From: Glaucostegus cemiculus
Taxonomy: Eukaryota
DNA length: 64,000 nt
Assembly (NCBI GenBank): GCA_976551045.1
Contig: CDPCPM010000078.1
Coordinates: forward strand, 2,604,001 to 2,668,000
Reading direction: 5' to 3'
In this document: piece after piece, positions 1 to 64,000 of the stretch
Numbering within the stretch: position 1 is the stretch's first letter
Layout of the letters: each line of letters begins with the position of its first letter
Program-made: the position numbers and the translations under genes
The notes under the pieces: model-generated
Told to the model about the DNA's origin: nothing
Seen by the model: the letters and a program-made list of their open reading frames with translations, nothing else
Databases searched by the model: none

Positions 1-589
1 TACATAAGGGTATGAGTGCCCTCCCTCTATGAATGCCTATGTTTTTGGAGCACTGTAGTGCAGCCAAACCCCTCTCCTCTCCGACTGCTGAAATGACAAA
101 CTTGCAAGTGTGAGTTACCAAAACTGAAAGCTTCCCCTACTTTGCCAGGATGGCTTCTCTTGACTTTTGGAAGATATCATTGAGAAGTAAAAGGCCATGG
201 ACAATTGGAAAGAGCTCCAGTCAACAACCAAGCAGAAGTGCCTGAATTACTCTCATTGCAGAAATTACAAACAGCCTCACTCCCCAAAACACAGCCTCAA
301 GGTTCTCACAAAGGTACACCACACGTGACACTTTGGTAGGAGGCTGCTGGAAGCACTTTGGGGTGTGGTGCTGCCCATCCCAGTTGAGTTTTGGCAGTAA
401 GTTGTGTAGAACTCTGCCTATGCTTGAGGGAGAAATGTGTCTGACCCTTTAAATAACATTGAGCCATCTCCATTATTAAAAGGTGTTTATATTTGAATGA
501 GACCAATGCTAATCATGATGCAGACCAATGTTGTGGAAAATCCCAATCTAGACTAATTTTGGGCATTGCACAGATGCCAGAACACATAA

Positions 590-850
590 CGGGGACACAA
601 GAGATTCTGATAATGCTGGAGTCTGGAGCAACACACACAAAAGTGCAGGAGGAACTCAGCAGGTCAGGCAGCATCTATGGAGGGAAATAAACAGTCGACA
701 GCTCGGGGCGCAACCCGTCATCAGGACTGGAAAGGAAGAGGACAGAAGCCAGAATGAAATGTTAAGGGGGAGGGCGAGGAGCACAGAATATAGGTAGGTG
801 GTAGGTGAGTCCAGGTGAGAGGGGGAAGGTAGGTGAGTGGGGGAGGAACA
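590..850 (-). mobile_element. Penelope-like element 3'/terminal-repeat fragment
   Basis: Reverse complement resembles the 3' region of the Penelope fragment at 28619-29157 (CAGTCCTGAnGA...GCTGAGTTCCTCC). Boundaries approximate. Confidence 0.55.
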
Positions 851-1955
851 TACAACATAGTGTGTCTTTGTTAGAACACAGCACAGGAACAGGCCCTTCG
901 GCCCACAATGTTGTAAACTAATACACCTAGTAATTAAGTGCTTAACCAAACCAGTCCCCTCTGCCTACACATGATGTCATCTAGGTGAGCGAGACAAATA
1001 CAAGAGAACATGGCTAGTGCACACCAATTACCCACAACAAGAGATCCATCTTTATTAATAACTGATGTAAATTCATGCTAAAATGTGCGCAAAATTGGTC
1101 AACACCATTTTCTTCTATGTAATGGCTATTCTATGGGTAGTTAACAGACAAATTTATAAGCCTGTGTATCTCATTGCCAGATATACTGTAGATCCAAAAA
1201 TCACTCACCACTGCACTCAGAATCTCATCATCATTCCTTGCAATAGGTTATGCACCAGAATTGGTCACAGTTGCGCTATACACCTCAGTACCTCTGAGGG
1301 CACTTTGTATATATACCTCACAGTCAGTCCCTGTCACGTTGCCTGTGCAAATTCCAACAATTCGCCACTTAATTCCATGCTGATCCTGAGATAATGAGGG
1401 TGCTGAGATCATGGGATAATACCAAAAAATTCATCAGGCATTGATACAACTAACATTGCTCCCTCTAACTGGTTATCCTGACTGCATCATGGCCTGCTTG
1501 ATGCATTGCACGCTACAAAATGGGCTGTTACACTGTCAGCTTCTCAAAAATAAGTTTGTCCTATCAGTCTCTGTAGTAGCACACCACAAAGTTTGCAGTG
1601 GGTACATACTAAAGCCACCAGTGTGTCTGAGTAATACTTTCCATGTATTTCACTGATAACCCACTGTTATAGCTTGACTGTCTTCAGTCATTCTATCCCC
1701 AGCACCCCACACACTGCTCTCCCTTACACCCCATATACATCCATATACTTATACACACTCACACACCCATATCCATATACACCAATACCCTACCAATACC
1801 ACTGTGTGTCCAACCCACAACCCTCCATCACACCCTGCGTATGTCCCACCCACTACCTTCCAACAGCACGCTGATTGCCCTCCACCCCCCAGTTTAATCA
1901 ATGCAGAATACCACTTACACATTGGGGCAATACTGGGCAAGAGGCACCTACTAAC

Positions 1956-2047
1956 CATTTTCTGCATGTTGGCTGCAGGAGGTTGCACTTTGCTCCTGAG
2001 ACGGTTGTGGTGAGCCAGGATGGCAAAACGCTCTTTAGGCGCCAACT
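1956..2047 (-). CDS. clec18a: Coding exon 2 of a CAP/SCP-domain secreted protein, C-type lectin domain family 18 member A-like
   Basis: Acceptor tttcttgtttcag|AG, donor ATG|gttagt, 92 bp. Encodes (E)LAPKERFAILAHHNRLRSKVQPPAANMQKM, matching the CLEC18 CAP-domain start (human HNRLRSWVQPPAADMRRL, from memory). Phase 1 agrees with the upstream exon. Later exons were not found in 1-1955. Confidence 0.85.
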
Positions 2048-2337
2048 CTGAAACAAGAAAGCGATGAAAGTATAAAAATGCAAATGTCAGACATGGTCTG
2101 AAATCTCCATGGTGACGGAATGTGTCTCAAAAGCTCCAATTCTGCGCCGTGGATTTGCATGAGGCAAAGATTAACCGCGCTAGTCTACTTATTCACGTTA
2201 ACTGCTTCAAATAAACCATGGAAACTTCAAGGTGAAATTCACACAATTTGCAAACTTCGACCCCAACACGCCCCTTTTTGTTTTTGTTTTGCACAATTTT
2301 TCAATAAGATATTGACGCCGTTTCGCTCACCAGCACA

Positions 2338-2549
2338 ACAGATGTTTGCGCAACCTGCAAACTTACACCGAAGTTTTACAAGAGAGAAATAAAGCCTTGT
2401 TATTAAACAGATGAAAATGTTTGCAACCTGCAAACTTACACCGAAGTGTTATAAGAAATAAAGCCTTGTTATTAAACAGATGAAAATGTTTGCAACCTGC
2501 AAACTTACACCGAAGGTTTTTAAGAGAGAAATAAAGCCTTGTTATTAAT
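2338..2549. repeat. Tandem repeat, ~70 bp unit x3, in intron 1 of clec18a-like
   Basis: GCAACCTGCAAACTTACACCGAAG...AAATAAAGCCTTGTTATTAA recurs three times at ~69-72 bp spacing. Confidence 0.92.
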
Positions 2550-2616
2550 CAGAACCGCCCGCTAGAAATAAAAGCAGGTCTTTAAGAAGTGGTGTAGATC
2601 TTTAAATCAAGTGTAC

Positions 2617-2767
2617 CTCGACCCAATGCACGATCCGCGGGATGGGACTCCGAGACAGCCCGGCTGATTTTATCTTTCAGATCCCAGCTGAAGCTGCCTT
2701 TCCCTGGTGGTGTTGCCGCCGCCGCCAGGCTGGCGAGAAGGATCGGTAACAGCGTTGGCCGTTTCAT
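2617..2767 (-). CDS. clec18a: Coding exon 1 (signal peptide) of clec18a-like
   Basis: ATG at 2767 gives MKRPTLLPILLASLAAAATPPG..., a basic N-terminus, hydrophobic core and Ala-rich cleavage region. 151 bp ending at donor CGAG|gtacac (phase 1), splicing in frame to 1956-2047. Confidence 0.8.
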
Positions 2768-3060
2768 CTGGGTCTGAGCGCTGCTCAGAGCAGAAGCTGC
2801 AGCGCTGCCGTTTGACACCGATGTCTCTTTTCGACTCGTGCGGTGAAGCACGGAGCGGTGAACCAAACAGCGAGAGAGAGAGAGAGAGGAGCAAGGCAGT
2901 TCAGTAGGTAGAATCCCGTCACCACTACCACTGGTTGCTACACGCACAGCCGACCGCACACTGCAAGTACTTTCAAGTCATTTACCCGGCGACAGGGGCG
3001 CACACTGTATTCTGTGGTAAAAGATGCACAATGCGCGCCAGGCGGTGACTCCATCCGAGG
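2768..3060 (-). promoter_or_regulatory. CpG-rich promoter/5'UTR of clec18a-like with a (GA)n microsatellite at ~2872-2890
   Basis: High CpG density in a CpG-depleted background, immediately upstream of the start codon. Confidence 0.6.
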
Positions 3061-3084
3061 CACAGTTAGGTATTACAGAATGAA

Positions 3085-3620
3085 TCATTAAACATTGTAA
3101 CGTGAAATAATTGCAAACAGGGACCAGTTAGATATTGCACCGTGCAATTCATAGGCAATGTACAGTAAGTTCATTGCAGACAGGTAGAAGGTAGACATCG
3201 CACCACGGGGTAATTGTAAACTGGGAGTTAGACTGCGCGGTGCAGTAATTGCAAACTCAGTAGCTAAACACTGCACCATGTAATAACTGCACCCAGGATA
3301 TAGCCAGACATCGCGGTGTGCATTAATTGCAAGCGGGCAGTTGTTAGACTCGTCGTACAATAATTGCAAACAGTGTGGTTAGATATTGCATCATATAATG
3401 ATTGCAGCCAGGCAATATAGGTTGTACTGTGGTTCAATTGCAAACAGTTTGTACTGACACACCAAAGCCTGCAATAATTGCAAATAGACTGCACCAGGCA
3501 ATGGTTGCATCCAAGGAACAGATGATACACTATTTATTGCAACAGGTAATATTTAGATATAGCCCCATGTTATAATTGCAAACAGGTAGTAATTAAACAT
3601 CACACCAATCTGCATTACAT
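3085..3620. repeat. Degenerate minisatellite, ~37-41 bp unit
   Basis: TAATTGCAAACAG...TAGATATTGCAC-like units recur about a dozen times. Confidence 0.7.
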
Positions 3621-3659
3621 CTAATGTTAAGGTGCACACTAGAACCTGTTAAAACGATG

Positions 3660-4995
3660 TCAGTTTGAATTTTCCAACATTCCCTAGATTTGGGGAAGGT
3701 TCCATTGGATTGGAAAACAGCAAATACAACTTCTTCATTCAAAAAGGGAGGGAGGCAGGAAGCAGTAAACTGCAAGTCAGTTGGCTTAACATCCGTCATA
3801 GGAGAAAATATAGAAAGCTGTTGTCTGAGATGTCACAGCAGAGCACTTAGAAAAATCAAAGTAATCATCAGCTTGGTTTTGTGAAAGGGGAATTATGTTT
3901 GGCCAACCTATTGGAGCTCTTTAAAGATGTAACATTTGCTGTGAATAAAGGGGAAAGAAAAAGACGGTGTAGGAGTAATATATGAGTGTGGCTAGAGGAC
4001 TGGCTGGCTGACAGAAGCAAGTAGACATAAATGGGTCTTCTTTTAGTTGGCAAGATGTAATGAGTGGTGTGCCACAGGGGTCAGTATTAAAGCCTCAGCT
4101 TCTTAGAACTGGAAGTAGGCATCAAAGATATACTTGCTAACTTTTCCAATGCCAGAACGATAAGTAAGAAAGTAAGTTGTGATCAGGTGCAACAAACCAT
4201 ATACTGGAGGAACTCAGCTGGTCCAGCAGCATCTGTGAGGGTACAGGAATTATCGACGGGATAATTAAGTGAGTGGGTAAAGATTTAGCAAAAGGAGTAT
4301 CATGTGGGATAACTTGAAAGTGTCCATTTTGGCAGGATAAATAAAAGCAGCAGCACATTATGGGTGAGAGATTGCAGAGCTCTGAGAGGCAAAGGTGTCT
4401 GGGTCTCCTTATTCTGGAAAGTTTGATATGCAGCTACAGCGAGTAATTGAATAATGCTATTTTCTGTTACTGAGGAAATACAGAAGCAGGGAGGTTACGC
4501 TGCAATTTTATATAGCATTGGTGAGAACACATCTGGAGTACCATGTACAGCATTGATCTCCTTATTTAAGAAAGGATGTTAATACATTGGAAACAGTTCA
4601 GACAAGGTACACTAGATGGATACATGGAATGTATGTGTTGTCTTAGGAGGAAAGATTGGATAGGCCAGGATTGTATCTGCTGGAGTTTAGAAGAGTGAGA
4701 GAGGCCTTCAATGAAATATTTATGTTTCTAAGGAATTTTGACATGGTAGATGTGGAGAGAATCTAGAATTAGGGTCACAGTTTAAAAGTAAGGTTTTGCC
4801 CATTTAAGACAAAGACAGCATTTTTTACTTGAAAAGTATTTAACTTTCTTCCTCACAGTGCAGTGGAGGCAGAGTCTTTGAATATTTTAAGGCTGAAGTA
4901 GATCGATTCTTTTGACAAGTAAGGGGGTGTAAGGTTACCACAGGTAGACAAGAGTTGAGGTTAAATCAGGTGAGCCATGTGCTTATTAAATGGCC
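3660..4995 (+). mobile_element. Degraded CR1 LINE (ORF2 to 3' end)
   Basis: Remnant KVPLDWKTANTTSSFKKGGRQEAVNCKSVGLTSVIG parallels MVPEDWRVANVVPLYKKGGRQHKGNYRPISLTSVVG in the CR1 at 41266. Many stops and indels. Confidence 0.8.
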
Positions 4996-5193
4996 AACAT
5001 GTGGTTCCATAGTTACTCTCCATCCCTAATTGCCAAAAGAGGAGGTAGAAATGGCCTTGAAACACTGCACTCTTGCAAGGTGCTCTCACAGTACTGGTAA
5101 CAAGTTCAAAGATACTAATGCAGGGAAATGCTAGGGTTAGATTCTGTGGTCACGAGTGAAGGAAAATCTACTCAATGTCTTACTCAGATAAAG

Positions 5194-5603
5194 TGTCACA
5201 ATGTTGATTGAGGAGCAAGATCACAGAGAACCCAAATGCAGCACATTGGTACAAGACTGGAATCAGGATACTTCCTCAGGACTGGACACAGGCAACACTG
5301 GAAGGAAATCTTGCCTCAGAGATCTGAGTAGTAATCCCAACACAAACTGAATCTTCAAGCAGGACTAGAGAATACAGGACTGCTCTAGAGTAGACCACTC
5401 TAAGCAGCTAAGAACCAAACTGAATCTTCAAGCTTGACCAATCCTCTGGCAACTAGTGCTAGAGAAACTCAGGTACTTATGCTAGGCCCCCTGATGGGGC
5501 TCAGGTGTGTGTCATTATGCAATCAGTCCAGCATTGAATCAATGAGCTGTACAATGAGGCATCTAAGGAGCCAAATCAAGGGCCAGTACTCAGAATCATG
5601 ACA
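5194..5603. mobile_element. Solo LTR (410 bp) with 5 bp target-site duplication
   Basis: Termini TGTCA...TGACA; flanked by TAAAG at 5189-5193 and 5604-5608; internal repeat AAACTGAATCTTCAAGC. Confidence 0.7.
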
Positions 5604-5684
5604 TAAAGGTTTTTGAGAAGCGACTTGTTTACTTGAGAACCTTTGAAAGCAACACCCACAGCAAGGAACCTGTGGCTTTTTAAA

Positions 5685-6030
5685 ATTTATTTTTTGGGAT
5701 CTGGGCAAGGCCAGCATTTATTTTCCATCTCTAATTGCCCATGAGAAGGTGGCAGTGAGCCACCTTCTTGAACATTTGCAGTCCGTCTAGTGAAGGTACT
5801 GCCAGGGCCCTGTGGGGCGGTGAGTTCCAGGACTTAGACCCAGCAAATGATAAAGGATAGGTGATATGTTTCCAGGCGAGGACGGTGTGGAATTTAGCAG
5901 TAAAAGTTTCAGATTTGAGAGGTGCTGTCAGTGTAGCTTAGGTAGGTAACTGTGGTGCATTTTGCATATGATGCCCACTGCAGACACTATTGCAGTGGTG
6001 GTGGGAAGAATTAATATTCAGGGAGGTGAT
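5685..6030 (-). mobile_element. Interspersed repeat, probable LINE 3' end (related copies ~16230-16400, ~21280-21500, ~25000-25220)
   Basis: GGCAAGGCCAGCATTTATT...CTAATTGCCCnTGAGAAG...CTTCTTGAAC recurs in the window. Family not assigned. Confidence 0.55.
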
Positions 6031-6254
6031 AGGGGAATTTTTGTGGTATGAACCTGTATAGCTAGAAATTCCTTTCTCGGAATCTACTGGCATTAAAACA
6101 GTGTAATGCTGACAATAATTTTAAAAGACCTGCACAATCTCAATCTCCTAACGTAAAATTGCCAGATCAGAGTTGTTGGTGTGAAGTGCACGAGGTCAGT
6201 TTCAGTGCATACCATTGTTTTGATCTGTTGCAAGATCTCACTTCTGGGGAGGGT

Positions 6255-6625
6255 GAATCAGATCATGAGGGGCATAGACAGGGTGAATGCACACAGCTTT
6301 TTTTCCCCCAGGGAAGGAGAACTAAAAACTAGAGGGCGTAGGTTTAAGGTGAGGGGTGTAAGATTTAAAAGGGACCTGAGGGACAATTTCTTCACACAGA
6401 GGGTGGTGCGTATGTGGAATGAGTTGTCAGAGAAAGTGGTTGAGGCAGATTCTATAACAAAATCAAAAAGATATTTGGGTAAGTACATGGATAGGAAAGG
6501 ATTAGAGGGACACAGGCCAAACATGGGCAAATGGGACCAGCTTGGTGGGCACCATGGTTGGCATGGACAAGTTGGGCTGAAGGGCCTGTTTCCATGCTGT
6601 ATTACTCTGTGATTCTATGAATCTA
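6255..6625 (+). mobile_element. CR1 LINE 3' fragment
   Basis: IMRGIDRV...KTRGRRFKVRG...FFTQRVVRMWNELSE is the CR1 ORF2 C-terminus; followed by an ATTCTRTG-type tail. Confidence 0.88.
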
Positions 6626-9600
6626 TAAATACTGGCATTTAGCCTCACAGATCCATCCTCAAGATGCAATCCATTGTGGGACATGTGAAGAATACAAGTA
6701 GCACCCTCTAGCCACTGGAGAGTGTTGCTGGGTGAAGAATGGATACTGCCATGATGGATGAAGGGATTCTCAGGGGCTCAAAGGGAGCCTGAGCAGGTGC
6801 TGGCAGAGAACAATATCCACAAGAGGCATGCCTTTTGTGTAAGGGGGCCACCACGACCCTCTAAGGCTATAGGCAGGAGCAACTGGCAAGAGGTTGCCCA
6901 TTAAAGAGGACCAAATAAGTCCCAGTCTTAAGTGTGAGGAGTGGGTAGATGAAGTTGTGAGGCTGCAGAGAGCTGTGAAGTAGGATGGCAAAGAATGGAG
7001 TTTGGTCCATTTGTTGGCCCTTCAAATGATCCAAAGATCAAACAGTTCATGTGTACAAACATGAACAGACATTTTTCATACTACAAGATTGAAAATCATG
7101 TGGGCAAAGACTAGTGGACATTGCACTACTGTTAATAAAACCTAGGGAAGTTTTATGTCTGAACAATATTTCCAGTAATAATGAAAATCCTGGTAGAAAG
7201 TCAGGGGTTGAATTTTTCTCTCTCTGTTAAGTGCTGCAGAAATAGGTGTCATTGATCCATTCCAGGATAAGCCTATTTTCAATGGCAAGCACATATTTTT
7301 TCAGCATTGTACGAATGAGTTTCTAGTCTGAGTCTCTCCTGCCAAGTAGACTGTAAAATCTTTACAGAAACTCAATCAAACCAGGAACTATAAATTAGAA
7401 CTTTGAATTCAATGTGAAATTGTGTATTGAAATTGAAATGGAAGGGAGGAAAGATGGACATTAAAAGAAATATAAAATATGCAGAAAGTAAAACCAGAAG
7501 ATCAAAAAGAAATTTCCACCTATAATTAAAAGCTGAAGGACTGAGAGTTCAAGTTAGCAATTGGGAGGTAGTTTGGCTCTGCTAAAAATTCACAAACCTA
7601 AATGCACCAGTCCAACTTATTCTGGTGTGTTTGGTGGGTTTTCACTGGTAAGTACCACTAATCACAGCTTTGTCTATGTAATGATTGAAGCTCTCAGCAT
7701 GGTACCTATGTAGTGAAGCTTATGAGCGAGCCCACTGAAGAGAACAATGACACACCCATTTTCATGTTAAGCTGCATATTTCCAGATGTTAGAAGTAGCT
7801 ACTCAATTTATTCCATCATAATGGTGAACCCTGATGGTCTCACCATTATTCATTGTGCAGAATTAACGGCAATAGTGAGATGGGATATCCCTTTATTATT
7901 TCCTATGTGTTACAGTTTATTTAAAGTCTTGAACAGTAACTACAGAAAACAAGGGATGATGTAACTCCCTGGTACATGTTAGATCTGCATTCTTTGCACA
8001 CTTATGACACATACTCAGTAATCGTTCATTCAAGAATCTAATTGATTGTTTCCTCAATAATTATAGAGTAGATTGAGGGTTATAGAATTAGCCGCAAATT
8101 AGTTAATCAGATTGAAAATTAGTTCAGCAATAGAAAAGGGGCAACAGTAAACGTAAAGGAACTGGTGGCATTCAATAGAGAAATGCCCTAATCTTACTTC
8201 ATTTATAGTAGCCTGCCCATTGCTCAGTAGATAACACTGAATTAGAGTGGAGCAAGGCTCAGTATCACAGTATAAATGATTTCTAGTTATAATGCATGCT
8301 GACATTCCAGGGTTTCACTGAGGGAATGCAAGGGGTGATATCCCTCAGAAGAGATGTTATTTTGAGGCTTCATCTGTTCATCAAGCATGCATAATATTAC
8401 TTTGAAGAGTTTAACAGGTAACTTGGTCAATATTTATCTCTTAGCCAAAATTACTAACAGATGATCCTGCCTCTACTGTTTCTTTCCCTTAGCATATCCA
8501 GACTGGATACTGCTTTTCTTACCTTAGAGGGGTGCCACCATTTCATAAGCACTTAATTGGTTGCACAGTATTTTGAAATGTCCTGAAGTCATGAAAGGAA
8601 TTTTATAAATGAAATGCATTATTTCTTCACATGATGAAGGAAGCATTTGTAATATTACAGAACCTGCTGACGTCATATACTTTGCGACTAAGAGATTATG
8701 TTAAGAAGAATTAATGCAATCTCTAGAAACTGTAGTAACTAAAGTGGGGGTTGGGGGCGTGAGGAGCTGGCCCTATTGGAGACAAGTCCAATGTATCTTT
8801 AACATCTGGGGTCTTGCACTGTGAGAGCCACAGTCTGATCAAGCAACAGAGGCATAGTCACCATGGTTGAATCATCCCCATTCACAGATTCTTCCATCTT
8901 CATTCCTGGGTAAGCAATGCCTCACTGGCATTGAATTGAGACACAAGGATACAAAAACATTGGAGCAGGAATAAGCCACTTGGCCACTCAAGCTTGCCCC
9001 ATCATTTAGTATGATTGTGGCTGATCATTATTGTAAATCATATCACATGCAGAAGGAGGCTATTTGGCCCATCATGTATATGCTGGCTCTCGCTGCAAAT
9101 ATTTCCTTTCCGATTGCCTCTGAAAGTTTCTGTGGATGCTGTTCCCACTACCCTTTCAGACAGTGCATCCTGGATCATAACAACTCAGAGTGTAAAGTAA
9201 ATTAATCTAATTCACACTTCTACTCATCACCACAATACCTCCTCCACCTCTCATCGTCTGATGCCAGTTGGCCTGAGGACAATTTTCTGTGAAGTTCTCC
9301 TCTTTCAATCACAAATCTCCATCTTTTCAAATTTCATTCACAGGCTCTATGTAGACTTGCAGATTATCAATCTTTCCATGTGGAAACTATCCTAGGATTT
9401 GGATTGGTTTCAATTCACGTAGTACAGACAAAACAGGTTAAGAGCATAAGCTGAATGTACTATTTGCAAAATGAGTGCATTAAGAGTATGCAGAAGGTTC
9501 AAGGACTATTTCTGTCTCTAAGTAGTAGAGAGGCTCGCTGCAGTGATGCAAATACAAAGAATAATTACAAGAATTTAAGAAAAATTCTGAGAGAAATAGG

Positions 9601-11559
9601 TAATTCAACTACAAGGAGTTTATTTAACCTGCTCTGTTGAAACAGAGTGAGGGGCAGAACCACAAAATTAAAAAGCTTCAAGCACATTTTGTACTAGAAT
9701 GAATTGTTCTATGAAAGTGCAGTTACATTTCGCAAAAATGAACTGCTGGAAGAACTCAGTGGGTCGAGCAGCATCTGTGGAGGCAAAGGGATGGTCGACA
9801 TTTCAAGTTGCATCAGGACCTGTTACGTTGTGTATTTCCTGTCCTTGAGACATAATGCACACTACAGCTAAATGACTTTGGAAGTGTCCTCACTGTTGCA
9901 TTATGGGGGGTTAGAATGGGCTCTGCTTAAGTTAATAATGTCGCATTAGCTAGTAGATGTATCATTCTCAGACAATGGAAAGGAGTGTGATTTGTAAAGG
10001 TAAATGGAACGTGGACCATGATGGTTATTGGGATTATCTAATCACAATAACATCCACATCAATAATTTTCATCTAATGTAATACAACATAACAAGGTGCT
10101 TCACTGGAGCATTATCAGAGAAGATTTGATAACAGGCCACATATGGAAATGCAGGTAACCTAAAGCATATTCAATGAAAAATGTTTTAAGGTGTAATTTA
10201 AAAGAGGAGAGAAAGGCAGGGAGATCCAAGGAGGCAGCTCTCGATTCTAGAGAGCTAAGGGCAATTTGCCAATGGTTGAGGTAAAGGAAATTCAGTAGCT
10301 ATCTATTAGCTGAAGCCTGAAAGTGATTGCAAGTTTTTATTTTGTTCTAAGGTTTTGCTTACGAAAATTTTTAAAGAAAGTCCCTTCAAGAAATTCAATA
10401 TATATGATAAATAATGTGAAACATCCTGTATGGTCCTTGAACAAAGCAAGTGTAGTAACTTTATTCCAAGCTTTATGCTGTTTTGTTCATCAGCTTTAGT
10501 CAGATGCCACTGTCTATCTATTGAAGTAACTGTAATCAGCCACTAGGTACCGCTGACATCTGGACTTGTTGGTGAACATTATACATTAAAACCATTGCAG
10601 GGAGTAAAGCTTGAAATGTAGGCATGAGTCTTTGCATTGCATGAACAAGTGTACATCCATCTGCATGAATTGTGCACAACTGTATATGAAGTGTACGAAG
10701 AAGTGTATGTGCAGCTATGTTCATGCAGGAGTTTGTGTGCACATGTGTGTATGTGGACAAGAGTATGTGATAAGTGTATGTGTCCATGTGCATGCATGAA
10801 TGCGGGTGAGAAATATGAGTGCTTTATAATACTTTACACCAGTGAGAGTCTGATCACTTTTTCTGATCCCTTGCTTCTGAGGATTTATCAGTGATATGCA
10901 ATATTCTGTGGGAAGAATTCTAAAGGTAAAGAGGTACAGTATCTTTTTTGACTAGTGCAAGCATAAATGATCCTCTTGTTCACATTGCTATTTATTTGAA
11001 AATAATTCCATCTCCATAAAATACCTTAAAAAATTCATGGCTGAATTTAATAAGAGACATGAGTACTCTGAGGGTTGGGCACTGAGCCAACCCTTTAAGT
11101 ATTGTAAACCTTCCAACAAGATGAAGGTCAAGCCATGTACACAACAACATCACTCATTATGCAGCATCATTAATGCAGTACAAGTATCCCAGGGTTCTTA
11201 ACAAGAACATAATCAGTTAAAATTTGATGTCCAACCACATATTGAGCTGGACAACCAGAAGTTTGCACAAGGAAGTTTTAAGAAGGAAAGGGGGAGGGAG
11301 ATGAAACGATGGGGAGGCTTAAGGAGAGAATAATGATACATAGGACCCAGGCAGAATGAGGATAACCCTGATGATGGGGGTGAAGGAAATCAGAGGTGCA
11401 CAAGAGGACAGAATAGGAGAAAGATAGTTTGGGGGCTGGGGTAGATTCTTTTGTGGTCCTTCCCTTGGGGTTGGGAATGACTTGTTTCTTGTGGTATCTG
11501 AGATGGTCATAGGCTTCTACATAGGGTTTGCAGGCTCTGCCACATTTGGGCGAGCAGGT

Positions 11560-13010
11560 GTGTGATGGGTGGGTGGGTTGTGGGTTGTTTCTTTCTGTTG
11601 TCTTCTCTTGGCCTCCTTGCACACAAGTCGAAGAGACTAGAAGGGCTCAGTACCTTCCCAGATGCTCCTTGTCCATTGAGTGTAGTTAAGGGTCAAGGAT
11701 CCCCAGGATTTGGTGAGGATATTACATTTTTGCAAGGAAGCTTTGAGAATATCCTTGAAGCATTTTCTCATTCCCAAAAATCTCCTTCCGTGACAAGCTC
11801 GGTGTAGAGTTCCAATTTCGGGAGTCTGGTGCTAGGCATACAAGTGGTGTGGCTTGCCCATTGAACCCAGCTAAGTCTAATTAGAATCTCCGTATTGGGG
11901 CTGTTGGGGATTTTAGCCTGGACGAAGATGTTGATGTTGGTTCACTTACTCTCCCGGTGGATTTGGAGAATTTTATAGTGAGGGCATTCATGTTATCTCT
12001 CCAGTGTTTTCAGGTACCTATTGAAGGTTATCCAATCTCAAAGGCATACAGGACAGCGGGATAAATGCTGCCTAAGGTCCATGAGCTTAGCTGCTAGGGT
12101 TGAGGCATCAGAATATATTTCTCCTCAGAAGTCCAAAGGCTCTTCTGTCTCACTGGAAGCAATGAGCAGATTCAATATGGTTTTGCTGCGAGGTGGCTCC
12201 CAGATATGGAAAGGGATCCACATTTGTCATGGTCTCATCATTGATCTTTATTATCAGTGGCGTTTTTTGCAGCAAGGACCGACTGGCAGAAGTTCCTTGT
12301 TTTGTAGATGTTAAGTGCAAGACCCTTTCTTCCGTATATCTCTGTAGATGAGTTTGAAGTCAGAGTTGAAAGCTTTTTTGATGTTGAGAAAGGCCTTGGG
12401 TAGTGATAGTTCCTACTCTGTGCTTGCTAAGGTTGTAGCTAATATATCTGTTGATGGACTGAATCTACACTGCTGTTCAGAGGGCATCTCTTCATCCACC
12501 AGGAGAGGACAGGTGAAGAGGACCTTGGCAAAGAATGTTCTCCATGGCAGTCAGGAAGAAGACCCTTCTGAAATTACTTCAGTCAGATAATTCCTTTCTT
12601 GAAAATGGTCTTGATTGTAACTCGCCTGAAGTCACCTGCATGCTCTCGTCCCTGGTGAGGGAGATGAGATTGTAAATTCATGCCAGGTGTTCCTCTCTAA
12701 TAAGTTTGAGAGATGCAACATGGTTAGCATCTGCTCCAGGGTCCTTGTTGGTTTTCACCTTGTGAACCTCTTCTTTGGGCTGGGGTTGTGGTGATAGTAT
12801 ATTGTGGGATGGAGTCAAAGACACTTGAATCAAAGGCTGCTTCTTAATTGTGGAGATCATCGCAAAAAATCTTCTGGTGGCTTTTGACCACCTTTCTATC
12901 CTTGATAAGCTCTTCTCTGTTCTTAGTTCCTTGCAGGGTGGGCTATTGGGTGCTTAGGCCACCAGTAGTCTTGACAGCACTAACGAATCCATCCGTTCCA
13001 ACTCGACAAC
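11560..13010 (-). mobile_element. Degraded RTE-type LINE fragment
   Basis: Minus-strand remnants such as EEVHKVKTNKDPGAD and a KAFN-like RT motif. Heavily mutated. Confidence 0.5.
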
Positions 13011-13234
13011 AGATGAAAGGGAAGTTTTGGATACAAGAATATTGCAGAAGCCACTGCAGAGCAGCAAGAATAAGAGAAATGGTTTAATGCAACATAGTGC
13101 AACCAGAGCTTTGGATCAGATAAAGTTAATGGAGGGCTAAAGATGCTGGGCATGCAGGTGAACATAGGAATGGGTAAGTATGAAGATGACAAGGAGATGG
13201 ACAAGAACTTCAGCAGCAGATCAGCTCCTGATGA

Positions 13235-13570
13235 ATCAGAGTGGTGTGGCTAGCAGAGCTGCTGCCTTACCATTCTAAAGACCCAGATTCATTCCTGGCC
13301 TCGGGTGTTGTCTGTGTGGAGCTTGCATGTTCTCCCTGTGATTGCGTGAGTTTCTTTGGCGTGCTCCATTTCCTTCCACATTGCAAAGATGTGTAAGTTA
13401 GTAGGTTAATTAGACATTTTAGACATTGTAGATTGCCCCTGGTGTGTGGGTGAGTGGTAGAATCTGGGGGGAGTTGATGGCAATGTGAGGGGCATAAAAT
13501 GAGAAATGGGTGCCTGATGGTTGGCACGGACTCGGTAGGCTGAAGGGCCTGTTTTTGTCCTATGTGCCTC
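13235..13570 (+). mobile_element. tRNA-derived V-SINE
   Basis: V-domain-like GTGGAGCTTGCATGTTCTCCCTGTG...TTCCTTCCACA and CR1-like tail GCTGAAGGGCCTGTTT. Confidence 0.7.
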
Positions 13571-16500
13571 ACTGACTGTAAATGGGTTCATGCATTGATC
13601 CTACATGTAGTAATTCCACAGCACTCTTTATATAATAACTGCAGGTGTAAAAATTGGAAAATGCTTGGTTTGAAACCTAATCCCACTTTACCTCATTCTC
13701 TTTCATCTGGGATTTCAGAGGGTCAACTTTCTCCCAGAAAAGGTCACTCATTAGAGATTGTAATCCCTTCTGTGACTGCTGTCAGAGAGATTTGGAAGGA
13801 TCAAGAGGCACCTGTCCGTCAATGTAACTCTGTCGTACTGTAGGGTAGGAGCTGCAGTTGCTGACAATATGTGTAAACTCTTAATGTATACATACTACAT
13901 GCACACACATGGAACACAGAGAGAGCTCATTCAGCCCATTTTGCCTATGCTGGCTCTTTGAAGGAGCTATTTGATTAGCCCAATCTTGTTTTGCTTTATT
14001 CAATGGGTTACATATTCCATTACAAGTATATATCTAATCCCCTTATGAATGTTATTATTGAAACTGCTCCCATCAGCCTTGGCCATTAACACTATTTGTG
14101 GTTCCATGAAATTTTTTTCACACCCCCGTTAGTTATGATCAGAAATGATGATCACAACATATGACTCTGTGAGGAGGCTTCGCCACACTTGCCCTTCGTC
14201 TTAAACCTTTGTCCTCTGGTTACAGTCTTTCCTATCAGTAGAAACACTTTCTCCTACTTCATTCCATCAAAAGCTCTCATAATTTTGAACTCAGTCTTCT
14301 CCGGTCTAAAAAACTAGCCCCAGCTTCTCCACTCTCTCCACATAACCCCTTACCCCTGGTGCCATTCTGATAGGTCGCTGCCATCCCACGCTAAGGCATT
14401 GACAGTTTTCCTAAATTATAGCACTCGGAGATGAGACCAAGTTCCTCATCTGAGGTCCGGACAGTAACTTACAGTTGTGTTACTATCGGGCTTTCCCTGC
14501 TTGTGGAGGTTATACCACAAGCATTGAAAGCTCAGGAGAGAAATGGAAGCAGGCAAATTGGTGGTGGAAGCTTGATTTGAGGTGGCATTTGTCAGAAAAA
14601 TATGTTTGGGGATCTGGAGGTAGAACATCTATGTGTAATTCTCCCTGTGACTGGAACCCTTCATAAGCAGCATCTTAAAATTATATCTCTGGGTCCATCT
14701 CTAGCATCCCTTCAGATTGACCCAGAGTCTCCAGTAATTTGCAAAAAGATCTTTCTTCACATCTCTTCTGCCACTCTATGAAGACCCCAAGAAGTAGGAG
14801 CAGGAGGAGAAAGAAATCTTCTCTGAAGTTTTTGTATAAATATGAAGAAATTGTGTGTACATTTTTGGTGCAATAGTTCATGCACCTTACTTTTAAATCC
14901 GTCAAATTTATACTTATAATATGATTGAATTGTCTTGTATGACTTATGTCTAAACTGTTTAAATAGAAGATGCACTTACTTCAATCAAACCAAATGCATG
15001 AGAATAAGTACACCTAATGGCTAATTCTCTTTTGATACCGGAGATAGAAGAGGAATTCCCCTAGTATCTCCTGTCTGTAAAGTTTCCAACACAGAGCAGC
15101 ACTAATCATGTGGGGATGTAGAGATCAATTACTTTTTAGGAGAGGGGTAAGATCAGTGTCAGGCGATTAAAAAAAAAAAGTATTTCCCATATCTTCAAGC
15201 TCTGCTAGCTCCCACTCATGAAGTATTGCCTAAAGCAAGAACAACTGGAAATCCTATGGATGCGTCCAAATGATAAAGACAATAGATAAATGGAAGTAGT
15301 TGTTATTGCTGTAACTAGAGCATGAGTTAAAGAATCTTGCTGAATAAAAAAGTTCTTGACTTGACACATTCTTTCATCTGAGTTGTGGTGAAAAAGTGGA
15401 GAATAGTCTTAAAGGTTTTGATTGCCAATATTGAACTGTGTCAAGCTCCAGCATTTATATGAACATGATATCATTGTCCAAGGATCTCTAGTTGGTGGTG
15501 AAGCCACAGTGTCAGTGGAATTCCACCCTGACCTCTGAAGAAAGGTTGCAATTACCCTAAGGATTGCTGCAGTGGGAATTCACAGAGAGGAACCAGCTCT
15601 GTCCACCGTGTTAAGGTCCTGCATGGCAACAAGAGATTGCTGCAACGTAAATAGAGCAGGGGTTAGGAATAGAATAGAATAAAGTAAGAAGAGAAATAAA
15701 ACCCTGATAGTTACACCTCAGGTTTAGCTGTCAAGGGTATCAGATATAAAGAATATTTCAAAAGCTAGAAGCTTTGCCACTAATTCCAAGAAAAATTTCC
15801 AAGAAAAAAATAGAAACATACTTAAATGAACTCAAACCATACAAATATATCAAAGTTCTATTTACCTCATCCTAAGAGCCATTCTCCTCCATTGAAATTA
15901 GTGGGATAGAGGTCTCTGTGCCAGATCCAAATGGTATTGGTTGTTCAAGCTGCTTCCCTGCTGTATGTGATGGGGAAATGCTACAGGATCCTGTGTTATT
16001 GCTCAACTCCATGAGTTTGAGGTTTGAGTGCAGTTGGCAAAACTACCAGGAAAAGCTGGCTGCAACTTCAGGGCTTCTGGATTCACAGGGAAATCCTGTA
16101 CCTGCAGACAGTTACATGAGAACTGCTGATGACTCCCAGCAAAATCCGGGCCATTTACTGAAAGATGCACTGCCACAACCCAACACGGCTTTCTCAGCAG
16201 CACCCCGCAAACCTGTGTGACCTCCACCCCTGGAATGACAAAGGCAGGAGGTGTATGGGAACTCCACCAGCTTCATAATCACTGGGTCAAGATCTTGGGG
16301 CTCCCTTCCCAACGCTGCACCTTCACCGCACAGACTGCATTGATTCTGATGGACATTTAGGAATGGGCAATAAATGCCAGTCTTCCCAATAGTCTGCATT
16401 CTCCATGTGAAACAAAAATCAATGGGAAATGCCGATACTTCAGACTACACTGCAGGTGTCAGCCAAAGCTCAGAGCAACATATTTTTCTATGAGTCACAG

Positions 16501-17109
16501 AGCAGTCAGTTTGTGCACATTCCTGAGACTTAAGCATAATATCCAGGCTGACACTTCAGTCCAGTCCTGAGATAGGCCTGCATTGTTGGGGATGACAATC
16601 TTCTGATGACATTTTAATCAAGGCCTCTTCTGCTCTCTCATGTGAAGCTGAAGGATCCATTTGAAGGAGTTCACGCTGTTGCCCAGGCCAATGTTAATCA
16701 CGTTATTGAAATATTCTATGATCATTTATCCAATTGTCACATTACCTACTTAACAATGATGGCCACACAGTCACAGAGTGCTTTATTTTCTTTGGAACGC
16801 CACATCATCCTAATGTCCCAAAAGGTGTTATAAAACTGCAAGTTCTCTCTTTGTTTTTACAGAAGCAAAACCCAATTAATTAAGAGGGATGACCTGGGTC
16901 ACACAAGTGACATGAAAAGTTAAGTGAAATAATTAATGGCAAGAAAAACCAAAGTGACTGCTGAACAAACAGATACGTGGATAGGAAGCGTTTAAAGGGA
17001 TATGGGCCAAATGCAGGCAAATGGGACTAGCCCAGATAGGGAACTTGGTCGGCACGAATGAGTTGGGCCAAAGGGGCTGTTTCCATGTTGTGTGACTCTA
17101 TGACTCTAT

Positions 17110-17510
17110 GGAAAATTGGTTTATTGTCACGTGTTGTGAGGTACAGTGAAAAATGTTGTTTTGCATGCCATCCATACAGATCATTTCATCACATCAGTAC
17201 AGGGGGAAAAAGCAATAACAGAATGCAGAATAAACTGTTACAGTTACAGAGAAAGTGCAGCGCAGGTAGACAATAAGGTGCAAGGCCATAACAAGGTAGA
17301 TTGTGAGATTAAGAATCCATTTTATCGTACAGGGGGATTGGTCTTATAAAAATGGCATAGAAGCTGTCCTTGAGCCTGGTGGTACATCCTTTAAGGCTTT
17401 TGTATCTTCTGCCCAATGGGAGGAGGGAGAAGAGAGAGTGTCCAGGGTGGGTGAGGTCTTTGATTATGTTGACTGCTTTACAGAGACAGCAAGAAGTGTA
17501 GATAGAGCTC
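17110..17510 (-). mobile_element. Rex/Babar LINE 3' end fragment
   Basis: Minus ORF SIYTSCCLCKAVNIIKDLTHPGHSLFSLLPLGRRYKSLK; 3'UTR shared with 22005-23307. Confidence 0.8.
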
Positions 17511-19064
17511 ATGATGTTGGCAGATGGAGTATAATACGTGAAAATGTGAGGTTATCCACCTTGGTAGGAAGAATAGAATGGAAGAATATTGTTTCTATTG
17601 AGTGAGAATACAGAACACAGCTATAGAGGGGGTTTGGTGTCCTCATCGATGACATGCAGAATCAGCATGCAGAAACAGCAAGTAATTAGAAAGGTAAATT
17701 GAATGTTGACTTTTATTGCAAAGGGGATGGAGTATAAAAATGATCATTTATGATCAGAAATGGCTTGTTTGCTGGTGGGATTGATAATCTGATTGATTCA
17801 CTATTGCATAGTTAAGGGTTACATCTTTTTAACTGCCCAGGTGTCAAGGGGATGACTCTATTGCACCACACTGTACAAAAAAGCAGAGAAGGTTGGCATA
17901 ACGGGATGCAGGCAGGAGCCACTTTATAATCATTTTCAAATATGTACCACTTACTGCAGATCACTTTAATGTGCATAATCTGTATGTGCTTAACAGCCTC
18001 CTCCAAAAGTAGCTTCGTTTAAATTTTCTGGGCATGTTTGCAGTTTGGAGGGTTGGGGGGAGATCTCTGAAGGAGGGGGAGATTGAGGGTTGAAATTAAT
18101 TTCAGTGAGAGTTGTTCCCCCCTACCCAGCACTTATGGCAGTGAAAGAACGAGTCTTGATTTGACTACATTGCCCTGAAGGTGGTCAACATCGTGCCTGG
18201 AACCAGAGGGGATATGAATAAGCTCAACCCCAGTCTTGAACAAGAGCCAAATTAATGAGGCTTTTGATAAAATCCAAATGGTCACACGGAGCCAGAGTTA
18301 AGCCAAGTCCTCTCTCTTTGGGGACAGAAAAGCACAGAATTCTTTTAACGCCTTTAACCCCTTCCAGCCCAGCTTCATTCCTCAACAGTACAGACTACGA
18401 TGTTGATCTCCTGTTGACGGTTGAAGCTTTGGTTAGAGCCCCATCTGGAGCTCATGTCCGGCCATTGGATCTAAGGAAGGATAAGTTGTATAGTTCTTTC
18501 TTTTGAGTTTGAAGGTGACCATGACATTACTATTGCTTTGATGTCTGTGGGTGTGTGAGTGACAGCTCAGGCAAATATTTGCTTTGACCTATCTGTGGTG
18601 TATTTGACCTATCTGTGGTGCATTAAACAAGAGGTGTAACTTAGAGTAGCACGATTAATGAGTAGCTGTCTGCTGCTGCTGTGAGTATTGACCTGCATGT
18701 GCCTCTGTCCTGCCTCAATATTTCTCCTCTATACATAGATTGTAGACGCAGAATGAAAGAGTCTTCGCCAGGTGGCACTGTCATGACCAAGACTTCCCCA
18801 AGACTATGAGTCAACCTTGAACCACTTCAAGGATGACTTGAAGGATTCCTTGACACACACATATGATGGCTTTAGCTTTGCTGTAGGAGATTTTCTTGGT
18901 CAATCCTTGTTTGACATGCTAGTCATGTGGATGCTTGGAATTCCAGCCTTTGTGTGCACACAGCCCATGTGAAAGTGTTTCAGTTTTATCGCAGGGCCTT
19001 TATAGGTGTCAGGGTTTCAGATCACACTATAGGGTGGACAAAATCTATGTAGATCCTGAGTTCA

Positions 19065-19980
19065 AGTCAAGTTGAGTTTATTGTCATCAGCACAAGGTAC
19101 TGCAAGGTACAGGTACAATAAAAAAAAACTTGCTTTCAGCAGCGTCACAGGCTTGTAGATTCAAACAACGCACAGAACACTCCGACGAGAGTGTTCTGTG
19201 AGAACCTCTCTCACTGCTCCCCCTCTGTGGTTTCTACAGTGAAGTCTCTACACAGAGCTTGAATTATGCGTAGATCATACAAGACAGTGGAAAAACAAAG
19301 ACTGCAAAACAAAACATTAGTGCAAAACAATCGCAATCAGAGATAAGTCCATAGTAGTGCGAGAGGTGGTCTGTAGTGTTCCTTTACTGAGGTAGGGTTA
19401 GGGTTGTGCTGGTTGGTTCAAGAACCCGATGATTGTAGGACGTTATCTGTTTCTAAACCTAGTAGTGTGGGACTTCAGCTGTCTGCACCTCCTACCTGAT
19501 GGTAGCAGTGAGAAAAGGGCATGATCAGGATGGTGGGGATCCTTGATGATAGATGCTGCTTTCCTGAGGCAGCACCTCATGTAGATGCTTTCAGTGGTGG
19601 GGAGGGTTGTGCCTGTGATGGACAAGGCTGTGTCCACTACTCTCTGTAGCTTCTTGCATTCCAGTCCATTGGAATTGGTGTACCAGGCCATCATGCAACC
19701 AGTCAGAATACTCTCAATAGTGCATCTATAGAAGCTTGTTGGAGTACTTGGTGCCATGCCAAATCTCCTTCAGTTTCTAAGAAAGCAGAGATGCTAGTGT
19801 GCCTTCTTCAAAATTCTACCTATGTGCTGGGCCCAGGACAGGTCACCGAAGATGTTAACGCCCAGGAACTTGGAGCTGCTGACTCTCTCTACTTCCCACC
19901 CACCAATGAAATCTGACATGGTCTCCCAACTTTCCCCTTTGTGAAGTCAATGATCAGTTCCTTGGTTTCATTGATGTTTA
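19065..19980 (-). mobile_element. Rex/Babar LINE 3' portion
   Basis: FYRCTIESILTGCMMAWY...KLQRVV...IIKDPHHPDHALFSLLPSGRR; short repeated tail at the left end. Confidence 0.85.
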
Positions 19981-19984
19981 TTTG

Positions 19985-20700
19985 TGGATGAATCCCTCTG
20001 TTTTCTACCGGTTTGCAAGTGATCTGCAGAAGGCCACACGTATTACCAAATCAAGTGTTGATTTTATCCATGATGTGGAACGCACTGTTGAGATAGGTGG
20101 ACACCCACGTGTTGGGTGGGTTTAGGCTTGGGTGGGTGGGTTTTTACCATGCTGCAGGTAAAGCATTCCTGGTACTGGGTGGTTCCTCACTTCTGTCTTC
20201 CTGTCATTGATTGCCAGACCAAGATAGTCACAAGCCAGAGCAAAGTGGTGCTTTGCTGAATGCTAGATTCAAGGAACACTCATCACCAAACAGAAGATCA
20301 CAATCAGTAACTTCCTGTAACTTTTTCCTTGCCTGTAGTTTCCTCACACCAAAAAGCTTGCCATCAGTTTGGTAACTCGTGTCAATCCCAACATCAATCA
20401 TAAAAGGCATCTGTAACCATGACAGAGGATGTTATTCTACTGAGGCAACACACAGCCCAGCTTTACTCCACTGGAGGCTGGCTATAATTCAACCGTTCCA
20501 CAAATTTTGTCAACACACATGCCCATGTCATATAATTGCTAAGGAACTGCAAATCCCACATCTTCAGTCCCACGTCTTCAGTCCCATGCCCTTTCCTGAA
20601 ACCACAGTAGCACTCAGGCAAATGCCCTTGTTCAACGTACTGCACAAAGTGCTTCAGCAGAGTTGTGGCAAGGGTATTGCCAGCTGCTGCCAGTGAGGAG
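19985..20700 (-). mobile_element. Degraded RTE (BovB-like) LINE RT fragment
   Basis: Remnants LPECYCGFRKGHGTED and YQTDGKLF...LQARKK...DLLFGDEC (consensus-like DLLFADD). Confidence 0.7.
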
Positions 20701-22004
20701 GTGACCTGATGACTGCCACAGGACTGTTTATGCCATATAAGTGGAAGGTGAATATGTCCTTATATTCTTGGTATGTAATTCCATGACTGGAAGAGTTCAG
20801 CCATTTCTGGAGCCATGTAAATGTCTCAGGATTAAATGTCTTACTGATCTACTATCTGTCCCAGGAGTTTTATCATTTAATAGCACATCAAAGACTTTCA
20901 TAGTTTCAGTCAGCACTGAAGCATCAGCCTGAGACATGCTGATGTCCACCTGGGGCAGACAATTATTTGCATCCTTACTAATAGATGACGGCTGATTGAT
21001 GATGATGTTGAAGTCTGCTGTCTATCAATGCTGTACATTTTCACTGTACACTCGCAGCAGTGTACAATTAGCACTCAGTATGGGAGATGTTCCTGATAAT
21101 TTATATTGCCCTCAGTGCATCATAGAAGATGTCATCCCTCTCTATATTGAACTGAATCTCATCTGCCTTGTTGCTCAGCTGTGAGCTTTGCACCTCTCGG
21201 AGTTTGCACTGGGCACTCTTCTTAATGTTGGAGTGATGTCGAGAAGCACCTTACGCGCAAAGGGAAGTGGGCATCGCATTATTTATTCATTTTCTGGATC
21301 AGACATCACTGGCAAGGCCAGCATTTATTGCCCATCCCTAATTGCCCTTGAGAAGATGGCAGTGCGTTGCTTTCTTGAACCACTGCAGCCCTTCTGGTGA
21401 AGGTGCTGCCACAGTGCTGTTGGGGAGGAAGTACCAGGATTTATACCCAGTGACGATGAAGGACCGGCAATATAGTTCCAAGTCAGGGCGATGTGTGACG
21501 CGATCTCCCCCTTAAAACTAAATGGCTTAAAAATTTCAAGGCTGTGATTGATCAGTTGTTGGCAGGAAAACAATGTGTTGTAGATTGAATGCAGATAAAT
21601 CAAGACAAAATATAGATCAATGACAATCTAACTGAATGATGGTAGAGGCTGACTTACTCCTCTTCATATGTTTTGGAATTTCTGACCAATTGTGCCGTAG
21701 TCCTACAGCTCCACTCCTCATGGCTTATCTCCCTGGCGCTGTTGTATGGTGCAGTGGGCTGGTTCCATGGTCAATGTCTTTTGGGTCAGCTCTGACTCCT
21801 TGACACACCATGCTGTAAAGTTCTGGGACATGGCTGACAACCACACACCTGGGTAGATTTTAAGGGAGATAAGCAGAGATGTTTTAAATGATCCAGGGAC
21901 CTGGTGGGATGGGCAAAACAGAGAGCAGGGCAATTTAGTTCTAACCCATCACCCATTCCTTCCTCTTCCCCATTCACAAAGGGTGGTAAAGAAAGCATAT
22001 GGCA

Positions 22005-23307
22005 TGCTTGCCTTTCACCTATTGCCGAAACAGGTCCACAGCAGACGCCGTCTCCCTGGCCCTACACTCAGCTCTGGAGCATCTGGACAGTAAAGACACG
22101 TACATTAGACTATTGTTTATTGACTACAGCTCTGCCTTCAATACAATAAACCCAAGCAAACTTGTTACCAAACTCCGAGACCTGGGACTCAACGCCTCCC
22201 TCCGTAACTGGATCCTTGACTTTCTAATCAACAGACCACAATCAGTGAAGATAGGCAGCAATACCTCCAGCATGATTATTCCCAGCACTGGTGCCCCACA
22301 AGGCGGCGTCCTCGGCCCTCTACTCTACTCCTTATATACTCATGACTGTGTGGCCAGAATCTGCTCTAACTCCATCTACAAGTTTGCAGATAATACCACC
22401 ATTGTAGGCCATATCTCAAACAGCGATGAGTCGGAGTACAGGAAGGAGATAGAGAGCTTAGTGGAATGGTGTCATGACAACAACCTTTCCCTCAGTGTCA
22501 ACAAAACAAAAGAACTGGTCATTGACTTCAGGAAAGGGGGTAGTGTAACATGTGCCTGTCTACATCAATGGTTCTGAGGTCAAGAGGGTTGAGAGCTTCA
22601 AGTTCCTGGGAGTGAACATCACCAACTACCTGTCCTGGTCAAATTATGTAGATACCATGGCCAAGAAAACTCCCCAGCGCCTCTGTTTCATCAGGAGGCT
22701 AAAGAAATTTGGTTTGACCCCTTTGATTCTCACCAACTTTTATCGATGCACCATAGAAAGCATCCTATCTGGATGTATCACAGCTTGATATGGCAACTGG
22801 TCTGCCCAGGACCACAAGAAACTGCAGAGAGCTGTGGACCCAGCCCAGCGAATCATGAACACCAGCCTCCCCTCCCTTGTCTCTGTCTTTACCTCCCGTT
22901 GTCTTGGTGAAGCAGCCAGCATAATCAAAGATCCCACCCACCTGGGTCATTCTCTCTTCTCTCCTCTTCCATCGGGTAGAAGATACAGGAGCCTGAGGGC
23001 ACATACCACCATACTTAAGGACAGCTTCTACCCCACTATGATAAGAGTATTGAACGGTTCCTGTAAACAATGATATGGACTATGACCTCATGATCTATCT
23101 TGTTGTGACCTTGCACCTTATTGCACTGCACTTTCTCTGTAGCTGTGACACTTTGTACTGTTATTGTTCTTACCTGTACTACCTCAATGCACTCTGTACT
23201 ACCCCAATGTTACTGCACTGTGTAATGAATTGATCTGTACGATCGGTATACTAAACAAGTTTTTCACTGTACCTCGATGCAAGTGACAATAATAAACCAA
23301 TACCAAT
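22005..23307 (+). mobile_element. 5'-truncated Rex/Babar LINE (RT to 3' tail), frameshifted
   Basis: [49 protein letters not shown]. Frameshift near 22540, in-frame stop near 22787, tail AATAAACCAATACCAAT. Confidence 0.92.
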
Positions 23308-23850
23308 AGTCAAGGCACTGAGTTCAAGAGTCAGGAAGCTATGTTGTAGCTTTATAAAACTGGTTCAGCTGCATCTGGAGTATTGCATTTAATTCTGGTC
23401 ACCCCACTTAGGAAAGATGTGGGTTTACCAGGATGCTGCCTGGATTAAAGGGCATGTGCTATGAGGAGAGGTTGGACACATTTGGGTTGTTTTCTCTGGA
23501 GTGGCAGAAGCTGAGGGGAGACCTGATAGAAGTTTATAAGATTATGAGGGGCATAGATAGACAACCGGTAACTTTTTCCCAGGGTTGAAATATCTAATAT
23601 TAGAGGGCATGCATTTAAGGTGAGAGGGGATAAATTCAAAGGAGATGTACAGGGCAATTTTTTTACACAGAGTGTTGGGTTCCCGGAATGCGCTGTCAGG
23701 TATAATGGTTGAGGCAGATAAGACAGAGGCATTTAAGAGGCTCTTATATGGGCACATGAATGTGCAGAGAATGGAGGGAAAATGGATTAGTTTAGTTTGG
23801 TGTGTAATTAGTTTGGTACAACATCATGGGTCGAAGAGCCTGTTCTGTGT
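23308..23850 (+). mobile_element. CR1 LINE 3' fragment
   Basis: CTGGAGTATTG...TTCTGGTC and GAGGGGAGACCTGATAGAAGTTTATAAGATTATGAG match CR1 ORF2. Confidence 0.82.
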
Positions 23851-26800
23851 TTAAAATGAACCATGGTATTTGGAGGTCTCAGGGGTGGGAAGAAGTACTT
23901 CAGCAGGCCAAAATCCGTTCTGCAAAACATGAGTGATGCGTTCCAGAATTGGAGAAGGAACGTTGGATTAAACACAGCATAAAACACAGAGAAAGGGAAA
24001 ACTGGATTTGAATTGCACCTTTCATATCCATGGGATATCCTGACGCATTTTACAGCTAATTAGGTGCTTTTGAAGTAAGTTACTGAGGTAATGTGGAAAA
24101 AGCATTGCCTGTGAAATAACACAGCACTCCCACAGTACCATGGCAGCCTGGGTTTTGCACTCTGGTCTCCACAGTCTGACTTAATCCTTCTGACTCAGAG
24201 GTGAAAGTGCTACCCCACTGAGCCACAGCTGACACTGTCTGGCTCTTCTGAAATTCGGAATATGTCATCCCTCATTGTGCCAAGGGAAAAATAAGCTGTG
24301 TATAACAGGAAAGTGAAACACCAGCATCCTTTTGTTTGAACTGTAGAAACGTAAAGACACTCAAAGAATCGTACAGCCCCTTCAGTTTTTAATTTCTCAG
24401 GCGATCTTTAAATGTATTCCACGCAAGCATACATAAGCAGGGGTCTGGACAGAAGGTTTGTCAATCCAGCTATTCATCTCAGGTTTTGCAAGGAGATCAA
24501 GTGACCAGTATGTTCTGAAAATAAACCTTGATCGGTTCACATAACGTATTTCTGGCTAGAGCATTGCACACTAACTTGCATTTATACAGCACCTTCTATG
24601 TGGTGTAGAACCTTAAGGTGCACATAAGAAGATTGACTTTTGATGAAAAATCATTGAACTAAAAGGTTAACTCTGTTTTTCTCTCTCCATGATTGAATGG
24701 TAGAGCAGACTCGATGGGCCAAATGGCCCAATTCTGCTCCTCTATCTTTTGGCCTTGTGGATCTTAATGCGAACTCAACCCTTCACTGAATGAGGTGCGG
24801 TTCATTGCTGCAATGACATGACTGTACAAAAGTCTATTATTAGAACAAACCCTTTGGCACATGGGAAGGTGGAAGGCACCAACGAGCCAGTGGATATTGT
24901 AAAGTTAACCAGTATGGAGTTTAGGAAGGCAGTCACATCCTTCTTTTATAGACTGGAAGTAGTTTTTTGTTTAGTTGTCTGCTATTTTTTTCTTGGAATG
25001 AATATGTTGTTGGAAAGGCAGGTGTTTAGTAACCATTGTCAGTTATTCTTGGGAAGGTGATGGTGAGTTGTCTTCTTGAACCTTTACAGCCTATGTGGTG
25101 AAGGTGCATCCACAATGCTGTTGTATAGGATGTTCCAGGGTTTTGACCCAGTGATGATGAGGTGTCCACTTTGGGATGGTCTGTAAAATGGAGGGGAACT
25201 TGGAAAGGTAGTGTTGCTTTGATATAAAAATGGTTGTCAATGAGATATTGTGTATCAAAAGCATTACATTTTTGCCAAATCCATTACATGTCTGTAAATC
25301 GATTTAGCAAAAATGTAACATTTAAATTCATTTAGTCATCTGGAATTTTAAAAGATTGTTGGTCATTAGCAATGATGACCATAAAACTGATGGATTGTCG
25401 TAAAAACCCATTTGATTGACTAACGTACTTCAGAGGGGACGCGCTGCCAAAACACAGGAAGTTCACTGAGCTCCAGTGATCTTTGGAAATCTGGCATAAA
25501 GCTAACAGGCAGCCACACACCAGCTCCCAAGTACAGAGCAACTGTTGTAGGGTATAGAGAGCCATGTCAGTCAGGTTGAGGGGAGCATCCAGGAGAAGTG
25601 TGCATTTGGTTGCCAAGCACAAAGAAGCAATGAAGGAGGTTCTTTACATTGTAGATTAGAAAGAAACAGAGAGTTAGCTAGTACCTTCTTCCCCAGAAGG
25701 CAGTGATTGTTTGCCACAGGAGTCACCTTAACTGAATGGCTGTTATTCATGGTTGAAATTCACTGGCCAAGGCTGATTCCATTTGTGCCCGATTCTGTCC
25801 TCCCATAACGTCCATATAACCACAGTTTGCGCAAGTTCCTGGATGGCAACCAGCTGAAATGGTCAGCTCTCTCTAAAGCAGGAGGAGCCGTGGTTTGCAA
25901 TAAATGTCATTGTGGGTGGAAACCGGAGCACCCAGAGGAAACCCATGCAGACAAGGGGAGAACATACAAACTCCTTACAGACAGTGGCCAGAATTGAACC
26001 TGGGTCGCTGGTGCTGTAAAGCATTATGCTAATCACTACACTAACGTGTCTGTCTTTAAATTAATTTTATATATATCTAAAAGGGGCTGTATCTCTAAAT
26101 TCACTTGACACCAAACTAAAGGAGACTAAGTTTTAAAGTCAAAGTTACAAAAAACTCAATAGGACTGTGCCTTTAAATTAAGTTTACACTAATGTAACAT
26201 GATTTGTACTTTTAAATCCCATTTACCCAACTCTACAGGGGACTATGTCTTTAAATTCCAGAATCAAGAGACTGCTAAAAATAAATTGGTCTGTGTTTCT
26301 TGAGGAAAATGTTCTGTTTCTCTTGGCTACATAGCAGATCGAAAGCTGTTCATGAAAGGATTCCAATGTTAGGGTCTGCAACTTATTTTTCCTGAGATTC
26401 ATTTTCACCATGAATATTTAAAAAACCTGGGAATTATTCAATTTATAATCTACATACTAAAAGATAAACGGCACAAGTCCAGAGCAGCAGTATGTATAAG
26501 GTGTTACATTTAGTGAGGCCACTTGTGTCTATCCAATACTAATAATCCAACATAGAGTAAAAATCAATTGACTCATTGGGGGCTACTCCTTCCATAGATA
26601 CTTTGGACTCTACCCGTGTTCATATGTAGAAGTGTGTCCTTGGCTCAGCACATAATATTCTTGCATCTGATACAGTCATAAGTTCAAGCACAACTTCAGA
26701 ATCTTTATTGCAGTGCTCTGCCCAGTGCCCCTCAACAATATCCTTTCCTCAAACAGCATGTAATGGCAGGGATCTACACCCGAACAAGGTCTATTTTGAA

Positions 26801-26959
26801 CAGCATGGTAATATAGGAAACACAGTTGACTATTTGTAAACAGCAAGGTTGTAATAAGCACCTCAATAATATTATCCATAATGTTTCAAGGATAAATATT
26901 AGCCAGGAAAATGGGGACAACTTTTCTGATTTTCCTGGATCTTCCACATATATCTTTAG

Positions 26960-27520
26960 TTAAAAAGGGCATTGATGTGACCATGTCTGGTATACTGTGT
27001 ACAGTGTTGATCTCGCTATTCCAGGAAGGGTGTTAATATACTGGAGGCAGTTCAGAGAAGGTTTACAAGGCTGACAACTGGGGCTGGTGTCTTATGAGAA
27101 AAGGTTGAACAAACTATGCTTGTATTTGCTTGAGTTTTGAAAAGGGAGACGGGACGATTGAACCAGATGAGATCCTGAGGGGTCTTGACAGGTTGGATGT
27201 GAGAATGTTTCATATTGTGGCAGAATCACTGTTTTAAAATAATCTGCTCCATTATCTTGTGATCTGCTCCATTATCTTATCTTGTGATTTAGGAGAGAGA
27301 TGAAGTGACGTTATTTACACTCTTCTTCAAGGGGATGTGGAAGCAGAGTCATTGAATATTTTTAAGGCAGGGGTAGATAGATTCTTGATAAGCAAGGGGT
27401 GAAGGGTTAAGGGGACGTAGATGGGAATGCAGAGTTACAGTCAGATCAGCCATAATCTTGTTAAATGGCGTATTAGGCTCAGTGGGATCAAAGGCCAACT
27501 TCTATTCCTAATGTTTACGC
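26960..27520 (+). mobile_element. Old CR1 LINE 3' fragment
   Basis: Similar to 4500-4995. Confidence 0.7.
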
Positions 27521-27699
27521 TCATATATAATATCACCTTTTATAACATCTCCACCGAAAACAGACACCTCCACCTCCAAGTGTGCAGCCCTCTCACTATT
27601 GCTGCACAAATCATTGGAGTGAGACTTGAACCCTGTACTCTCTGACGTGCAAACAAGAACATGCAAAGCTGGCGCAAACCTGGATTTTCAACTAATCAG

Positions 27700-28330
27700 T
27701 CCTTGCTGATTTTAAGCCAATTGGCACAGTTAAATATTGTCCAAAAATAACCCAGTGTTTGCTGAGATCAATGTAGGCTATCGGTGTAAGCCCATTCTGG
27801 TGCAGTTCAACTATGTTCATTACTACCGTGACCCCAGTCTGATGGACGTCACCTAAGTCCATTGTCAATGAGACCATAGTCTGGAATAGTTCAGATCACT
27901 TAATTTTTAATCTGGCCCCAGTTTAACTCAATTTAGATCAGTTAATTTTTAATGTAACTCCAGTCTACTTCAGTTAATTTTCAATGGCACTCATTCTGGT
28001 GAATTTCTATTCTATTGATTACCAATGTGATCCTCGTTAGCTATGAATCATTTCAGTTCATTACTAATGCGGGGCCAGCTGTTATGATCATCATAGTTCA
28101 TTACTAGTATGATGCTAGCCTGGTAGTTCAGCTTTGTTCATTATCATTGAGATCTTAATCTGGTACAGTTAAGATCTCTGTGCAATCCTCATTATCAATG
28201 CGTCCCTGATCTGGTACAATTTGGCTCAGTTTATCAACATTGTGACTCCAGCCTAAAATAATTCTTTTTGTTTCATTATTGATGAGAATGCTCTCCTCAC
28301 TTTTCTGAATCAATGTCAACACTGTCCAAC
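27700..28330. repeat. Highly degenerate tandem repeat, ~35-40 bp period
   Basis: Recurring CCAGTCT...CAGTTCATTACTAATGTGA-like words. Confidence 0.45.
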
Positions 28331-28618
28331 TGGCAAGTTTGGTGCAGTCCAAAGCTAGAGACGAAGCAGTGAGTGGAAATATCTCCTTTTGACACGCACA
28401 AATACTCTGTGGAAAAACATTATGTTTGGATCACCCTTCCCACAAACTCAAGATAAAAGCATTACACCGTCATATCTTTGCACCAAAACTTATTTTATCT
28501 CTTCAGTCCAGACAAGAGCAACAGAAACCACTGATCAAAAGCAGTAATTTCAGATCAAAGCTATTACAGAACACCTGCACTCTGTCTGTAACTGCAACCT
28601 GCATCTCCCCATTGCCAA

Positions 28619-29157
28619 TCACTTCAACTCCCCCTCCCACACGATCACTGATATGACAGTCCTCGGCGTTCTGCACTGCCAGCAAAATTCCAAGCGCAAA
28701 ATGGAGGAACAGCACCTGATTTTCCATCTTGGAACCTTGCAGCCTAATAGCATGAATATTGAATTCTCCCACTTTAGGTAATCCCCACACCTCTTCCCCA
28801 CAAACCCTGCACACCCGACCCCCCCCCACCACCATGCTTCTTCTTTTCCCTTTCTTAGCCTTTTTTCATCTCTCTCCTTACCTTTTACCCATGCCCCTGT
28901 GGATCTGCTCTCTCCTCCTCCACACCTGCCTATCACTATCTCTTACCTGCATCTACCTATTACCACCCTGTGCCCACCCTGCCTCCCCTCTTTTGTCCTC
29001 CTATCACTGCTCTGCTTTTCCTTCCTATATATTGGGCTTCCCCTTTTTCCTATCTTCAGTCCTGAAGAAGGGTCCTGACCTGTAACGTTGACCACCTGCT
29101 TTTCTCCATGGATGCAGCCTGGCCTGCTGAGTTCCTCCAGCATCATCGTGTTCTTCA
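28619..29157 (+). mobile_element. Penelope-like element: GIY-YIG-region C-terminus plus 3' region
   Basis: Translates HFNSPSHTITDMTVLGVLHCQQNSKRKMEEQHLIFHLGTLQPNSMNIEF; followed by a pyrimidine-rich UTR and a hammerhead-like motif. Confidence 0.85.
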
Positions 29158-29329
29158 TATTACTAATTGGTCTCAAGCTGACAGCCAGCTGGAGATGGAC
29201 TGCATGAACAGTCTGTCTTTCTCTTCTTAATTCTGTGTTTTGACGCAGAGAAACGTTACCATAATTGAGAGGACATTCTTAGACCATTGGGGTTTGGTTC
29301 CATATCAAAAAGTGTGAACAGAGGTTGCT

Positions 29330-29690
29330 GGATGGTGAAGTGGTGCAGTGGGTAACATTGCTGCCTCACAAGTTCAGAGACCCAGGTTCAATCCTGATTT
29401 TGGCTGCTGTCTTGTGTTTTCATATTCTCTCTGTGACCACGTGGGTTCCTTTTTTACTGGGTGTTCTGGTTTCATCCTACATCCCAAAGATGCGGTAGCT
29501 TACATCTCTACTGTAAATTACCCGACTGTAGGTGAATGTAGGAGAGTCAAGGTGATATTGATGGGCATGAGAGAAGGAACAGGTTACAGGGAAACAAATA
29601 GGGCAATGGGATAGATGGGAATGCTCTGAGAGCCAGCATGGATTCAATAGACCAAATGGCTTCCTGCTATGCTGTAAGTAAATATGGAAA
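29330..29690 (+). mobile_element. tRNA-derived V-SINE
   Basis: A-box-like GTGGTGCAGTGG, B-box-like GGTTCAATCC, V-domain remnant. Confidence 0.7.
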
Positions 29691-29879
29691 TAAGACTGGC
29701 TAGATGGATTGAAATTATGTTCAATTGAGATGAAAGAGGATTATTGAGTCATTGAGAACAGTCTGTTGGTATTTTATTTAATTAAAGTGAATATGTTATT
29801 TTATTAATGTACTCTACTTTTTGGGCATTAATTAGCATTTGCCTGCTCAGGTTCACTGTTACTGGGTTGAATCATTAAT

Positions 29880-30168
29880 CACAGAGTCAGAGTTATACAG
29901 CACAGAAACAGGCCCTTTGGCCCAACTCATCTGTGCTGACCAAGTTGTCTATCAGATATAGTCCCATTTGCCTTCATTTGGCCCATATTCCTCTAACCCT
30001 TTCCTATCCATGTACCTGTCTAAATGTCTTTTAAGCAGTTTAATTATACTCAGCTCTACCACTTCTCTGGCAGCCCATTCCATATACCCACTGCCCTCTG
30101 TGTGGAAAAAGTACCTCCTTAGGTCCCTTTTAAAACTTTCCCCTCTTACCTTAAACCTATGCCTCTAG
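29880..30168 (-). mobile_element. CR1 LINE 3' fragment
   Basis: Reverse complement of the family at 6255-6625. Confidence 0.82.
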
Positions 30169-32555
30169 TGGATTGGCCTATTCGTTATCTATTTAATTTT
30201 GGTGAATGGGTAGGATATTGATGTTCGTTTTTTTTGAAGGTGATTAAGAAGGAGGTTGATCTATGGAATTGTGGAGATCCTGGAGGAGGTGAATCAAAGA
30301 GCGGATCATGCAGCGTAATGTGGGGTGGTTGTCAGGTGACTGATGGGGATTTGGATAAATGAAAGGAGGAGCTTATGTAAATGATTAGTGGGGGGTTTTG
30401 TGGGTGAGAGAGTGGCAGGCAAATGATTATGGGAGTCAGATCAGATGATGAGGATGGTTCAGGCAGATGATGGGGAAGGGTCTGAGGTCACTGGTGTATT
30501 GAGGTTGATCTGTAATAATGGAAAGTTACAGTGGTACCTTGTGAGGTAGATGGTCTTCTTTGCTTCGCTGATAGTGGCCCAGATTGGAGAGAACTTTTTA
30601 ATTACAGCTTTCTGTTTATTTGAAAGTTGTTAAATACATTTTTAAAGGAAAGTATACCTTTGAAAGTCAGTGCTTTGATGCTAAACCATTTAATGCTCAG
30701 TGGATTGTCTTTGGTGTTAGATACATTAAACAATATAAATATTGTTTCCTTACATATATATGTATTGTTTTAAGTTTGATAGTTGTTTCCCTATCTATGC
30801 ATTCTTGGGCTTTTCTACATTTAACTTGTCGTGCGTTTGGTTCTAAGCTTGAATAGGACATGGTAAATGATTGTAAGCACTTAGTTTGCTTTATTTTATA
30901 TTTAGTTATTGGTTAGTATTTTTCATTCAACTTATGCTTTTAATGTTTACATGTTTTTAAAATCATTTTAAGTCTTTTGATTAGATTCTCAATGTCTTTG
31001 AACATCAGAGACACTTAACAACTATGAAGCATTCTTTTTCAGCCCATGACCAGTTGTCAGAAGATGTTAGCATGTTTTGGGGGTGGTGAGGGGTGGGGTC
31101 AGGATGCCCCCTCACAGGACAGAGCTTGCACTAACTCACCAAATGCTTGTCAGGTGTGTGAGCTGTCGAATCTCTTGGCCCTCTGCACCCGGGGAAGGTA
31201 GATGTGGATGGGCAAGGTGGGGTCTGTGGTGGCTGCTGGCATGAAGTCAGAACAGCAGGGTGGTCCTGACATGATTTGGCCTGTTCTGGTCCGAGACAGA
31301 ATGCTCAAGGAAGGAGATCTCCAAGTTATATTCCAGAAGTTCTGACTCTGATGTGAAACTGCCATGTAAAAACCACCAAACAATGTCAACACTTGTTTTG
31401 AAATTGGTGTTGTAAGATGCCACACCTGGAGTATAATGCACAGTGTTGATCTCTTTAATTTAGGAAGGATGTTAATACAATGGAAGCAGTTCAGCCTAGT
31501 TTAGCTGGGCTAATGACTAGAAAGGGCAGGTTATCTTCTAAGGAAAGCTTAGACAGGCTAAGTTGTGGTGCTGTGTGTCTGGAGTTTGTACATTCTCCCT
31601 GTGACAGTGTGGGTCTCCTCCCACATCCCAAAGACATGCAGTTGGTAGCTTAATTGGTAATTGGTTTATTATTGTCACATGTACCAAGATACAGCGGAAA
31701 ATTTTATTTTGCATGCCATCCATACAGATCATTCCAAAACTTAAGTGCATTGAGGTAGTACAAAGGGAAAAGCAATAACAGAATGCTGAATATAGTGTTA
31801 CAGTAACAGAAAAAGTGCAGTGCAGGCAGACAATAAGGTTCAAGGTCCACAACAGGGTAGACTGGCTGGTGTAAAGTGCCTTAAAAGTGTTGGTAGAATT
31901 TAGGGAGAGTTGATAGGAATGTAGGAAGAATAGGTTGCAAGGAAAATTAGAGGGAGCATGAAATTGCTCTGTGAGCTTGCATAGATACAATGAATTGAAT
32001 GGCCTTCTTCAGAGTTGTAAGAAAGTAGGGATATTTTTATACATCTGATTCCCTGGGCGTGTGTCTACTGCAGCTGCTCAACTGTGAAGACCAACAGTAC
32101 TTTCCAACATAACTTCTGTGTGCGCGCCACAGATAAGGGTTACAGGCTTTGCTTTGTAAGCTTTCCAAAAACCCGCAATGTGAGCTTTAAGTGTTCCCAT
32201 GCTGTTTTTGTTTACAAACTGGGCAGATAGCAGTTCACGAAAAAGCAAAAGAAAAAAAATGTTTTTTTTCTAACAGTGAAGTTCCCAAAGGGGACTGTGT
32301 AAAAGCTGGCTTTTACACAGCTTTGACTTACACACTGTCCTTAATGGTAATAATACATATTATGTAAAAGAGCGATATGAATAAATGGAAAACCAAAGAA
32401 TCTTTGACCCCATGATTTCTGGTTACAAGATAAACAGTAGCACTACATACAGTCTATGTTGACTGACTTTCCATTGAATGCTATTGCTCTAATTGTGTGT
32501 ATTTAATTTACATATTAACAACATGTAATTAACATGTTGTTAATATGTACATGAC

Positions 32556-33335
32556 CCAAGATGGCGGCACACACGGTTGCAGCGGCCTCTCCTGGGTCTG
32601 TAGTGCTTTGTGTTTTTTGTTAGTCTTTTAGTGTTTTTGTGCTGTTTTTTTGTTTTTTTTCTTGTGTTCTTTGTTATTGATGTTTGTGTGCTTGATGTTC
32701 GTTTTATGGGTTCATTGTTTGTGCTGACGGCACCGACAGCTCGTCAGAGCTCAAAGCGTGTCGAAGGGCCTGGAGCCTCGTGGTGGCCTCGGGCTGCGGG
32801 CGGTGAGGGGGCTGCCCGGGCTGGAGGTGGTCAGCCTGTGGGGCTGGAGGTGGTCGGCCTGGGGGGCCGGAGGTCATTGGACTGCGGGGCTGGAGGTGGT
32901 CGGCCTGGGGGACCGGAGGTGGTCAGACTGCGGGGACGGAGGTGGTCGGCCTGCGGGGCCGGAGGTGGTCGGACTGTGGGGCCAGAGGTGGTCGGCCTGC
33001 GGGGCCGGAGGTGGTCATCGGATCGGACTGCGGGGCCGGAGGTGGTTGTTGGATGTAGGCCCGGAGGTTGTAGGACTGCGGGGCTGAAGGTGGTCGTCGG
33101 TGCTGGGTGAGGCAAGGAGGTGCGGCGTGGCGGGAGGTGGGGGGAGATGTAATGTTGAGGTTCTGGGAGACGTGTTGTACCAGCAGACCGAAGTCCATGC
33201 GGTTCCAATGTTTTGATGTTTTTGTCCTGTTGTCTTTTATTGTCTTTTTGCACATTGGCCTGTGGAGTACGATATCTCGCCTTCATTATGCTGTGTGTGT
33301 GTGTGTACATGAAAGTGACAATAAACTGATTCTGA
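32556..33335 (+). mobile_element. Putative non-autonomous LINE-derived element (YY1-motif 5' end, minisatellite body, LINE-like tail)
   Basis: Starts CCAAGATGGCGGC; CpG-rich; ends GTGACAATAAACTGATTCTGA, resembling local Rex/Babar 3' ends (GTGACAATAATAAACC). No RT remnant seen. Confidence 0.5.
32812..33096. repeat. G-rich minisatellite, 23 bp unit, ~12 copies
   Basis: CTGCGGGGCCGGAGGTGGTCGG(A/C) repeats at 23 bp spacing (e.g. 32951, 32974, 32997). Confidence 0.9.
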
Positions 33336-33555
33336 ACAGACCTCCTGCAGAAGGATGAGGAATGGAATTGATTGAGGTAGAGACGACTCATCTCCACATT
33401 GATTGTGCTTAGAAGGGGAGTTTTGAGGGAGTAGGCATTGCAAGGGTTAAGTGGCCCCAAACTTTTCTCCAAAAATATTTTTCTACACAAGCGAGCAGCT
33501 TTGGAATGTTTCTTGCCACCTGACAGGTGCAGGATCCCGAATAGCCTTGGCATTA

Positions 33556-34359
33556 TGTTACGAAGTAGATTACGATGGGCAAATATCCCTTTAAGATGGG
33601 ACATTGTGTGTGTGTGTGCAACGTATTACGTCAACAGAAGATAAGACTAACGTGATGAGGTCATTACAAGAAAGAAAAAGAGAGGAGAGAGAGAGAGACA
33701 AACAGACGGAGAGAGAGAAGAAGGAGCGACGGCAGCCTATTTTGTTTCTGTCGATGGATGAAGGACAGTAACTGTGTTTGTCACTAAAATCCGTGGATGG
33801 ATTTCTGGAGTAGTCCAGTGGAGTTCACTTTTTCGGTAACCTGTAGAAGGACACAGGTGTTTGCGTGGACAACCACATTTTGGATGCTCTGCAGAGTGGC
33901 AAATAATGTGGAACAAGGTGATGGAATTCACTTGGCTGCTAACCTGTAGAAGAACACAGGTATTTGCATGGACAGTCACAATCCAGGAGTTTTTGGGGTG
34001 AGAAAGTCACTACCGAGTTAGCCCTGAAGTGTCGTTCGAGTTTTGAGTGGAACATTCGGATTTCGTGATTCCTCTCTAAGTTCTCTCTATATCTATGTTT
34101 TGTCTTCGGTGGACGGTGCTTGTGAAGAAGCCTTTATTCATGTTTCATCTTACGGCTTATTGAACTGAATTTTAAGAACTAATTCCTGGACTTTGAGTTT
34201 AAGAATTCGACACACACACACGACGAGTAGTTTTGGGGTTATAGTTTAAGATTCTAATATTTTGTTTTGTACTAATATACTAACTTTTTGTTCTTATTTT
34301 ACGTATTATTGGAAGTAGTTAATAATAATGTAGTTTTAACACTGAAAGAAAAAGTAACA
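33556..34359 (+). mobile_element. LTR, left arm of inverted LTR pair
   Basis: TGTTACG...GTAACA termini; followed after AAAT by a tRNA-Pro PBS; homologous to the solo LTR at 36592. Confidence 0.9.
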
Positions 34360-34363
34360 AAAT

Positions 34364-34398
34364 TGGGGGCTCGTCCGGGATTTGAACCTGGGACCTCT
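34364..34398 (+). promoter_or_regulatory. tRNA-Pro primer-binding site, extended to 35 nt
   Basis: TGGGGGCTCGTCCGGGAT is the canonical 18 nt tRNA-Pro PBS. It continues TTGAACCTGGGACCTCT, complementary to the tRNA-Pro T-arm and variable loop with one mismatch. Confidence 0.9.
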
Positions 34399-34404
34399 TT
34401 GCTG

Positions 34405-34425
34405 TGGGAGGTGGGAGGTGTTACG
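34405..34425 (+). promoter_or_regulatory. Polypurine-tract-like sequence followed by the first 7 nt of an LTR
   Basis: TGGGAGGTGGGAGG directly followed by TGTTACG, the LTR 5' terminus. Confidence 0.65.
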
Positions 34426-34429
34426 ATTT

Positions 34430-35231
34430 TGTTACGTTTTTTTTCAGTGTTAAAACTACATTATTAATAACTACTTCCAATAATACTTAAAATAAGAACA
34501 AAAAGTTAGTATATTAGTACAAAACAAAATATTAGAATCTTAAACTATAACCCCAAAAGTACTCGTTGTGTGTGTGTGTGTCGAATTCCTAAACTCAAAG
34601 TCCAGGAATTAGTTCTTAAAGTTCAGTTCAATAAGCCGTAAGATGAAACATGAATAAAGGCTTCTTCACAAGCACCGTCCACCGAAGACAAAACATAGAT
34701 ATAGAGAGAACTTAGAGAGGAATCACGAAATCCGAATGTTCCACTCAAAACTCGAACGACACTTCAGGGCTAACTCGGTAGTGACTTTCTCACCCCGAAA
34801 ACTCCTGGATCGTGACTGTCCATGCAAATACCTGTGTTCTTCTACAGGTTAGCAGCCAAGTGAATTCCATCACCTTGTTCCACATTATCTGCCACTCTGA
34901 AGAGCATCCAAAATGTGGTTGTCCACGCAAACACCTCTGTCCTTCTACAGGTTACCAACAAAGTGAACTCCACTGGACTACTCCAGAAATCCATCCACGG
35001 ATTTTAGTGACAAACACAGTTACTGTCCTTCATTCATCGACAGAAACAAAACAGGCTGCTGTCTCTCCTTCTTCTCTCTCTCCGTCTGTTTGTCTCTCTC
35101 TCTCCTCTCTTTTTCTTCCTTGTAATGACCTCATCACGTTAGTCTTATCTTCTGTTGACGTAATACGTTGCACACACACACAATGTCCCATCTTAAAGGG
35201 ATATTTGCCTATCGTAATCTACTAAGTAACA
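34430..35231 (-). mobile_element. LTR, right arm (inverted copy)
   Basis: Full-length reverse complement of 33556-34359 with scattered substitutions; followed by ATTA, matching the left flank. Confidence 0.9.
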
Positions 35232-36591
35232 ATTACAAAAATTGATTACTATTGCCAGAAGAAAGAGGAAAAGAGCAGGTCGAGACCTGATAATGTCTGT
35301 CATATTATCTCTTTCTGTACCTGTAAGAATACAGCAACTTTTTTCAGAATGCTGAAATGTATCCAGTGATAAATTGCTTTTGCTTCTTAATATAAGGCTT
35401 CTCAAGCTTGTAGCTTAACGTTAAGATTGCCAGTTTATTTTTATATCAATGTGGTTTAATTTCTCATCTGTTAAAATGAAGGAGGAGTATGTTAAAATCT
35501 AGCCTTCACTTGAAAGCAGAACCTCTTCATAATGATTCTGAATTGTGCTATCAACAACGGGGAACTGGAAAGGAAGTACAGACAAAAATAGCTTTTGCGA
35601 GGGATTAAAGGTAAATGAAAGGGACCCAAGGCTTTTTCTGACTACAGGACCATTTATGATTTGATGGTGTCTCCGCACTTCTAGATTCTTATGAGAATCT
35701 AAGAGTTTTGGATCATTCTTAGTGGAGAAAACTGATAGGTGTAGATGAATAGGTGGGAGAAAGTCTGGAAGTAGGTCATTCCTTTGATGCACGGTCTAAT
35801 GGGTACTATAGAAACAAAGGAATGCAGATGCTGGAATCTAGATGAGTACTATAAAATGTAAACTGCTGCTTATGAAGTCTCTCTTGGCCGAAGTAAACCA
35901 TAACAGTTACCATTGTGGATTTGACTTCAAATATTGAACAGACAGTCTTAACTAATTTCAAATGTGTTCCAGTGGTGAGGTTGGTCTACTAATGTTCTAT
36001 TTAATTAAGAAATGAATGAGTTAGGAATCAGTCTACTGTTGTCTATTTAATTGCAATAAATTGGAAAGGCATTGCTCGATTTGATTTCAATTTACCATGG
36101 GTGAATACCATGAAGATTAATCTATTGATATTATAATTAATATCTGTGAATGTGAGAAGATTGGTTTATTAGAATTCTATGTTATATAGATGAATTCCTG
36201 GTAATTGCTCTGCAGCTAATCTATTTCTACAAAGTAAACCAGGTACATAATGTTTTCTATTGATATTCTAATTACTTGGGTAAATGAAAAGGGATCTGGG
36301 CAATGATCCAGATTAGACTGAAAATTTGCAATTAACTTTCATGATATCCACAACCATTTCTAATATGAGAGAATATAACTACTTCTCTAATATTCACTAG
36401 CATTACCTTCATTGAGTCTCCCACTATTAACACCCAGTGGGTCACTGTTGACCAGACATTAAATGGGACCAGCCATATAAATTCCATGGACACAAGGGCA
36501 GCCCAGAGGCTGGTATTCTATAAAGAGTGAATCATCCTCTACCTTGTCAAATCTTTTTCACCATCCATGGGGCACACATTAGCGTTGTGTG

Positions 36592-36643
36592 TGTTACGAA
36601 CTGGGTTACTATTGGTGAATGTTCCTTTAAGATAGAGCATAGT

Positions 36644-36680
<37 letters not shown>

Positions 36681-37579
36681 CGTGGTTATAACAACAGAAG
36701 ATAAAGGACGTAATGATGTTTTTGGAGCAGACAGTCGTAGTCAGTCAGAGGAGGAGAGAGAGAGAAGAGAAAGAGGGAGAGAGACAGACAGCAGCCTGCT
36801 AATCTCTATCGATGGATGAAAAACAGTAACTGTGTCTGTCACTACAATCCATGTATGGATTTTTGGAGTAACCCTGTGGAGTCCACTTTGTTGTTAACCT
36901 GTAGAGGGAAACAGGTATTTTCGTGGACGGCCACATCTCAGATGCCTTTTGGGGCGGCAGATACTTCGGAACAAAGCAGTGGTGTTCACCTTGTCATTGA
37001 CTTGTAGAAGGAAACAGGTGTTTGTGTAGACGGTCACGATTTGAGTAGACACTGAGGTGTCGTTTGGGTTCCAGAGTGGAACATTCGAGAGCCTTTCAGG
37101 GTGAGGAAGATGCAGTGGAGTAGTCACTGCTGAGTAGACACTGAGGTGTCGTATGGGTTCCATTGTGGAACATTTGGATTTCATTATGTCTCTATTTTCT
37201 CTCTACGTTTTGTCCTCAGTCAACGGTGGTTGTTGAAGAAGCCTTTGATCATGTTTCACCTTATGACTTGTTGAGCTGAACTTTGAGAACTATTCCTGGA
37301 CTTGNNNNNNNNNNNNNNNNNNNNNNNNNNNNNNNNNNNNNNNNNNNNNNNNNNNNNNNNNNNNNNNNNNNNNNNNNNNNNNNNNNNNNNNNNNNNNNNN
37401 NNNNNNNNNNNNNNNNNNNNNNNNNNNNNNNNNNNNNNNNNNNNNTTAATGTTTAAGATTTAACATTTTTACTTCTAACATTCTAACATTTTTCTTATTA
37501 TCATAAGTAGTTATTAATAAAGTAGTTTTTGACACTGATGCATGACTCGGTTTGTTTCTTTTGTTGCTGGTTTGTAACA
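36592..37579 (+). mobile_element. Solo LTR related to the inverted pair, spanning an assembly gap
   Basis: TGTTACGAA...TGTAACA termini; shared blocks (CCTTTAAGAT, (TG)n, GTCGATGGATGAA-like, GAAGAAGCCTTT, ATTCCTGGACTT); AATAAA near the 3' end; flanks TGTG/TGTA; no PBS after it. Confidence 0.8.
37305..37445. other. Assembly gap (141 N)
   Basis: Run of N. Confidence 1.
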
Positions 37580-38119
37580 TGTAAACTTGGCTGAACATAT
37601 TTTCAATACCACCATCAAAGACAAAGCCACTCACTTGATTGGTGCGTTACCCTTTACCTTGTCCTGCACATCCTCCGCTACTGGCTACAGAAGAGGAACT
37701 GATCTCATCAACCATCTTGGAACCCACAGAACTAGAGTGATAAAAACTTGTCCTCGACCCTGAGGAACTAAGAAGAAAGTGTGAACTGGATGGAATTAGT
37801 CTATTGACGTTGTATTCATTGAGGTGAATGGAAAGGGAATTGGCCTGTTAATATTTTACTTAGTCTGTGTGAATGGAAAGAGGTTGGCCATAGACAATCT
37901 GTTAAACTGGATGTCTAAGAATGTAGTTGGTCAGTACATAAAAATATTGAATGGGGAGACCATTGGTCTGGCCCTATGCTATGTCATGTTTATTCATGAA
38001 CTATTCCACTTAAATAGATTGAATAGGAAAGGGAAGATCTGTTGACGTAATATTTAATGGATTTGAATGATAAAGCATTAATTTGCTCAAGTTCTACTTA
38101 AATAAGGTGAATGGGAATG

Positions 38120-38345
38120 TAGAGCAACAAACAATATGCAGGAGGAACTCAGTGGGTTGAGCAATATCTAAGGGAGGAAAGGAACTGTTGAGGTTACAGG
38201 TTGAAACCCTGCATCAGGATCCTTGCAGGGTTTTGACCCGAAACGTCGACAATTCCTTTCCTCCCATAGATGCTGCTTAACCCACTGAGTTCTTCCTGCA
38301 GATTGTCTATTGCTCCAGATTCCAGCATTTGCAGTCTCTTGCGTC
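38120..38345. mobile_element. Palindromic MITE-like element built from Penelope terminal sequence
   Basis: ~90 bp imperfect inverted arms centred near 38215-38220. Partial relatives at ~4185, 9735, 40660-40820, 54610, 59245. Confidence 0.65.
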
Positions 38346-38994
38346 ACCTCTCTGAATGGGAATCTATTTGTCCATTTAATTTTTATACTATTGAGGTGAA
38401 ATGGTAGGGGATTCTCTTTAATTGAGGCAAATGAGAATTAGTATGTTACTCCGTATAATCAAAATGAATCAGAATGATGGGTTTATTTAACCGGGATGAA
38501 TGGGACGTGTGTTGGGTTATTCTAAATGTGTACAATTGAAGTGAATGCTTAGAGGCTGTCTCATTGACTTCTTTCTAATTGCAGTGGATTTGAAGAAATT
38601 GGTCAATTGGTATTGAATTTAATTGGGATGAAGTAGAAGGCCACGGGTCATTTTTAATTGCCTGGATTTAAATTCCCCAGCTGCCACGCTCATATTCAAA
38701 CCCATGCCCCCAGAATATTAATCAGCCTTGATCTATGTGCCACCATGCTGTTAATTGGAAGGAAGTTGGATTAATTCAAAGAGAAACTGATTTTTCAAAG
38801 AGGATGTTGCTAATAATCTTGGTAGAAAGGGGTTAGTAGAGATATAGTTGAACTGAAAGCTGATAAAGGAGGCACTAGAAATATCGGAAACAAGGAATGC
38901 CAGAAGCATTCAACAAATCAAGCAGCATCTCTGGTGAGAGAAATAAAGTCAACACTTCAGTTCAAAGGCCTTCATCATAACTCCAATTACTCGA

Positions 38995-40640
38995 AAGGCG
39001 AGCAAGACATCACATCTGGATGAGATACCTCCTAGGTTGCCGAGAGAGGTGGGAATGGAGATTATAGAAGTGCTTGCTGTAAACTCCCAGTCTAACCCAA
39101 AAGCATGAAAAACGGCAAATGTAAAACACGTGTCCAAAAAGAACTGTAAGGAACTACCAGGGAACTATGGGCCACCTCAGTTTTGGACCAGATTCCAGTA
39201 ACATTCTAAAGACGTACGGGTAGGTTAATTTGGGGGTTTAGAATGGGCGGCGCGGACTCATTGGGCCGAAAGGGCCTGTTACCACGCTGTAAATAAAATA
39301 AATTTAATAAAATAAAAAATACATTTAAAATTTAACAATAATCAGGGAAAACGTTAATAAGCAGATTGACTTGGGAAAGGCGAACCAGCACGGATTTGTT
39401 AAAGGCATGTCTGGTTTAGGTAACATACTTGAATATTTGATGATATAATAGAGATTAATGAAGAGGGGCAATAGATTCCATCCGTATGGATTTTAAGAAA
39501 CTGTATGATAAATCCTTTGCAAAAAGCTAGTTACCAAAATTGAGGTTGATGGAACTAATTAATCAAAAGCAGTGTGGATTGTACATTGGCTTAAAGGCAG
39601 AGGGCAGCTGTAAATGGTTGTTTTGCACACAGTAGACAGAGTTGGTCCCCAGAGGTCAGTGTCTTTTGTAATATATATTAATAACTTGGATACACGTGCA
39701 GGGTAAAATTTCCAATTTACAGATTACGCAAAGATGGAAGCATGGTAAACAATGAGTAGGTAGCAATAGGTAGTGAAAAGACATAGATGGATTGTTTGAA
39801 TAGGCAAGCAAGTGACAGATGAATTAATATAAGTAACCCCAGCATTACTGAAGGGCTGCGTTCCTAGAAACTGGTCCATATCGTGATTTTCTGTATGGCG
39901 AAGACCCGTCATCTGCTCATGAATCAAGAGACACAAGGTGAATAAAATTAGTATTGCATTGATTTATTTCCTTTATTTCACACAAATGAGAGTGAGTTTT
40001 ATTCCATAGCTTAAACTTCTGGGTAGTGATTTGTGAATTCTGTAAAGGCGAAATTTTGTTACCCAAACGGCTGTAATGGGAGGGGTCACCTGTACAGCCA
40101 AGTAAGCAGTGGTATTATTTGGTAGAAAGAAGGGGCAATGTAGACAAGGCACATGGGAATGTGGGAATCATAAATAGAAGCAATGAGTACAAAAATAAAA
40201 AGTTAACACTTAACCAGTAAAAAAAAATGCTGGCTAGCAGACAGCTGGAGTATTGCATCCAATTCTGGTCAACTAATTTTGGGAAGGTTGTGATGGTGCT
40301 CGAGAGGGTGAAGAAAAGATTTTCAGGGATGATTTTCAGGGATGATTTTAGGATGATAGATTTCAAACAGAGAAGGTAGAGTTGTTCTCCTTGAAGGTTG
40401 AGAGGATTTGATAGAGGTGGACAGATCATGGCTGGTTTGGACAGGGGTGAGAGGGAGAACCTGCTTCCATTAGCAGTCGCCTCACAAATTTGGGGTGATA
40501 CAATTAAGATTTTAGGAAAAAGATAGAAGGAAAATCTTTCCTACTTAGAGACTTGTTATGATCTGGAATTCACTGCTAGAAAGAGTGGTGGAAACAGAAT
40601 CACTCAGTGCCTCAAAAAATAAATTGCATAGGCACTAAGA
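38995..40640 (+). mobile_element. Old degraded CR1 LINE with nested insertions
   Basis: CAGCACGGATTTGTTAAAGG and CTGGAGTATTGCATCCAATTCTGG. Interrupted by a SINE 3' half (~39205-39320) and a MITE. Confidence 0.7.
39830..40092. mobile_element. Tc1/mariner (pogo/Tigger-like) MITE
   Basis: Diverged terminal inverted repeats (TAAGTAACCCCAGCATTAC / GTAATGGGAGGGGTCACCTG) with TA on both sides, inside a CR1. Confidence 0.5.
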
Positions 40641-41189
40641 AAGAATAATTTGCAAGATCAAAAAACAAGCTGCTGGAGGAACACAATGGTTAAAATGCAG
40701 GGTCTTGATCTGAAATATTAACTATCCCTTTGCCTCCACAGATGCTGTCTGACCCATTGAGCTCCTCCAGCCACTTGCTTTTTTGCTCCAGATCCCAGCA
40801 TCTGCAGTCACTTGTGTCTGCATAATTTGCAGGATTATGTGGAAAGAGCAAGGCAATGAGACTGATAGGATTGCTTTGTAAGGTCTGGACATAGACTTTA
40901 TGAGTTAATGGGCTCTTTCTGTGCCTTAACAATTCCATGGCTGCATGATTTTTAATTTGTATTCCACCTAATTGAGGTGGACATTTTGAAGACTGAGGCA
41001 TTTAACTACTTAACAGGTAAGGAATTGACCTATTGATATTCTTTTTAAATGATATAGATGGGAAGGTGATTGGTCCATTGGAATGCTACTTAGCCAGTGT
41101 AAATGGGAAATAGAATTCATTTATTAACAGTCTGTTTAATTTAGAAATTTGAATGGGAGTAATCACCATATATGGGTTGAAAATGTAAA

Positions 41190-43300
41190 TTAGTAAATTG
41201 GTGAATTGGTTTATTATGTCCGAGGTACAGTGAAAAACTTGTTTTGCATGCCGTACATACCAGATAGACAGGGGTTCCAGGGGATTGAACTGAGTACAGT
41301 TGAGATTACTAGGGAGAAGGTGCTAAGGAAGCTAAGTGGATTAAAGACAGATAAGTCACCCGGACCGGATGAGGTGCACCCTCGGTTTCTGAAGGAGGTG
41401 GCTTTAGAGATTGTAGAGGCATTAGTGATTATTTTCCAGGAGTCAATGGACTCCGGCATGGTTCCGGAGGACTGGAGAGTAGCGAACGTAGTTCCACTGT
41501 ATAAGAAAGGTGGGAGGCAGCATAAAGGTAATTACAGACCAATTAGTTTGACGTCAGTAGTGGGAAAGATACTGGAATCGATCCTCAAGGATGAGGTTAC
41601 GGAATACCTGGTGATTCAAGACAGGATAGGTCCAAGCCAGCATGGTTTCGTAAAGGGAAGATCTTGCCTGACCAACCTATTGGAGTTTTTTGAGGAAATC
41701 TCAGGTAGGGTGGATAAGGGAGAGGCAGTGGACATTGTGTATTTAGACATTCAAAAGGCCTTCGACAAGGTGCTGCATCAGAGGTTGATTAATAAGATGA
41801 GTACGCATGGAATTACAGGAAGGATATTAAAATGGGTCGAGCATTGGCTGGTAGGCAGAAAGCAATGGGTAGGAATAAAAGGATCCTGTTCTGGATGGCG
41901 ACCGTTTACTAGTGGTGTCCCGCAAGGGTCGGTGTTGGGCCCGCTACTTTTCACTTTATATATTAATGATTTGGATGATGGAGTAAATGGTTTTGTAGCT
42001 AAGTCTGCGGATGAAACCAAGATTGGCGGTGGAGCAGGGAGTATAGCAGAGGCAGGAAGGTTGCAGAGAGACTTGGATAGTTTAGGTGAATGGGCAAAGA
42101 AATGGCAGATGAAATTCAATGTTGACAAATGTGCTGTAGTACACTTTGGCAAAAGAAATGAATGGGCAGATTATTATCTAGATGGGGAGGAAATTGGAAG
42201 TACGGAAGTACAAAGGGACTTGGGGGTACTCATGCAGGACACCCTAAAAGTCAACCACCAGGTTGGATCGGCGATAAAGAAAGCAAATGCTATGTTGGCG
42301 TTCATTTCGCGAGGTATAGTGTATAGAAGTAGGGAAGTGATGATGAGGCTCTATGGAGCACTGGTACGTCCTCATTTGGAATACTGTGTGCAGTTTTGGG
42401 CCCCACACCTTAGAAGGGATGTGCTGATCTTGGAGAGGGTTCAGAGGAGGTTTACAAGGATGAGTCCTGGTATGAAAGGGCTTACCTATGATGAGCATTT
42501 ATCGGCTCTTGGACTGTACTCATTGGAGTACAGAAGAATGAGGGGGGACCTCATAGAAGTGTTTAGAATGTTGAAAGGAATGGATAGAGTAGATGTGGAT
42601 AGGCTGTTTCCCATGGTGGGTGAGTCCAAGACTAGAGGGCACAGACTTAGAATCAGAGGGAACCAGTTTAAAACAGAGATGAGGAGAAATTACTTTAGTC
42701 AGAGGGTGGTGGAATTGTGGAATTCTCTGCCACATACAGCTGTAGAGGCTCAGTCAGTGGGGGCATTTAAAGGGGAGTTGGATAGGTACCTAATTAATCA
42801 AGGTATCAAGGATTATGGGGATAAGGCTGGAAATTGGGGATAGATATGTTATCTTTTCTCTTCTTCTCATGGAGCAGACTCGAAGGGCTGAATGGCCTAC
42901 TTCTGCTCCCTTGTCTTGTGATCTTGTGAGATCATTTCATTACAACAGTACAAGGGAAAATAATAACAGAATGCAGAATAAAGTGTTACAGTTACAGAGA
43001 AAGTAAAGTGCAGGTAGACAATGAAATGCAAGGCTATAATGAGGGAGAATGTGAGGTCAAAAATCCACATTACCATACTAGGGGACCGTTCAATACTCTT
43101 ATAACAGTGGGATAGAAGCTGTCCTTGAGCCTAGTCGTACATTCTTTTGGGCTTTTGTATGTCATGCCCGATGTGAGGCAGGAGAAGAGAGACTGTCTGT
43201 GGTGGGTGGGGTCTTTGATTATGTTGGCTGCTTTACTGAGCCTGCGAGAAGTGTGGACAAAGTCCAAGAAGGGAAGGCTGGTTTTTGTGATGTGGTGAAC
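41190..43300 (-). mobile_element. Rex/Babar 3' fragment split by the CR1 insertion
   Basis: 41190-41265 and 42929-43300 join into the element seen uninterrupted at 17110 and 49198; minus ORF KAANIIKDPTH...TTRLKDSFYP. Confidence 0.8.
41266..42928 (+). mobile_element. Young 5'-truncated CR1 LINE; ORF2 RT region open to the stop at 42843
   Basis: KSPGPDEVHP, NYRPISLTS, QHGF, YLDIQKAFDKV, GVPQGSVLGPLLF, KSADET, RPHLEYCVQFW; TCTTGTGA tail repeat; AGAT duplicated at 41262-41265 and 42929-42932. Confidence 0.95.
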
Positions 43301-43720
43301 TAATGAATGTGTATTTAAACTGCTGAATGAGAAGGGGATTTGCTCTGTTGGAATTCTACAAAGTTGAGGTGAATGAAAAGGGGTTGGTCTACTGGAAGTT
43401 TATTTAATGAAGAGGTGGTTTATCTACTAATTAAAGCAATTTGGAAGGTTTATTGAAATAGTTCAATTGTAGTGAACATGAAACAATTGAGAATTCTATT
43501 TAAGTGGGATTAACAAAACAGAATTTACTAATTTTCTTAAATTCAGATGAATGCAAAAATAATCGCTGATATTCTTCTATAGCAGTGGGGTGAATTGGAG
43601 AGACTTATTCTGTTACTCTGTTAATTATGATGAATGGGAAAGGTCTTTGGATATTTTATTCAATTGAATTGAATTGGAAGAGAATTGTTTTATTTGCTTG
43701 GAGTGAATGGGAAAGAACCA

Positions 43721-43850
43721 ATCTATTAATATTCTATTTAATTGATTAGAATGGCAATGGAATTAGGTTTGCTGATGTTCTGTTGATCTATTAATATTCT
43801 ATTTAATTGATTAGAATGGCAATAGAATTAGGTTTGCTGATGTTCTGTTG
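43721..43850. repeat. Recent 65 bp tandem duplication
   Basis: 43721-43785 and 43786-43850 differ at one base. Confidence 0.92.
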
Positions 43851-45002
43851 AAAGGCAATGAATTGGAAGGCGATTGAATTATTTACGAAATTAAGGAGGA
43901 TGGTAAACTAATAGCTCAATTTGAATTCCATTTAGTTATAGTAAATTATTAGAGGTTTTCATAAAGTCTGTTTTGATTGTGATGAGTTTGAAGGTGAATG
44001 ATTGTTTAATGTTATTTCATTGAATGAGATAAGAACAAGTTATTGAGATTCCATTTAATTGAAGTGAAAACAAATGGATTTTCTTTAGGGGAATTGTATT
44101 TAATTGAGACAAATGGGAAGGTAATTTATCTCCTGTAATTCTGTCTACTTGTAAATGGACAAGAATTAGTATTCTGATATTTATTGGTATATCAATATTT
44201 TACTTAATATGGAGAAAGATGCCTGCATTTATATTGTTTGTCTCATGGCGTTAGGATATTGAAAATACCTTACAGCCATAAATTGCTCTTGAACTATGTA
44301 CGCCCTTGAACTGTAGGAATTACGGTGAATGGGAAAGAATTGTTCTTCTAATACGAGATTAATTTACGATAGATTGGACATAATTACACAGTCGTATTTC
44401 TATTTCTCCACCTGAATAGAAATAAATTGTATTTTCTGTACTTGATTGCATGATGGTGACTGGCAAAGAATGGCCTTATTCTATTTAATTGGGGTGAATG
44501 GCAGTAAATCAGACTATTTTATTCAACTGGTGAGGTGAGGGTGGGCTAATTGCATGTCTGCAAAGGAATTGGTATTATATTTATTTGGGGTAACTGAATA
44601 GGGAAATGGTCAAATATTTTATTGAATGGTAGTGAGCAGCTGGTGATCTACTTAAATGCATTGAATAAATAGGCATTTGTATGTTGCTGTCCATTTTAAT
44701 TGAGTCTTATTTCCATCAATCATGATATAACTACATCAATCTCATCTTTGCAAGTCAAACACACACACACACACACCCCTTTTTAATCACATCCCTGGTT
44801 AATCAGATCCATTCTTACTGAAATTCCCCTTTTGTTATTTTATTATGTCACAGCGACGACTGTATAACATTAGAAATGCTTCCTTCCTCTTATGGAAATG
44901 AAAAGCTTTTCATTTGTGCACATCCTGAATGACCTCAGGATATTTCAAAGTCCTCTGCAGCCAATGAAATACTTCCCAAATTCCAGTGCTATTGTAAGGT
45001 CA

Positions 45003-45253
45003 ATTTTTTAAAATTTTTTTTACAACGTGGTAACAGGCCCTTTTGGCCCTCCGAGTCCACGCCGCCCATTTTAACCCCCAAATTAACCTACCCGTACGTC
45101 TTTCAGAATGTAGGAGGAAACCGGAGCACCCGGAGGAAACCCACACAGACACGGAAGAACATACAAACTCCTTACAGACAGCGACGGGAATCGAACTCCG
45201 ATCGCTGGCGCTGTAACAGCGTCGCGCTAACCGCTACGCTATCGTGCCGCCCC
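45003..45253 (-). mobile_element. Young tRNA-derived V-SINE
   Basis: Reverse complement of the family at 55282-55530; CpGs retained. Confidence 0.88.
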
Positions 45254-45509
45254 AACAATGGAACAACTTATGTTTACACAGCAAAATCTTACAGATGATG
45301 CTGAAACTCTGAGAGAAATGCCAGGGTTAATGCTGGTGCTTGTCCTTCTTGCAAACAGAGTGATAGAACCTTTAAATCCACCTGAGAAGACAGCCACAGT
45401 TTAACATCCTATCAAAAATGTCCCACTGCTATTGGTATGATCAACCCACTACTAAACTGTGCTGTGCATGGTACTAAACAGTACTATCCACCTTCATTAG
45501 GTTAATAAA

Positions 45510-45830
45510 AGGCAGCACAGATGGTAGAGCCTCCACCTCACAGCTCCAATGACCTGGATTCAATCTTGGCAATGCCATTTGGGTGGAGTTTGTATGTTCT
45601 CCCTGTGACCACGCAGGTTTCCTCTGGAGGCATCTGATTTCCTCCTGTATCCCACATTGGTAGATTAATTGACCACTATAAATTGCCTCTAGTGTGTAGG
45701 TAAGTGGTAGAATCTGAGGGTGTTTGAGGGGAATGTGGGGAAAATAAAATGGAATCAGTTTCGTATTGGTGTAAATGTGTGATTGATGACTGGTGTAGTT
45801 TCAGTGTACAGAAAGGCCTGTTTCCAATAT
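45510..45830 (+). mobile_element. V-SINE, older subfamily
   Basis: V-domain-like core; similar to 13235-13570. Confidence 0.7.
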
Positions 45831-45974
45831 ATGTTAAAATTTCTGGAGAGGGAACCTGAAGCTATAACATTCTGAGTCTGGGACAAGGCTGTGACGCTCC
45901 AAGCCATGGATGACCCCAACAATCAGCAGAGACAGGACCTTTTATATTATCAGTCTGAACCTTCTACACTTCTT

Positions 45975-46380
45975 GCTGCCTCAGTAAAGAGCCAACATAA
46001 TCAAACACCCCACCCATCCCGGACGTTCTCTCTTCTCCCCCCCCCCCCCCATTGAGCAGAAGATAGAAAAGCCTGAAAGCACGTACCACCAGGCTCAAGG
46101 ACAGCTTCTATCCTGCTGTTGTAAGACTATTGAATGGTCCCTACTACCATAAGGTGAACTCTTGACCTCACAATCTACCTCTTTATGTCCTTGCACCTTA
46201 TTAACTGTCTGCACTGCACTTTCTCTGTTACTGTAAAACTTTCTTCTGCATTCTGTTATTGTTTTCCATTATACAACATCAACGCACTGATGTTGTGAAA
46301 TGATCTGTATGGATAGCATGCAAAACAAAGTTTTTCACTGTACCTCTATATGTGACAATAATAAACAAATTTACCAATTT
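45975..46380 (+). mobile_element. Rex/Babar 3' end fragment
   Basis: ACCACCAGGCTCAAGGACAGCTTCTATCC and a 3'UTR like 23000-23307. Confidence 0.8.
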
Positions 46381-47006
46381 ACCCAGGTCCATTATAAAGA
46401 ACTCCTTATTTTAATGTTTAACATTGCTTGTGAATATGTAGCTGTATGTGATTCAATATTCTTTCAAACATATATTTTTGCCTCATAGTGAATGGTCTTT
46501 AACAGAAGCAGTGCATTTATGCCTTGGATATGAAATATATTTGTTATGTTCAGGCAGGGCATTTGATCTGTAAGAGAAGGGATGGGGAGCAGCCATCAAA
46601 GCGTGACAGTCTTATTTGATGGAAACTCGTAACTTCAGGCGTTTGGCATCATTTCACAATGTGGATTTCCTGCCCAGAATAACTGGCAAAATGTGAATTT
46701 CCAAATCCCTGCGCAACTCCTTCCTCCTTGCACCACACTCCACCCACTTTCTCTCCACACACACACTCGCAGAGCTCCTTCTAAATGTCAATCAAACTCG
46801 CAGCATCTAATCCCTTGGATTTGCAAAACACACAGATGCACAGGCGATAAGTATCCCGGACCAGACCAAGTCACAACTCCGACTGGAAGTTGGGAAGAAG
46901 AGCACTACAAAAGAAGAACAAAACATACCAAGAAGTGGTTTGTTTTTAAGGAGAAATCGGTGCCATCAGAGACGTTCTGGGAGGCTTCATTTTTGTCAGT
47001 TTCAGG

Positions 47007-47072
47007 ATGATCCTTGCAGTTTCTGGCTGGATGATGCTCTGTGTTTTAGAACTAGTTTCTGGTGCAGACCAG
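47007..47072 (+). CDS. Candidate first coding exon (signal peptide) of an unidentified gene
   Basis: ATG...CAG|gtaagg encodes MILAVSGWMMLCVLELVSGADQ; strong donor; repeat-poor, mildly CpG-enriched context. No recognisable downstream domain in the window. Confidence 0.4.
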
Positions 47073-48559
47073 GTAAGGAGGCTTGAACCTGGAAAAAACA
47101 GCTTAGAGCTGCGTTCAAATGTTTAAATGTAGCAGGCAAGAAAGACTTGATTCTATTAACGTTCGAGTTTGGCAAGTAACTTCCTTCGCAGTTAATTTTC
47201 GCACCCCCTCCCCCTCGGGATTTAAAGCATGCGGAGGATTTTGTATGTGGGAAGTGTGTTTGTGTCACCTCTCGGGGGAAAAGAAGGAATAACGAACAGT
47301 CATCTTTAATGAACTGCAATTTAATGTGACGGAATTCATCACGGGTAGTTTCAATACATTGATTGTTACAGTGAAAAAAAATAGAAATCCTTCTAGCCCC
47401 TAGACAATATCTTAACGATCTGGGTGACTTATCTTGGCCTCGGTGAGTGAGTTAAACGGGCAGGTAGCCTAACATTTGATAATTTTAGTTATTCCAAAGC
47501 AAGTTATGTCTTTAGCTCTTGTTTGAATTCAGTGTGATTTTCAGTTTTGCATCACGCTGGAATCTGAATAGCCACCTATATCAAATTTAAGCCAAGCATT
47601 GGTAAAACCATCTCCACCATACTGAGGTATATCTACAGATCTGCAATGAAGTCGGTTCTCTGTTCTTCAGGTTACGGTCTGGGATATTACACACCTCAGC
47701 CTAATCGTTGTAACCTTGAATGGGCAAAATACAGTCGTCACAGTGTGACTCTAGATACATTTCTAACTGGTAAATTAAGAACAGCAGAAGTAGTTATTTG
47801 GCTCATGATGTAAGTACTGACACTTGCACGCCATATTGCTGTCAACTTTTATCTTGCTGTACTCTTGCTGGTAAAAGGATAAAACTAAAATGTGTGATTG
47901 TTGTGGCAGGTCCTTCATTACTGAATGTTGGGAGATATTTATTAATAAGATGTGTTGACTACATTAACGAGTGCTTTGTGTGAGAGATGTAACAAACTGG
48001 TGCTTGAGGCTAAAATGGTGTCACCATATCGACAGCTGCGGTCAGTTGGAGGTTTCTATTGGATGATACTTAACAAATCTTGTCAAAGAACTATTGGTCT
48101 GTCTTTGGCCCTTTTATTCCTCTTGAGAAATAATTGGCTATGATCACCAGTAAATTGAACCATTTCCGTACATGAATAGTCAGGGAGATGCAGAGCTAAC
48201 TGTGTAAATTTGGTCCCACCAGCCATCTTTAGACAGGTGCCAGACTTGATCCTGTAATACAACTGTGGCCTGTCTCCTTGGTTCAGGAGAGTGGGTGTAA
48301 GTTCACATGTGTGTGCACAGTGCACAGATTTGTCTGAAAACCTCAAGGTAGTGAAGTCTTCTGGAACATGGAAGCACAAGAATGACGGCATTGTACTGTA
48401 ACTGAGTAATTAAAGAGTGTGTTTATGTTGGAGTTTAAAGCATCATTTATTTTGGCACAAGAAGGCCAAATGGTTAGAAGCTGTGATAAACATACGCAGA
48501 TAGCAGTGAAGGGAAAAGCACAACTTGCAAACTTCGGCATGCTCCAAATTGCTTTTATT

Positions 48560-48750
48560 ATCATTGAGGTGCTTTTGAAATATAAGCACTGATGTAGTGG
48601 AGGCCACATGGCTGTCAATTTGCACACAGTGAGCTCCCACCAATAGCAAAAAGAGAAATGAAGAGAGAACCCTGTTTCAGTGATTTTGGCTGAGGAATTG
48701 AACAGTTCATTGGGGAACATTTCTGAAAGTAAGCCCATGGGATCTTTTAA
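48560..48750 (-). mobile_element. Deu-domain SINE fragment
   Basis: Minus strand TTGCTATTGGTGGGAGCTCACTGTGTGCAAATTGACAGCC resembles the DeuSINE core. Probable relatives at ~16510-16845, 24000-24240, 50540-51030. Confidence 0.5.
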
Positions 48751-49197
48751 CTGAAGAGAAAGTCAGGATCTCTGTTTAGAATGGATTTCTGGATTTTAAA
48801 GGAATCAAGGAATATGGATATAATACAACAGAAAGACATTGAGGGTGAAGATTAGCCATGATCTTGATGAATGGCAGAGCAGAAGAGTCAACTGGCCTAC
48901 TGCTGGTCCTAATTCCATGCTCTTGTGTCTTAGCTGAAAATAGAACCTGCACCAGTGCAACTGGTGTAACACATTATTCTGCATAATGTTTTTCCATTTC
49001 ACTACCTCAATGTGCTTGTGTATGGAATGATCTGTCATGCAAACAATAGCTTTTCACTGTACCTTGATACATGTGACAATAATAAACCAATTCCAATTCC
49101 AATTCATTTAGTCCTGCACAGGGAATGCCAACTTGTAGTTTGTGTTCAGTTTTCCAGATGGGAAAATAGATATGCAGCATTCTGACTGAAAGATGCG

Positions 49198-49512
49198 ATT
49201 GGTAAATTGGTTTATTATTGTCACATATACTGAGGTACAGTGAAAAACTTTGTTTTGCATTCTGTCCATACAGATCATTTCACAACATCAGTGCATTGAG
49301 GTAGTACAATGACAAACAATAACAGAATGTAGAATAAAGTGTTACAGTTACAGAGAAAGTGCAGTGCAGGCAGATAATAAGGTGCAAGGCCATAACAAAG
49401 TAGATTGTGAGGTCAAGTGTCCATCTTATCATTCTAGGGGACCATTCAATAGTCTTACAACAGTGGGGTAGAAGCCGTCCTTGAGCCTGGTGGTACGTGC
49501 TTTCAGGCTTTT
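49198..49512 (-). mobile_element. Rex/Babar 3' end fragment
   Basis: Same 3'UTR family as 17110; an oppositely oriented piece lies at ~48945-49105. Confidence 0.8.
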
Positions 49513-51441
49513 CAGAGAAAATACCTTCTGAACCATGTCTGCACTTTAAAGGCCAAATGGGTACATTCCACCTGCTGATTAAACAACTGTCCAGCCCTGC
49601 AGGTATCTAAAGAATAAATAAAAATGTCTGTGTCTCATAGTGGAGGACAGGGTCACCATGAGTGGTGATTATAATGTAGTTACCACTGATGCATGAGTGT
49701 GGTTGAATCTGTTTTTCTGTTAAGGAATTATCTGATAATATTGAAATGTATTATTATGCGTTGGGTGAAACTTTTGGATTTTGGGTAATTTGAGATATGA
49801 TGTATGGCAAGTGAAACATACCCGTGAAGAACAGATGACTTGGGACCAATGGTTTTTGGAGCTTCTTCTGGGATTTTCCACCACCTTGTCAGGATCTGTT
49901 GTGGACTAATTTATTGAGGCTTATTTCTGTGATAAGTAACAGTTGTATTATTTTATCAGTCAATTACCATGAGAGTAGAAAGTGATATTGTTAGACCATC
50001 CTTTTCCTCCACTTTTTCTATGTTTACACTGATTTAAGTTCCAAATAAATGAGACTTTAGACCTTGAAAAATTATCCTGTCCTTTTTTTTCAATCTGTGG
50101 TTCATTCTGTACACTCACACAGAAATCAGAGTTTTCTGACAAGCCTCACATTTTGGGAAGAGGACATTGGGGGAAGTAGAGGACAGGATGCTGTAAATAC
50201 AGAACAGCTAGACACACTGCAACACCTTGCTAAAATGGAGAATAAATGTCAGGTATGTCATGTCACCAGGAAAACTCTATGAGTGTTTAAATGACCAAGA
50301 AAGACAACAAGACAACGGACACCAGAGAGATGAAGTTGTGTTCCCTGACAAAACTACAGTGCCAGTGAAAAAAATCAGTTACATCCCAAGAGATTCTATG
50401 TACTGTTCCAAATTCCAGTAAGTCACATTCCAATTCATGTACAGTACCAGTCTTATCCATGTCTTGTATAATTTGATCTGATTGGCAAAATTGCCCTCTA
50501 TAGATTTATCCTATGAATATTTTATATAAAGTCAGGATGTCTCAAAGCACTTTCCAGACAATTAAATACTTCTGAAGTGTAGTCTGTTGTGAACACTACA
50601 CTTGCACTGATATAAAATTTATTGGCTGTCAGTCTTGTCTCAGTGGTGGCTGTCTTGTCAGTTGTAAATTCATAGTTTCCACTCTGAGACTTGAACAGAG
50701 AAAGGAGGCCGACTAAGGGAGAACTGCAGGGTTGTCCCTGTTGTCTTTTGAATCAGATGATCTGAGGCACAACTAAGCCACACAAGTGGATGTAAACAAC
50801 CTCTGCCACTATTCAAGGAAGTTCGGAGGAGTCCTGGTGAATGCTTCTCTCTTAAATAGTGGTAATAAAACTGATTTTCTGCATTAACTCATTGGTGCTT
50901 GTAGGATGGTGAGTGATTGTGTCTCCTATAATACATTAGTGACTGGACTTCAAAAGTATTTCATTATCTATAAAGCCTTTGGGACCCCTAAAGGCAGGAA
51001 AGGTGACGTGTAAGTGCAGCTACTTTCCTGTTCCCTATGATCAGGTAAAGGCTGAATGGAGACAAGGGTGTTCTTAATTCCACAGAGTCGGTGAAAGGGC
51101 CATTTTATAGTGAAACAGTGGTCAGGGAGTCATTGAGACACACAGCACGGAAACATTAGCCTGTAGCAGCCAGCAGGGTGTGACTTAGAAAAACACGAGG
51201 ACACGGAGACTCGATCGAGCACGCTTTAATAACTCACCAGAAAAAACCGCGCGCATGCAGAACTACAAAAAACATGGCCGGCTGAAGTGACGTCATACTC
51301 CTGCTGGAAGTCCCGCCTTCTGGCGCTATCGCGAGGACTCGCGCATTTCCCCACGGCAGCCGACGGCGTTTCGGGCACCGGTAGCACGGGTCGTCACACG
51401 CACCCCCCCTCCCAGAAACGCCCATTGGAAGCGCGGGGCCA

Positions 51442-52325
51442 TCAACCTGATCGTCCAGCTTGGGTGGCCTGCCCTGTCGGCGCAGTGATGGCACTCTGAC
51501 CGGGTGCGCAATGTCCAGATGCGCCGGCTTCAGGCGGTCCACTGTGAAAGTCTGCCCACAACCCCCAACCTCTGACATATGTTGAACCACTGCGCCGGAC
51601 CACCCGGAAAGGCCCCTCGTATGGCTTCTGCAGGGGTGACCCATGTGCTCCCCTGCGGATGAAAATGTACTCACAGCCCTGGAGGTCCTTCGGAACGAAA
51701 GAAGGCATTGTGCCATGCCTGGAGGCCGGGATCGGTGCCAATGTCCCCACCTTGGCCCGCAGCTTCGCTAACACCTCCGCCGGGGTCCCCGCTGGGTCCT
51801 GAGCCCCTGGTACGAACTCACCCGGTACTGTGAGGGGGAAGCCGTAGACCAGCTCGGCTGAGGAGGCGCCCAAATCTTCCTTGGGGGTTGTACGGATGCC
51901 CAGCAGGACCCAGGAGAGCTCGTCTGTCCAGTTAGGTCCCTGCAGGCGAGCCATCAGGGCGGACTTGAGGTGCCGGTGGAAACGCTCCACCAAACCATTG
52001 GCCTGCAGGTGGTATGCTGTGGTGTGATGCAGCTGGGAACCCAGGAGCTGCGCCAGTGCCGTCCACAAGCCGGACGTGAACTGCGCCCCTCGGTTGGAGG
52101 TAATGTCCGTCGGGAGGCCAAACCAGGCAATCCAGTGGGCAATGAGGGCTCTGGCACAGGACGCAGTGGATGTGTCTGCCAGCGGCACTGCCTCTGGCCA
52201 CCTGGTGAACCAGTCTACCACAGTGAAAATGTACCTGGCGCCCCGGGACACTGGCAGCAGTCCGACAATGTCCATGTAAATGTGCTGGAACCTGCTGTGC
52301 GTTGGTTGAAAATGCTGGAGGGGTG
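51442..52325 (-). pseudogene. Gypsy integrase core and GPY/F region, defective
   Basis: MDIVG...FTRWPEAVP...ITSNRGAQFTS...NGLVERFHR...PYEGPF. The second catalytic Asp appears as Asn, the HHCC domain is missing, and the C-terminus is frameshifted (VDRLKPAH in another frame). Confidence 0.88.
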
Positions 52326-52427
52326 AAGGACGCTGATTTCGGCCCCCGTATCCACCAGGAAACGCCGCCCAGTGAGCCGGTCCCAAAGGAAGAGTAGGTT
52401 GTCTCGCTGGCCGGCCGTCGAAGCCAC
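52326..52427 (-). pseudogene. Gypsy aspartic protease N-terminal stub
   Basis: LFLWDRLTGRRFLVDTGAEISVL (DTGA active site), truncated by the deletion. Confidence 0.85.
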
Positions 52428-52454
52428 TAACGACGGCCGGCCTCAGCGTTTCCC
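52409..52454 (-). promoter_or_regulatory. -1 programmed ribosomal frameshift signal (gag-pol)
   Basis: Slippery heptamer G GGA AAC in gag phase, 5 nt spacer, perfect 12 bp stem GGCCGGCCGTCG/CGACGGCCGGCC with a 10 nt loop; protease is in the -1 frame. Confidence 0.8.
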
Positions 52455-53119
52455 GGGAAGGAACACGGTGGCTGGCAGCAGCGCACATTCGTCCCCCACC
52501 TCTTGTGGTAGAAACACCACTGCTCTGGGCCCTTGTCTTTGTCCGCTGTGGGCCCTGACAGTTTGGGTTTCGGAACCTTAGCCTGAGGCTGTGAGGCCGC
52601 CGCTACACAGGCGGAGGCCACTCCTTGCCGCCGACTGTACCAAATGACGTCCGCTATGGCCACGAGGGCGCGCGGGTCGCTGAAATCTCTGCCGGCGAGG
52701 AGGGAGCGCATATCGTCCGGGAGTTGCTTGAGGGATAGCTGCCGGAACAGGAAACATGGCTGATGGCCATCCATGAGTGCTAGCATCTCGTCCATCAATT
52801 CGGAGGGCTTGCGGTCGCCTAGGCCGTCCATATGGAGGAGCCTCGTGGCTTGGTCACTGAGGGAAAGGCTGAACGTGCGGATGAGGAGAGCCTTGATTTG
52901 GACGTACCTGTCCTCCATCGGTGGCTGGCATAGGAAATCGATGATGCGACCGGCTGTGTCCTGGTCGAGGGCACTGACCACGTAGTAATGCTTCGTGGCG
53001 TCGACTTCGATGCCCCTGACGCTGAACTGGGCCTCCGCTTGTTCAAACCAGACTTGAGGCTGTGAGGTCCAGAAAACCGGGAGCTTGAGTGCAACGGCGT
53101 TGTGGGAGTCAGTATTCAT
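52427..53119 (-). CDS. gag: Gypsy Gag, uninterrupted 230 aa ORF
   Basis: KLPVFWTSQPQVWFEQAEAQF N-terminal motif; C-terminal C-x2-H-x9-C-x3-C (CHCC) knuckle; ATG just downstream of the PBS. Confidence 0.88.
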   Translation of the reverse strand: MNTDSHNAVALKLPVFWTSQPQVWFEQAEAQFSVRGIEVDATKHYYVVSALDQDTAGRIIDFLCQPPMEDRYVQIKALLIRTFSLSLSDQATRLLHMDGLGDRKPSELMDEMLALMDGHQPCFLFRQLSLKQLPDDMRSLLAGRDFSDPRALVAIADVIWYSRRQGVASACVAAASQPQAKVPKPKLSGPTADKDKGPEQWCFYHKRWGTNVRCCQPPCSFPGNAEAGRR

Positions 53120-53141
53120 GATTCCAGATGCCGTCTGGAAT

Positions 53142-53155
53142 CGTCGGGGTCACCA
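53142..53155 (-). promoter_or_regulatory. tRNA-Trp primer-binding site
   Basis: TGGTGACCCCGACG, 2 nt after the LTR-terminal CA. Confidence 0.85.
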
Positions 53156-53179
53156 AATGTAGCAGCCAGCAGGGCTCCA

Positions 53180-53415
53180 TTATTCTCCTCGTGTTCCCAT
53201 CCACTTCCCCCCAAATTCTACCACTCTAGGGAAAATTTACAGTGGCCGATTAACCTGCCAATCTGCCTGCCTTTGGGACGTTGGAGGAAACTGGAGCACC
53301 TGGAGGAAACCCATGTGGTCACAGGGAAAGCATGCAAACTCTATGGGTCAGGATTGAACCCCCGTTTCTGGAGCTGTGAGGCAGCATGTCTACCGGCTGC
53401 ACCACTGTGCCACCC
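53180..53415 (-). mobile_element. V-SINE fragment flanking the Gypsy element
   Basis: GGAGGAAACTGGAGCACCTGGAGGAAACCCA is the reverse complement of the V-domain. Confidence 0.75.
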
Positions 53416-55281
53416 TGGTTTTAAAATTTTATTAATTTCCATTCTTTCAATCTGGGGCAGTGCCCAATTTCCAGCTGAGGATTGAAACATGATAGCATCA
53501 ATGAAGGTTGGTCCTCAGAGGAGTGGTATTGACTTCCGGTGATTGTGTACTGCAGGTTGGAGTGAATTAGCAGCCATGTTCTTTGATTCCTTTCATTGTG
53601 AATACAAAACAGGGGTGCTGTAAAATGGGCTGCAGATTTATAGCCATCTATTTGACACAAAGACACTCAAGGCGAGTGAAGGGCAGAGTTCCAGCCTATC
53701 CACACATTGCACGATGCCTGAAAATTGCCTCAGCAAAGGTGTGCTTTGAAGTCACATCCCTGAGCAATTTTGAATGTCAGAATGGTACTAGACATGAAAC
53801 ACTTGAGTTAACTGAAAAAGGTAGAGAAGGTTGAATTGTCCTCTGAATAGAGAAGGTAAAGGGAGGATTTAATAAAAATGTTCCGAATTATGGAGGGTTT
53901 TGATGGTGTGAATAGTTAGGGAGAAAAAGTGTTTCTAATGGCATAAGGATTAGTAATTGTTTCCACTGGCATGAGGGCGCAGTTTAAACATAATTGGCAA
54001 ATGTATCTGAATTTTTTCTTAGTAGCGCTGAACTGAAATTCAATAGCTGAAGGGATGGTGAAAGCAGATTCTGAAGAAGATTCAATGCAGAATATTTGCA
54101 AGGCAATGAGGAAAGAACCGCCGTAGACGTGATGGGTCAAACAATGTCCAATGCTTAATAGAGTCACAAAGTAGTAATAACATTTAAAGACATTTGGGTA
54201 AGTACATGGATAGGAAAGAGATTAGCTGGAAAAGGCCAAATGCGGGCAAATGGCACTAGATTAGATGGGCACCATGGTTGGCATGGATGAGTTGGAGAGA
54301 CATCTTGGATACCCTGCTTGGGGCAAAGGGAGTTTGAGAGAGGTGGGGTGAACTGACACTCTATGAACATCAGCTAAGGGATATCCAGTCAGGTTGGATT
54401 CTATAGTTTTATTGTTGCCTTTTGTAGAACATAAGAACTGTGGCAAGATCTTCTCCCAGAGCATTGAATAGTTTGATTGGAATCCATAATAGGGTGAACT
54501 GTATATGGCTTATTGGAAAGATCAGCTTTATTTATTAACATATTAACACTTTGAGAATAGTGAACTCAAATTTCACCTGAGGATTTTGTAAATTCCTCCC
54601 TCAACCCCACCACAACAGATGCTACTCGACCTGTGAGTTCCTCCAGAAGTTTGTTTCTTTTTCACTCCAGATTTCATCATCTGCAGTCTCTTGTGTCTCC
54701 AAAGTGATCATGAGGTTGTGAAGTGAAATGCAAGTAACATTGCCTTGATCTACTGTGATTCTAGTGGCACATTCTTCAAAGCCAGAGCTGTTTTTAGGTC
54801 ACTGTGGTCACAGCCAAGAGTTTGCTTCCTGTATCTGATTATGGTGGTGGTAAGTACGGGAAAGGAACGGAGAGAAACCCCATAAACCACTGTCCCGCAC
54901 CCTGTAATCAATCTCTTTGCCTACAGATAGCATATTTACTTCCAGCTGCAGCTCCCCTTCTGAATCTGAGTAAGAAGTTCGTGAATCAACTTCCATTCCA
55001 GCGGTTGAGCCACAGGGTACAAGCCCCCACGTTCATCGCAGTGCTGGGCGAGTGCTGTGCCATCGTCTGCAAGAAACATTAAACTGATGCCCCATCATCT
55101 CCCTCGGGTGGATTTAAAAGCTTGCAATTTGGCTTCTGTGATGTTGTACTGCAATGGTGTCTCCATCTTGAACTTGGCTGTAAAGCAATTTGGGAAGTCC
55201 AGAATGGCATGTGGAAGGGTCAAGATGCAAGAGAGTTCAGTGAGAAATTGGTGTTTCATTCTATGTACAATACTTTGTCAA

Positions 55282-55530
55282 GGCAGCACGTTAGTGCAGC
55301 GGTTAGCGTGACGCTGTTACAGCGTCAGCGATCGGGGTTCAATTCCCGTCGCTGACTGTAAGGAGTTTGTACGTTCTCCAGTGTCTGCGTGGGTTTCCTC
55401 TGGGCGCTCCGGTTTCCTCCCACATTCTAAAAGACATACGGGTAGGTTAATTTGGGGATTTAAAATGGGTGGCGCGGACTCGTTGGGCCGAAAGGGCCTG
55501 TTACCACGCTGTAAATAAAATTTAATTTAA
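55282..55530 (+). mobile_element. Young tRNA-derived V-SINE
   Basis: A box TAGTGCAGCGG, B box GGTTCAATTCC, V-domain GTGGGTTTCCTCTGGGCGCTCCGGTTTCCTCCCAC, CR1-like tail GGGCCGAAAGGGCCTGT, AT-rich end. Confidence 0.9.
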
Positions 55531-56114
55531 TATTCAGCACACACAGAAGACCTGGGACATGAAAATCTGTGTTTGGTTTGGCATTGCACTGAAAGTAGCC
55601 TTAAAAAGAACCAAAGCTCATCTAGCCAGTGGGCAAAGTTATAACTGCCCCAGCTTGTTGCTCATATAGGGTTGTCATTGGGCTGTCATTATTCCTGTGG
55701 ATATCTTGGCCAGAAGAAGGGTGCATTCCCATCTCTCCATGCCTGCAGTCTGTACTAGTGTTTGAAGGGAAGGAAGTTGTATAAGCCTCATGAAGGTGGC
55801 CCCAACTATGTGGTACATTTCCAGCCTTAAAAGATGTCAGGGTATTACATATAATAGATGTTCAGGTGAACACAGGCGACAGAGGAGCAGGGAAGCTCCC
55901 CTTGCCGTTCCAGCCAATATTTATCCCTCATGTATTGTTCATTCTCCTTCCAATGCAGTTGGAGTCCCAGCCAGAATAAAGAAACAGTGATCAAAATAAC
56001 CTAAGACATTCTGTGTGGCAAAGGTGGTCAGATCCTGCCTTACAGGTCTGGAGCCTTTGGCACAATTGAACAGATCACCTTCCTCCAATTCCTCTTGGCT
56101 ATCATCGATCTGAA

Positions 56115-57085
56115 CGTAGAACATTACAGCACAGTACAGGCCCATCAGCCCATAAATTTGTGCCAACATTTTATCCTGCTCTAATATCTATCTAACCCTT
56201 CCCTCCTACATAGCCCTCCATTTCTCTGTCATTCATGTGGCTATCTAAGAGTCTCTTAAATGTCCCTAATGTATCTGCCCCCACAACCTCTGTAGGCAGT
56301 GAATTCCACATACCCACCACTCTCTGTGGGAAAAAAAAACTTACCTCTGACATCCCCATATATCTTCCTCCAGTCACCTTAAAATTGTGCCCCCAAGTGT
56401 TAGCCATTTTTGCCCTGGGAAAAAGTCTCTGACTGTCCACTCGATATATGCCTCTTATCATCTTGCACACCTCTACCAAGTCATCTCGCATCCTCCTTCT
56501 CTCAAAAGAGAAAAACCCTAACTCAGTCAACCTATCTTCATAAGACATGCTCCCCAATCCAGGCAGCATCCTGGTAAATCTCTTCTGCACCCTTTCTAAA
56601 GCTTCCACATCCTTCCTATAATGAGGTGACCAGAACTGAACACAATACTCCAAGTGTGGTCTAACCAGAGTTCTATAGAGCTGCAACATTACTTCATGGC
56701 TCTTGAACTCAATACCCCGACTACTAAAGGCCAACACACCATACACCTTCTTAACAACCCTATTGACCTGCGCTGCAACATTGAGGGATTTAAGGACAAG
56801 GACTCCAAGATCCCTCTGTTCCTCCACACTGCTAAGAGTCCTGCCATTAACCTTGTATTTTGCCTTCAAATTCAACCTCCCGAGGTGTATCACTTCACAC
56901 TTTTCTGGGTTGAACTCCATCTGCCACTTCTCAGTCTTCTATCTGCTCAGCTCTTCATTCTGTCAATATCCTGTTGTAATCTACAGCAGCCTTCTACACT
57001 ATCCACAACACCACCAACCTTTGTATCATTAGCAAACTTGCTAACCCACCCTTCCACATCCTCATCCAAGTCATTTATAAAAATC
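56115..57085 (-). mobile_element. 5'-truncated CR1 LINE
   Basis: 242 aa ORF MEFNPEKCEVIH...RDLGV...RPHLEYCVQFWSP...QRVVGMWNSLP. Confidence 0.92.
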
Positions 57086-57504
57086 ACTCTGGTGGCATAA
57101 TGCTTGTTTGGTTCTGTTCTCGTTCAATTGTAGCCAGGGAATCACCTGCAGCAGCTTCTGCACCATTAACACTAACATCCTTGATAATCCATACTTGGCT
57201 TCCTCCTGTTTCTCACCTGGATGATAGCCTGAACCCACAGAATCAGCTTTCCCATACACGCTAAACACCTAGCTCTATCTTTCCGTCACCTCTCAATTCT
57301 CTTTAAATTGTGACACAGAATTTTCTCACACCTAATTCTGTGTTGAAGCCATTGCCATAAACCCCATTGGCTTTACCTCTCTCCCCGTCAACTGTCTGAA
57401 ATGCAATTGTTTGCAAACAGTGTCATGTTTGGCTGTGCAAGAATTACGGGCACACCCTATTCTCCCCTGCCCTCTTCCCATTGTCCGAACTTTTCCTTTA
57501 TATA

Positions 57505-57800
57505 AGATATCTTTATTAGTCACATGTACATCGAAACACACAGTGAAATACATCTTTTGCATAGAGTGTTCTGGGGGCAGTCCTCAAGTGTCGCCACACT
57601 TCTGGCGCCAACATAGCATGCCCACAACCCCTTAACCCATATGTCTTTGGAATGTAGGAGGAAACCAGAGCATCCAGAGGAAACCCACGTAGACACAAGG
57701 AGAACGTATAAACTCCTTACAGACAGCGGTGGGAATCGAACCCAGGTCGCTGGTGCTGTAATAGTGTTATGCTAACTGCTACACTACCATGCCTGCCCTT
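57505..57800 (-). mobile_element. V-SINE with a different, Rex/Babar-like tail
   Basis: tRNA head and V-domain on minus, ending CGATGTACATGTGACTAATAAAG. Confidence 0.7.
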
Positions 57801-59548
57801 TCAGATAGTTATCCAGCTCACTTTTGAGTTGTATTTCCCTTCACTATTTTCCCTGGCAGTGCATTCCATACCTCAAACACTCGTGCATAAAAATGTTTAT
57901 CCTCATGTGGGTTTTGGTTCCTTTGCCTGTCATCTTCACCTCCTCATTCTTGACTTTTCTGACAATGGGAACAGTTCTGTCTGTACTCTTCATGATTTCT
58001 CTCTCCATTTATTGGATACTCTTGCAACCTCCTCTTCTCCAAGGGGAAAACCTCAGCTTCTCCGGTCCTTTCACTTAACTTAAGTCCATATTCCCGTGAA
58101 TCATTGTCACAGATTCATAGATTCATTGAGTTATACAGCATGGAAACAGGCCCCTTGGCCCAACTCCTCCATGCCAACCAAAATGCCTATCTACACTAAT
58201 CCCATTTCATTAATCTGTTCTGCACCCCCTCTATGTCTTTGACTGTTTCCTAAAGTGTGGCACTCGGAAGTGGACACTGGCCAAGCCACTGTTTTGTAAA
58301 GGTTTATTGCGATTTCGTTGCTGTTGTACCCTATGCCTCTGTTTATGAAACCCAGGATCCAGTTTGTCTTTCTGATCACTTTCTCAAGTTGCCCTGCCAC
58401 TTCCAGTAAAACATGTGCATATATCCTGAGATCTTTGTTCTTGAACCTCTTCTGGAGATTGTCCCTAGTGTGTTGCCTCTTCTCATTTTTCCTCTCAAAA
58501 TATAATGCTACATATTTTAGCTAAATAAAATGACTAAATTTAACTGACTAAACTGTACCTACCACCTACTTCCGCAGCTGTCTCTGTCTCCTTGAGGTCT
58601 GTTATTGTCTTCCTCACACCTCACTACAATCCTAAGCTTTGTGTCATCTGGAAATTGTTACCTGTCATCTCAAGTTCAAATCTTTAACACACAGGTCCTC
58701 TCCAGCTGACAAATGCCCGAGCTTTGTACAGCCTGTACACACGATTGAGCATTTGCATTTGAGCGTTTGGGAGACTGGCGGGATGGTGTGGTTTGCCAGC
58801 TGCTGTGGGGCTGCAGGGGTCTTCTTCCACGTGGGAACTCAGTTTGTGGCTGTATTTCCAACTTGTGAACTGTTCAGGTTATGAACAATTCTCAGGAATG
58901 GAACCCTGTTGTAACCTGGGGAGGACCTGTATATTAAGGAAAACAACGATCACTGTTCCCTGGGAACTCCAATATACACCTCTCTCCAGTTCAAAAAGTA
59001 ATTATTAACTATTATCATTTTGGATCAGTCTGTACATTTTTGTACAGTCTGACCTGTAGATGATGTACAGCTGTATCATGAGCACCACATTATACAGACA
59101 AATTATTTTATTCTGATGTTAATGGCAGTTTAACTGCCACATTATATAATTCTGTCTCATCCTACCAGAGATATTCTCTTTGTTCTATGCAATCCCCTCC
59201 CCCACCTACTCTGCTATCGATAATTAACTTGCTTCTGTCTTCCCCAATTCTGAAGAAGAGTCCCTGACCTAAAACATTAACAGTTTCTCTTTCCACAGAT
59301 GCTGCCTGACCTGTTGAGCATTTTTCTGTATTTATTGCAAGTTTCCAGTATCTGAGATTTTTTAATTAACTTTCAGCTGTTACCTCTTGTTTCCTGTTGC
59401 TTAGCCAATTTTTAATCAATTAGATTTGTGTTTGAAGAGATTGTGCAGGAGTCATGATTTTAACACTCCTGGGGCTTTAGGATCAGTTAAGAGATGGGTA
59501 GGGGTGAGGAGAGATGGGTGCTCCTCACTGGGTTGTCCCTAGTGTGTT

Positions 59549-59749
59549 CCAGGGTGCTCCTGGCCAGATAGAAGGCACCTTAACAAAACTAGGACCACAC
59601 CAGGGTGCTCCTGGACAGATAGAAGGCACCTTAACAAAACTAGGACCACACCAGGGTGCTCCTGGACAGATAGAAGGCACCTTAACAAAACTAGGACCAC
59701 ACCAGGGTGCTCCTGGCCAGATAGAAGGCACCTTAACAAAACTAGGACC
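59549..59749. repeat. Near-perfect 51 bp tandem repeat, ~3.9 copies
   Basis: CCAGGGTGCTCCTGG(C/A)CAGATAGAAGGCACCTTAACAAAACTAGGACCACA; units start at 59549, 59600, 59651, 59702. Confidence 0.97.
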
Positions 59750-60484
59750 TATGGCCTCTCAGGAGATTTCAGTGGAGAGAGGATGACATGAATTTGGCAG
59801 GGAATGGGCAGAGGAAGGTAGCATTGAAAAGGAGAGACTAATGCCCAAATAGTTGATCAAGATGAATGACACCAGAATAAGATATAGAAGGTTAGTAAAC
59901 GGAACCAGACTAGAGAGAGTACAAGCAGGCCTAATGTAGGTTTACAGTGTATTTACATAAATATAAGAATCAAATTAACCAAGGTTGGTGAGCAGCAGAG
60001 GCAGTTAACTACGTGGGGTTTTGGTGTTGTGTCCATAACATTAGGCAATAAGGATCAAGATCAAAATCTATCTGTTGGTATTAAGAGAGCAAAGAGATCT
60101 GCTTACACTACTGTGAGTTTTCAATGGACTGCTAACTAGTTGGAAGGTTATTGAGAAGCAACTTTGCAGCGGAAGTACATAGAGGAGGATTATCCAGTGT
60201 TTGGGGGGGGGGGGGGGCGCGGGAAGGGGAGGCTATCCAAAACAGGCTGGGACAGGAATAACACAAGGTCAAAGAGGGGCATGAAAACATAGAAAATATA
60301 TGACACAGAGGGCCATTTAGCCCATTGTGTTGAAAAACCGCTGCCTAGCCTAATCTCACCCTTGCCAGCCCTATGGCTCTTGGCGTACACATCCAAGCAC
60401 TGTTTAAGTGTGATGAGGCTTTTTATTCACATATTCCATATGCTGTAGAAGGAGGTCATTTGGCTCACTAAGTCTATATCAGCT

Positions 60485-60803
60485 CAGGAGCCTGAGGGCA
60501 CATACCACCAGGCTCAAGGACAACTTCTATCCCACTGTGATAAGATGATTGAATGGTTCCCTTGTACGTTGAGATGGACTCTTGACCTCAAGTCTACCTT
60601 GTTGTGACCTTTCACCTTACTGTCTACCTGCAATGCACTTCCCTGTAGCTGTGACACTATGTTATTTTTTTACCTGTACAACCTCAATGCACTCTGTACT
60701 AACTCAATGTATCTGCACTGTGTAATGAATTGATCTGTCCGAATGGTATGCAAGAGAAGTACCTTGGTGCAAGTGAAAATAATAAACCAATACCAGTACC
60801 AGT
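60485..60803 (+). mobile_element. Rex/Babar 3' end fragment
   Basis: Closely similar to 22985-23307. Confidence 0.85.
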
Positions 60804-61059
60804 CCTTTCTGCCACTTAATCTCCTGCCAGCCCCTACACTATGGGTAACTTATTGTGCCCATTTCACCACCAGCATGCCTTTGAGATGTGAGCGGAAAGC
60901 AGAGCACCCAGTGGAAACTCGTATGGTCACAGACAGCATGGTCAGGATTGAACTGGGGTTGCTGGAGCTGTGTGGCAGCAGCTCTATTTATTGCACCACT
61001 GTGCTGCTCTTTGCTTCTTCCTCTCTTTCAGACAGTGAGCTCTAGACCCCTATCACCCT

Positions 61060-62850
61060 CTGCGTTTTCTTAATTCCCTTTCAAACTTTCTAGCAATTGC
61101 TCTAAATTAGTTTATGATCCCTCTGCTTCTTCCCTTGACTTCTTTGTATTCACTCGTTAATAATTTTTATTGTCGTTCACTCCCTCATAATTTTATACAG
61201 CTTACTTAAATCTCCCCTTAGCCTCTTTATTTCAAAGAAAACAATGATAGCTCATTTAATCTTTCCTGAAAGCTACAATTTTCTCATTCTGGTAGCATCT
61301 TTGTTAATCTTCACTGCACCCATTCCAGTGCGATCATTTTTCCTGTAATCTGGCGTATATAGCACTTATATTGTGGTCTGACTCATAGAACATTGAGCAG
61401 TATAGCAAAGGAGCAGGCTGTTCGGCCCACAATATTTGCACTGACCATGATGCCAAATTAAACTAATCCCATCTGCCTGCACAAGTTTTATATCCCATTA
61501 TTCTCTGCCTGTTCGTGTCTGTCTAAATGCTTCTTAAATGTAGCTATTGTATCTGCTTTTACCCCTTCTCTGGCAGCACGTTCCAGGCATCTACCACCCT
61601 CTGTTTAAAAAAACTTCCCTTGTAAATGTCCTTTAAACTTTTCCCCTTCACCTTAAGTCTATGCCTTCTAATATTTGACATTTGACATGAATATTACATT
61701 TCTATCCTGAGAAAAGGACTCCAACCACCTACCCTATTTAAGCCTCTTACAATTTTATATACTATCATGTACTCGTCAAGAGTACATTCTTTGCCTCAGT
61801 TAATAAAGGATAGTGTCCTGCTTGCCTTTTTAACCACCTTTTTGACACGTCCTGCTAATTTAATGACTCTTTGTTTCTCCACAGCACTCAATATCCCCTC
61901 ACTTATTTTATACTCCATTGCCTTATAGCACCTCCCTAAGTGCATTACCTTATGATTCCCTGGACTGACTTCTATTTTTCTGTTTAACCGATCCTAAATC
62001 TTCCAAAACTTTCCCTCTTATCATCAACCACGCAGCCTATTTCTGTACCATTTTCAAATTATTTTATCTAGCTCCCCAGCTGTAGGTCTAAATCATTAGT
62101 AACTATTACAATAAACAAAGGATGAAATACTAAGCCCCGTGGAACTCCAATAGTAATAAAAACACCATTACACTTTTCTTCCTGCACTGAACCAGTTTTG
62201 GATACAATCGCACTTCCCTTAGAGCCTGCCTTGTGAGACCACGTCAAAAGTTTTGCAAAAGTTCATGTAGACTTCAAAACACATATTGTCCTTGTTAACC
62301 CTCTTTAAGCCTGACACAAATTTAGCTTAATCAAATCCTTTGCTGAACTGTCCCTGGTTTATCATCTGCCGTTGTAAATGAAGTTTACACTATTCCTCGG
62401 AATACCCACCACTATTATACCAAATGGCCCTTTATTACTTCATTTACCTCTTATTCTTGTATGATGACAGTAGACTTCCAATCCTCTGGCACAGCTCCCA
62501 CAGCCAGGGAGAACTGAAAGCTGTAGTCAGAGCATCTGAAATTCCCTCCCTTCCTTTAACAACCTGCGGTGTGTATTTCATTTGGTTGCGGTGACTTATC
62601 CTTTATCAGAGATGATAAAATCTTTAGTACTCTTTTACTGTGTTTATCCCGTCCAATATTTCACTCATTTGGCTTAATTACACCATTAGCAACATTCCAC
62701 TCATTGATGAACACTGTCACAAAATATTCATTAAGAACCCTCCACTTCCATCAATCGGTTACCTCTTTGGTCCCTAATGAGCCCTATTCCTTCCTTTGTT
62801 AGCCTCTTGCTCTTTATGTACTTTTAAAACATTTTTGGATTTTCATTGAT
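61060..62850 (-). mobile_element. Old CR1 LINE remnant with a younger CR1 3' end nested at ~61385-61770
   Basis: Minus-strand CR1-like words; heavily degraded. Confidence 0.55.
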
Positions 62851-62949
62851 TTTACAATGACCTCAGATACTGTCTGTGTGGAGTTTCCACATTCTCCCTG
62901 TGACCATGTGGGTTTCCCCCAGCTGCTCTGGTTTCCTCCCACATCGCAA

Positions 62950-63560
62950 TAGGAACTTGAGGGACAACTCTTTCTTACGCAAGGGTTGTATCGATGTGGA
63001 ATGAGCTGCCAGAGGAAGTGGTTGAGGCAGGTACAATAACAACTTTTAAAATACAGTTGGATAAGTGCATGGATTGGTAAGGTTTAGAAGGTTAGAAAGT
63101 TCCTATTGTGATGTGCAGAGGAGGTTTACTAGGATGCTGCCTGGATTAGAGGGCATGGGCTATCAGGAGAGGCTGGATAAACTTGTGCTCTTTTCTCTGG
63201 AGCAGCAGAGGCTGAGGGGTGATATTTTGGAAGTGTATAAAATTATGAGGGGTATAGGTAGGGTGGACAAGCAATATCTTTTTCCCATTATTGAGCGATC
63301 CAATACCAGAGGGCAGGCATGTAAGGTGAGGGGGGTAAGTCCAGAACAGACGTCAGGGGTACGTTTTTTACTGAGAGAGTGGTAGATGCCTGGAATGCAT
63401 TGCCTGATAGGGTGGTGGAGGCAAACTCATTGGGGGCTTGGATGGGCACATGAATGAGAGCAAAATAGAGGGATATGGTAGGTAGGAGAGATTAGCTATG
63501 TCGGCACAACATTGTGGGCCAAAGGGCCTGTTCTGTGCTGTACTGTTCTATGTTCTATAT
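62950..63560 (+). mobile_element. CR1 LINE 3' fragments
   Basis: VQRRFTRMLPGLEGMGYQERLDKL...RLRGDILEVYKIMRG; TTCTATGTTCTAT tail. Confidence 0.88.
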
Positions 63561-63674
63561 TTTTCATACCTTCCCTTTTGCTTTCTTCATTTCGTTTTTA
63601 TTTTCACTCCTATATCTTCTATTCTTTCTACTGTGTTAAGCTCTTTGTGCTTGGTATACACTTTTTTTAATCTT

Positions 63675-63922
63675 AATTTTTTAATTTTTTTTATTTACAG
63701 CGTGGTAACAGGCCCTTTCGGCCCAACGAGTCCACGCCACCCATTTAACCCCCCCCAAATTAGCCTACCCGTACGTCTTCAGATTGTGGGAGGAAACCGG
63801 AGCACCCAGAGGAAACCCACGCAGACACGGGTGAACATACAAACTCCTTACAGTCAGCGAAGGGAATCGAACCCTGATCGCTGGCGCTGTAACAGCATCA
63901 CGCTAACCGCTACGCTATCTTG
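63675..63922 (-). mobile_element. Young V-SINE
   Basis: Reverse complement of the family at 55282; similar to 45003-45253. Confidence 0.88.
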
Positions 63923-64000
63923 CATGCATTATCTAGGGACTCTAGGTTTGACAGCCTTTTTTTTTGTGGGAACATGTTTAACTTAAACCACTTGAATCTC

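Follow-up and report, generated by a model that had tools for sequence, protein, structure and literature searches.

Recurrent insertion of inverted LTR pairs through two U3 ends in a vertebrate Gypsy family

LTR retrotransposons are generally assumed to use one U3 end and one U5 end when they integrate. Several side products of their replication are already known, namely those of polypurine tract (PPT) recycling, the Ty1 composites formed at intermediates that end at the primer-binding site (PBS), and one-ended integration. According to the part of the source available to us, in Ty3 and Ty1 the PPT primes repeatedly, the first plus strand reading into the tRNA and the second stopping at U5 once the primer has been removed (PMC5371799). 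PBS-ended dead-end intermediates of Ty1 can join foreign DNA (PMC2939329, in the sections consulted). Within Metaviridae, an integrase placed before reverse transcriptase (RT) and RNase H defines rGmr1 in the accessible part of PMC3601003.

In this work we describe an inverted pair of LTRs in a 64-kb stretch of Glaucostegus cemiculus DNA, which we call the window. Insertions of this class have arisen repeatedly and independently in this genome, and the joint of the present one can be compared piece by piece with the intermediates of the systems mentioned above.

Structure of the locus and its parent family

Re-analysis confirmed that two tail-to-tail Gypsy LTRs, which we assign to the Gmr1 type, form a real single insertion at 33552-35235. 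Its features are the following:

33552-33555, unstranded: left target-site duplication ATTA, with the 4 bp that are usual in the family
33556-34359, plus strand: left arm, a whole LTR (U3-R-U5) with its U3 end outward, 96-97% identical to family LTRs
34345-34353, plus strand: A-run in the left arm, in place of about 34 nt of U5 (from a comparison of U5 lengths and a genome-wide pattern)
34360-34363, plus strand: AAAT, the unprocessed U5 end that separates the LTR from the PBS, also present after the 5' LTRs of full-length copies
34364-34398, plus strand: copy of the tRNA-Pro primer, comprising the 18-nt PBS (34364-34381) and about 17 nt past the normal stop
34399-34418, plus strand: PPT-like tract, which is the family PPT region with a 7-nt slip duplication, by comparison with the PPT sides of full-length copies
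34419-34425, plus strand: TGTTACG, the first 7 nt of U3 and the stop of the left strand
34426-34429, minus strand: ATTT, the AAAT spacer of the right arm, which is exactly where minus-strand DNA begins once its primer has been removed
34430-35231, minus strand: right arm, a whole inverted LTR with its U3 end outward and no primer tail
34437-34444, minus strand: A-run U5 of the right arm, the same as in the left arm
35232-35235, unstranded: right target-site duplication ATTA

This layout had been proposed in an earlier note made from the letters alone, and all of its coordinates hold on re-check. The arms measure 804 bp (left) and 802 bp (right), with 70 bp between them, and 777 of the 806 columns of their alignment are identical; there are 23 substitutions (13 transitions and 10 transversions) and 6 gap columns, every one in microsatellites. 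These scattered differences, together with a private U5 variant on both arms, bear out the note's argument against a mirrored-read artefact. The ATTA duplication encloses both arms, no duplication lies between them, and the middle consists of element-derived and tRNA-derived sequence, with no host DNA. The earlier proposal of a single integration through two U3 ends is sustained by the exact ends and the single ATTA duplication, and by the recurrence of the layout at 44 loci, which is presented below. The element had also been described as free of coding sequence, and in fact the only ORF longer than 110 aa inside it has no Pfam match.

In short-read Logan contigs (3 of 8 runs) compared with the right arm and its flank, the family is fragmented, and none of the pieces extends across the joint or across the right target site. 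A search of Rfam around the site gave sub-threshold matches only, and the folding of the last 134 nt of the left arm was unremarkable (z 0.45). No empty site was found among the fetched loci, where the sequence of the left flank occurs elsewhere as a repeat and that of the right flank has no match. By itself, the window locus has no evident function. Its neighbourhood includes a 23-bp minisatellite with an adjoining repeat (32795-33340), the latter recurring at three other loci (L104, L065 and L119), sometimes within LTRs of the Gmr1-type family. An older solo LTR of a sister subfamily lies at 36592-37579, 67% identical to the arm over 575 bp and with its GT-rich U5 intact; a run of N (37305-37445) falls inside it. 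A remnant of another LTR element, with DUF7041 and integrase core ORFs, is located on the minus strand at about 51400-53150, and RT ORFs at 41197-42840 and 21990-22574 probably belong to LINEs.

The assignment of the arms to a Gmr1-type Gypsy retrotransposon is based on the order of the pol domains in Pfam. One ORF of the family (L067) contains SCAN (261-349), CCHC (395-410), Integrase_H2C2 (715-771), RT (936-1093) and RNase H (1157-1269), and a second one (L064) has the same order, with the integrase upstream of RT and RNase H; the integrase core is absent from the Pfam matches of the family ORF. Full-length copies of about 5-7 kb have an 835-bp LTR, AAAT, the 18-nt PBS, a PPT and a 4-bp duplication. 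Both full-length and solo copies have TG...CA ends, direct LTRs and duplications of 4 bp, sometimes 5 bp. The window arm gave at least 6,735 candidate matches in the 2.85 Gb genome, and exact motif counts of 9,978 for the U5 end and 11,565 for the U3 start, with patterns that each drop matches having one base at the last position, correspond to about 10,000 or more LTR copies. The local density of the family is about 100 LTR ends in 9 Mb.

The note had identified a tRNA-Pro PBS in the joint. The 18-nt PBS is indeed present, and the match to the tRNA goes further than proposed: downstream of AAAT, agreement with the normal leader ends after 18 nt, while agreement with the tRNA continues for 35-36 nt. 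The 32 nt after the CCA complement match at 29-32 of 32 positions at six genomic loci with the tRNA-Pro motif, of which ARAGORN calls four as tRNA-Pro, one as Gln and one as undetermined. Since the tRNA genes that were checked lack the CCA that the tail complements, it was presumably the mature primer that was copied. The tail is followed by the family PPT, which carries the 7-nt slip, and by 7 nt of U3, after which the minus strand begins at its exact first base. At another locus (L002) the same path from tail to PPT to U3 is followed, with 11 nt of U3, and its LTR is 8.4% apart from that of the window. Most 5' LTRs of the family pass straight from the PBS to the leader; some direct elements (L003, L072) have inherited a long tRNA tail. 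Long tRNA-Pro copies, of up to 68 nt, are seen on LTRs at L003/L071 (a short direct element), L008, L072, L013 and L210, some of them in direct elements. The anticodon of the L210 copy reads GGG, as would be expected from inosine copied as G.

The second peculiarity of the window is its U5. In 132 of 142 distinct LTR ends compared, 42 nt follow an anchor motif, vs 14 nt in the two window arms. The A-run, which replaces about 34 nt of GT-rich U5, starts 15 nt downstream of the place where the family has AATAAA. A genome-wide pattern for it retrieved both window arms and one different event, the window form being private to its arms; an A-run at the same R end is found in two other joints (C278 and C314). 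We think that this U5 would have arisen when the minus strand switched prematurely to the poly(A) tail. Since the variant is shared and private, both arms would descend from one minus strand, that is, from one reverse-transcription event, with later conversion between the arms as another conceivable source.

Recurrence of the inverted class and anatomy of its joints

The complete set of fetched loci includes 62 distinct ones in which two U3 ends, each flanked by host DNA, face one another. Their flanks form an exact 4-bp duplication at 44 loci, a 5-bp one at 2, a duplication with one mismatch at 5 and none at 11, where taking the best pair per locus slightly inflates the matches and the choice of most loci by joint or end patterns biases the proportions of the classes. 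An exact 4-mer match between flanks is expected by chance in about 0.5% of pairs; one of the 44 loci (L078) is probably such a match beside a normal solo LTR. The 44 exact duplications comprise 38 different 4-mers, and the joints are varied. Five of the 11 loci without duplication are neighbouring separate elements; two others, L229 and L231, lack a duplication even though both of their arms are whole and their joint is typical.

The frequency of the class was estimated from an unselected survey of host-flanked exact U3 starts among the first 100 matches on one contig (C1). Its 55 rows comprised 22 long canonical copies, 15 solo LTRs, 11 ends without a partner and 7 inverted ends. After subtraction of 3 partner ends and 1 misfiled PPT end, this vertebrate Gypsy family had used two U3 ends in 4 of 51 insertions. 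The interval for the inverted share, calculated on uncorrected ends, is 2.7-13.9%; because each such event offers two ends, the true figure probably lies closer to 4-5%, and its interval is wide. This would correspond to some hundreds of inverted U3-U3 insertions genome-wide. Moreover, 346 U5 ends keep AAAT followed by a base other than T, and the first 30 of them fetched included nine distinct duplication-flanked inversions.

These counts bear on the origin that the note had left between a one-off accident and a family of palindromic mini-elements. The accident is contradicted by the recurrence of the layout, with exact duplication, at 44 distinct loci. As for the family, LTRs of loci with the same joint are a median of 5.3% apart, vs 5.9% for random family members; same-joint loci are not close to each other and therefore the palindromes are not copying themselves. 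The note had also postulated a coding-free parent with LTR, PBS and PPT. A genome-wide pattern of U5 end, 25-55 nt, PPT and U3 start gave 2 sites (the window and L002), both inverted and with different joints, so that this 25-55 nt spacer pattern uncovered no direct-repeat copy of such a parent. One inverted insertion is present on four contigs with the same flanks (L193, L194, L201 and L227), which are duplicated host segments or haplotypes. A 44-nt joint found at six sites was rejected as six recurrences, given that four of the sites share flanks and represent one event copied with host DNA; of the other two sites, one is independent and one ambiguous.

The tail-to-tail pattern occurs at 18 sites with 0-30 nt between the ends (control 6) and at 41 sites with 31-60 nt (control 4). 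The head-to-head pattern, with U5 ends outward, gave 0 sites genome-wide, being stricter (26 fixed letters vs 20). In the 30 joint loci that were fetched, a primer tail is present on one side only in 22, on both sides in 0 and absent in 8. An exact 18-nt tail is joined bluntly to an exact U5 end at six sites, and a 2-nt overlap between the two is found at four sites, two of which are one duplicated locus. The 32 duplication-flanked events divide into 13 with a tailed arm and an arm ending at AAAT plus 0-2 nt, 17 with one arm cut inside the LTR and 2 of other kinds, and the tailed partners vary in length, the longest being nearly complete elements (L134, L156, L165 and L065). Read-through tails in 29 copies range from 24 to 68 nt, mostly 33-45, in a sample biased by the query. 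G37 of tRNA-Pro corresponds to step 40, and three joints end at 39; we take this base to be m1G37, and tails that end at 39 would fit a stop there.

Filler in the joints is also informative. An A-run is present in 3 of 22 joints, and at L200, with tRNA-type tails on both sides, the filler agrees with the 3' end of a tRNA-Gln at 14 of 15 nt. Short templated repeats are seen in the joints of L010 and L027. Tails resembling tRNAs other than proline occur at U5 ends of L200 (Gln by comparison), L233, L234, L235 and L018. L234 combines two whole arms with a 4-bp duplication. ARAGORN called no tRNA in the tails of L233, L234 and L235; L233 and L018 look similar to L200 in having a putative second tRNA-type tail. 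Seven loci (L079, L080, L088, L089, L090, L195 and L199) have the same tail-to-tail joint with one LTR arm and a short U5 stub as the other, which points to incomplete extension or later loss of one arm.

The arms of inverted pairs behave like the two LTRs of one element. Their median divergence is 1.8%, vs 1.5% for canonical 5'/3' LTR pairs and about 5-6% for other copies. The partner is the nearest copy for both arms in 22 of 28 inverted pairs and in 19 of 28 canonical ones, and private variants are shared by the two members in 10 of 15 inverted pairs, compared with 11 of 22 canonical ones and 0 of 60 pairs taken at random. Four inverted pairs (L026, L081, L110 and L165) have zero differences, which may reflect youth, conversion or assembly polishing, the latter two being able to homogenise arms. 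Identity between arms would be expected from a single minus strand as well as from two cDNAs copied from the same source element.

Origin of the U3-U3 insertions

We think it probable, although well short of certain, that two plus-strand intermediates were joined 3' end to 3' end by the RT of the element, and that the resulting U3-U3 palindrome was then integrated. The evidence for this mechanism consists of integrated copies, from which we infer the intermediates; for the parent, the family, the PBS, the PPT and the 4-bp duplication are established. In the window, the minus strand primed by tRNA-Pro would have jumped early onto the poly(A) tail, giving the A-run U5 in both arms. The first plus strand (left arm) would have copied the LTR and about 35 nt of primer, as in the PPT recycling of Ty1/Ty3, and may then have used 3 nt of microhomology to jump to a point immediately upstream of the PPT, from which it copied 7 nt of U3 before stalling. 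The second plus strand (right arm), synthesised after primer removal, would end at AAAT. The earlier note had already remarked that the inverted arm starts at the first bases of minus-strand DNA, and the same end is found in many other joints. The two 3' ends would have paired over 0-2 nt, been joined and served as templates for each other, yielding a linear palindrome that is bounded by two U3 ends, and the exact ends and the duplication suggest that integrase inserted both in concert. The product has no correctly oriented 3' U3-R and is likely a dead end.

If two plus strands were extended on each other from their 3' ends, the polarity of the insertions, their asymmetry and their exact duplication are all explained. 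LTR-only arms running exactly from the U3 start to AAAT fit PPT-primed strands and not trimmed full-length cDNA, and the filler made of A-runs and tRNA-Gln points to reverse transcriptase. In the lopsided joints, the arm with the primer copy and the arm that stops at the unprocessed U5 end match, respectively, the first and the second of the plus-strand strong-stop DNAs in the Ty1/Ty3 model. Presumably, an LTR-only piece gains an integrable U3 end only when a plus strand started at the PPT border is copied to its end; mutual extension would achieve this at the two ends simultaneously. Against the joining of plus strands by RT, the arm cut inside the LTR in 17 of 32 events also fits host resection and end-joining, and the latter would fit the templated repeats of L010 and L027 as well.

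Host end-joining is central to the main rival account, which is possible but rather doubtful in our opinion: one integrase complex would take the U3 ends of two double-stranded DNAs, separate molecules from the same particle or cell, and the host would seal the inner ends. The exact duplication is accounted for equally well, and truncated arms, partners of all lengths, templated filler and the tRNA-type tails on both sides of L200 find a place in it too. However, such donors would have to be LTR-only, end exactly at AAAT and have a finished U3 end, and normal cDNA supplies none. Pairs with U5 outward are also predicted and none was found with the stricter head-to-head pattern, while the RNA-like filler suggests reverse transcriptase and the private A-run is on both window arms. 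Apart from the duplication and the truncated arms, two donors fit the observations less well than joined plus strands do.

The remaining accounts seem improbable to different degrees. Insertion of one U3 end followed by extension of the free end on its own LTR by a host polymerase, or an inversion or conversion after insertion, is in our view very unlikely. One-ended integration has been proposed for HIV/ASLV, including joins to viral DNA in either orientation (available part of PMC5041404), and unprocessed AAAT ends inserted in this way occur in the family. At L155, L158, L177 and L178, the right end of LTRs or full elements, with AAAT retained, is joined to host DNA without the normal duplication, and these are likely one-ended integrations. 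The route thus explains the AAAT-to-host ends of the family, not two exact U3 ends: it gives host deletions or duplications of variable size, and for the inverted class it is largely refuted by the second exact U3 end and 4-bp duplication at 44 loci. We give very little credit to a family of palindromic mini-elements that copies itself or derives from a TRIM-like LTR-PBS-PPT parent. Identical 18-nt joints at six sites, the 44-nt joint at six sites, the layout shared with L002 and the short direct element with a tRNA tail (L003/L071) speak for it. Nevertheless, same-joint loci carry unrelated LTR variants, four of the six 44-nt sites are one duplicated event, the genome-wide pattern found no direct mini-element with a 25-55 nt spacer, the A-run U5 of the window has no sibling, and no unrelated sites among the fetched loci share both joint and LTR variants. 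Two independent side-by-side insertions, or an assembly artefact, are hardly credible. The density of the family and the lack of a spanning read among the short-read contigs leave them some room, but a single duplication surrounds both arms with none between, the middle is not host DNA, and the arms combine 23 scattered differences with a shared private U5 variant; besides, double insertions retain the target motif in the joint (PMC5932611, in the part available). A double insertion, DIRS and a TRIM parent are all rejected as readings of the window element.

The joints preserve both plus-strand species of the yeast PPT-recycling model, which makes this model testable from animal genome sequence. 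In addition, each event leaves a long, near-perfect inverted LTR repeat that, if transcribed, would form hairpin RNA and could trigger silencing. More tentatively, and with more doubt than belief, we suggest that the joining of recycled plus-strand by-products into U3-U3 palindromes might be a regular side route of Gypsy elements. In many genomes it could account for a few percent of all insertions, overlooked so far since programs that detect LTR elements require direct repeats, and it might record PPT recycling and the modification stops of primer tRNAs and seed long-hairpin loci that silence the source family.

Comparison with known systems

The parent resembles Gmr1 (rGmr1) in the integrase before RT/RNase H, the TG...CA inverted ends and the AATAAA followed by a GT-rich U5, whereas the window element is a coding-free derivative with inverted LTRs (PMC3601003, in part). 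TRIMs and tandem LTR elements are also coding-free or multi-LTR units, some of them inserted once, but their LTRs are direct and the accessible part of PMC11899658 describes no joint between a primer tail and a U5 end. The window element has a PBS and a PPT without coding sequence, its LTRs are not direct, and 2 sites share its layout in place of many copies at unrelated sites. DIRS elements are not known to leave an integrase-type duplication. They are retroelements with inverted terminal repeats as well, although they use a tyrosine recombinase, unlike the window's parent with its zinc-binding integrase domain and 4-bp duplication (PMC3950715, in part); neither the recombinase nor the lack of such a duplication is seen in the family studied here. 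Inverted tandems formed by double insertion do exist, but the inverted Rover pair has a target-like motif in the joint, and no primer-tail/U5-end joint is described in the part of PMC5932611 consulted.

One-ended integration of HIV/ASLV shares with this Gypsy family an unprocessed free end joined to viral or host DNA; it leaves one integrase-made end and rearranged flanks, while the window has two exact U3 ends and a normal duplication (PMC5041404, in part). Neither an inexact second end nor a variable change of the flanks is seen in the window. In Ty1 composites, a PBS-ended intermediate is joined to other DNA and template switching or erroneous priming is blamed; unlike our case they are experimental and the partner is transformed DNA, not a second LTR, with no U3-U3 palindrome described in the sections available (PMC2939329).

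Our search of the full-text literature, in which subscription journals and supplementary junction tables are poorly covered, found no report of recurrent U3-U3 inverted LTR insertions, and the consulted parts of PMC7197481, PMC11624286, PMC9278108, PMC12789967, PMC10924933 and bioRxiv 2022.12.06.519325 hold no such case. Relative to the literature searched, this recurrent class would be new, and for its mechanism Ty1/Ty3 PPT recycling would be the model. Both systems have a first strand that reads the tRNA and a second one that ends at U5, displaced as by-products, which in yeast particles are dead-end or transfer intermediates (PMC5371799, in part). The two plus-strand species are present here as integrated arms, joined tail to tail in a vertebrate genome, and with a tail that often runs well past the PBS.

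Follow-up and report, generated by a model that had tools for sequence, protein, structure and literature searches.

In HIV-1 the plus strand stops before m1A58 of the primer tRNA, with minor stops beyond it that include position 37, and strands extended too far are described as unable to integrate (PMC13191261, PMC8599865). The m1A58 modification is present in human tRNA-Pro (PMC11251516). According to the Lauermann and Boeke model of PPT recycling in Ty3 and Ty1, as presented in PMC5371799, the plus strand made first includes a copy of the tRNA and is a dead end; once the tRNA has been cut off, a second one is primed at the PPT and ends at U5. The termini of Ginger1 are inverted, begin with TGTNR and are accompanied by a 4-bp target duplication; its authors proposed two oppositely oriented LTRs at its origin, with a chain of events described as unclear (PMC2836005).

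The window considered here is a stretch of 64,000 nucleotides from Glaucostegus cemiculus (assembly GCA_976551045.1, contig CDPCPM010000078.1, positions 2,604,001 to 2,668,000). It contains a 1676-bp near-palindrome in which a pair of inverted LTRs, presenting two U3 ends and with ATTA duplicated around the whole pair, encloses an over-long copy of tRNA-Pro (Table 1).

An inverted LTR pair around an over-long tRNA-Pro copy

In an alignment of the two arms (33556-34363 and 34426-35231), which has 6 gap positions, 781 of 804 aligned bases agree. The left LTR ends in CA at 34358-34359, and both ends of the element read TGTTA. Only 62 nt separate the arms, comprising the PBS, the tRNA copy, the PPT-like patch and 7 nt of U3, and the inverted arm starts exactly at the linker. 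Both arms lack about 35 nt of the family U5 and carry an A-run in its place; a pattern built for this lesion matched the two arms of this element only in the 2.85-Gb genome. As the lesion is private to the two arms, they likely derive from one template molecule. The A-run lies downstream of the family AATAAA, which suggests that it is a copy of the poly(A) tail; A-runs after the same site also occur in the junction patches of L162 and L135.

Table 1. Features of the inverted-LTR element, in window coordinates
Feature	Position	Strand	Basis or remark
Left target site duplication (ATTA, 4 bp)	33552..33555	+	
Left LTR arm, TG...CA, putative Gmr1-like Gypsy family	33556..34359	+	family assignment via domains of relatives
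A-rich patch in place of ~35 nt of family U5	34345..34353	+	common only to the right arm
Linker, 4 nt, LTR end to PBS, family-typical	34360..34363	+	
PBS for tRNA-Pro, 18 nt	34364..34381	+	
Read-through copy of tRNA-Pro positions 58 to 42, 17 nt, CpG-type mismatch at 34389	34382..34398	+	
PPT-like patch with 7-nt duplication relative to family PPT	34399..34418	+	compared with L023
U3 start, first 7 nt; next base doubles as inverted-arm start (1-nt overlap)	34419..34425	+	
Right arm: whole LTR and 4-nt linker, inverted, no PBS	34426..35231	-	
Right target site duplication (ATTA, 4 bp)	35232..35235	+	

The first-pass annotation of this DNA had described a tRNA-Pro match well beyond the usual PBS, and this is confirmed. 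Compared with a tRNA-Pro gene of the same genome (L083, with its 17-nt intron removed and CCA added), positions 34364-34398 match the tRNA 3' end at 34 of 35 bases, the sole mismatch being a CpG-type C>T at copied nt 26 (window 34389). The copy adjoins the LTR end and its 4-nt linker, so that its first 18 nt are the PBS and the other 17 nt go beyond it. In the interval originally noted, the final 4 nt (34399-34402) have no ungapped tRNA match; given one inserted T and a CpG change they could add three tRNA bases, which places the end point between 35 and 38. As read here, the copy stops at tRNA position 42, and the main stop of the family is at position 38. A chance match is ruled out by a backwards control pattern, which found 0 genome matches versus 407 for the forward one. 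The annotation had also pointed to the CCA end, but we rejected this as proof of read-through: every PBS has it, and it is uninformative. It had further raised a full tRNA gene or tRNA-SINE as an alternative source. ARAGORN called no tRNA gene in the window, Rfam found no tRNA in 30000-40000 at E<=1, and in place of a whole cloverleaf or SINE head only tRNA positions 76-42 are present.

The parent family is probably Gmr1-like Gypsy, judged by domain order and a SCAN-type gag. In a near-full-length copy, L190, the first long frame contains SCAN (PF02023, E 6e-12), zf-CCHC and Integrase_H2C2, followed further on by RVT_1 and then RT_RNaseH near the 3' LTR (5 frames scanned, 2 with no matches); L153 and L144 have H2C2 and then rve (4 frames scanned, 2 with no matches). 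Integrase thus lies upstream of RT in the family (L190, L153, L144), an order described as the defining feature of Gmr1-like Gypsy elements (PMC3587641), and SCAN is described as derived from the gag of such elements (PMC3424704). As an internal reference, L190 has unrelated sequence replacing part of its integrase, and a stretch of L153 was added. An env gene between pol and the 3' LTR, as in a retrovirus or ERV, was not seen in this one copy, in which the RNase H frame (L190:2609-2863) ends about 130 nt before the 3' LTR. Unlike Gmr1-like elements, the window element has no coding sequence and its LTRs are inverted.

Elsewhere in the window, positions 36805-37040 hold an older partial LTR of this family, which is 76% similar to the left arm. 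A G-rich 23-nt tandem repeat (32795-33047), a 51-nt tandem repeat (59549-59800) and a 100-nt inverted repeat with a 10-nt spacer (38114-38323; 83% complementary, with sub-threshold matches to microRNA families) were also observed.

Recurrent read-through and marks of mature tRNA

Read-through is not a one-off event but a recurrent class in this Gypsy family. A pattern of LTR end plus PBS has 3962 matches in the genome, of which 300 (7.6%) also match when the pattern is extended into the tRNA; a looser read-through pattern has 407 matches. Ordinary junctions behave otherwise: the first 30 unselected ones, all on one contig, stop at 18 nt (30/30), so that the 35-nt match is absent from these ordinary family members. 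We sampled as read-through loci the first 100 exact places among the matches listed, the window's included, and extended 20 loci with internal sequence. The end points of the 100 take 26 values between 24 and 70 nt, with 39 nt in 21 loci, 37 in 12, 45 in 10 and 35 in 7; among the 56 copies that reach nt 39, 21 stop there. The peak at 39 nt would fit the modification m1G37, and it also equals the length of the 3' exon plus CCA of these intron-bearing genes.

The sampled loci differ from one another in length or following sequence in 94 of 100 cases, and among the 2556 LTR pairs that can be formed from 72 arms only one pair with different flanks reaches 98% identity. The differing lengths and junctions and the low pair identity suggest that read-through copies mostly represent independent events. 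These data bear directly on the possibility that the long match was inherited from the RNA of a sub-lineage with an extended PBS, with no read-through in the making of this copy. Such a sub-lineage has a possible example in L293-L298, six matches representing five insertions, in which one 39-nt copy is joined to leader sequence about 60 nt into the internal region. Two of these insertions, with different flanks, have LTRs 99.3% alike, and the group may be a small lineage with an extended PBS that moved again. The window sequence after nt 35 differs from that junction, however, and no parent with the window's post-PBS sequence was seen among the loci examined; inheritance is thus very unlikely here, and read-through during the making of this copy is the reading that we retain. 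Two copies with PBS variants that were compared for inheritance proved to be one duplicated insertion.

Several features of the longer copies concern the state of the primer. A34 is nearly always inosine, according to PMC7954030. Of 29 copies that reach nt 42, 12 clearly read position 34 as G and one more probably does; 8 end just after G34, 3 read U, 5 are ambiguous through an extra base, and none reads A. The 48 intronless genome matches comprise 23 GGG, 14 CGG, 8 TGG and 3 AGG anticodons. Linkage to an LTR, scored in the first 30 of these, was found for 11/11 GGG, 0/2 AGG, 3/8 TGG and 3/9 CGG. Another 93 matches were tallied by hand: 11 were set aside for an extra G or a point change, and the remaining 82 run into intron-like sequence, with 37 AGG, 43 TGG, 2 CGG and 0 GGG. 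Since RT reads inosine as G, and since a GGG anticodon is absent from the 82 intron-type genes, the family template appears to be mature tRNA; the GGG reading is the strongest mark of this. Neither PMC11301382 nor PMC7954030 was seen to state directly that eukaryotic tRNA-Pro carries m1G37 or that inosine is read as G by RT. Intron loss alone was considered as proof of a mature template and rejected, as intronless tRNA-Pro genes exist in this genome (L228, L236-L240). Most tRNA-Pro genes with AGG and TGG anticodons carry a 16-19 nt intron after position 37 (L063-L090 and related), and intronless genes of all three anticodons occur.

Opposite position 58, at copied nt 19, the first 100 of 180 listed matches include 15 with C and 8 with A, a change in 23 of 100, against 0/100 at nt 20; four of the 20 matches fetched for this site are one duplicated insertion and account for four of the 8 A cases. 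The signal fits the misreading pattern of m1A by RT, but is confounded by the element's own base there: 30 ordinary copies comprise 25 with C and 5 with G, and of 5 others 3 have A. Because the window copy does not reach the anticodon, and its nt 19 is T, the maturity of its own template is argued by analogy: it too was presumably mature tRNA. The first-pass annotation had proposed both read-through and a mature template. Passage beyond position 58 is backed by the 18-nt stop of ordinary junctions and by the mature-tRNA marks in longer relatives; the mature template holds for those relatives, while the window copy itself is too short to show the marks.

Some further observations concern the tRNA copies and their borders. 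The first base after the 18-nt PBS varies in ordinary copies (C, G or A; T in none of 35) and the next bases are constant (L091-L120, L004, L019, L022, L024, L025); it is possibly a base added opposite m1A58 before transfer. At five loci (L129, L142, L203, L269 and L268) the tRNA-Pro copy gives way at exactly nt 39 to the 5' part of tRNA-Gly(GCC), starting at its position 37 and keeping the register, an identity obtained with ARAGORN on 27 of 30 loci. These hybrid loci have different flanks, and L268 has no LTR; either RT switched between similar tRNAs, or the template was a hybrid tRNA from cross-ligated halves. L032 and L165 contain two tRNA-Pro copies joined tail to tail, and in L032 a further tRNA copy, putatively of tRNA-Asp, lies between them and starts at its CCA end. 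An extra G occurs in the run next to the anticodon in 10 intronless-looking copies (e.g. L049, L169), a possible RT stutter at position 37.

Inverted arms and their proposed formation

An inverted U3 end lies within about 1.5 kb at 54 of the 100 read-through loci. Where both ends are available (n=49), an exact 4-bp duplication flanks the element in 40 and a duplication within one mismatch in 45, compared with shuffle-control means over the same 49 loci of 1.2 (maximum 5) and 5.1, respectively; three of the 9 loci that lack an exact duplication are one insertion. At 14 loci with neither a second att end nor internal sequence, target duplications did not exceed chance (2 versus 1.6 in the shuffle). 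The duplications around inverted pairs indicate concerted insertion, and the inverted arms were likely often inserted by integrase. Each arm is closest to its own partner in 15/15 elements that have both arms complete (median 99.6% versus 94.4%); the window pair, at 97.1%, is among the lowest of them. Inverted U5 ends lack a PBS in 26 of 27 cases, and four loci, three of which are one insertion, overlap the PBS border by 6 nt. The 15 full arms all start at or next to the linker, several with a 0-2 nt overlap, and partial inverted arms land inside the LTR with overlaps of 0-4 nt. Some inverted halves carry leader and gag-pol sequence. L035 and L141, which share a junction, were considered as one re-mobilised inverted element and rejected: the 95.4% similarity of their LTRs falls within background, and there is a short overlap at the shared junction.

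The 20 loci extended through internal sequence are more varied: a direct 3' LTR with a 4-bp duplication is present in 7, and an inverted LTR with a duplication in 2; L282 is inverted with no duplication, L281 lacks its left end, and the other 9 are complex. L281 is otherwise an inverted-LTR unit with gag and integrase sequence and no RT. L282 lies inside another copy, and its inverted ends surround gag, an integrase zinc finger and the integrase core, again with no RT. The 7 direct cases, with a jump into the internal region, show that the scheme offered earlier for the window, in which read-through is followed by a jump to the PPT and leaves a TRIM-like internal deletion with its 3' LTR in direct orientation, does occur in the family. 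In the window the PPT-like patch indeed follows the tRNA copy. A simple internal deletion is not supported: just 7 nt of direct U3 are followed by an inverted LTR, and the 4-bp duplication flanks the whole inverted pair. We therefore regard that scheme as extremely improbable for this element.

We instead propose, with a probability of roughly 75%, that the window element is an inverted-LTR element formed by tail-to-tail fusion of two plus strands of the same template, one of them with 35 nt of tRNA copy, and then inserted by integrase. The anatomy, the private U5 lesion, the recurrence of the class, the marks of tRNA modification in longer relatives and the target duplications can be read directly from the loci, and from them we infer the following steps. 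During minus-strand synthesis, a premature jump onto the poly(A) tail would have left the A-patch in place of U5. The first PPT-primed plus strand would then have passed m1A58, and its non-matching 3' tail would have blocked the normal second transfer. After removal of the tRNA by RNase H, another plus strand would have been primed at the PPT, in the manner of Ty3 PPT recycling, and would have ended exactly at the linker and so carried no PBS. The two 3' ends would have been joined by short-overlap template jumps (by RT, or by host repair), here via the PPT/U3 patch, and then filled in. The resulting duplex would have two U3 ends, both TG...CA, and would be accepted by integrase, as LTR ends are short inverted repeats and two U3 ends would serve the enzyme. 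We draw the joining step from the 0-6 nt overlaps at the junctions; the 26 of 27 inverted arms that lack a PBS match the second Ty3 plus strand as described in PMC5371799.

The same read-through could also have been followed by a fold-back, in which one plus strand copies its own LTR to form a hairpin that a later PPT-primed strand opens. This would account for arms that are closest to each other, for partial arms that land inside the LTR with 1-4 nt overlaps, and for the 45-nt stop that overlaps the PBS border by 6 nt, and the 7-nt U3 patch of the window element could stem from the terminal inverted repeat of the LTR itself. However, the near-uniform lack of a PBS at inverted U5 ends, together with the fact that all 15 full arms begin at the linker or beside it, points to a strand that truly ended there rather than to random self-priming. 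Moreover, the tail-to-tail tRNA copies of L032 and L165, and the inverted halves that carry gag-pol, need two strands. We consider fold-back rather unlikely for the window element, and a fair rival chiefly for partial arms.

Fusion of two plus strands is also preferred over events in host DNA, such as a tRNA gene, retrocopy or SINE beside an LTR, rearranged insertions or an assembly fold-back. The genome does contain intronless tRNA-Pro genes, and long palindromes can be assembly errors. Against this, the copy keeps the register of the PBS at the LTR end in every case, a single duplication encloses both arms, and the flanks are unique; the arms differ at 23/804 sites, and their shared lesion occurs in no other copy. 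An origin in host DNA is thus highly unlikely.

Implications and comparison with known systems

Read-through products have been called dead ends that are unable to integrate, in the terms of PMC8599865; in this one family they make up 300 of 3962 LTR-PBS junctions, and about half of the sampled read-through loci entered the genome as inverted-LTR elements. These data support PPT recycling at the genomic level for a Gypsy element of an animal, and offer a one-step mechanism for the oppositely oriented LTRs from which Ginger1 was proposed to have arisen (PMC2836005). An assembly also makes it possible to count germline tRNA modifications of the past (inosine 34, the block at 37/38 and possibly m1A58). 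Tools that seek only direct LTR pairs would likely miss this class, and palindromes of this length could give rise to hairpin RNA or to instability. With integrase upstream of RT, a fusion that truncates the partner strand would yield a TIR-flanked, integrase-bearing, RT-less element in one step; L282 has this layout, with no target duplication. We tentatively suggest, as a broader view that is more doubtful than the account of the single locus, that Gmr1-type reverse transcription might routinely turn dead-end plus strands into inverted-repeat integrase substrates, that this could be a direct route to a Ginger-like DNA transposon, and that the hundreds of copies might serve as a fossil tRNA-sequencing library of germline primer modifications, Pro/Gly hybrids included.

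Among described systems, the over-extension seen in HIV-1 and HTLV-1 shares with this family the copying of tRNA past 18 nt; a later stop is described there at position 37, and the tail blocks second transfer (PMC13191261, PMC8599865, PMC11251516). This over-extension is described in vitro and in TRMT6-mutant cells, whereas here about 300 products have integrated, many with target duplications. The PPT recycling of Ty3 and Ty1 yields a second strand with no PBS, like the inverted arms here; in yeast particles the dead-end strands accumulate, and PMC5371799 was not seen to describe their fusion into integrants with inverted LTRs. Single clones of retroviruses (Colicelli and Goff 1986; HITME, both as cited in PMC12220202) carry nearly whole mature tRNAs, tRNA-Gly and tRNA-Asp, beside an LTR. 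These are laboratory products with non-cognate tRNAs, formed as circles or by integrase-independent joins, and as summarized in that source they comprise no inverted-LTR class. The window element shares with Ginger1 termini of the TGTNR type (TGTTA) and a 4-bp duplication (ATTA). By the description in PMC2836005, Ginger1 has TIRs of 40-270 bp, CCGG/CCGT targets and a transposase, whereas the arms here are about 800 bp and the targets vary. Movement as DNA by a Ginger1-like transposase is not in evidence, with 62 nt between the arms and no second insertion of any inverted element among the loci compared.

DIRS elements have inverted LTRs, a tyrosine recombinase and no target duplication; here the parent encodes an rve integrase and 4-bp duplications are made. 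With TRIMs, whose LTRs are in direct orientation, the window element shares a PBS and PPT between two LTRs and the lack of coding sequence, but its LTRs are inverted. TRIMs are moreover multi-copy families under 1000 bp, as described in PMC10886601, whereas this element spans 1676 bp and its U5 lesion is private to its own two arms. The Helenus elements of the same source carry part of a tRNA inside both LTRs; here it lies outside the LTR, antisense and once, with one copy per event. In the literature searched, which covered few subscription papers and not Repbase, neither integrated read-through products nor inverted-LTR products were seen described as a class within a genome. The separate ingredients, over-extension, PPT recycling and single clones in which a tRNA copy adjoins an LTR, are known, as far as the cited sources go; what this family appears to add is an inverted-LTR class in the genome.
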